Origin: Nanobdellota archaeon | GTDB taxonomy: Archaea; Nanobdellota; Nanobdellia; Pacearchaeales; GW2011-AR1 | DNA length: 24,000 nt | Assembly: GCA_038045365.1 (NCBI GenBank) | Contig: JBBSYH010000016.1 | Coordinates: forward strand, 6,883 to 30,882 | Direction: 5' to 3' | In this document: positions 1-24,000 of the stretch, piece after piece | Layout of the letters: every line of letters starts with the position of its first letter | Position numbering within the stretch: position 1 is the first letter of the stretch | Notes under the pieces: generated by a model | Databases searched by the model: none | Seen by the model: only the letters and a program-made list of their open reading frames with translations | What the model was told of the DNA's origin: nothing | Translations under genes and position numbers: made by a program

Positions 1-76
1 CCTTGGTGAAATTATGCTCTCCTTCTAATAGCTGTCTGGCAGCTTTCTTTATCATTGTTGATTTTATTCTTCCCAT
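1..76 (-). CDS. rps17e: 30S ribosomal protein eS17 (S17e), first 25 codons only; the rest lies beyond the window edge
   Basis: Reverse translation from ATG (74-76) gives MGRIKSTMIKKAARQLLEGEHNFTK, matching the conserved MGR(I/V)+..(I/V)K+.A+.L.E N-terminus of eS17. It is absent from the ORF track because it is truncated. A TATA 8-mer lies 21 nt upstream. Confidence 0.75.
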   Translation of the reverse strand, partial: MGRIKSTMIKKAARQLLEGEHNFTK

Positions 77-97
77 TTTTTAGGTAAGAAATGAGGG

Positions 98-105
98 TTT
101 TTAAA
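98..105 (-). promoter_or_regulatory. TATA box (TTTAAAAA on the coding strand) for eS17
   Basis: Exactly 21 nt separate the 8-mer from the ATG at 74-76, the same spacing seen at many genes in this window. Confidence 0.55.
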
Positions 106-116
106 GTTTATCAGCG

Positions 117-1028
117 TTAATTAATCTTTTCAAATTTTGAGAAGTTTTTCCATTCCTTCATATGTGCAAGAGCTTTTTTGTCAAGTTCTCCATGAGCCAT
201 AATCAAAAGAGGGAGTTTTTCAAATTGTGCTTTTTGAAATGCCAAAACAAAATCAGCTTCAGATACCTTTTTTTTATTTTTAGCAACAAGTAAAAATTCC
301 TGCTTTCCTAAAAGAGTATTAATGCAGATTTTCGCGATAAAATCTTTCTTTTTTTGTTCTCTTATTTCAAGTATTTCTATATTTTTTGTAACTAGGTAAT
401 TTTGAATATCTTGAGAGAATTTTGCATCTAATAAAGAAATATTTTTTGTCTCTATTTTTTTATTAGTTTCTTCTACTTTTTCTTCTTTTATTTCTTTATC
501 AGCATGTTCTTGCGGTTCTTTTTTCATTTTTTCTACTTTTTCTTTTTTTCTCACTGATTTTTTTCTTTGATATCTTTCCAGAATAAGCTGTTCTATCTCT
601 TTGTTTTCTATAAGGAAATGCTTCCAAAAATTTTTTAATTCATCATTTATTTTTATTTTAAGTGGAACTGCGAAATCTTTAATTTCTCCAAGAGCGACAC
701 GAATTGCTGGCTCAAGTTTTTCGTCTTCAAGAAGTTTTTCTTTTTTTAGAAGCGCTAAAGCTTCTTTTTCTTTTGGAGCCAGATATTCAATAAAATTCTC
801 TAATTGTGCTTTTTGCCCTTCTAAGTAATATAATGGAGAACTACCTACTTTCATATTGCTTATTTTAGCTTTGTTTTCAGAGTATAATTCTGAAAGATAA
901 GCTGATGCGAAGAGCGTGCTGATATTTACTGCCCTTGCTATATGTATTGGAAGAGAAGGCCCTTTCATTTGCAAAGTTGATATTATCAAATCCTTGCTTT
1001 TTATCAGCCTGTTAGTATCTGTGGGCAT
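117..1028 (-). CDS. Hypothetical protein: tandem winged-helix-like N-terminus, K/E-rich linker, C-terminal Mrr-like (PD-(D/E)xK-type) domain; function unknown
   Basis: Track ORF 117..1049. Two wH-like units are visible (GPSLPIHIARAVNISTLFASAYLSELYSENKAKISNMKVGSSPLYYL; KEALALLKKEKLLEDEKLEPAIRVALGEIKDFAVPL). The C-terminus DFIAKI...QEFLLVAKNKKKVSEADF...PLLIMAHGELDKKA resembles the Mrr catalytic-domain layout. I moved the start to the ATG at 1026-1028 because TTTATAAT sits exactly 21 nt upstream; the track start at 1049 remains possible. Confidence 0.8.
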   Translation of the reverse strand: MPTDTNRLIKSKDLIISTLQMKGPSLPIHIARAVNISTLFASAYLSELYSENKAKISNMKVGSSPLYYLEGQKAQLENFIEYLAPKEKEALALLKKEKLLEDEKLEPAIRVALGEIKDFAVPLKIKINDELKNFWKHFLIENKEIEQLILERYQRKKSVRKKEKVEKMKKEPQEHADKEIKEEKVEETNKKIETKNISLLDAKFSQDIQNYLVTKNIEILEIREQKKKDFIAKICINTLLGKQEFLLVAKNKKKVSEADFVLAFQKAQFEKLPLLIMAHGELDKKALAHMKEWKNFSKFEKIN

Positions 1029-1049
1029 GATTTTCTTAGAATGAATCAT

Positions 1050-1057
1050 ATTATAAA
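1050..1057 (-). promoter_or_regulatory. TATA box (TTTATAAT) for the wH protein gene
   Basis: 21-nt spacing to the ATG at 1026-1028. Confidence 0.5.
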
Positions 1058-1097
1058 TATTTGTTTATATTTGATTTATTGTTGTATATTAAGTAGA

Positions 1098-1105
1098 TTT
1101 TTAAA
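1098..1105 (+). promoter_or_regulatory. TATA-like box (TTTTTAAA) for the Kazal-like gene
   Basis: 20 nt upstream of the ATG at 1126. Confidence 0.45.
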
Positions 1106-1125
1106 GATAAAATGTCTTTTTTCGG

Positions 1126-1443
1126 ATGACAAGAAAACAGATATTTGTCATTATTGCAGTTTTACTGATTTTGGGAATTATTTTAAAGGTGTTTATTTTT
1201 AATAGTTCCTATACTAACATAGATTATAAAGAAAGCGAGGTGAAAAATTTAACAAAAAAGAACGTTTCTGAAGAGAAGAATTTTTGTTCTGGTAAAAGCA
1301 GAGATGGAGATTTTTGCATACAAATTTATGAGCCTGTATGCGGGTGGTATTCTTTAGGGACTTCAAAGACATTTGGAAACAGTTGTTTTGCATGTTTGGA
1401 CAAGAGCGTTAGTTATTGGATTGAAGGAGAATGTGGGAATTAG
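1126..1443 (+). CDS. Membrane-anchored/secreted protein with a C-terminal Kazal-type serine-protease-inhibitor-like domain
   Basis: N-terminal hydrophobic helix IFVIIAVLLILGIILKVFIF. Six Cys are spaced C-x9-C-x7-C-x14-C-x2-C-x12-C, with the Kazal hallmarks YEPVCG and KTFGNSCFAC (compare ovomucoid third domain YRPLCG...KTYGNKCNFC). Confidence 0.8.
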   Translation: MTRKQIFVIIAVLLILGIILKVFIFNSSYTNIDYKESEVKNLTKKNVSEEKNFCSGKSRDGDFCIQIYEPVCGWYSLGTSKTFGNSCFACLDKSVSYWIEGECGN

Positions 1444-1448
1444 ATTTA

Positions 1449-1961
1449 TTATATTTTAATCCAAGAGACTTCATAGTATAAAATATCTCCTTCGTCATCG
1501 ACAATGGCGAGCAAAAGATTTTTTTTAGAAGAGTGAGCAACTCTGTTTTTTGCTGTAAAATCGTGCCAATTAAGAACATCATGTTCGCGTGATGTGTATA
1601 ATACCCAACGCGCATGGGCAGTTCTGGGATTTTCGCCTTTATTATAGATTCTAAATTCTGCACCATATTTAAGGGCTGTTTTTAGGACATATCCTTTTTT
1701 TCTTAAGTCAGAGAAGACAGAGAGTTTAGTTTCTATTTTTGTATCTGTTTTTTTCACTTTTTTAAGCATGGATTCAAAGGATATTGGTTTTGCTTTGGAA
1801 AAAAGTTGCATTTTTTTTTCTTGCATTAAGTATAAAGCTTCAATTGGTGCGTATTCTATTCTGCTATTTTTCTTTTCTCCAAATGAAGATTTTTCATTTA
1901 GCGAGAATGAGTCCTGTGAAAGCGAGACAATTTTTTCTCCCAAGAAGTGTGCCATAATCAT
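1449..1961 (-). CDS. endA: tRNA-splicing endonuclease, short (homotetramer-type) EndA
   Basis: 170 aa. The C-terminal catalytic domain GYVLKTALKYGAEFRIYNKG...HARWVLY...HSSKKNLLLAIVDDEGDILYYEVSW matches the EndA pattern (G+.VK.G.K+G..FRVY...H...LV). CTTAAATA lies 21 nt upstream of the ATG at 1961. Confidence 0.88.
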   Translation of the reverse strand: MIMAHFLGEKIVSLSQDSFSLNEKSSFGEKKNSRIEYAPIEALYLMQEKKMQLFSKAKPISFESMLKKVKKTDTKIETKLSVFSDLRKKGYVLKTALKYGAEFRIYNKGENPRTAHARWVLYTSREHDVLNWHDFTAKNRVAHSSKKNLLLAIVDDEGDILYYEVSWIKI

Positions 1962-1982
1962 GAAAAAATTAAGATAAATGAG

Positions 1983-1990
1983 TATTTAAG
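1983..1990 (-). promoter_or_regulatory. TATA box (CTTAAATA) for endA
   Basis: 21-nt spacing to the ATG at 1959-1961. Confidence 0.5.
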
Positions 1991-2008
1991 TTTAAGGAAT
2001 AGGATAGG

Positions 2009-2016
2009 TTTAAAAA
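2009..2016 (+). promoter_or_regulatory. TATA-like box (TTTAAAAA) for the aIF-1A/leuS unit
   Basis: 22 nt upstream of the ATG at 2039. Confidence 0.45.
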
Positions 2017-2038
2017 AACTGTTTTTCTAGATTTAATA

Positions 2039-2392
2039 ATGAGCAATTATGGCGAATTTGAAGAGATAGAAACAGAAGGGAAAAAAGATAATGTGGAGGT
2101 TGGACAGCCATCTAGGGTCAGAGCACCTAAAAAAGATGAAATCATAGGCGTTATTATTCAAAGATATGGTGGGAACAGAATGGAAGTGTGTTCAACTGAT
2201 GGAAAAAGAAGAAATTGCAGAGTGCCTGGAAAATATAAGAGGGAACTTTGGCTTAGACCGAATGATATTGTTTTGATAAAACCATGGAAAGATGATGATG
2301 AAAAAGCAGACATTATTTTTAAATATAATCCTTCCGCTGTGAGTCAACTGAGGAAGAGAGGCATTCTTAACTTTATAAAAAATGAATTTTGA
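2039..2392 (+). CDS. eif1A: Translation initiation factor aIF-1A
   Basis: S1-like OB-fold signature: [69 protein letters not shown], the typical a/eIF1A core. Confidence 0.92.
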
Positions 2393-4829
2393 AGTAATTG
2401 AAAAAAAATGGCAGAAGAAATGGGAAGAGAAGAAAGTATTTTCAGCCAAAGAGGGAAAGAATAATAAATACTATGTTTTGGAGATGTTTCCTTATCCGAG
2501 CGCTGATTATTTGCATATGGGACATGTCAGGAATTATTCAATTGGGGATTTAATTGCAAGATATAAAAGAATGAAGGGATTTAATGTTCTTTATCCTATG
2601 GGATTTGATTCTTTTGGACTTCCTGCGGAAAATGCGGCAATAAAGGAAAAGATACATCCTAAAAAATATACAGAGCATGCAATAAAAACTATAAAAAAGT
2701 TGATGAAGGAGCTTGGGTTGAGCTATGATTGGGAGAGAGAAATAGTTACCTGCTATCCTGAATATTATAAGTGGAATCAGTGGATATTTTTGCAGATGCT
2801 TAAGAAAGGAATTGCTTACAGAAAGAAAGCTCCTGTTAATTGGTGTCCTAGCTGCAATACTGTTCTTGCAAATGAAGAGGTTATTGATGGAAAATGCTGG
2901 AGATGCGAGAGCGAGGCAATTATTGAGCATCTTGAGCAGTGGTTTTTGAAGATAACATCTTATTCAGATGAGCTTCTTCAGGGATTGGAGAAAATTGAAT
3001 GGCCTGAGAGAGTAAAAGAAATGCAGAGAAATTGGATTGGGAAAAGTGAAGGGACAAAGATTATTTTTCAGATTGAAAATTCTGAAAAGAAAATAGAAGT
3101 TTTTACAACCAGAACAGATACTCTATTTGGAGTGACTTTTTTGGTTTATTCTGCCCAGCATTCTGATGTTAAGGAAATTGTTTCAGGAAGCAAGTATGAG
3201 CAGGATTATGAAAAGTTCAGGAAAAAAGTTTCTGCTTCACAGAAGCTTGATTTGAGCAAAGATAAAGAAGGATTTTTTACAGGAAAATATGCTTTACATC
3301 CTTTGACTGGAGAGAAAATTCCAATATATGCTGCGAATTTTGTTGTTGCTGATTACGGGACAGGAGCAGTTATGGGTGTGCCTGCTCATGACCAGAGAGA
3401 TTTTGAGTTTGCTAAGAAGTATGGAATTCAGATAAAGAGGGTAATTAAACCAATGACTAATGTTCCTGGAGATGAAGCATATACTGGAACTGGTAAATTA
3501 ATTAATTCAGACAAGTTTAATGGATTGTTTAGTGAAGATGCAAAAGAGCGAATTACAAAAGAATTGGAAACAAAAGGAAAAGGAAAAAAAATTATCCAAT
3601 ATAAATTAAGAGACTGGCTGATTTCAAGACAGAGATATTGGGGGACGCCTATTCCTATTGTTTATTGTTTGGATTGCGGAATTGTTCCTGTGCCGGAAAA
3701 AGAATTGCCTGTTTTACTGCCTGAAAAAGTCAAGTTTTCAGGGAAAGGAAACCCACTTGAAACAAATAAAGAATTTGTCAGTGTGAAATGTCCGAAATGC
3801 GGTAAACTGGGCAGGCGAGAGACTGACACAATGGCTACTTTTTTTGATTCAAGCTGGTATTTCTTGAGATATTTGGATAATAAGAATGATAAAAAGATGT
3901 TTGATAAAAAAAATGCTGATTATTGGATGCCTGTTGAGCAGTATATAGGGGGAATTGAGCACGCCGTATTACATCTCCTTTATGCAAGATTTTTTACAAA
4001 GTTTTTGAGAGATTTGAAGTTAATAGAAGTTGATGAGCCTTTTATGAGATTGTTCAATCAAGGAATTGTTCATAAAAATGGCAAGAGAATGAGCAAGAGC
4101 AATGGAAATGCAGTAACTGCGGAAGAAGTTTCAAAGAAATATGGAATTGACAGCGCTAGATTGTTCCTGCTTTTTGTTTCTGGGTCTGATAAGGATATGG
4201 AATGGGATGAGCATGGAATAGAAGGAGCTTTTAGAGTGACGAATAAATTAATGAAACTTGCTGAAAAAGCAGGAGGTAAAAGTGATACTTTAATGGAGCA
4301 TAAATTGAATTTCACTTTGAGAGCGTTAGAGAACGGATATGAAAATTTTGAATTTAACAAAGGGCTTGTAAGATTTATGGAATTTGTTAATTATTTGAGC
4401 AATAGAAAGGAAATTCCAAGAGAAGTTTTGATTTCTTTGACATTGGCAATTTCTCCTGTCATGCCTCATGTTGCAGAGGAAATCTGGAGCAAAATTGGCG
4501 GGAAAGGGCTTGTTGCTGAGCAGAAATGGAGAGGATATGATGCTTCCAAGATAAATGAGAAAATAGAGAGTGTTGAGAAAGCAGTTGAAAAGACAATTGA
4601 CGATATTTTAAATGTACTAAAAATAATCAAGGAGAAGAAAGGTGAAGAGAGCGAGAAAATTTATTTATATACGCTTCCAAATGAAAAAGAATATTACGAT
4701 GCAGATGCTTTGAGCAAAAGAGTTGGGAAAGAAGTTATGGTTTTTGCTGTGAATGACAAGAAAAAATATGATCCTGAAGGGAAAGCAGGGAAAGCTAAGC
4801 CTGGAAAGCCAGGGATTTATGCAGATTAA
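2382..4829 (+). CDS. leuS: Leucyl-tRNA synthetase, bacterial-type core with an atypical C-terminal module
   Basis: HMGH ([21 protein letters not shown]), [13 protein letters not shown], the zinc/CP1 block [24 protein letters not shown], the editing block [12 protein letters not shown], and KMSKS ([10 protein letters not shown]). The match to E. coli LeuRS, as I recall it, is collinear. The gene overlaps aIF-1A by 11 nt. Confidence 0.95.
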
Positions 4830-4847
4830 TATTATAGAGTAGTTATC

Positions 4848-4853
4848 TTTTTT
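4848..4853 (+). terminator. Oligo-T tract after leuS
   Basis: A TTTTTT run lies 19 nt after the stop codon. Archaeal termination typically uses oligo-T. Confidence 0.4.
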
Positions 4854-4998
4854 ATTAATTATACGTCGGATTTTTTGAAGTTTGTCTTTTACAAGTGAAA
4901 CGCTTTAAAAATTATTTAAAAAGGCTAGATTGTCTTTAAGGAGTGACTTGGTATATAAGGATAATTGTTGTGAAAAAAATATCTTTTAGTTTATATTA

Positions 4999-5006
4999 AT
5001 ATATAA
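4999..5006 (+). promoter_or_regulatory. TATA box (ATATATAA) for the small zinc-ribbon ORF
   Basis: 22 nt upstream of the ATG at 5029. Confidence 0.45.
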
Positions 5007-5028
5007 GCGCATTTTTGTTTGATAAATC

Positions 5029-5196
5029 ATGGAAAGAGCAATTTGTGCAATACCAGCGCAATGCAGGAAATGCGGGGAACTGTTTGACCTAAGGTATGAC
5101 CTAAGTGAAATCAGCGAGGAGAGAATGAATATGGGGTTGATTGAGGCATTAAGCAATTCAAATGTTTTGCTATGCTGGTATTGCAGGCAATTGTGA
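5029..5196 (+). CDS. Small (55 aa) zinc-ribbon-like protein, not in the ORF track (<60 aa)
   Basis: Manual translation: MERAICAIPAQCRKCGELFDLRYDLSEISEERMNMGLIEALSNSNVLLCWYCRQL. Cys pairs CRKC and CWYC sit at the two ends. The stretch is locally GC-richer than its flanks. A correctly spaced TATA lies upstream, and a hairpin plus T-tract lies downstream. Confidence 0.55.
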   Translation: MERAICAIPAQCRKCGELFDLRYDLSEISEERMNMGLIEALSNSNVLLCWYCRQL

Positions 5197-5204
5197 CATA
5201 GAAA

Positions 5205-5239
5205 ATAGCCTTTATCAAAGAGGCTATAAGTTTTCATTT
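5205..5239 (+). terminator. 7-bp hairpin (ATAGCCT/AGGCTAT, 9-nt loop) followed by a T-rich tract
   Basis: Seen directly: atagcct-ttatcaaag-aggctat then aagttttcattt, starting 9 nt after the stop of the small ORF. Confidence 0.4.
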
Positions 5240-5291
5240 GTAGTGGTTTTTATGGCAATTTTTTTGGACAGGAAATTTCTTTTAACATTAG

Positions 5292-5299
5292 GTTTATTA
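5292..5299 (+). promoter_or_regulatory. TATA-like box (GTTTATTA) for uppP
   Basis: 22 nt upstream of the ATG at 5322. Confidence 0.4.
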
Positions 5300-5321
5300 G
5301 CCTTATTTATTATTGAAGCAG

Positions 5322-6092
5322 ATGAGTGAACTTATTGCTGCGCTAATATTAGCTGTAGTTCAAGGAATTACTGAATGGCTGCCTATTTCTAGTTCAGGTC
5401 ATTTAGTTATATTTGAGAAACTACTAGGGTATGATGGGGGATTGTTTTTTGAAGTTGCATTGCATTTTGGGACATTAATGGCTGTTTTTGTTTATTTTGG
5501 ACAGGATATCGTTGATATTTTACGTGATTTGCTAAATTTGAATTTTAAGAGTGAGAATGGAAAAATCGGCATTTTTTTAATTATAGCGAGCATTCCGGCA
5601 GGGATTATAGGATTATTTTTTCATAATATTATTTCTGTTTCTGGAAATTGGATAATGCTTGCTTTGGGTTTTTTAATTAGTTCGATTATACTCTTTATTG
5701 GATCAAGCGCCCCAGCAAAAGTGAAAAAACTGGGATTTTTAGGGGCTATTTTTGTAGGATTAATGCAAATTTTTTCTTTATTCAGAGGAGTTTCAAGGAG
5801 CGGCTCAACGATAACTGCTGGATTGTTGGCCGGACTTAATGAAAAACAAGCAATAAAATTTTCTTATCTTTTATCTATACCGATAATATTAGGAGCAAAT
5901 ATAATTTTAGTGGGCAACAATACTCTGCCAAGTGAACTAATATGGGCTGCCTTGGTTTCTTTTTTTGTCAGCTTAGGAGCAATGCATTTTTCATTTAATT
6001 ATATATTAAACAATAGAAAGAATCTGAGGTGGCTTGGAATCTATCTTTTGGTTGTTGCTCTTGCTTTAGGAGTTTATTCTATTGTAAGCTGA
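5322..6092 (+). CDS. uppP: Undecaprenyl-diphosphatase (BacA/UppP family)
   Basis: ALILAVVQGITEWLPISSSGHLVI and SRSGSTITAGLL are the two UppP signature motifs, and the protein is polytopic. I prefer the ATG at 5322 over the track's TTG at 5313 on TATA spacing and family-typical N-terminus length. Confidence 0.9.
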   Translation: MSELIAALILAVVQGITEWLPISSSGHLVIFEKLLGYDGGLFFEVALHFGTLMAVFVYFGQDIVDILRDLLNLNFKSENGKIGIFLIIASIPAGIIGLFFHNIISVSGNWIMLALGFLISSIILFIGSSAPAKVKKLGFLGAIFVGLMQIFSLFRGVSRSGSTITAGLLAGLNEKQAIKFSYLLSIPIILGANIILVGNNTLPSELIWAALVSFFVSLGAMHFSFNYILNNRKNLRWLGIYLLVVALALGVYSIVS

Positions 6093-6181
6093 AAAGATAA
6101 TATTGATGAATATATATAAATCTTTAAAAAATAATGTTTTTGATATGTATCTTTCTTATGTTAGAATGATGCTGATAGAAA

Positions 6182-8359
6182 CTAATTTTCCACAACAGCT
6201 TTTATCCTTCTAATTCCTGCAGATACGGATTCTTCTTTAATGATTTTGAAGTTTCCGATTTCTTTTGTGTTGCTGACATGAGGGCCTGTGCAGATTTCCT
6301 TGGAAAACCAACCGGATTTTTCTTTTTTATCTTCTATAGTGTAGACAGAAACAAGTTCAGGATATTTTGCACCGAATTCTGACTGCGCTCCTGAAGAAAG
6401 AGCATCTTGAAGAGGAATTTCTTCTCTAATTACGTTTAATCCAGAGGATATTTTTTCATTTACTAGAGATTCTACTTTTTTTATTTCTTCCGGAGTTAGT
6501 TTGCGTGGGAAATTGAAGTCAAATCTTAATCTTTCTGGAGTGATGTTAGAGCCTTTTTGCTTTATATCTTTGGAAAGAATTTTTCTGAGAACTTCGTTTA
6601 AAATATGGGTTGCAGTGTGTAAACAACGAGAAGTTTCTGATTCATCAGCTAAGCCAGATTTGAAAATTCCAGATGATGCTGTTCTGCTTAGGTCTTGATG
6701 GCGCCGGAATTCAGCATTATATTCTTCTAAATCAACTTTAATGCCTTTTTCGTCTGCAAGCTCTTCTGTTATTTCAATTGGAAAGCCATAGCTTTGAAAT
6801 AAAAGGAAAGCATCTTTGCCTGTAATTATACCCTTGTGTTCTTTTGCAATTTCATTGAATTTTTTGAGGCCTTTTTCTAATGTTAAATTAAAACGAAATT
6901 CTTCCTGAACTAATTCAGATTCTATGAATTTATAATTTCTATGCAATTCTTGGTAATCTGGATAGATAGAGAGAATAGCTTTTGCTATTTTTGATGTAAA
7001 GTTCTTTTTAATACCTAGAATTTTTCCATACCTGATTGCTCTTCTGATTAATCTTCTTAAAACATAACCTTGTCCTATATTAGATGATTTGATAGAGCGT
7101 TCATCTCCGAGAATGAAGACTGCTGCTTTAATATGGTCAGCTATGATGCGCATTGCTCTTGTTTCTTCTTTGTTTTTTTCATATTTTTTATTTGAAAGAG
7201 ATTCTATTTCTTTGATTATTGGTAAAAACAGAGATGTTTGATAATTATCTTGTAAGTTATTAAGAACTGCAAGTGTTCTTTCTACTCCCATGCCAGTGTC
7301 AACGTTTTTTTGCTTTAGCTGGAAAAATCCCAAGAGATTTTTTTCTACGAATTCCTTTATTGATTTTGTGTCTGTGTAATGTTTAGATAGAATATCTAAT
7401 CTTTGTGCAGTTTCAACGTTCTTTTTGTCATGGTCAAAATACATAACTTCTTCAGGTTTGAGGTTGAATTTCTTTAGTAGCTCTTTAAAATATTTTGGAT
7501 TATCTTTATTTATTTCATTTTCTTCTAATGAAAAAGCCTCCCAATTAGAATTCCTTCCTAGACTAGACTTTTTTACTAAATCTAGGCCTTTTTTTCTAAA
7601 CTTGTTTACAACTAATATATTGTGACTATTAAAGCTGTTGATTAAATTTAATAATTCTTGATTAAGATTAAAATCTTTATCATAAAGACAATGCATCCCA
7701 TCAACCAAGATTAATCTTTTATCTTTATTATATTCCATAAAAACATCATTCCAAATTTCTACCCAGTTTTCATCATCTGGATTGAATTTTTTTGGAGCTT
7801 TTGTTTTTCCTATCCAATAAAACATTTCTGTGTCAGGACCGCATGGACCATAAAGACCGGCAGGGCTCCACCAATTATTTTCTTTTGGTAGGAAAGAGAT
7901 ACTTTCTTTTGGAATACTGAGTTTCATCCAGGCTTTTGCTGATACCTCATCTTTGATAGCACTATTATCTCCTGCAAAACAAGAAACAACAAGCTTTTCT
8001 TTTGGTATTTTTAAGATTTTTGTGAGGAATTCAAAGCTCATTTTTATTGCTTCTTCTTTCCAATAATCTCCTAAACTCCAATTACCGAGCATTTCAAAGA
8101 ATGTGTGGTAAAAGGGATCGCCGACATTGTCGATGTCCTGCGTTCTAATGCATTTCTGGACAGAGACAAGGCGCTTTCCTAATGGGTGTTTTTGGCCTAA
8201 AAGGTAAGGGACAAGAGGATGCATGCCTGCGGTTGTAAAAAGGACAGTTGGGTCGTTTTCAGGGATTAGAGAAGAGGAAGGAATGTGCTTGTGATTCTTG
8301 CTTTTAAAGAAATCAATATATGCTTTGATGAGAGCTTGACGAGTTGTAATTTTCATCAT
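6182..8359 (-). CDS. alaS: Alanyl-tRNA synthetase, bacterial-type, with an internal HAD-like insertion, a minimal editing domain and no C-Ala domain
   Basis: DPTVLFTTAGM, HHTFFEMLGNWSLGDYWK, GPCGPDTEMFY, VEIWNDVFMEYN, VDTGMGVERT, ADHIKAA, GYVLRRLIRRA. Editing-site HxxxH (HTATH) and CxxxH (CTGPH) are present. I placed the start at the ATG at 8359 (MMKITT...) because TTTATTAA lies 21 nt upstream; the track's TTG at 8377 is less likely. Confidence 0.93.
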   Translation of the reverse strand: MMKITTRQALIKAYIDFFKSKNHKHIPSSSLIPENDPTVLFTTAGMHPLVPYLLGQKHPLGKRLVSVQKCIRTQDIDNVGDPFYHTFFEMLGNWSLGDYWKEEAIKMSFEFLTKILKIPKEKLVVSCFAGDNSAIKDEVSAKAWMKLSIPKESISFLPKENNWWSPAGLYGPCGPDTEMFYWIGKTKAPKKFNPDDENWVEIWNDVFMEYNKDKRLILVDGMHCLYDKDFNLNQELLNLINSFNSHNILVVNKFRKKGLDLVKKSSLGRNSNWEAFSLEENEINKDNPKYFKELLKKFNLKPEEVMYFDHDKKNVETAQRLDILSKHYTDTKSIKEFVEKNLLGFFQLKQKNVDTGMGVERTLAVLNNLQDNYQTSLFLPIIKEIESLSNKKYEKNKEETRAMRIIADHIKAAVFILGDERSIKSSNIGQGYVLRRLIRRAIRYGKILGIKKNFTSKIAKAILSIYPDYQELHRNYKFIESELVQEEFRFNLTLEKGLKKFNEIAKEHKGIITGKDAFLLFQSYGFPIEITEELADEKGIKVDLEEYNAEFRRHQDLSRTASSGIFKSGLADESETSRCLHTATHILNEVLRKILSKDIKQKGSNITPERLRFDFNFPRKLTPEEIKKVESLVNEKISSGLNVIREEIPLQDALSSGAQSEFGAKYPELVSVYTIEDKKEKSGWFSKEICTGPHVSNTKEIGNFKIIKEESVSAGIRRIKAVVEN

Positions 8360-8380
8360 TAAGATAAAGAAGAACAAGGG

Positions 8381-8388
8381 TTAATAAA
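8381..8388 (-). promoter_or_regulatory. TATA box (TTTATTAA) for alaS
   Basis: 21-nt spacing to the ATG at 8357-8359. Confidence 0.5.
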
Positions 8389-8408
8389 ATTAGTGTTATT
8401 TTATATAT

Positions 8409-8735
8409 TTAGCGGAGCATTGAAAGTTTTTTTCTTATTGATTCTATTTCGTCTTCAAGGTCCATTTTTTCTCTTGCCAGATATTTTTTTTCTGCAGATA
8501 TATTTTCTATATCATGAGAGGTTTTTGGCAGAAGTTTATCTAAAAGAGCAAGAGAATCTTGAAGAGATTCAATTTTGTTTTTGAGAAGTATTTTCATTGC
8601 CAGTTCATTTTTTCTTAGATTTTGGTATTCTTTGTATTTTTTAGTTATTTTTAACAAATCTATTGTAGATTCAAGTAGATTTTTTTGGCTGTAGATAATT
8701 TCTGCCTTACTAAGTTTTATGTGTTCAGATGTCAT
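8409..8735 (-). CDS. Hypothetical all-helical/coiled-coil protein (108 aa)
   Basis: Track ORF with heptad-like K/E/L-rich sequence. Its start overlaps the stop of the upstream ORF by 4 nt (ATGA), suggesting translational coupling. I recognised no family. Confidence 0.65.
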   Translation of the reverse strand: MTSEHIKLSKAEIIYSQKNLLESTIDLLKITKKYKEYQNLRKNELAMKILLKNKIESLQDSLALLDKLLPKTSHDIENISAEKKYLAREKMDLEDEIESIRKKLSMLR

Positions 8736-9298
8736 AATTTTTCAAAGATGTTATCATTTACATCTTTTATACGTGATTTTACAGAAACAATGCTTTTTTC
8801 CCATGAAGAAAGCTCCTGTTCTTCACGCAATTTTGTTTCTCTTATTTTTTTTAGAAGGTCGTCTATATCCTCTAATTGCGTTTTTATTTCATTAAGAGCT
8901 ATTTTTACGGAGCGATATTTGTCTATTTTTATATAAATTTCCTGAGATTTGGGATGCTGATAAGAAGGAGAAGGGACAAGATTTTTATTTGGCTCTTCAA
9001 TCTTACTTGGTTGAGGAAATGAGTCACTTATTTCAACTGTCTTGAAGGATTTTTTTATTTTTGGAATTTCTGTGTCTTCTACTTCGTTAATTTCTGGTGG
9101 TTCATCATTCGCAATTGCATTTTTTATAGCTGATTGTGAAAATCCTTGTTCCATAGGAGAATCTGGAAAAGACGGAAGCGCATGATTTTCTGGAGAATTA
9201 TGGTTTTCTTTTTTTGGAGGAGAGAGAGAATTGTTGAAGATAGGCTCTGCAGGCAAGTCTGGCAGATTCTTTTTTTCTTCTTTTTTATTCCAGAACAT
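8732..9298 (-). CDS. Hypothetical protein: Pro-rich, probably disordered N-terminal half plus a C-terminal coiled coil
   Basis: Track ORF. The N-terminus has LPDLP/LPSFP/PP motifs. The C-terminus reads IYIKIDKYRSVKIALNEIKTQLEDIDDLLKKIRETKLREEQELSSWEK. A TATA box lies 21 nt upstream. Confidence 0.7.
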   Translation of the reverse strand: MFWNKKEEKKNLPDLPAEPIFNNSLSPPKKENHNSPENHALPSFPDSPMEQGFSQSAIKNAIANDEPPEINEVEDTEIPKIKKSFKTVEISDSFPQPSKIEEPNKNLVPSPSYQHPKSQEIYIKIDKYRSVKIALNEIKTQLEDIDDLLKKIRETKLREEQELSSWEKSIVSVKSRIKDVNDNIFEKL

Positions 9299-9319
9299 GA
9301 CTGTAGATTTTTAAATTAA

Positions 9320-9327
9320 TTTATATA
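9320..9327 (-). promoter_or_regulatory. TATA box (TATATAAA) for the 9298..8409 two-gene unit
   Basis: 21-nt spacing to the ATG at 9296-9298. It is divergent from the tfe promoter. Confidence 0.5.
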
Positions 9328-9368
9328 GCTTTATATTAATTATAGAATAGTAACAAGCAATTAGAAAA

Positions 9369-9376
9369 GTTTTTAA
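9369..9376 (+). promoter_or_regulatory. TATA-like box (GTTTTTAA) for tfe
   Basis: 21 nt upstream of the ATG at 9398. Confidence 0.45.
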
Positions 9377-9397
9377 TTCAATTGTTTTAGAAAATAT

Positions 9398-10147
9398 ATG
9401 CGTATTGAACTTCTAAAGTATATAGCTTCGATGTTGATAGGAGAAAGAGCAAAGAATATGGTAGACTTACTTTTTGGAAAGAAAAAGGTAAATGAATTTT
9501 TAATTGCAAAAAAACTTAATCTGACTATTAATCAGACACGGAACCTTCTTTACAAACTTGCAGATGAGGACTTTGTTAATTTTGTAAGAAAAAAGGACAG
9601 CAAAAAAGGAGGGTGGTATGTTTATTACTGGACACTAAATGAGGATAAAAGCCTCTTCAAGTTTAAAGATATAATAAAAAGAGAAATTGAAAATATGAAG
9701 AATCAATTAAATATTAAAAAGACAGAAAAATTTTATCATTGCCTGAATTGCGGAATTGAACTTAATGAAGAACACGCATTAATCCAGGAGTATACCTGTT
9801 TGGAATGTGGAGAGATAATGCAAATGAAAGACAACTCAAAAGAATTGATTAGTCTTGAAAAAGAAATTATGAAGAATGAAAAAATGCTTGAAGATGTAGA
9901 AGCAGAACTTGAAATTATAAGACAAAAAGTGGAAAAGGATAAGATAAGGAAGATGAAAGCAGATGAAAAGAGAAAAGCACAAGAAAAAGCAGCTAAAAAG
10001 AGAATGAGGAAAAGAGAAATGAAGAAAGCCAAAAATAAAGAAAGAGCAGATAAAAGGACAAATAAAAAAGCCAGGAAAGTTAAAAAGAAGAAGAAAATGA
10101 GGAAAAGAAAAATGAAGAAAGCCAAAAATAAAAAAAGGAAAAGATAA
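9398..10147 (+). CDS. tfe: Transcription factor E (TFE-alpha/TFIIE-alpha homologue) with a ~85-aa K/R-rich C-terminal extension
   Basis: Winged helix (VNEFLIAKKLNLTINQTRNLLYKLADEDFVNFVRKKDSKKGGWYVYYWTL) plus a zinc ribbon (CLNCG...CLECG). The tail after about residue 165 is almost pure K/R/E/A/M. Confidence 0.88.
   Translation: MRIELLKYIASMLIGERAKNMVDLLFGKKKVNEFLIAKKLNLTINQTRNLLYKLADEDFVNFVRKKDSKKGGWYVYYWTLNEDKSLFKFKDIIKREIENMKNQLNIKKTEKFYHCLNCGIELNEEHALIQEYTCLECGEIMQMKDNSKELISLEKEIMKNEKMLEDVEAELEIIRQKVEKDKIRKMKADEKRKAQEKAAKKRMRKREMKKAKNKERADKRTNKKARKVKKKKKMRKRKMKKAKNKKRKR
10004..10132 (+). repeat. Two in-frame 36-nt direct repeats (10004-10039 and 10097-10132, 1 mismatch) inside the tfe tail
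   Basis: atgaggaaaagaGaaatgaagaaagccaaaaataaa versus atgaggaaaagaAaaatgaagaaagccaaaaataaa, encoding MRKREMKKAKNK and MRKRKMKKAKNK, 93 nt apart. Confidence 0.9.
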
Positions 10148-10837
10148 ATGCAGGAAAGATTTTTTGAAAAAAGGGAAAGTCTAATTGAAAGATTATCTGC
10201 TACTAATTGGATTATTTTGATTAGTGTAATTGCCTATATATTATTCATTTTAGCGTATTATGCCAATCAGAATTCTATCAGCTATTTTGCTTTAAAACCT
10301 AAAAACATTTTAGAAGGGAATTATATATGGACACTTGTTACTCATATTTTTGTCCATGGGAGCTTTTTTCACCTTTTTATAAATATGTTTGCATTGTTTT
10401 CGTTAGGAGGCCTGTGTGAAAAAATAATAGGGAAAAAAAGATATATTTTGTTTTATTTATGTGCAGGAATTTTTGCAGGGATTTTGTCAGTTGTGATGGC
10501 AGGTTATTTTGGACACGGTTTTTGGGAAAGAGTATTTGGCTCTCCGAATGTTGAGATGGTTGGAGCTTCAGGAGCAATTTTTGGAATAGCAGGGCTTTTC
10601 ATGCTACTTCTTCCAAAAATAAAATTTCAAATAATATTTCTGCCTTTTTTTTCACTTCCAGCTTATATAATGGTTCCTTTGGTATTGGCACTAACATGGA
10701 TAGTTGCCCTTGCTGCAAATCTGCCTATCGGGAATGTCGCACATTTTGGAGGGTTTATGGCTGGAATGGCATACGGATATTATTTAAGGATCAAATACAA
10801 GAGAAAAGTAATGATGCTTGAGAGGTATTTTAAATGA
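10148..10837 (+). CDS. Rhomboid-family intramembrane serine protease
   Basis: HIFVHGSFFHLFINMFAL, catalytic GASGAIFG and AHFGGFMAG, in a polytopic protein. The ATG directly abuts the tfe stop codon. Confidence 0.88.
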   Translation: MQERFFEKRESLIERLSATNWIILISVIAYILFILAYYANQNSISYFALKPKNILEGNYIWTLVTHIFVHGSFFHLFINMFALFSLGGLCEKIIGKKRYILFYLCAGIFAGILSVVMAGYFGHGFWERVFGSPNVEMVGASGAIFGIAGLFMLLLPKIKFQIIFLPFFSLPAYIMVPLVLALTWIVALAANLPIGNVAHFGGFMAGMAYGYYLRIKYKRKVMMLERYFK

Positions 10838-11412
10838 CTAAGGAAAATAAAATAAGGAAGTACTATAGCGAGGCTTTTACATATATAAAAAATAGCAGAT
10901 ATTATATTTATATATCGACGCTAATATTTATTTTTTCTGCTATTTTTGCTTTTCTTTATCCGGATGTTTTCTCTATTTTTGATGAAGAGTTAAGAAAGCT
11001 TGTAGATAAGACTAGAGATATGAGTGTACCAGGACTTATTGCTTTCATTTTTTTTAATAATTTAAAAATATCATTTATAGCGATAGTATCCGGCATTTTA
11101 TTCGGAATAATTCCAATAATTATGGTTTTAGCAAATGGAGCTGTTTTAGGGTATGTGTTTGCACGGATTTATGAATTGACCGGAGTTGGAGAGTTTTGGA
11201 GGATTCTTCCACATGGTATATTTGAACTACCCGCTGTTTTCATCTCTATAGGGTTAGGGATAAAATTAGGAATGTTTATTTTTTCTGAGAATTTGTTTAA
11301 AGATATCAAGAGAAGATTCTTATTGTCAATGAAAGTTTTCTTATTTGTTATTTTGCCCCTTCTTATTATTGCTTCACTTATAGAAGGGATGTTCATATTT
11401 TTTTATAAATAA
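10834..11412 (+). CDS. SpoIIM-like (DUF95-type) integral membrane protein
   Basis: FFNNLKISFIAIVSGILFGIIPIIMVLANGAVLGY ... ILPHGIFELPAVFISIGLGIKLG matches the stage II sporulation protein M family pattern. It has an ATGA overlap with the rhomboid gene. Confidence 0.75.
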   Translation: MTKENKIRKYYSEAFTYIKNSRYYIYISTLIFIFSAIFAFLYPDVFSIFDEELRKLVDKTRDMSVPGLIAFIFFNNLKISFIAIVSGILFGIIPIIMVLANGAVLGYVFARIYELTGVGEFWRILPHGIFELPAVFISIGLGIKLGMFIFSENLFKDIKRRFLLSMKVFLFVILPLLIIASLIEGMFIFFYK

Positions 11413-11443
11413 GTTTAAAACTTGTGAGTTTTTATAATAGAGA

Positions 11444-11974
11444 ATGGATATAAGCAAGAAAAGCGCAGATGAAATTGACGAAGCAATAGAGGAAGAGAGT
11501 ACCAAAAAGGTTGAAGCAACACTTTTTGTTTCTGGGAAATTTTTGACTATTCAGGAGCTTGTAGCATTGACTGATGTAAACCCAATACTTCTTAAAAAGA
11601 TCCTGGGAGATTTAAGCGAAAAATACAGAAATTCAGGAATTGAAATAGTGAATCAAAATAATTTATGGAAAATGGATGTAGTTCAAGAGTATACCTGGAT
11701 AGTTAATAGACTTGCAACAGGAAACGCAGAATTCAGTAAAGCTGAGCAGGAAACATTGGCAATTTTAGCTTATAAACAACCAATGAAACAGAGCGTGCTT
11801 GTGAAGATAAGAGGAAACAAGGCATATGAGCATATTCTAAAGTTTGTGGAGATGGGTCTTGTAAACAAGAAACGCATAGGGCATACTGCTGAATTAACAT
11901 TAACTGAGGAGTTTCACGAGTACTTTCACTTCAATACATTGGAGAGTAATAAATCAGAGACAGGAGCTCCCTAA
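11444..11974 (+). CDS. scpB: Segregation and condensation protein B (ScpB)
   Basis: VEATLFVSGKFLTIQEL ... SKAEQETLAILAYKQPMKQSVLVKIRGNKAYEHILKFVEMGLV is the typical tandem-wH ScpB signature. Confidence 0.85.
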   Translation: MDISKKSADEIDEAIEEESTKKVEATLFVSGKFLTIQELVALTDVNPILLKKILGDLSEKYRNSGIEIVNQNNLWKMDVVQEYTWIVNRLATGNAEFSKAEQETLAILAYKQPMKQSVLVKIRGNKAYEHILKFVEMGLVNKKRIGHTAELTLTEEFHEYFHFNTLESNKSETGAP

Positions 11975-11978
11975 GACT

Positions 11979-13247
11979 ATGGAGCTCTATGATTTTTTAG
12001 TGTATGCTCTTGCATTCATCGGATTTTTTGCAACATCTTACTATGCTATTAGTTTGTTTACTTATTATAAAAAGAAGCCTCTTGATAGAGAGAGTACAGA
12101 AAGAAATGTGAGTATTATAATTCCTGCATACAACGAGGAGAAAAGTATTGCAAGGACTATTAACTCTGCGCTGCAGCTTGATTATCCAAAAAATAAACTT
12201 GAGATTATTGTTGTAGATGACGGCAGCAAAGATAAGACATACGAGATTGCCCGGCGTTTTATGTTAAAGAAGTACTCTAAAGTACTTGTGTTCACGAAGC
12301 CTAACGGTGGAAAAGGTTCTGCTCTTAATTTAGGTATTAAGCACGCGAGCGGGGATATTATTGTTTCAATGGATGCAGATAGTTTTGTGCAGACAGATGC
12401 TCTTAAGAAGATGATTGCTTTCTTTGATAATCCAAAAGTAATGGCAGTAACACCTTCTATGGGAGTATTTAAGCCGCGCGGCATTTTGCAGCGTATTCAG
12501 CACATTGAATATTATATGGGCGTATTTTTGCGCAAAAGTTTTGCAACTATGAATGCTATTCACATTACTCCCGGGGCATTTTCTGCATATCGTAAAAGCT
12601 TTTTTAAGAAACATGGAGGTTATGACGAGAAAAATATCACAGAAGATTTAGAGATAGCCTTGCGCATCCAGCATAAGCATTATATTATTGAGAATTCGCC
12701 TAAATCAGTAGTCTATACTATTGCGCCGCGTACTTTTCGGGCTTTAATGGTGCAGAGAAGGAGATGGTATATAGGACTTATTCATAATTTATGGCAATAT
12801 AGAAATCTTTTTGGTTTTAAGAGAGGACCTTTAGGAGCGTTGGTTTTACCTGTTGCAGTTTCAACTATTGTTTTAGCAGTGATAGTTACTATCTATTTGG
12901 TTATACGTACTTTGTTTGATGTGCGTGATGATTTATTATCGCTTCAGGCAATTAATTTTCGTTTTAATGATGCTTTTGAGCTTAATTTTTATCTTATTAA
13001 GCAGTTTTTTTATCAGTTATTCAGCTCACCGGTGTTTCTTATTGGCTTTGTCTTTGTATTTTTGCTTGCTTTTTATATGTACTTCTCGCGGAAACAGATG
13101 AAGTACAGCGAGGGTATCGCATTTGATTTTATATTTTTTGTTACCCTATATGGATTTTTATATTCATTCTGGTGGATTGTTTCTTTTTTATATTATTTAT
13201 TTAAGCGTAAAGTAGTATGGCGGGAGGAGAAACATGGAAGACATTAA
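11979..13247 (+). CDS. Processive family-2 glycosyltransferase (IcaA/NodC/HasA/chitin-synthase-like membrane synthase)
   Basis: VSIIIPAYNEE, VVDDGSKD, SMDADS (DxD), TEDLE and QRRRW (QxxRW). There is one N-terminal TM helix and several C-terminal ones, and at about 420 aa it is the size of IcaA/HasA-type synthases. Confidence 0.88.
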   Translation: MELYDFLVYALAFIGFFATSYYAISLFTYYKKKPLDRESTERNVSIIIPAYNEEKSIARTINSALQLDYPKNKLEIIVVDDGSKDKTYEIARRFMLKKYSKVLVFTKPNGGKGSALNLGIKHASGDIIVSMDADSFVQTDALKKMIAFFDNPKVMAVTPSMGVFKPRGILQRIQHIEYYMGVFLRKSFATMNAIHITPGAFSAYRKSFFKKHGGYDEKNITEDLEIALRIQHKHYIIENSPKSVVYTIAPRTFRALMVQRRRWYIGLIHNLWQYRNLFGFKRGPLGALVLPVAVSTIVLAVIVTIYLVIRTLFDVRDDLLSLQAINFRFNDAFELNFYLIKQFFYQLFSSPVFLIGFVFVFLLAFYMYFSRKQMKYSEGIAFDFIFFVTLYGFLYSFWWIVSFLYYLFKRKVVWREEKHGRH

Positions 13248-13887
13248 ACAAGCTGCCGGACAGAGTGTTCCTATAAGCAGGTATCTCTTAGCTTTAGTGA
13301 TGGCAACAGCACTTTTTGTCGCAGTATTCCTGGCAGTTTATTCTATATCATATCTAAATTATGAAGAAACTGTGGCAGAGCAGAACATTATCAGGACATA
13401 TATCAGTGATTTTGATAGTTTACTTATACTACAGAAAAGCTGCGATGTTTCTGTATTGGTGCAAGCATCTGAGAAGCTTGATCGTGTTGGATGGAGGCTG
13501 AGCTTACTTGAAACTCGCTTTGGGAAGAACGACGCCCGCGTGCTAGAGCAAAAGAGTTCGTATAATGAACTGGAAGTGCGTCATTTAGAGCTAGTAAAGC
13601 TTTTCCAGCAGCAGTGTAAAATACCATTTGTACCTATCTTGTTCTTTTATTCGAATAAAGAAGAGCACAAAGATGAAAGTGAGCGTGTTGGTTTTGTGTT
13701 GAGTACTTTAAAGCGAAAGTCGCCCGAAAAAGTTATGATATATTCATTTGATTATAATCTCAAGAGCGAATTGATAAGAGAGTTAAAAGAGAAGTATAGA
13801 GTAAAGGAAGCACCCATAGTGCTTGTGAATGAGAGTTATTTTGCTAAAGTAAGCAACATAGATGAGTTATTGCCATATATTTCATAG
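13234..13887 (+). CDS. Single-pass membrane protein with a CxxC-less thioredoxin/glutaredoxin-like C-terminal domain; putative partner of the GT2 synthase
   Basis: TM helix YLLALVMATALFVAVFLAVYSI. The C-terminus PILFFYSNKEE...VMIYSFDYN...KEKYRVKEAPIVLVNESYF...IDELLPYI follows Grx-like beta-alpha-beta topology without an active-site Cys pair. The gene overlaps the GT2 gene by 14 nt. Confidence 0.7.
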   Translation: MEDIKQAAGQSVPISRYLLALVMATALFVAVFLAVYSISYLNYEETVAEQNIIRTYISDFDSLLILQKSCDVSVLVQASEKLDRVGWRLSLLETRFGKNDARVLEQKSSYNELEVRHLELVKLFQQQCKIPFVPILFFYSNKEEHKDESERVGFVLSTLKRKSPEKVMIYSFDYNLKSELIRELKEKYRVKEAPIVLVNESYFAKVSNIDELLPYIS

Positions 13888-14167
13888 AATAATTTATCTT
13901 TATGAATATGCGCCTGAAGATATAGAAGTCAAAGCAAAACAGTCTTTTTATTCTAGACTCTTACTTGACTTAAAAGATAGGCATACTAACAATATACTTT
14001 TAATACCTATTGCAACAAATATGAATGTTTCATCACTTGATTTAATCATTAAAAACTATGGCATCAAAGAAAGCCCAGTAATTTTCATAGACGAAGAGCA
14101 TTTAATTGATTATATAATAACTTTAGATGATTTAGAAAACATTGTAATCAAGAGCAGTAAAGAATAA
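13862..14167 (+). CDS. Hypothetical soluble protein, paralogous to the C-terminal half of the preceding ORF
   Basis: NNILLIPIATNMNVSSLDLIIKNYGIKESPVIFIDEEHLIDYIITLDDLENIV aligns by eye with EKVMIYSFDYNLKSELIRELKEKYRVKEAPIVLVNESYFAKVSNIDELLPYI. The only in-frame ATG gives a 26-nt overlap with the upstream ORF. Confidence 0.6.
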   Translation: MSYCHIFHRIIYLYEYAPEDIEVKAKQSFYSRLLLDLKDRHTNNILLIPIATNMNVSSLDLIIKNYGIKESPVIFIDEEHLIDYIITLDDLENIVIKSSKE

Positions 14168-14170
14168 ATA
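14163..14170 (+). promoter_or_regulatory. TATA-like box (AATAAATA) for the MBF1-like gene
   Basis: 21 nt upstream of the ATG at 14192. Confidence 0.4.
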
Positions 14171-14191
14171 CTATAAGGTTTTAGGGATTTT

Positions 14192-14716
14192 ATGGAAATA
14201 CAGGTGAGGTTTGTAGAGGCGATTGAAAGTGGAAAAATAGTTAGAGTTTCCGAAGATTATGCTTTTCGAGAGGGACTTCCAATATTGAGGAGGCCTCAGT
14301 CTAGAGCAGAGTATCCAAAAAAAGCGCCTGAAAAAGAAAAATGGGAGCTTTTTGGAATTGACACTTTTAGGAAGCCATTGAAGAATAAAAATAATGTGAT
14401 TGCTACATTGGTAGATAATTTTCATTGGCAGATTTCTTCAAAAAGGAAGCAAAGCAATATGACTAGAAAACAGTTTGCTGCTGCTTTGGGAGTTTCAGAG
14501 GGAGCAGTAAAATTAATTGAAAACGGCCTTCTGCCTTCGGATGATTATGTTCTAATCAGCAAAGTAGAGCAGTATTTGGGCATAAATCTAAGAAAAGACG
14601 GGAAGGATTATTCTAAGTCAGCAAAAGAGATGCTTGAAAAGAGAGAAGAAAACATCAAAGGAAAAGAAGAGAATACTGAAAGATTATTTGGTGACGAAAT
14701 AGAAATTATAGAGTGA
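14192..14716 (+). CDS. XRE/Cro-type HTH protein, MBF1-like (multiprotein bridging factor 1 homologue) lacking the N-terminal zinc ribbon
   Basis: SNMTRKQFAAALGVSEGAVKLIENGLLPSDDYVLISKVEQYLGINLRK matches the archaeal MBF1 HTH (+.LA.+lg.s...+..+E.G.l.P......K+E..LgI.L). The whole protein contains no Cys. Confidence 0.65.
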   Translation: MEIQVRFVEAIESGKIVRVSEDYAFREGLPILRRPQSRAEYPKKAPEKEKWELFGIDTFRKPLKNKNNVIATLVDNFHWQISSKRKQSNMTRKQFAAALGVSEGAVKLIENGLLPSDDYVLISKVEQYLGINLRKDGKDYSKSAKEMLEKREENIKGKEENTERLFGDEIEIIE

Positions 14717-14724
14717 GAGAAAGT

Positions 14725-14732
14725 TTTATAAA
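14725..14732 (+). promoter_or_regulatory. TATA box (TTTATAAA) for rpoL
   Basis: 21 nt upstream of the ATG at 14754. Confidence 0.55.
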
Positions 14733-14753
14733 TAAGCAAGAAATATTGTTATT

Positions 14754-15008
14754 ATGAAAATTGAAATTTTAAACTCTGATAAACATGAAATTGATCTAAA
14801 GATTGATAATTTAACAATAGCAGAGATATTGAGGGTTTACTTATATGAAAATGGAGCTGACTTTGCTGCATGGAGGAGAGAACATCCTTCGAAACCGCTT
14901 TTATTTAAAATAAAGAGTTCCGACAACACTGTAAAAAAAGCTATTAGCAATGCTGTTACTGCGATAAAGAAAGACTGCAACAAGATAGTTAAAGCAGTTA
15001 AAAAATGA
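14754..15008 (+). CDS. rpoL: DNA-directed RNA polymerase subunit L (Rpo11)
   Basis: 84 aa. MKIEILNSDKHEIDLKIDNLTIAEILRVYLYENGADFAAWRREHPSKPLLFKIKS fits the RpoL/Rpb11 pattern (E+.+.+eDHT+.N+Lr..L.....V.FAaY...HP). Confidence 0.85.
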   Translation: MKIEILNSDKHEIDLKIDNLTIAEILRVYLYENGADFAAWRREHPSKPLLFKIKSSDNTVKKAISNAVTAIKKDCNKIVKAVKK

Positions 15009-15044
15009 AGAAATAAAGAAAATTTGAATGATGTGCGATACCTA

Positions 15045-15050
15045 TTTTTT
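15045..15050 (+). terminator. Oligo-T tract after rpoL
   Basis: A TTTTTT run lies 37 nt after the stop codon. Confidence 0.35.
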
Positions 15051-15062
15051 ACATTGATTATT

Positions 15063-15070
15063 TTTATATA
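15063..15070 (+). promoter_or_regulatory. TATA box (TTTATATA) for radB
   Basis: 21 nt upstream of the ATG at 15092. Confidence 0.55.
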
Positions 15071-15091
15071 CTTAGAAGTTTCTTGTAGAAC

Positions 15092-15778
15092 ATGGCAAGA
15101 GTTTCTGCTGGAAGCTATGATTTGAATAAATGGCTTTTTGGAGGGTATGAAAACGATATAGTCAGCATTATATACGGGGGAGCTGGAAGTGGAAAGACTA
15201 ATTTTTGCATGCTGACTGCAGTTTCACAAGCGAAAAAAGGAAACAAGGTTATTTTTATTGACAGCGAGGGAGGATTTAGCTCTGAGAGGATAAAGCAGCT
15301 TGCTCCAGATAATTATGAAGAAACCTTAAGAAACATTCTTCTTTTAAAACCAACCAGTTTTCATGAGCAAAAAGAAGTTTTTAAGAAACTTTCTAGTTAT
15401 CTGAAGGATGAAGTGAGCATGCTTATTGTTGATGGAATGACTATATTATACAGGCTTGATTTGGCTGTTGCAAGGCAAAAAGGCGACGGAGAAATAAAAA
15501 AGATAAATGCTGAACTTGCATGGCAGATGAAAACACTTGCAGAAATTACAAGGAAAAAAGGAATTCCTATAATTGTTACAAGCCAAGTTTATAAGTCAGA
15601 AGACGAAATAAAAATAGTCGGAGGAGATATAATGTATTATTGGGGAAAATGCCTTATTGAACTAGTGCATGAAAACGGAAAAAGAACTGCTTATTTGAGG
15701 AAACACAGAAGTCTGCCTGAAAAATCTCTAGATTTTCAGATTATAAATGAAGGGATAAAAAAGAAGTGGTGGATTTAG
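15092..15778 (+). CDS. radB: DNA repair and recombination protein RadB (RecA/RadA paralogue)
   Basis: GGYENDIVSIIYGGAGSGKTNFCMLTAV...KVIFIDSEGGFSSERIKQLA (Walker A plus the RadB-typical IDTEGG.S.ER..Q block). At 228 aa it lacks the RadA N-terminal domain. Confidence 0.85.
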   Translation: MARVSAGSYDLNKWLFGGYENDIVSIIYGGAGSGKTNFCMLTAVSQAKKGNKVIFIDSEGGFSSERIKQLAPDNYEETLRNILLLKPTSFHEQKEVFKKLSSYLKDEVSMLIVDGMTILYRLDLAVARQKGDGEIKKINAELAWQMKTLAEITRKKGIPIIVTSQVYKSEDEIKIVGGDIMYYWGKCLIELVHENGKRTAYLRKHRSLPEKSLDFQIINEGIKKKWWI

Positions 15779-15799
15779 TTCTGAGAGACTTGCACAATC

Positions 15800-15807
15800 G
15801 TTATATA
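15800..15807 (+). promoter_or_regulatory. TATA box (GTTATATA) for the DNA ligase gene
   Basis: 21 nt upstream of the ATG at 15829. Confidence 0.5.
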
Positions 15808-15828
15808 GAGTATTTTCTTTGTGAGTGA

Positions 15829-17517
15829 ATGAAGTATAGTGAATTTATTGATTTGTATGAAAAGTTATTTTCTACAAGCAAGAAACTGGAGAAAGTGGAC
15901 TTATTAGCGGATTTTTTAAAAAACCTTCACAAGCAAGGAAACAGCAAGTGGATATATTTACTGAGGGGCAAAGTTCTACCAGATTATGATACTAGAGAAT
16001 TTGGAATATCGCAACAGTCTGTTATGAAGGCAATAAAATTTGCTTATGGAGTCAACAGCGAGAAAATAATGGAAATTTATAAGAAATCCGGGGATTTAGG
16101 AGATATAGCTTTTGAACTTGCAGAGAAGAGAAGACAGAATGTTCTTTTTTCATCACGACTTAGTGTGGGAAAAGTTTTTGAAAACCTGCAGAAAATTTTA
16201 GATGTCGCGGGAAAAGGAGCTGTTGATAAAAGAATCTCTTTTGTTGCTGAGTTGCTTACTTCTGCTTCAGGCAGAGAGGCCAGATACATTATCAGAACTT
16301 TACTTGGAGAATTAAGAGTTGGAGTTGCAGATGCCTTGCTTATAGGCGCTATTGTAAAGGCGTATTATGATGGAGAAATGAAAGAAAAAATAGAGTATGC
16401 TTATAATCTTGCAAATGATTTCGCTCTAGTTTTTGATGCTGCTGCAAAAGGAGAGGAAGAAATTAGAAAAATAAATATAGTTCCAGGAAGGCCGAATAAG
16501 GTAATGCTGCCTGTAAAGGTTGAAGAGATAAGCGAGGCATTCAGAATATGCGGAAAACCTGCAGCATTAGAGCACAAATATGATGGTTTTAGGATGCTTA
16601 TTAACAAGAATGGGGAAGAGATAAAATTGTTTACAAGGAATCTGGAAAATGTGACTTTGCAGTTTCCTGATGTTGTAAAAACAGTAAGAAAGAATGTGAA
16701 AGGAGATAGTTTTATATTGGATAGTGAAGTTGTTGGGTATGATCCAAAGACAAAAAAATACGAGCCATTTGAATCAATAAGCCAAAGAATAAAAAGAAAA
16801 TACGATATAGAAAAACTTATTTTAGAGCTTCCTGTAGAAATAAATGTTTTTGATATAATTTATTACAATGGGAAGAGTTTGTTGGAAGAGATTTTCTCTG
16901 AAAGAAGGAAAATTGTTGAAAAGATTGTAAAGATAGAAAATATGAAGATAAGACCTTCTTTTATATTATTTACTGATGATGAGAAAAAAGCACTTGAGTT
17001 TTATGAGAATGCACTTAAAATAGGAGAAGAGGGGATAATTGTAAAAAAGCTTGATGCACCCTATAAACCTGGGAGAAGGACAGGATATATGGTGAAGCTG
17101 AAACCTATTGCAGCAGATTTAGATTTGGTGATTGTTGGAGCAGAATATGGATCTGGAAAAAGAGCAGGGTGGCTTACAAGCTATATTGTTGCATGTTCTC
17201 ATGAAGGAAAATTTCTAGAAGTTGGAATGGTGAGCTCAGGATTAAAGGAAAAAGGAGAAGGAACTAGCTATGAAGAGATGACGAAACTGCTTAAATCCCT
17301 TATTGTGAAAGAAGAAGGAAAGAAAGTTATAGTAAACCCAAAAATTGTCGTTTCTGTTGCATATCAGAATATTCAATCTAGTCCAAGTTATAGCGCAGGA
17401 TATGCCTTGAGATTTCCAAGAATTATTAATTATAGAATTGATAGAGATATAGGTGATATTGCAACTCTGAAAGATATAAAGAGGGAAGCTGAGAAAGAAA
17501 GATACAGAAAAATGTGA
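15829..17517 (+). CDS. lig: ATP-dependent DNA ligase
   Basis: Adenylation motif I EHKYDGFRM (KxDG), SEVVGYD, EGIIVKKLDAPYKPGRRTGYMVKLK (motifs IV-V) and the C-terminal OB domain ALRFPR. At 562 aa it is archaeal Lig size. Confidence 0.93.
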   Translation: MKYSEFIDLYEKLFSTSKKLEKVDLLADFLKNLHKQGNSKWIYLLRGKVLPDYDTREFGISQQSVMKAIKFAYGVNSEKIMEIYKKSGDLGDIAFELAEKRRQNVLFSSRLSVGKVFENLQKILDVAGKGAVDKRISFVAELLTSASGREARYIIRTLLGELRVGVADALLIGAIVKAYYDGEMKEKIEYAYNLANDFALVFDAAAKGEEEIRKINIVPGRPNKVMLPVKVEEISEAFRICGKPAALEHKYDGFRMLINKNGEEIKLFTRNLENVTLQFPDVVKTVRKNVKGDSFILDSEVVGYDPKTKKYEPFESISQRIKRKYDIEKLILELPVEINVFDIIYYNGKSLLEEIFSERRKIVEKIVKIENMKIRPSFILFTDDEKKALEFYENALKIGEEGIIVKKLDAPYKPGRRTGYMVKLKPIAADLDLVIVGAEYGSGKRAGWLTSYIVACSHEGKFLEVGMVSSGLKEKGEGTSYEEMTKLLKSLIVKEEGKKVIVNPKIVVSVAYQNIQSSPSYSAGYALRFPRIINYRIDRDIGDIATLKDIKREAEKERYRKM

Positions 17518-17536
17518 TGAAATTTTTAATTCGGAA

Positions 17537-17564
17537 GCTTTATAAATAAAATTGCTTTATAAAT
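17537..17564 (+). promoter_or_regulatory. Duplicated TATA element (GCTTTATAAAT x2, 17-bp period) upstream of tbp
   Basis: Perfect 11-mers lie at 17537-17547 and 17554-17564. The palindromic TTTATAAA cores lie 30 and 13 nt from the ATG at 17577, off the 21-22 nt rule seen elsewhere. Confidence 0.5.
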
Positions 17565-17576
17565 GATGAGCAGTAA

Positions 17577-18131
17577 ATGGTAAAATCAAATCTTAAAGTA
17601 CAAAATATAGTTGCAACTACTTCTCTTGGAAAAGAAGTATCTTTGACTAAGTTAGCAAGAACGCAAAGCAATACTGAATATAATCCAGAGCAATTTCCAG
17701 GACTTGTTTTGAGGATAGACAAGCCGAAGTCTGCAGTTCTTGTTTTTTCTTCTGGAAATCTTGTGTGCACTGGGACTAAGAGCGTATCCCAAGTTAAAGA
17801 AGTGATAAACGCCGTAATTAGACAAATAGCAAAAATAGGAGTTAAAATAACAGACAAACCAAAAATAACAGTACAAAATATTGTAGCTTCAGGAAGCATT
17901 GACTTAAATTTGAATCTTAATCTTCTTGCTCTTCAACTTGAAAACACAGAGTATGAACCAGAGCAATTTCCTGGGCTTGTTTATAAACTTGTAGATCCTA
18001 CTGCAACTTTTCTTTTGTTTTCAAACGGAAAGCTAGTGTGCACTGGGACAAAAAATAAGAAACAGCTTGAAGATTCAATGGTTCAACTTAGCAGAAATAT
18101 AAGGGCAGTTATAAGAGAAAGAAAGAAATAG
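17577..18131 (+). CDS. tbp: TATA-box binding protein
   Basis: Two direct repeats: NIVATTSLGKEVSL...EYNPEQFPGLVLRIDKPKSAVLVFSSGNLVCTGTKS and NIVASGSIDLNLNL...EYEPEQFPGLVYKLVDPTATFLLFSNGKLVCTGTKN. Confidence 0.95.
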   Translation: MVKSNLKVQNIVATTSLGKEVSLTKLARTQSNTEYNPEQFPGLVLRIDKPKSAVLVFSSGNLVCTGTKSVSQVKEVINAVIRQIAKIGVKITDKPKITVQNIVASGSIDLNLNLNLLALQLENTEYEPEQFPGLVYKLVDPTATFLLFSNGKLVCTGTKNKKQLEDSMVQLSRNIRAVIRERKK

Positions 18132-18574
18132 GAAATTTCATTGTTAGAGCTTGATTTTTTTGATATTAGTTCAAGAAGAGAGGCTGGCTTGGGAATTGAG
18201 CTTATTTTTTCATCCCTTTCTTTTATTATATGTTCCGGAATACAAATGCCTACGTTAATATAAGGGTTCATTATTTCAAGTATTTTTCTTCTTTCTGTCC
18301 AGCCAGATAGTACTTCTTCCTTTCTTTGACTTAAGAGCTGAAGATATTCATTTTCTGTTATTTGACAGATATTTTTTATTGAGATTTTATGGGAAGAGTT
18401 TTTTCTATCTTGCATATCCATTATCTTAATTTCTTTTTTTATTTCATCATATTTTAGCTGTTTTTTCTCATATTCTAGAGAATATTTGTTTCTTATTCTT
18501 TTTTTTGAATCAGCGATGATAAAATCTTGATTATCTGTTATGTATATATCAAGTACTCTTCTTAATTTTTCCAT
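18083..18574 (-). CDS. Hypothetical protein with a hydrophobic C-terminal tail (possible tail anchor)
   Basis: Track ORF, co-directional with and 45 nt downstream of the small membrane-protein gene. Its last 49 nt overlap the 3' end of tbp in convergent orientation. I recognised no family. Confidence 0.5.
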   Translation of the reverse strand: MEKLRRVLDIYITDNQDFIIADSKKRIRNKYSLEYEKKQLKYDEIKKEIKIMDMQDRKNSSHKISIKNICQITENEYLQLLSQRKEEVLSGWTERRKILEIMNPYINVGICIPEHIIKERDEKISSIPKPASLLELISKKSSSNNEISYFFLSLITALIFLLS

Positions 18575-18619
18575 TTTGAAAACTGGAAGAAACAGTATTT
18601 AGAGATTTTCATGAGTGAA

Positions 18620-18805
18620 TCATCCTTTTAGATCAGAAATTCCAAGAAGCAATAAGAGTGCGCCTAATCCTCCAACTGCCCAGACTAGCCCGCCTTTAAA
18701 AAATGTAACTGCTGATGAGCCAAGATTGTAGTAATTTTGTATTGAAACTGCGACAGCAGCAATAAGGAAAATTAGTCCAATCAAAAGTTCTGCCCATTTG
18801 TTCAT
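18620..18805 (-). CDS. Small (61 aa) two-TM membrane protein
   Basis: AELLIGLIFLIAAVAVSI and GGLVWAVGGLGALLLLLGI form two hydrophobic helices. TTTATATA lies exactly 21 nt upstream. Confidence 0.65.
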   Translation of the reverse strand: MNKWAELLIGLIFLIAAVAVSIQNYYNLGSSAVTFFKGGLVWAVGGLGALLLLLGISDLKG

Positions 18806-18826
18806 GATTATATTATTTTTGGATGG

Positions 18827-18834
18827 TATATAAA
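18827..18834 (-). promoter_or_regulatory. TATA box (TTTATATA) for the small membrane-protein gene
   Basis: 21-nt spacing to the ATG at 18803-18805. Confidence 0.55.
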
Positions 18835-18891
18835 CATTTTTGTTTTGCAGAATATAAAGTGCAGTTTGACTTTTATGACTGAGTAAGAAGG

Positions 18892-18899
18892 CTTAAATA
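18892..18899 (+). promoter_or_regulatory. TATA box (CTTAAATA) for the DHH phosphoesterase gene
   Basis: 21 nt upstream of the ATG at 18921. Confidence 0.5.
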
Positions 18900-18920
18900 A
18901 GCTGTTTTTTTAGTTTTTCA

Positions 18921-19967
18921 ATGTTGACTAAAAAGCAAATAAATGAATTAAAAGAGCATTTTGAGAAATGCCAAAACCCTGTTTTTTATTATGATAATGA
19001 TGCAGATGGATTGTGCAGTTTTTTATTGTTAAGAAGATTTTTAGGAAAAGGAAAAGGAGTTGCAGTGAAAAATTATCCTGATTTGAATCTTCAATATGCT
19101 AGAAAAGTACATGAATTTAATTCTGATTATGTTTTTATTCTTGATAAACCTGTTGTATCAAGGGAATTTTTAGAAAATGTTCAAGCGGTAAATGTTCCAG
19201 TTGTATGGATTGATCATCATGATACTAAGTTCAAGAATGAGTTTCACAATCTGCACATATATAATCCTACAAGGAACAAAGGAAAGAATAATAGTTCAGA
19301 GCCTGTTACATATCTTATTTATAAAATAACGAAGAGGAAGGAAGATTTATGGATAGCGATGATGGGATGCATTGCAGATCACTATATGCCTGATTTTGCC
19401 AAGGATTTTGCAAAGCATTATCCGGAATATTGGAAAGAAGGAATAAGAAAACCTTTTGATGCTTATTATAAAACTGAAGTAGGAAGAATTGCCCAATCAT
19501 TGGGTTTCGGTTTAAAAGATACTACAAAAAATGTTGTTTTAATGCAAAATTTTTTAATATCCTGCCCAAGCCTTGCAGATGTTTTTATGGAAAGCGAGGG
19601 AAATTTGTTTTTTAGGGAAAAATGTCTTGAAACACGAAAAAAATACAATGCTTTAATTGAAAAAGCAAAAGAGAATATTTCCGGAAATCTCATTTTTTTC
19701 TATTATTCTGGGGAGCTCGGCATAAGTTCAGAAATTTCAAACGAACTTTCATATTACTATCCTAAAAAATACATTTGTGTTGCTTATATAAAAGGGGGAG
19801 TTTCTAATATTTCTTTGAGAGGCAATAATATAAGAAGAATATTTGGCAAAATAATTAAGAAATTTGAGCTTGCTTCTGGAGGAGGACATAGAAATGCAGT
19901 TGGAGCGAGAATAAGAAGCGAGGACTTGATAAAATTTAAAAATGCGCTTGAGAAAGAAGTGAATTGA
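18921..19967 (+). CDS. DHH/DHHA1-family phosphoesterase (RecJ/NrnA-like)
   Basis: DNDADG (motif I), VVWIDHHD (DHH motif) and the C-terminal GGGHRNAVGARI (DHHA1 GGGH). Confidence 0.8.
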   Translation: MLTKKQINELKEHFEKCQNPVFYYDNDADGLCSFLLLRRFLGKGKGVAVKNYPDLNLQYARKVHEFNSDYVFILDKPVVSREFLENVQAVNVPVVWIDHHDTKFKNEFHNLHIYNPTRNKGKNNSSEPVTYLIYKITKRKEDLWIAMMGCIADHYMPDFAKDFAKHYPEYWKEGIRKPFDAYYKTEVGRIAQSLGFGLKDTTKNVVLMQNFLISCPSLADVFMESEGNLFFREKCLETRKKYNALIEKAKENISGNLIFFYYSGELGISSEISNELSYYYPKKYICVAYIKGGVSNISLRGNNIRRIFGKIIKKFELASGGGHRNAVGARIRSEDLIKFKNALEKEVN

Positions 19968-19969
19968 AA

Positions 19970-20998
19970 ATGGAAGAAATACAGATTAGAGTTTATGGCA
20001 GAGTGCATGGAGTGAATTTAAGGGAAATTGTCAGAGCGAGAGCACGTGAGAACGGTTTGAAAGGGTTTGTTTTAAATAGGGCAGATGGAAATGTAGAAAT
20101 AGTAGCCCAGGGTTTGAGAGAAAAGCTGGAAGAATTTCTTACGTGGATACAGGGAAGCCCAGGATTCTCTCTTGTAAAAGGGCTTAATTATTATTGGAAA
20201 AAACCTTCACAAAAGTTTAAGGATTTTGACATTATAAAAGAAGAATCTTTTTTTATAGATCAGGCAAAAAGTTTTATTAATTTATGGAAATATTTTTTCA
20301 AAGAGGATTTGGGAAAAATTCCAGAACATGTGGCTATTATACCTGATGGAAACAGGAGATGGGCAAAAGAAAAAAAAGCAAGTCCGGAATTTGGACATTA
20401 TACTTCTTCAAGCTTTCAGCATGTGAGCGGACTTTTTGATGAGGCAAGAAAGATTGGAATAAAATATCTTACTCTATGGGGATTCTCTACTGAAAACTGG
20501 AAAAGAAATTCTTTTGAAGTAAAAGCAATCTTTTCCATGATTTTAAAAAATATAAAAGATTTTAGAGAAGAAGTGCATGCAAAAAAGATTAGATTCAGGC
20601 ATCTTGGAAGGAAAGACAGGATTCCAAGAAATCTGTTAAAAGAACTGGAGAAGCTTGAAAGAGAGAGCAAAGAATATGAGAATTTTAATGTTCAACTTTG
20701 CCTTGATTATGGGGGGAAAGATGAACTTTTAAGAGCAGTAAATGCAATTTTGAGGAAGGGATTTAAGAAAATAGATGAGGAAGATTTTACGCATTATCTT
20801 GATTCTTATGGAATTCCTGATGTTGATTTAATTATAAGAACTTCAGGAGAGATGAGACTGAGCGGGTTTATGCCTTTTCAGTCAACATATGCAGAACTTT
20901 ATTTTGCAGATGTTCATTTTCCAGATTTTAATGCAAAAGAGCTGAGAAAAGCAATAAAAGAGTTTGGGAGAAGACATAGAAGATTTGGCGGGAGCTAA
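19970..20998 (+). CDS. uppS: Fusion protein: N-terminal acylphosphatase domain plus C-terminal cis-prenyltransferase (undecaprenyl/di-trans,poly-cis-polyprenyl diphosphate synthase)
   Basis: AcyP: IRVYGRVHGVNLREIVRARARENGLKGFVLNRADGNVEIVAQG (V.G.VQGV.FR ... G.V.N..DG.VE pattern). UppS: HVAIIPDGNRRWA, LTLWGFSTENWKR, LDYGGKDEL, DLIIRTSGEMRLSGFMPFQSTYAELYF, RRFGG. I prefer the ATG at 19970 over the track's TTG at 19964. Confidence 0.88.
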   Translation: MEEIQIRVYGRVHGVNLREIVRARARENGLKGFVLNRADGNVEIVAQGLREKLEEFLTWIQGSPGFSLVKGLNYYWKKPSQKFKDFDIIKEESFFIDQAKSFINLWKYFFKEDLGKIPEHVAIIPDGNRRWAKEKKASPEFGHYTSSSFQHVSGLFDEARKIGIKYLTLWGFSTENWKRNSFEVKAIFSMILKNIKDFREEVHAKKIRFRHLGRKDRIPRNLLKELEKLERESKEYENFNVQLCLDYGGKDELLRAVNAILRKGFKKIDEEDFTHYLDSYGIPDVDLIIRTSGEMRLSGFMPFQSTYAELYFADVHFPDFNAKELRKAIKEFGRRHRRFGGS

Positions 20999-21034
20999 AA
21001 GATTCTACAGGAGACGACAATTATTTCTGGATAA

Positions 21035-21042
21035 TTTATAAA
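21035..21042. promoter_or_regulatory. Orphan consensus TATA box (palindromic TTTATAAA) with no ORF at the expected spacing
   Basis: It lies in the 252-bp uppS-dys spacer. No ATG lies 20-22 nt away on either strand. A T7 run at 21142-21148 lies about 100 nt downstream. Confidence 0.3.
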
Positions 21043-21221
21043 TCTTCGTAGGCTCTGTAGAAAGTAGATTTCAATAGTTATATTCCATTGTAAATTTTAT
21101 ATCAAGTAATTTTCTATCAAACTTTATTGAAGTTTCACCACTTTTTTTAAAAAATTTTTATAGGAGAATTTTATACAGAATGTTTAAAAGAAAGACAATT
21201 ATTTCTAAAATAAGATGAAGA

Positions 21222-21229
21222 TTTATATA
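21222..21229 (+). promoter_or_regulatory. TATA box (TTTATATA) for deoxyhypusine synthase
   Basis: 21 nt upstream of the ATG at 21251. Confidence 0.55.
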
Positions 21230-21250
21230 TCCTCTAAATTACTGAGTTGA

Positions 21251-22240
21251 ATGGATGGGGAAAAGACAGCAAAGAAGAATTTGCTTAGAAAAGGCGAGGA
21301 AGTGGCAGGAAAAGCGATAAAGGGATATGATTTTAATAAAGGCGTTGATTATTCTGAAATTGTGAAGAACTATGGAGGTGTTGGATTTCAAGCAAGTCAT
21401 CTTGCTAAGGCAATAGAGATAACAAATAAAATGATTGAGGATAAATCCAGCATATTTCTTGGATATACAAGCAATATAATTAGTTCTGGGTTGAGAGAGA
21501 ATATAAGATATTTAGTTGAGCATAATAAAGTGAGTTTTCTTGTGACAACTGCAGGAGGCGTAGAAGAAGACATTATAAAATGCCTTGGTGATTTTGTCCT
21601 TGGAGATTTTAAAGCATCTGGGAAAAAATTGCGGGAAAAGGGAATAAACAGAATAGGAAATGTATTTGTTCCTAACAACAGATATGTTGAATTTGAAAAG
21701 TTTGTACAGCCTATTTTAGAGGAATTGTATCAAGAAGCTAAGAAAAAAGGGAAAGTACTTTGTGGTAGCGATTTGATATGGAAATTGGGAGAGAAGATTG
21801 ATAATAAAGAGAGCATTTATTATTGGGCATGGAAAAATAAGATTCCGGTTTATTGCCCTGCATTGACAGATGGAGCGCTTGGAGATAATATATATTTTTT
21901 CAGCTTCAAAAGAAATGATTTTGTTATTGATATTGTTGAAGATACTAGAAGATTGAACAATGCGACTATTGGGTTGAAGAAGAGCGGAGTGATTATTTTG
22001 GGAAGCGGAGTTGTGAAGCATAGCATTTTGAATGCGAATATGCTGCGCAATGGAGCAGATTATGCAGTTTATATTAATACTGCGCAAGAATTTGATGGAA
22101 GCGATGCAGGAGCTCTGCCTGATGAAGCTGTTTCTTGGGGGAAGATTTTGCCGGAAGGCGAGAGCGTGAAAGTTTTTGCAGACGCAACAATTGTTTTTCC
22201 GCTGCTTGTTGCTGAGACTTTTGCGAAGAAAGTGTATTAA
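21251..22240 (+). CDS. dys: Deoxyhypusine synthase
   Basis: [55 protein letters not shown] and [27 protein letters not shown] are characteristic DHS blocks. Confidence 0.92.
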
Positions 22241-22287
22241 AATTATAGACAGAAAGACTTATACAGTAGTTATATTATCTATATAAG

Positions 22288-22494
22288 ATGGAAAAGACAA
22301 CAATTCAAATCAATCAAAGCACGCTTGAACGACTTAAGAATATAAAAAAATATGAAAGACAATTTCATGATAGCGTGCTTAATGGTGTTCTAAACGAAAT
22401 TGAAGAAATACAAAAAGGATTGGAAGATATAAAGAAAGGAAGGGTATTTTCTATAAATTCTGTAGCAAAGGAACTAGGAATTATCTTAAAATAA
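22288..22494 (+). CDS. Ribbon-helix-helix type II antitoxin-like protein (ParD/RelB-like)
   Basis: 68 aa. TIQINQSTLERLKNIKKYE..HDSVLNGVL reads as an RHH strand-helix-helix, and the C-terminal IQKGLEDIKKGRVFSINSVAKELGI is typical of ParD-like antitoxin tails. Confidence 0.6.
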   Translation: MEKTTIQINQSTLERLKNIKKYERQFHDSVLNGVLNEIEEIQKGLEDIKKGRVFSINSVAKELGIILK

Positions 22495-22495
22495 G

Positions 22496-22553
22496 ATATA
22501 TCAAATTGAATTTTGTTGTTAGAATTAGGCATAGAAAAAATGTTTATGATTGA
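22496..22553 (+). pseudogene. Internally deleted RelE/ParE-family toxin remnant
   Basis: Frame 1 from 22496: (ATA)IYQIEFCC*, resembling the MYxIEF start of RelE-type toxins with ATG changed to ATA. Frame 2 from 22497: YIKLNFVVRIRHRKNVYD*, resembling the V.+I.HRK.VY C-terminus of RelE-type toxins. Only about 58 nt remain where a gene of about 260 nt is expected, immediately after the antitoxin stop. Confidence 0.45.
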
Positions 22554-22588
22554 TATAGAGGATAAATTCCTTGAGGTAAGTAGGAAGT

Positions 22589-22596
22589 ATTAAAAA
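22589..22596 (+). promoter_or_regulatory. TATA-like box (ATTAAAAA) for gatB
   Basis: 21 nt upstream of the ATG at 22618. Confidence 0.4.
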
Positions 22597-22617
22597 TATC
22601 TTTATATTTTATAATAT

Positions 22618-24000
22618 ATGGGAAAAACTGTCGCAATACAGAAAATACAGGAAGGCATGATTGGTTTGGAAGTGCATTGTTATATAAAAACGAAAGAGAA
22701 GCTATTCTGTAGGTGTGCAGCACACAGAGAAAAGGATGTTAGACCGAATACCTTCGTGTGCGCAACGTGCACTGGAATGCCGGGAGCGAAGCCAATGCTG
22801 CCGAATAAAAGTGCTGTTGAGAAAGCAGTGCAGATTGGATTGATGCTTGGATGCAAAATCAATGAAGAGTTTAGGTGGTATAGAAAACATTATGATTGGC
22901 CTGATTTACCGAAAGGATATCAAAATACTATTTCAGGAAAACATGCTTTGCCTGTTGGAATGAAAGGAGAGTTTTACGGAATAAAGATATCAAGCATGCA
23001 TTTGGAAGAAGATCCTGCTTCGTGGGAGCCAGATACAGGGAAAGTAGATTACAATAGGTCTGGTTTGCCTCTTGTAGAGATTGTGACAGAGCCTGATTTT
23101 TCAACTGCCGAAGAAGTTGTTGAATGGCTTAAGAAATTACTGCATAACCTTTCTTATTTGAAAGCAGTTGACTCAAACGCAGGAATTAAAGTAGATGTGA
23201 ATGTTAGTATTCCTGGAAAGACAGAGAGAATCGAAATAAAGAACATTAATTCTTTGGAGAATATTGGAAAAGCGATTGAATATGAATTAGAAAGGCAAAG
23301 GCATGATGGGGGGAAAGAAAGAGAAACAAGAAGGTTTGATGAAGCAAAAGGAATAACAATGAAAATGAGGGAGAAAGAAAGCGGAGAAGATTATAGATTT
23401 ATTGTAGAGCCTGATTTGATTCATATAGTTCTTGAAAAAAGAATGATTAATGATTTAGAAAAGTCTTTGCCTGAAAGTCCTGATGAAAAACTTAAGAAAT
23501 TGATTACTAAGTATAAAATAGATAAATATCATGCTGATATTTTGACGAAGAATATAGATATTGTTGAATTTTATGAAAGCGTTGCTGAAAAAATAGATGC
23601 AAAATTTGTTTTGTCATGGGTAACTGTTGAATTGTTGCGTGTTTTGAATTATAATAAGAAGACGCTTGCAGAAGTTGATATAAAAGTAGAGCATTTTGTT
23701 GAATTGCTTAGACTTGTGAAAGAAGGAAAAATTACAGAGTTGCAAGGGAAACAAATCTTAAATAAATTCTATCCAAAAAGCTTTATGCCTGAAAATGTGG
23801 AAGAGAAGATTAGTGGCAGAGAGGAATTGGAGAGAATTATTAGAAAAGTTGCTGGAGAAAATCCAAAAGCTGTTGCAGATTACAAGAAAGGAGAGAAGCA
23901 GGCGTTTAATTTCTTGATGGGAGAGGTAATGAGAGTTACAAAAAGAAGAGCGGATTTTAAGATTGCGAGGAAAGTGCTGGAGAAAGTGTTGAAGAATTAA
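22618..24000 (+). CDS. gatB: Asp/Glu-tRNA(Asn/Gln) amidotransferase subunit B
   Basis: GLEVHCYIKTKEKLFCRC, PNTFVCATCTGMPGAKPMLN-type block, YRKHYDWPDLPKGYQ, HLEEDPA, and the C-terminal YqeY-like tail AVADYKKGEKQAFNFLMGEVMRVTKRRAD. 460 aa fits GatB rather than GatE. The stop codon falls at the last 3 nt of the window. Confidence 0.9.
   Translation: MGKTVAIQKIQEGMIGLEVHCYIKTKEKLFCRCAAHREKDVRPNTFVCATCTGMPGAKPMLPNKSAVEKAVQIGLMLGCKINEEFRWYRKHYDWPDLPKGYQNTISGKHALPVGMKGEFYGIKISSMHLEEDPASWEPDTGKVDYNRSGLPLVEIVTEPDFSTAEEVVEWLKKLLHNLSYLKAVDSNAGIKVDVNVSIPGKTERIEIKNINSLENIGKAIEYELERQRHDGGKERETRRFDEAKGITMKMREKESGEDYRFIVEPDLIHIVLEKRMINDLEKSLPESPDEKLKKLITKYKIDKYHADILTKNIDIVEFYESVAEKIDAKFVLSWVTVELLRVLNYNKKTLAEVDIKVEHFVELLRLVKEGKITELQGKQILNKFYPKSFMPENVEEKISGREELERIIRKVAGENPKAVADYKKGEKQAFNFLMGEVMRVTKRRADFKIARKVLEKVLKN

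What the first reader, a model, noticed from the sequence alone, without database searches (positions are those of the whole stretch)
7334..7717. AlaRS catalytic core is interrupted by a ~128-aa degenerate HAD-like domain
The conserved blocks VEIWNDVFMEYNKDK and LLGFFQLKQKNVDTGMGVERT are only about 15 residues apart in E. coli AlaRS as I recall it. Here about 128 extra residues sit between them (RLILVDGMHCLYDK...KSIKEFVEKN). The insert reads like a capless HAD-superfamily fold. LILVDGMH sits at motif I, where the DG is kept but the nucleophile Asp position is Leu. ILVVN sits at motif II. KDNPKYFKELLKKFNLKPEEVMYFDHDKKNVETAQRLDI closely follows the classic HAD block 'KPdP..f...l..lgv.PeE.lfvGDs..Di.gA..aG' (motifs III/IV). 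Codon usage looks native (AGA Arg, AT-rich), so this is not a recent insertion. I do not know of a phosphatase-like, probably inactive module embedded in a class II aaRS active-site domain. It could be a new regulatory, tRNA-handling or partner-binding module.
Basis: partly seen in the sequence, partly recalled or inferred. Interest (0 to 1): 0.72.

Follow-up and report, generated by a model that had tools for sequence, protein, structure and literature searches.

The report
Phosphatase-fold domain nested inside alanyl-tRNA synthetase
An archaeal alanyl-tRNA synthetase carries a complete, well-folded small phosphatase-type (HAD) domain at the tip of a hairpin in its catalytic core; this undescribed arrangement recurs in many tiny-celled archaea, and the same small domain also turns up fused to other translation proteins.

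Summary
The ORF at 6182-8356 (-) is an intact bacterial-type "small" AlaRS in a Pacearchaeota-like DPANN archaeon. Residues 214-341 (window 7334-7717) are an extra 128 aa, placed where Aquifex AlaRS and insert-less sister sequences have a 2-3-residue hairpin tip. An independent assembly spans both junctions.

The insert is a capless HAD-superfamily domain (AF2 pLDDT 96; all top Foldseek hits are HAD; nearest are YihX-like HAD-IA variant 3 enzymes). It comes from an abundant family of free-standing ~127-aa proteins (over 3,000 clusters), mostly in CPR bacteria.

"Degenerate, probably inactive" is not supported. The Asp in LILVD aligns with the YihX nucleophile. That Asp, the motif III Lys and the motif IV Asp-His are essentially invariant across 56 AlaRS inserts that are only 34-78% identical. 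This subtype has lost only the motif II Thr. Like active YihX, it lacks Asp+2.

The feature is not unique: 57 of the 121 AlaRS sequences examined (the window plus its top 120 hits) carry it. They are poorly annotated, and I found no paper describing it. Insert and host phylogenies disagree.

The same mini-HAD also occurs nested in LeuRS (with NUDIX and Ham1) and fused to LysRS and uL22. Function is inferred, not shown. Most likely it is an autonomous phosphoryl-binding or hydrolase module carried by AlaRS.

The parts
6182..8356 (-). Complete AlaRS gene (724 aa plus stop). It is a bacterial-type 'small-AlaRS' lacking C-Ala. A second ATG lies at 8359, and the ORF listing extends the ORF to a TTG at 8377.
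   Evidence: NF002436 scores 756.5 bits (cutoff 529). Foldseek aligns the full-length model to solved AlaRS catalytic fragments with TMt 0.82-0.88.
7718..8356 (-). N-terminal part of the class II catalytic domain (residues 1-213). It ends with the strand '...WVEIWNDVFMEYNKDK', the outgoing arm of the hairpin.
   Evidence: strand E198-213.
7334..7717 (-). Nested 128-aa capless HAD-fold domain (residues 214-341).
   Evidence: (pLDDT 96.4, pTM 0.90).
7700..7702 (-). HAD motif I Asp (D219), at the nucleophile position. The following residues are Gly-Met, so there is no Asp+2.
   Evidence: Invariant in 49/49 and 56/56 sequences. Aligns with YihX D6. Lies at the end of beta1.
7604..7612 (-). HAD motif II position, 'VVN' (residues 249-251). 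The Thr/Ser is replaced by Val in this subtype. The Asn is conserved in 54/56 inserts.
   Evidence: Type A inserts and the CPR family keep 'VTN'.
7505..7507 (-). HAD motif III Lys (K284).
   Evidence: Invariant. Aligns with the YihX 'RKPE' Lys.
7430..7435 (-). HAD motif IV 'DH' (D308-H309), corresponding to YihX 'DD'.
   Evidence: D in 55/56 and H in 56/56 inserts. hhalign to YihX 'FFDDNADNIEGA'.
7274..7333 (-). Return arm of the hairpin plus AlaRS motif 3 / alanine-pocket segment: 'LGFFQLKQKN-VDTGMGVERT' (residues 342-361).
   Evidence: D353, G355, G357 and R360 invariant; strand E342-357.
6185..6634 (-). AlaRS editing domain, with HTATH (residues 580-584) and CTGPH (residues 689-693) intact.
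   Evidence: Pfam tRNA_SAD. Invariant H580, H584, C689 and H693.

Best explanation
The segment is a complete, independently folding, capless HAD-superfamily domain. It is a YihX-like subfamily IA variant 3 core that has lost its cap. It is nested at the tip of the long beta-hairpin immediately before motif 3 of an otherwise intact small-AlaRS in a Pacearchaeota-type DPANN archaeon. It derives from an abundant family of free-standing ~127-aa 'mini-HAD' proteins found in CPR bacteria and DPANN archaea.

Shown: the fold, the homology, the exact insertion point, the integrity of the AlaRS aminoacylation and editing motifs, recurrence in many AlaRS, and strict conservation of the HAD Asp, Lys and Asp-His site.

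Inferred: the protein is two enzymes in one chain. AlaRS keeps charging tRNA-Ala. The nested module keeps a working Mg2+/phosphoryl-binding site and most likely acts as a phosphohydrolase with an open, cap-less active site. The leading substrate guess is a nucleotide or other small phosphate ester or anhydride with a good leaving group, or else an RNA or protein end.

The hairpin lies in the motif 2-motif 3 region, where other class II synthetases also host extra domains. In that sense the module is architecturally comparable to the ProRS INS domain. Whether its chemistry is coupled to AlaRS substrates or products (AMP, PPi, adenylate analogues, the tRNA 3' end), or whether AlaRS is only a carrier, is open.
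For: Insertion point and intact host. Independent assembly.

HAD fold: AF2 pLDDT 96.4. Foldseek hits include the sEH N-terminal phosphatase, YihX, MDP-1, HisB-N and 2pr7, all at probability 1.0. A profile search against PDB returns only HAD enzymes, best E = 6e-6. hhalign to YihX gives probability 92.8%. Relatives pass the curated TIGR01509 cutoff (P0002 33.9, P0279 39.4 against 29.4).

Active-site conservation: D and K are invariant in 49 family members. D219, K284 and H309 are 56/56, D308 is 55/56 and N251 is 54/56 in AlaRS inserts that are 34-78% identical to the window's. The N-terminus aligns with YihX without gaps.

Family size and free-standing forms: 817 representatives and 3,177 clusters at E<=1e-8. 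A free-standing archaeal copy is 55% identical.

Association with translation and nucleotide house-cleaning enzymes: LysRS with a C-terminal mini-HAD; LeuRS with NUDIX, Ham1 and mini-HAD in one uninterrupted ORF; other class I aaRS with GNAT and mini-HAD; uL22 fusions; operon neighbours NUDIX, GNAT, Ser-hydrolase and the ribosomal-protein operon.

In the full-length model the domain sits on 16-residue strands 198-213 and 342-357.
Against: No activity data exist. This subtype has lost the motif II Thr (Val250), has Met at Asp+2 and has His in place of the second motif IV Asp, so catalysis could be weak or altered. The window's own insert scores below curated HAD cutoffs (21 against 29.4 bits). 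Close sister AlaRS manage without the insert. One homologue (P0384) keeps a same-length insert that has lost the Lys and the Asp-His. So a purely structural role, or dispensability, cannot be excluded. The tools returned no coordinates or PAE, so I could not measure how the HAD site faces the AlaRS active site or the tRNA.
Confidence: 0.58

Rival explanations
1. Functionally coupled cis-acting module. The HAD site works on something AlaRS makes or binds. Candidates are the tRNA 3' end (removal of a 3'-phosphate or cyclic phosphate before charging), AMP or PPi, or toxic non-hydrolysable aminoacyl-adenylate mimics. This would be analogous to the hydrolytic INS domain nested in ProRS.
For: The same mini-HAD is joined to at least four aaRS families of both classes, and to uL22. 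It co-occurs in those aaRS with GNAT, Ser-hydrolase, NUDIX and Ham1 modules. The same genes sit next to the free-standing form. From general knowledge, cap-less HADs commonly take macromolecular or bulky substrates. The insertion lies between motifs 2 and 3, as do ProRS INS and the AspRS insertion domain (also general knowledge).
Against: All 120 listed top-scoring family members are free-standing proteins of about 125-155 aa. The position within other aaRS varies (internal, C-terminal, after the anticodon domain). Sister AlaRS lack the insert. No geometry was obtained.
Confidence: 0.2
2. Catalytically dead pseudo-enzyme kept as a structural, regulatory or protein-binding module. For example, it could be a shared docking domain that assembles synthetases or tethers them to ribosomes.
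For: The motif II Thr is lost, Asp+2 is absent and motif IV reads DH rather than DD. P0384 retains a degenerate insert of the same length without the catalytic Lys or Asp-His. The same domain is present on several translation proteins.
Against: Asp, Lys and His are invariant, and the motif IV Asp nearly so, over 56 divergent inserts. A pure scaffold would not need this. About a quarter of AlaRS inserts keep all four motif residues. YihX, the nearest characterised enzyme, is active without Asp+2 (for the sequence; its activity is general knowledge).
Confidence: 0.15
3. Selfish or mobile in-frame element (intein-like, homing cassette or mRNA intron) that targets this AlaRS site and is removed or merely tolerated.
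For: The insert is patchily present or absent among AlaRS that are 74-79% identical. NJ trees require 17-20 state changes. Host and insert identities are uncorrelated (Spearman -0.05). There are clear rank flips: P0289 has host 66% and insert 78%, while P0279 has host 77% and insert 42%. Two insert types each occur in both host subtypes.
Against: There are no intein junction residues: Arg at the N-junction, Asn-Leu|Leu at the C-junction, and no Cys/Ser/Thr at the +1 position. There is no endonuclease. The junction RNA shows no bulge-helix-bulge-like pairing beyond shuffled controls. The reading frame and junction residues are conserved in all carriers. There are no viral relatives. The discordance can also arise from gene conversion with free-standing paralogues or from allelic recombination. 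The NJ trees are unbootstrapped.
Confidence: 0.05
4. Assembly or gene-calling artefact: a chimeric contig, or two genes read through.
For: One 511-bp, coverage-1 contig (L005) matches the insert at 99.7% but diverges 18 nt upstream of it.
Against: L094 independently spans both junctions. There are 57 homologous carriers from many samples. The ORF is uninterrupted. L005's odd end resembles the error-dense end also seen on L094.
Confidence: 0.01

Closest known systems
E. coli YihX (alpha-D-glucose-1-phosphate phosphatase; HAD subfamily IA variant 3; PDB 8pne, 8pno, 2b0c)
   Same: It is the best curated sequence match (NF006991, E = 3.5e-7) and among the best structural matches (TMq 0.67-0.69). 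The N-terminus aligns without gaps (D6, D13, D15, F16 and N17 identical). Motif III/IV aligns by hhalign. Both lack Asp+2.
   Different: YihX has a ~75-residue helical cap between motif I and motif II, and the insert has none. YihX has Ser-Asn at motif II and Asp-Asp at motif IV. The window has Val-Asn and Asp-His. YihX is a free-standing 199-aa enzyme.
Cap-less (C0) HAD proteins: MDP-1 (1u7p, 2wm8), HisB N-terminal domain (2fpr), and the uncharacterised 137-aa Corynebacterium protein 2pr7
   Same: They share a small Rossmannoid HAD core without a cap. 2pr7 matches with TMq 0.71 / TMt 0.67.
   Different: Sequence identity is only 10-15%. These proteins keep the canonical DxD motif. None is nested in another enzyme.
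Free-standing ~127-aa 'HAD-IA family hydrolase' or 'hypothetical' proteins of Patescibacteria and DPANN
   Same: They are direct homologues: 26-55% identical over the full length, with the same invariant Asp, Lys and His. P0002 is an archaeal free-standing copy, 55% identical.
   Different: They are stand-alone genes. Most keep the motif II Thr ('VTN') and read 'DA(V/I)' at motif I. None is experimentally characterised as far as I could find.
Insertion domains of class II synthetases between motifs 2 and 3 (bacterial ProRS INS editing domain, bacterial AspRS insertion domain, HisRS insertion domain). This comparison is from general knowledge.
   Same: The topological place is the same: a whole domain nested in the catalytic core between motif 2 and motif 3. 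In ProRS the nested domain is a hydrolase.
   Different: The folds are unrelated. Those domains are fixed, family-wide features with known roles. The AlaRS insert is lineage-restricted, patchy and of unknown substrate.
'small-AlaRS' subgroup (bioRxiv 10.1101/2023.05.29.542759)
   Same: The host protein fits this description: catalytic, tRNA-recognition and editing domains only; bacterial-type; present in CPR, DPANN and Asgard through horizontal transfer.
   Different: In the passages I retrieved by a term search (DPANN, Candidate Phyla Radiation, insertion, HAD), that paper does not mention a nested HAD domain. I did not read it in full.

Membership tests
HAD superfamily | Rossmannoid alpha/beta core fold with strand beta1 ending in the catalytic Asp, followed by the squiggle/flap | tested here: met
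   The AF2 model has pLDDT 96.4, five strands and a short hairpin after beta1. All 50 listed Foldseek PDB hits are HAD enzymes at probability 1.0.
HAD superfamily | Motif I nucleophile Asp | tested here: met
   D219 lies at the end of beta1, is invariant and aligns with YihX D6.
HAD superfamily | Motif I Asp+2 (general acid/base of phosphatases) | tested here: not met
   The residue is Met221 here and Val/Ile in the wider family. YihX also lacks it (Gly8).
HAD superfamily | Motif II Ser/Thr | tested here: not met
   The residue is Val250 in the window and in most type G inserts. Thr/Ser is kept in type A inserts and in the CPR family.
HAD superfamily | Motif III Lys | tested here: met
   K284 is invariant and aligns to the YihX Lys.
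HAD superfamily | Motif IV acidic pair (DD / DxxxD) | tested here: inconclusive
   D308 is present (55/56 inserts), but the second position is an invariant His309 instead of Asp.
HAD subfamily IA variant 3 (TIGR01509) | Score above the curated cutoff (29.4 bits) and a C1 helical cap | tested here: not met
   The window insert scores 21 bits. Relatives pass: P0002 33.9, P0164 32.4 and P0279 39.4. The cap is absent, since only 128 aa run from motif I to the C-terminus. The insert is therefore homologous to IA-v3 but is a cap-deleted derivative.
HAD superfamily | Mg2+-dependent phosphoryl transfer through an aspartyl-phosphate intermediate | not testable with these tools
   This needs biochemistry.
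Alanyl-tRNA synthetase (NF002436 / small-AlaRS) | Equivalog HMM score above the curated cutoff | tested here: met
   756.5 bits against a cutoff of 529, with the match split in two by the insert.
Alanyl-tRNA synthetase (NF002436 / small-AlaRS) | Class II catalytic residues and motif 3 (Arg of 'CIRT', 'VDTGMGVER') and editing-site HxxxH/CxxxH | tested here: met
   R71, D353, G355, G357, R360, H580, H584, C689 and H693 are present and invariant across 115 relatives. The model matches solved AlaRS fragments with TMt 0.82-0.88.
Alanyl-tRNA synthetase (NF002436 / small-AlaRS) | Alanylation of tRNA-Ala; being the genome's only AlaRS | not tested
   No second small-AlaRS from the same assembly appears among the 80 genome loci listed, which include six insert-bearing ones. 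An archaeal-type AlaRS would not have been detected by that scan.
Intein | Cys/Ser at the N-junction, His-Asn at the C-terminus, and Cys/Ser/Thr as the first downstream residue | tested here: not met
   The junctions read 'KDK|RLILV' and 'VEKNL|LGFF'. The fold is HAD, not HINT.
Archaeal bulge-helix-bulge mRNA intron | The two junctions pair into a BHB motif | tested here: not met
   Cofolding of the junction regions gives -11.9 and -19.1 kcal/mol. Shuffled controls give -10.6 +/- 2.5 and -16.0 +/- 2.8. No BHB motif appears.

The most novel reading that the evidence does not exclude
The AlaRS insert may be one instance of an unrecognised class of accessory enzymatic cassettes (mini-HAD, GNAT, NUDIX, Ham1, Ser-hydrolase) that CPR bacteria and DPANN archaea nest inside the catalytic bodies of several aminoacyl-tRNA synthetases. 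These cassettes may be exchanged between alleles. They would act in cis on synthetase-linked chemistry. Possible roles are destroying toxic aminoacyl-adenylate mimics, Ap4A or non-canonical nucleotides at the target enzyme, or healing phosphorylated tRNA 3' ends before charging.
Probability: 0.15. Interest if true: 0.85.

Novelty: new variant of a known kind. Interest (0 to 1): 0.66.

Why it matters
Recent AlaRS papers describe the enzyme as keeping one conserved prototype architecture throughout biology (abstracts listed). Here a whole second enzyme fold, with its catalytic residues under selection, sits inside the class II catalytic core. It does so in dozens of DPANN lineages, while close relatives lack it.

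This offers three things. First, it is a natural experiment on how much an aaRS active-site domain can tolerate. Second, it gives a handle on an abundant uncharacterised mini-HAD family of organisms with ultra-small genomes. Third, because the same module (with NUDIX, Ham1 or GNAT) is nested in LeuRS and fused to LysRS and uL22, it may point to unknown accessory chemistry attached to translation in CPR and DPANN.

It also has a practical annotation consequence. These essential synthetases are currently named 'hypothetical', 'HAD-IA family hydrolase' or 'alanine--tRNA ligase-related protein'.

Tried and rejected
Assembly chimera: rejected. L094 spans both junctions, and 57 homologous carriers exist.

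L005 (511 bp, coverage 1) initially looked like a free-standing or rearranged copy sharing 18 nt of AlaRS sequence. Its upstream part has in-frame stops and no SBDS similarity. L094 from the same site also has an error-dense contig end. I treat L005 as a probable read or assembly artefact, unresolved.

Intein: rejected on junction residues and fold.

BHB mRNA intron: no junction pairing beyond shuffled controls.

Direct repeats at the junctions: there is a weak 'AATCT(C)TTGG' similarity in the window but not in L008. Not pursued.

Link to the split AlaRS of Nanoarchaeum: the alpha subunit alone aminoacylates (PMC11392972). I therefore infer that the split lies after the catalytic domain, at a different site.

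Two-paralogue explanation for the interleaved tree: no genome in the 80 listed loci carries two small-AlaRS.

Viral origin: no relatives in IMG/VR.

Literature: five searches found no description of a HAD domain in AlaRS or of nested modules in CPR/DPANN synthetases.

My first automatic type-1/type-2 labelling of inserts was faulty and was redone.
Full report
OBSERVATION. The minus-strand ORF at 6182-8377 encodes an alanyl-tRNA synthetase. Its likely start is the ATG pair at 8356/8359, which gives 724 aa. Pfam tRNA-synt_2c and the NCBIfam equivalog NF002436 both match it in two pieces that break at profile position 217/218. NF002436 models a 595-aa short AlaRS and scores 756.5 bits against a cutoff of 529. 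Against the solved Aquifex enzyme (1riq), query residue 225 pairs with chain residue 210 and query 354 with chain 212, so about 128 residues have no counterpart. Sister proteins that are 74-79% identical in the host part read 'FMQYEKTKS-xx-YIPLKQKNVDTG' at this point. The extra segment therefore replaces a 2-3-residue hairpin tip.

An independent Hainich groundwater contig (L094, 3,777 bp) matches window 8045-4268 at 99.4%. It covers both junctions and the neighbouring BacA/UppP gene.

HOST AND ORGANISM. The window is archaeal. It encodes a tRNA-intron endonuclease, TFE-alpha and an ATP-dependent DNA ligase. The closest AlaRS relatives are labelled Pacearchaeota, Woesearchaeota or Nanoarchaeota. 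The synthetase itself is the bacterial-type 'small-AlaRS' (catalytic, tRNA-recognition and editing domains, no C-Ala). A 2023 preprint reports this form as horizontally transferred into DPANN (10.1101/2023.05.29.542759).

All diagnostic AlaRS residues are present and invariant across 115 relatives. These are the Arg of 'CIRT', 'VDTGMGVER', and the editing-site HTATH and CTGPH. A full-length AlphaFold model has mean pLDDT 89.9 and pTM 0.72. It superposes on solved AlaRS catalytic fragments with TM 0.82-0.88, normalised to the target. In that model the insert hangs on two 16-residue strands (198-213 and 342-357). It is therefore at the end of a long hairpin, not in the middle of the active site.

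WHAT THE INSERT IS. Taken alone, the window's insert gives only sub-threshold HAD hits. They are restricted to motifs III and IV: NF006991/YihX E = 3.5e-7, and TIGR01509 21 bits against a cutoff of 29.4. Homologues settle the question.

An exhaustive profile search found 817 representative relatives. A second search found 3,177 clusters at E<=1e-8. The 120 best-scoring of these that are listed are free-standing proteins of 125-156 aa. Those that carry a name come from Patescibacteria and are called 'HAD-IA family hydrolase', 'HAD hydrolase-like' or 'hypothetical'. Several relatives pass the curated TIGR01509 cutoff. A 49-sequence profile hits only HAD enzymes in the PDB, and hhalign to E. coli YihX gives 92.8% probability.

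With that alignment AlphaFold gives a pLDDT 96.4 / pTM 0.90 five-stranded Rossmannoid model. All 50 listed Foldseek matches are HAD proteins. They include the sEH N-terminal phosphatase, YihX, MDP-1, HisB-N and the 137-aa cap-less protein 2pr7. The domain has no cap.

CORRECTING THE ACTIVE-SITE READING. Three results place it at Asp219 instead.
- That Asp ends strand beta1 in the model.
- It is invariant in 49/49 family members and 56/56 AlaRS inserts.
- The insert N-terminus 'RLILVDGMHCLYDKDFN' aligns without gaps to YihX 'MLYIFDLGNVIVDIDFN', with D6, D13, D15, F16 and N17 identical.

What is missing is Asp+2, which YihX also lacks. Across 56 AlaRS inserts that are only 34-78% identical to the window's, several positions are fixed. 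Asp219, Lys284 (motif III) and His309 are 56/56, Asp308 is 55/56 and Asn251 is 54/56.

The inserts fall into two types. Type G, which includes the window, reads 'DGM...VVN' and has lost the motif II Thr. Type A reads 'DA(I/V)...V(T/S)N' and keeps it, as does the CPR family. This pattern fits a maintained ligand-binding or catalytic site, not a decaying relic. One homologue (P0384) does carry a same-length insert that has lost the Lys and the Asp-His. So retention without catalysis is possible in at least one lineage.

DISTRIBUTION AND EVOLUTION. I examined 121 AlaRS sequences: the window plus its top 120 database hits. Of these, 57 carry the insert, always at the same hairpin. Six of the 80 species-representative genome loci also carry it, and no genome shows two small-AlaRS copies. 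The source names, where present, are 'hypothetical protein', 'alanine--tRNA ligase-related protein', 'HAD-IA family hydrolase' or 'alanyl-tRNA synthetase'.

Carriers and non-carriers interleave on NJ trees of the host part, with 17-20 parsimony changes. Host and insert identities are uncorrelated over 1,540 pairs (Spearman -0.05). There are clear rank flips. P0289 has host identity 66% and insert identity 78%. P0279 has host 77% and insert 42%. Both insert types occur in both host subtypes, defined by the co-varying W/T/M or G/F/G residues that flank the site.

In an NJ tree of the domain, the AlaRS inserts form one group. The archaeal free-standing copies (P0002-P0006) are nested inside it, and the uL22-fused copies are sister to it. 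These trees are unbootstrapped. The pairwise flips are robust and imply one of three things: cassette exchange, gene conversion with free-standing paralogues, or repeated loss. Which one applies I could not decide.

Intein features are absent. The junction RNA forms no bulge-helix-bulge-like structure beyond shuffled controls. No viral relatives were found. GC3 of the insert is 22.8% against 26.8% for the rest of the gene, which is native-like.

WIDER CONTEXT. The same mini-HAD is joined to other translation proteins.
- It is C-terminal on a LysRS (P0036).
- It is internal in LeuRS-type and other class I synthetases, together with GNAT, Ser-hydrolase, NUDIX and Ham1 modules (P0045, P0068, P0077, P0089, P0098, P0104).
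- It is N-terminal on uL22 (P0011, P0012).

I checked one of these at the DNA level. P0089 is a single stop-free 1,349-codon ORF, with the mini-HAD placed between 'YWGEPFP' and 'LPLALP' of LeuRS.

Free-standing copies have suggestive neighbours. One lies next to NUDIX, overlapping it by 4 nt. One lies next to GNAT and a Ser-hydrolase, just downstream of a ribosomal-protein operon. One follows peptide deformylase. In archaea, one lies between SBDS and the exosome genes. Secondary HMM hits are to pyrimidine 5'-nucleotidase and YjjG-type nucleotidases.

MECHANISM (INFERRED). My best reading is a two-enzymes-in-one protein. AlaRS is intact and presumably active. The nested cap-less HAD keeps a phosphoryl/Mg2+ site and most likely hydrolyses a phosphate ester or anhydride that does not need a general acid. 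A nucleotide-type substrate is the leading guess, given the NUDIX/Ham1 associations and the nearest families.

From general knowledge, the motif 2-motif 3 region is where class II synthetases tolerate nested domains (ProRS INS, AspRS insertion, HisRS insertion). The architecture therefore works like those, without being homologous to them.

Whether the chemistry is coupled to AlaRS cannot be decided here. The candidates are the tRNA 3' end, AMP or PPi, and adenylate mimics. The tools returned no coordinates, and there is no biochemistry. Three rivals remain at lower probability: a dead scaffold or docking module, a coupled cis-acting module, and a mobile cassette.

KNOWN OR NEW. The fold and the host are both known families. 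The sequences are in public databases with uninformative names. Five full-text searches found no description of a HAD domain nested in AlaRS, or of nested enzyme modules in CPR/DPANN synthetases. I class it as a new variant of a known kind: a domain-nested synthetase carrying a cap-deleted HAD-IA derivative. Interest is moderately high, mainly for three reasons: the active-site conservation, the patchy and discordant distribution, and the recurrence across several synthetases.

Noticed in passing
L005:1-511 (matches window 7735-7347): A 511-bp, coverage-1 Hainich contig is 99.7% identical to the insert plus 18 nt of upstream AlaRS codons (EYNKDK), with a 1-bp deletion. Its first 123 nt are unrelated to AlaRS and carry in-frame stops. 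It is probably a noisy or chimeric contig end, since L094's end is also error-dense. A rearranged or escaped copy is not excluded.
   Followed up: partly
window 7751-7753 (W202) and 7289-7297 (T354-G355-M356); alignment A4: Residues flanking the insertion site co-vary as a set among small-AlaRS. 'EIWN...VDTGMG' alternates with 'EIGN...IDFGGG' (W/T/M against G/F/G). Both states occur with and without the insert and with both insert types, and they are scattered on the NJ tree (21 changes). This may be a compensating packing switch next to the alanine pocket, or evidence of recombination.
   Followed up: partly
L095:717-4766 (P0089); also P0045, P0068, P0077, P0098, P0104, P0036, P0011/P0012: Other translation proteins carry the same mini-HAD. 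P0089 is a 1,349-aa LeuRS with nested NUDIX, Ham1 and mini-HAD in one stop-free ORF. Class I synthetases carry GNAT +/- Ser-hydrolase plus mini-HAD. A LysRS has a C-terminal mini-HAD. uL22 has an N-terminal mini-HAD.
   Followed up: partly
L092:1703-4797; L093:4001-4929: Free-standing mini-HAD genes sit in small-enzyme clusters in CPR genomes. One cluster holds GNAT, Ser-hydrolase, mini-HAD and glyoxalase (plus APH and a nucleotidyltransferase) right after ribosomal protein genes. In another, mini-HAD overlaps a NUDIX gene by 4 nt. The same set of modules is found nested in LeuRS.
   Followed up: no
L001:6001-6384 (P0002): The archaeal free-standing copy, 55% identical to the insert, lies 1 nt downstream of the SBDS gene and just upstream of the Rrp4/Rrp41/Rrp42 exosome genes and RpoK, within the archaeal exosome/proteasome gene neighbourhood.
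   Followed up: no
P0384 (713-aa Pacearchaeota AlaRS), residues ~213-340: It has an insert of the same length at the same site that the mini-HAD profile no longer detects. The motif III Lys and the motif IV Asp-His are gone ('...FPKTSEELENLF...ALFVSFGNTNAKLA...'). This is a degenerate derivative retained in place.
   Followed up: partly
window 2382-4829 (+) and 6182-8356 (-): This archaeal window carries two bacterial-type synthetases close together. One is an 815-aa LeuRS with the bacterial-style editing domain (PF13603) and no nested modules. The other is the small-AlaRS. A tRNA-intron endonuclease gene lies at 1449-1961 (-).
   Followed up: no
window 9398-10147 (+): The TFE-alpha homologue ends in an extremely basic Lys/Arg-rich tail of ~70 residues with an internal repeat: 'KKRMRKREMKKAKNK...KKKMRKRKMKKAKNKKRKR'.
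   Followed up: no
P0311 (868-aa AlaRS with insert), residues 1-145: It has an N-terminal extension of ~145 aa ahead of the AlaRS start, containing an 'RRLRHNINYYGY' stretch reminiscent of an Rx4H HEPN-type motif. This could be a real fusion or a gene-call artefact.
   Followed up: no
window 7334-7717: The insert is more AT-rich than the rest of the gene (GC 26.5% against 34.7%), although GC3 is similar (22.8% against 26.8%). The difference is probably due to amino-acid composition (rich in Lys, Asn, Ile and Phe).
   Followed up: partly

What the first reader, a model, noticed from the sequence alone, without database searches (positions are those of the whole stretch)
19970..20998. Acylphosphatase fused to a cis-prenyltransferase (UppS)
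One ORF encodes a complete-looking acylphosphatase domain of about 90 aa. Its catalytic Arg lies in GVNLR and its Asn in FVLNRADG, although the usual VQGV.FR is changed to VHGV.LR. A linker of about 25 aa follows, and then a full UppS with all signature blocks. I do not recognise this as a described architecture. AcyP cleaves carboxyl-phosphate bonds, and UppS releases PPi while building a polyprenyl diphosphate. A fused phosphohydrolase could act on the product or by-product, or it could be regulatory. The gene starts 2 nt after the stop of the upstream DHH phosphoesterase gene, and a BacA-type UppP lies elsewhere in the window.
Basis: partly seen in the sequence, partly recalled or inferred. 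Interest (0 to 1): 0.6.

Follow-up and report, generated by a model that had tools for sequence, protein, structure and literature searches.

The report
Acylphosphatase fused to carrier-lipid synthase
A tiny DPANN archaeon makes its sugar-carrier-lipid synthase (a UppS-type cis-prenyltransferase) as one protein with an intact acylphosphatase and a conserved amphipathic helix; this uncharacterised pairing recurs in many relatives and in a CPR bacterium, and it may be the unidentified cytoplasmic enzyme that turns new polyprenyl diphosphate into the usable monophosphate.

Summary
Window 19970-20998 (+) is one uninterrupted 342-aa ORF. It holds an acylphosphatase domain (Pfam E 1.9e-20), an 18-residue conserved helix motif, and a complete homodimer-type cis-prenyltransferase (Pfam E 4.9e-67; TIGR00055 above cut-off). 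It is not an assembly artefact. About 63 of 401 genomes of the same DPANN family carry the fusion. All 120 best database relatives have both domains. A verified bacterial (Dojkabacteria) contig carries it too. Sister genomes have it split into adjacent genes (AcyP+helix, then cis-PT) or lack the AcyP module. The AcyP catalytic Arg and Asn are invariant in 122 of 122 fused proteins. The "linker" is a conserved amphipathic motif that belongs to the AcyP module. One archaeal protein joins the same module to a DUF218/Upr-like domain, a family recently reported to release C55-PP. My best reading (confidence about 0.4, inferred) is that the module is a membrane-proximal phosphohydrolase. It would convert newly made polyprenyl-PP to polyprenyl-P on the cytoplasmic face, while BacA (window 5313-6092) recycles it outside. 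Rival readings are PPi removal, a non-catalytic docking module, and an unrelated housekeeping AcyP. No paper describing the fusion was found. This scan had already noted it on other DNA in at least 23 genomes, including follow-up report e1-971265.

The parts
19970..20998 (+). Whole gene: AcyP, helix motif and cis-prenyltransferase fusion, 342 aa plus the TAA stop
   Evidence: Single ORF; two Pfam domains; 120 of the 120 best homologues carry both domains.
19970..20236 (+). Acylphosphatase domain (residues 1-89). Catalytic Arg18 is at nt 20021-20023 and Asn36 at nt 20075-20077.
   Evidence: PF00708 E 1.9e-20. Full-length alignment to Sulfolobus AcyP 2bjd, E 6.6e-13, places R18 and N36 opposite chain positions 30 and 48. 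G14, R18, G32, N36 and G40 are invariant in 122 of 122 fused proteins. The AF2 model gives a beta-alpha-beta-beta-alpha-beta(-beta) fold at pLDDT about 90.
20246..20299 (+). Conserved amphipathic helix motif (residues 93-110, SFFIDQAKSFINLWKYFF; family consensus SFIVDKAKSFVNLGKSLL)
   Evidence: Column counts out of 122: D97 119, N104 106, L105 118, G106 103 (W in this protein), K107 100 K plus 20 R. Hydrophobic moment is 0.35-0.58, and 2-3% of shuffles reach it. The motif is present at the C-terminus of all 5 split AcyP genes and absent from AcyP-less cis-PTs. In the monomer model its pLDDT is below 50, so it is not docked.
20318..20995 (+). cis-Prenyltransferase (UppS-type) domain, residues 117-342. 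Asp126 of DGNRRW is at nt 20345-20347.
   Evidence: PF01255 E 4.9e-67 and TIGR00055 above cut-off. Invariant residues include D126-W131, W170, F172, S173, N176, W177, R179, R290, R296, S298 and the C-terminal R-R-F-G. Foldseek gives target-normalised TM 0.9 and rmsd 1.9 A to solved bacterial cis-PTs 7cpn, 2vg2 and 4h8e.
18921..19967 (+). Upstream DHH/DHHA1 phosphoesterase, a divergent RecJ-like protein and a conserved neighbour. It is context, not shown to be part of the system.
   Evidence: Pfam DHH plus DHHA1; weak RecJ NCBIfam hits below cut-off and no PDB relative. It lies directly upstream of cis-PT in most family loci, whether fused, split or AcyP-less.
5313..6092 (+). BacA/UppP-type polyprenyl-diphosphate phosphatase (same pathway, 14 kb upstream)
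   Evidence: PF02673 E 5e-59. TIGR00753 scores 164 bits, below its equivalog cut-off of 217.5.

Best explanation
SHOWN: the gene encodes one polypeptide with three parts. These are a canonical acylphosphatase fold with an intact phosphate-binding loop, catalytic Arg and Asn; a conserved amphipathic helix; and a complete homodimer-type long-chain cis-prenyltransferase. This is the only cis-PT found in the genome. The AcyP+helix unit is a module that occurs fused to cis-PT, as a separate gene just upstream of cis-PT, or not at all. INFERRED MECHANISM: the cis-PT domain builds polyprenyl diphosphate at the cytoplasmic membrane face. The helix holds the AcyP domain at the membrane or enzyme surface. 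The AcyP domain hydrolyses the terminal phosphoanhydride of the newly made polyprenyl-PP, which is chemically akin to its acyl-phosphate substrates. This gives polyprenyl-P, the form that the genome's Glycos_transf_4 (AglH/MraY-like) transferase needs on the inside. After AglB transfers the glycan outside, BacA recycles the released polyprenyl-PP. On this reading the module would be a cytoplasmic-face, de novo-pathway polyprenyl-PP phosphatase.
For: (1) Architecture and integrity. (2) Selection: the catalytic R18 and N36 and the loop glycines are invariant in 122 of 122 fused proteins, although the AcyP domain is only 35-54% identical between species. (3) Recurrence: 54 complete and 9 contig-truncated fusions in 401 family genomes across many genera. 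There are 5 split forms in which the AcyP+helix gene sits next to cis-PT. Fused members are labelled Woesearchaeota and Dojkabacteria. The Dojkabacteria contig is truly bacterial, carrying bL27, Pth, FtsW/RodA and a muramoyl-alanine amidase. (4) The helix motif travels with the AcyP module. In 400 genomes, pattern hits that read as the motif were found only inside AcyP-cisPT genes. (5) A second partner makes the same product. P0203 joins the same AcyP+motif module to a DUF218 domain, and a 2026 preprint reports DUF218/Upr-like enzymes as hydrolases that release C55-PP (10.64898/2026.10.14.759067). (6) Need: the genome has Glycos_transf_4 next to AglB/STT3 and has BacA, but no PAP2 was found. 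The enzyme that dephosphorylates de novo C55-PP on the cytoplasmic side is an acknowledged unknown, because BacA and the PAP2 enzymes face outwards (PMC4641660).
Against: No activity was measured, and no acylphosphatase is known to me to hydrolyse prenyl diphosphates. The genome already has BacA. BacA is found about as often in genomes with the fusion (about 42 of 54) as in those with an unfused close cis-PT (about 28 of 35; counted by eye), so the module does not replace BacA. The module is dispensable: 13 loci have DHH|cisPT with no AcyP, and the cis-PT tree needs at least 3 gains or losses. A cytoplasmic diphosphatase tethered to UppS could also destroy FPP or IPP, a concern raised in PMC4641660. 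The AF2 monomer shows no confident interdomain contact (linker pLDDT below 50, pTM 0.73). The DUF218 fusion is a single protein, it looks cytoplasmic and YdcF-like, and the preprint studied periplasmic members.
Confidence: 0.4

Rival explanations
1. Pyrophosphate removal. The AcyP domain hydrolyses the PPi released at each of the 8 or so condensations. This relieves product inhibition and pulls chain elongation in a cell that lacks a canonical pyrophosphatase.
For: No family I PPase (PF00719) and no H+-PPase (PF03030) was found in this 85.7%-complete genome. Only 7 of 59 high-quality family genomes have PF00719. PPi is the stoichiometrically dominant by-product of cis-PT (established enzymology).
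Against: PPi is not a known AcyP substrate, as far as I know. The DUF218 partner of the same module does not produce PPi. G241 has both a PPase and the fusion. A membrane-type amphipathic helix is not needed for a soluble substrate.
Confidence: 0.15
2. Non-catalytic accessory module. The AcyP fold plus helix serves as a docking, membrane-targeting or phosphate-sensing subunit of the cis-PT, loosely like accessory subunits of heteromeric cis-PTs. The split forms would be the two-subunit version.
For: The helix motif is as well conserved as the AcyP core, or better. Fused and split states interconvert. AcyP-like folds with non-hydrolase roles exist in this genome, in the N-terminal domains of two UPF0176/TrhO-like proteins.
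Against: The catalytic Arg and Asn and three loop glycines are invariant in 122 of 122 proteins, which is hard to explain without phosphate chemistry or at least phosphate binding. The cis-PT has its own C-terminal RxG motif and is of the homodimeric type, so it needs no partner subunit.
Confidence: 0.2
3. Unrelated housekeeping acylphosphatase. An ordinary AcyP gene came to lie next to cis-PT and fused by loss of a stop codon. The two activities are not mechanistically coupled.
For: Fusion, split and loss states are evolutionarily labile. The domain scores as a normal AcyP and is closest to archaeal stand-alone enzymes.
Against: The genome keeps a separate stand-alone AcyP that is only 29% identical. 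The fused module has its own conserved C-terminal motif, which that stand-alone AcyP lacks. The same fusion persists across many genera and in a bacterium.
Confidence: 0.14
4. Artefact: a chimeric assembly or a missed stop codon joins two genes.
For: One relative (G250) has a single in-frame TAA between the two parts.
Against: The identical protein occurs on 4 contigs. More than 120 independent homologues at 51-67% identity are fused with 96-100% coverage. There are 54 complete fusions among the 401 family genomes searched (one representative per species).
Confidence: 0.01

Closest known systems
Homodimeric long-chain cis-prenyltransferases (UppS, decaprenyl- and dodecaprenyl-PP synthases; e.g. 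T. fusca 7cpn, M. tuberculosis Rv2361c 2vg2, S. aureus 4h8e)
   Same: Residues 117-342 share the fold (target TM 0.9, rmsd about 1.9 A, 35-38% identity), all catalytic motifs and the C-terminal RxG motif. TIGR00055 is above cut-off.
   Different: None of the best Foldseek matches covers the N-terminal 116 residues (query-normalised TM about 0.62). Characterised enzymes are single-domain. Here an AcyP domain and a conserved helix precede the core.
Stand-alone acylphosphatases (Sulfolobus solfataricus 2bjd/1y9o, Pyrococcus horikoshii 1w2i/1v3z)
   Same: Full-length alignment (E about 1e-12), the same fold, and the P-loop, Arg and Asn in register.
   Different: The domain carries an extra conserved C-terminal amphipathic motif and is covalently linked, or adjacent, to a cis-PT. 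In this protein the loop has Q changed to H and F changed to L.
HypF N-terminal acylphosphatase-like domain
   Same: It is a precedent for an AcyP fold fused in front of other catalytic domains, where it processes a phosphoanhydride (carbamoyl phosphate). It gives weak sequence hits (4g9i E 1e-5, 3vth).
   Different: No zinc-finger, YrdC or Kae1-like domains are present. The partner domain and the pathway are unrelated.
BacA/UppP and PAP2 polyprenyl-diphosphate phosphatases
   Same: The proposed reaction is the same (polyprenyl-PP to polyprenyl-P). BacA is encoded in the same window.
   Different: There is no sequence or fold relationship. Those enzymes are integral membrane proteins whose active sites face outwards (PMC4641660). 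The AcyP module is soluble or peripheral and cytoplasmic by its fusion to UppS. The functional analogy is inferred, not shown.
DUF218 / Upr-like C55-PP-polysaccharide release factors (bioRxiv 10.64898/2026.10.14.759067)
   Same: This is another enzyme family whose product is C55-PP. One archaeal member (P0203) carries the same AcyP+motif module.
   Different: It is a single instance and lacks a signal peptide or membrane anchor. No DUF218 gene was found in this genome.

Membership tests
Acylphosphatase (PF00708) | Profile match above the curated threshold over the whole domain | tested here: met
   73.4 bits against a cut-off of 22.5, profile positions 2-85 of 85. NCBIfam acylphosphatase equivalogs score 49-57 bits, below their cut-offs of 91-119.
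Acylphosphatase (PF00708) | Phosphate-binding loop V-x-G-x-V-Q-G-V-x-F-R with the catalytic Arg, and the catalytic Asn in G-[FYW]-V-x-N | tested here: met
   The protein reads VYGRVHGVNLR (Q to H, F to L) and GFVLN. R18 and N36 align with positions 30 and 48 of Sso AcyP and are invariant in 122 of 122 fused proteins.
Acylphosphatase (PF00708) | Ferredoxin-like beta-alpha-beta-beta-alpha-beta fold | tested here: met
   AF2 elements E2-11, H15-27, E31-36, E42-48, H50-61, E68-77 and E86-89, with block pLDDT 82-98.
Acylphosphatase (PF00708) | Hydrolysis of acyl phosphates | not testable with these tools
   An enzyme assay is needed.
cis-Prenyltransferase / UppS (PF01255, TIGR00055) | Profile match above the equivalog cut-off | tested here: met
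   TIGR00055 scores 208.4 bits against 109.55; PF01255 scores 226 bits over positions 1-219 of 219.
cis-Prenyltransferase / UppS (PF01255, TIGR00055) | Catalytic motifs: DGNRRW (Asp), FSTENWxR, RTSGExRxS, and the C-terminal RxG of homodimeric enzymes | tested here: met
   All are present and invariant in the family alignment: D126-W131, F172, S173, N176, W177, R179, R290, R296, S298, R337 and G340.
cis-Prenyltransferase / UppS (PF01255, TIGR00055) | UppS fold | tested here: met
   Foldseek target-normalised TM 0.89-0.91 and rmsd 1.9 A to 7cpn, 4q9o, 4h8e and 7jlm.
cis-Prenyltransferase / UppS (PF01255, TIGR00055) | Product chain length and primer (FPP or GGPP) | not testable with these tools
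   No trans-prenyl synthase (PF00348) or HMG-CoA reductase was found in the genome, so the source of substrates is itself unknown.
HypF-type AcyP-like domain | AcyP-like domain followed by zinc-finger, YrdC-like and Kae1-like domains | tested here: not met
   Only PF00708 and PF01255 were detected.
Polyprenyl-diphosphate phosphatase (BacA PF02673 / PAP2 PF01569) | Homology to BacA or PAP2 | tested here: not met
   The AcyP module matches neither family. The claim is only that it may work like them. BacA is a separate gene, and no PAP2 was found.

The most novel reading that the evidence does not exclude
The AcyP+helix module is the long-sought cytoplasmic-face phosphatase that converts de novo polyprenyl/undecaprenyl diphosphate to the monophosphate carrier. 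It is tethered to UppS, or encoded next to it, in DPANN archaea and CPR bacteria. By extension, this would give acylphosphatases a first firm physiological substrate class.
Probability: 0.3. Interest if true: 0.85.

Novelty: new variant of a known kind. Interest (0 to 1): 0.55.

Why it matters
Every cell that builds glycans on polyprenyl carriers must dephosphorylate the newly synthesised diphosphate. [quoted passage not shown] Here a catalytically intact phosphohydrolase is fused to the synthase. It recurs across two domains of life in genome-reduced organisms, and it has a second fusion partner that also yields C55-PP. Together these give a concrete candidate that can be tested cheaply. The result would also bear on the long-unclear physiological role of acylphosphatases and on how DPANN and CPR cells keep a carrier-lipid cycle going without an isoprenoid pathway of their own. 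If the domain proves to be a PPi scavenger or a docking subunit, the finding is still a new accessory arrangement for cis-prenyltransferases.

Tried and rejected
The split state was instead shown in five family genomes.
(2) A homologue search limited to residues 1-121 returned only 2 proteins because of the word-index limit.
(3) The 598-aa open frame reported for G598 suggested a DHH-cisPT fusion. I rejected this, because the two genes lie in separate frames.
(4) BacA co-occurrence was tried as a test of substitution. BacA is about equally frequent with fused and unfused cis-PT, so the test did not discriminate.
(5) The DNA pattern for the helix motif recovered only 23 of the roughly 63 fusions and also gave about 15 chance-like hits, some with in-frame stops. 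It is useful only as a one-way check.
(6) The ESM Atlas feature search gave only generic AcyP clusters. Its structure search found one cluster of 63 members with both domains.
(7) The DUF218-AcyP fusion was checked for recurrence and is a singleton.
(8) I considered that the DHH neighbour is the functional partner. It is downgraded because it looks RecJ-like, is absent from the bacterial locus, and its adjacency does not depend on the AcyP module.
(9) AF2 gave no confident interdomain geometry. Neither multimer modelling nor model coordinates were available.

Full report
OBSERVATION

Window 19970-20998 (+) is one ORF of 342 codons with no internal stop. Pfam places an Acylphosphatase domain at residues 5-88 (E 1.9e-20, 73 bits against a cut-off of 22.5). 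It places a full Prenyltransf domain at residues 124-340 (E 4.9e-67). NCBIfam TIGR00055 (uppS) scores 208 bits against a cut-off of 109.55.

The upstream DHH/DHHA1 gene ends 2 nt before the ATG, and BacA lies at 5313-6092. The rest of the window holds archaeal housekeeping genes: TBP, TFE-alpha, aIF1A, tRNA-splicing endonuclease, DNA ligase, deoxyhypusine synthase and GatB/E. The genome has 583 kb in 40 contigs and is 85.7% complete. It is a DPANN archaeon. Close homologues are labelled Pacearchaeota or Nanoarchaeota.

NOT AN ARTEFACT

The identical protein is recorded on 4 contigs. The 120 best database relatives (51-67% identity, 96-100% coverage, 332-377 aa) all carry both Pfam domains. I searched 401 genomes of the same family, one representative per species. 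I counted 54 complete fusions and 9 more that span the junction but are cut by contig ends. Seven of the 8 other genomes of the same genus have the fusion. A wider sample of 401 genomes of the phylum showed the full-length form only in this family. Other families have stand-alone cis-PTs at 32-52% identity.

THREE STATES OF THE LOCUS

I fetched 61 loci and classified them by tblastn and reading frame.
- 32 are fused.
- 5 are split. In these a separate AcyP gene of 112-150 aa lies upstream of cis-PT. It is separated by a single in-frame TAA in L008, by a frame change in L055, and by spacers of 200-1000 bp in L057, L062 and L070.
- 13 have the DHH gene directly followed by cis-PT with no AcyP.
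- 11 have cis-PT alone within the sequence fetched.

On a maximum-likelihood tree of the cis-PT domain, the three states are intermixed within one clade. Well-supported branches force at least 3 changes of the fused state, and the best tree needs 8. One outgroup row (L017) comes from genome G244, which is flagged as unpublished.

CROSS-DOMAIN OCCURRENCE

Fused proteins that are more divergent are labelled Woesearchaeota (NQV91977.1) and Candidatus Dojkabacteria (MCA9383696.1, MBD3363438.1). I fetched the 29-kb Dojkabacteria contig WJKM01000021.1. The fusion there is flanked by bL27, bacterial peptidyl-tRNA hydrolase, FtsW/RodA and an N-acetylmuramoyl-L-alanine amidase, so the contig is truly bacterial. 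These proteins fall inside the DPANN clade on the tree. That suggests transfer of the fused gene between domains, in an unknown direction. No DHH gene is adjacent in the bacterium.

THE AcyP DOMAIN LOOKS CATALYTICALLY COMPETENT

It aligns end to end with the solved archaeal acylphosphatases of Sulfolobus (2bjd) and Pyrococcus (1w2i) (E about 1e-12). R18 and N36 lie opposite chain positions 30 and 48 of the Sulfolobus enzyme. From my own knowledge, those are its catalytic Arg and Asn.

In an alignment of 122 fused proteins, G14, R18, G32, N36 and G40 are invariant. G10, R11, V12 and Q13 are nearly so. The window's H13 is a rare variant, seen in 2 of 122. This holds although the domain is only 35-54% identical between species, while the cis-PT domain is 52-73% identical. 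AF2 gives the expected fold with high confidence (mean pLDDT 89).

The genome also has a separate 91-aa AcyP that is 29% identical. Its loop deviates (QSI where QGV is expected) and it has no C-terminal extension.

THE 'LINKER' IS A CONSERVED MOTIF OF THE AcyP MODULE

Residues 93-110 follow the pattern [SN][FY]hhD[KQ]AKShhNLGKxhh. Of 122 sequences, D97 is kept in 119, N104 in 106, L105 in 118 and G106 in 103. This is as well conserved as the AcyP core.

Read as a helix it is amphipathic, with a hydrophobic moment of 0.35-0.58. Only 2-3% of shuffles reach the observed value. All five split AcyP genes end just after this motif. So do many AcyP proteins of 107-119 aa among the best matches in the 1.84-billion-protein library. 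AcyP-less cis-PTs start about 10 residues before DGNRRW and lack the motif.

A degenerate DNA pattern for the motif hit 23 places in 400 family genomes that read as the motif. All of them lie inside AcyP-cisPT genes. About 15 other hits look like chance. In the monomer model the motif has pLDDT below 50, so its docking site is unknown.

THE cis-PT DOMAIN IS COMPLETE

All catalytic motifs and the C-terminal R-R-F-G are invariant. The model superposes on solved bacterial long-chain enzymes at target-normalised TM 0.9 and rmsd 1.9 A. It is the only cis-PT found in the genome.

PATHWAY CONTEXT

The genome encodes a Glycos_transf_4 (AglH/MraY-type) transferase next to AglB/STT3, and it encodes BacA. 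No PAP2 was found. This fits a diphosphate-linked carrier cycle: polyprenyl-P is needed inside, and polyprenyl-PP is released outside and recycled by BacA.

No trans-prenyl synthase, HMG-CoA reductase, family I PPase, H+-PPase or DUF218 gene was found. The genome is incomplete, so these are 'not found', not 'absent'. PF00719 is present in only 7 of 59 high-quality family genomes. BacA is found in half of the family. It is about equally frequent with fused cis-PT (about 42 of 54) and with unfused close cis-PT (about 28 of 35). I made these counts by eye.

A SECOND FUSION PARTNER

P0203 (MFH1802333.1, labelled 'archaeon', on a 97-kb contig) has a DUF218 domain followed by an AcyP domain and the same C-terminal motif...NFLKDQGKSMKNLGKKIL. 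A preprint of October 2026 reports that DUF218 (Upr-like) proteins hydrolyse C55-PP-linked glycans and generate C55-PP. Both partners of this module would then be enzymes that release polyprenyl diphosphate.

This is a single protein of the cytoplasmic YdcF-like kind, so I treat it as a lead and not as proof.

INTERPRETATION

What is shown is a conserved, selectively maintained AcyP+helix module that is tied to cis-PT, either fused or adjacent.

The mechanism I think most likely (confidence about 0.4) is dephosphorylation of newly made polyprenyl-PP to polyprenyl-P at the cytoplasmic face. This step has no known enzyme, because BacA and the PAP2 phosphatases face outwards (PMC4641660).

The rivals, with my confidence in each, are:
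- PPi removal (0.15). It is favoured by the lack of canonical pyrophosphatases.
- A non-catalytic docking or targeting subunit (0.2). It is favoured by the conserved helix and disfavoured by the invariant catalytic residues.
- An unrelated housekeeping AcyP (0.14).
- An artefact (0.01).

The main evidence against the best reading is that the module is dispensable, that BacA coexists with it, that the substrates FPP and IPP might also be hydrolysed, and that there is no biochemical precedent.

LITERATURE AND EARLIER NOTES

No paper in the held library combines acylphosphatase with cis-prenyltransferase, and papers that pair it with 'undecaprenyl' or 'prenyltransferase' are unrelated. This scan had already noted the fusion in at least 23 other genomes. 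One follow-up report (e1-971265) reached the same reading.

Noticed in passing
window 18921-19967; loci L007-L010, L022-L070: A divergent RecJ-like DHH/DHHA1 gene (348 aa, no PDB relative) lies directly upstream of cis-PT, often with overlapping stop and start, in most loci of this family. This holds whether cis-PT is fused to AcyP, split from it or lacks it. It is not seen in other families or at the Dojkabacteria locus.
   Followed up: partly
P0203 (MFH1802333.1, not in the window): A single archaeal protein joins a DUF218 (ElyC/SanA/YdcF, 'Upr-like') domain to the same AcyP plus helix-motif module. Its DUF218 relatives are stand-alone proteins of about 190 aa.
   Followed up: partly
L062:2887-3847 (-) (genome G747): A LAGLIDADG_3 homing-endonuclease ORF (Pfam E 1.3e-17) sits between the AcyP+helix gene and the cis-PT gene in one split locus.
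   Followed up: partly
genome G000 and family f1: No family I pyrophosphatase or H+-PPase was found in this genome. PF00719 is present in only 7 of 59 family genomes that are at least 90% complete. How these cells dispose of PPi is unexplained.
   Followed up: partly
genome G000: No trans-prenyl diphosphate synthase (PF00348) or HMG-CoA reductase was found, so the allylic primer and the IPP for the cis-PT have no evident endogenous source. The genome is 85.7% complete.
   Followed up: partly
window 5313-6092 and family f1: A bacterial-type BacA/UppP is found in this archaeon and in about half of 401 family genomes, including genomes where no cis-PT was found (e.g. G031, 98% complete). None of the four archaeal control genomes has BacA.
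   Followed up: partly
L002:1489-1764 (-) (G000 contig 18): The genome's stand-alone 91-aa acylphosphatase has a deviant phosphate loop (ITGSLQSIFFR, with Ser where the conserved Gly is expected) and is only 29% identical to the fused domain.
   Followed up: partly
L003:108-1001 (+) and L004:539-1423 (-): Two paralogous UPF0176/TrhO-like rhodanese proteins with AcyP-like N-terminal domains explain the two weak PF00708 hits in the genome.
   Followed up: no
G000 contig 20, 20443-23687 (L019, L073): A Glycos_transf_4 (AglH/MraY-type) gene lies next to a 912-aa AglB/STT3 gene. This suggests a compact N-glycosylation cluster.
   Followed up: no
I did not examine it.
   Followed up: no
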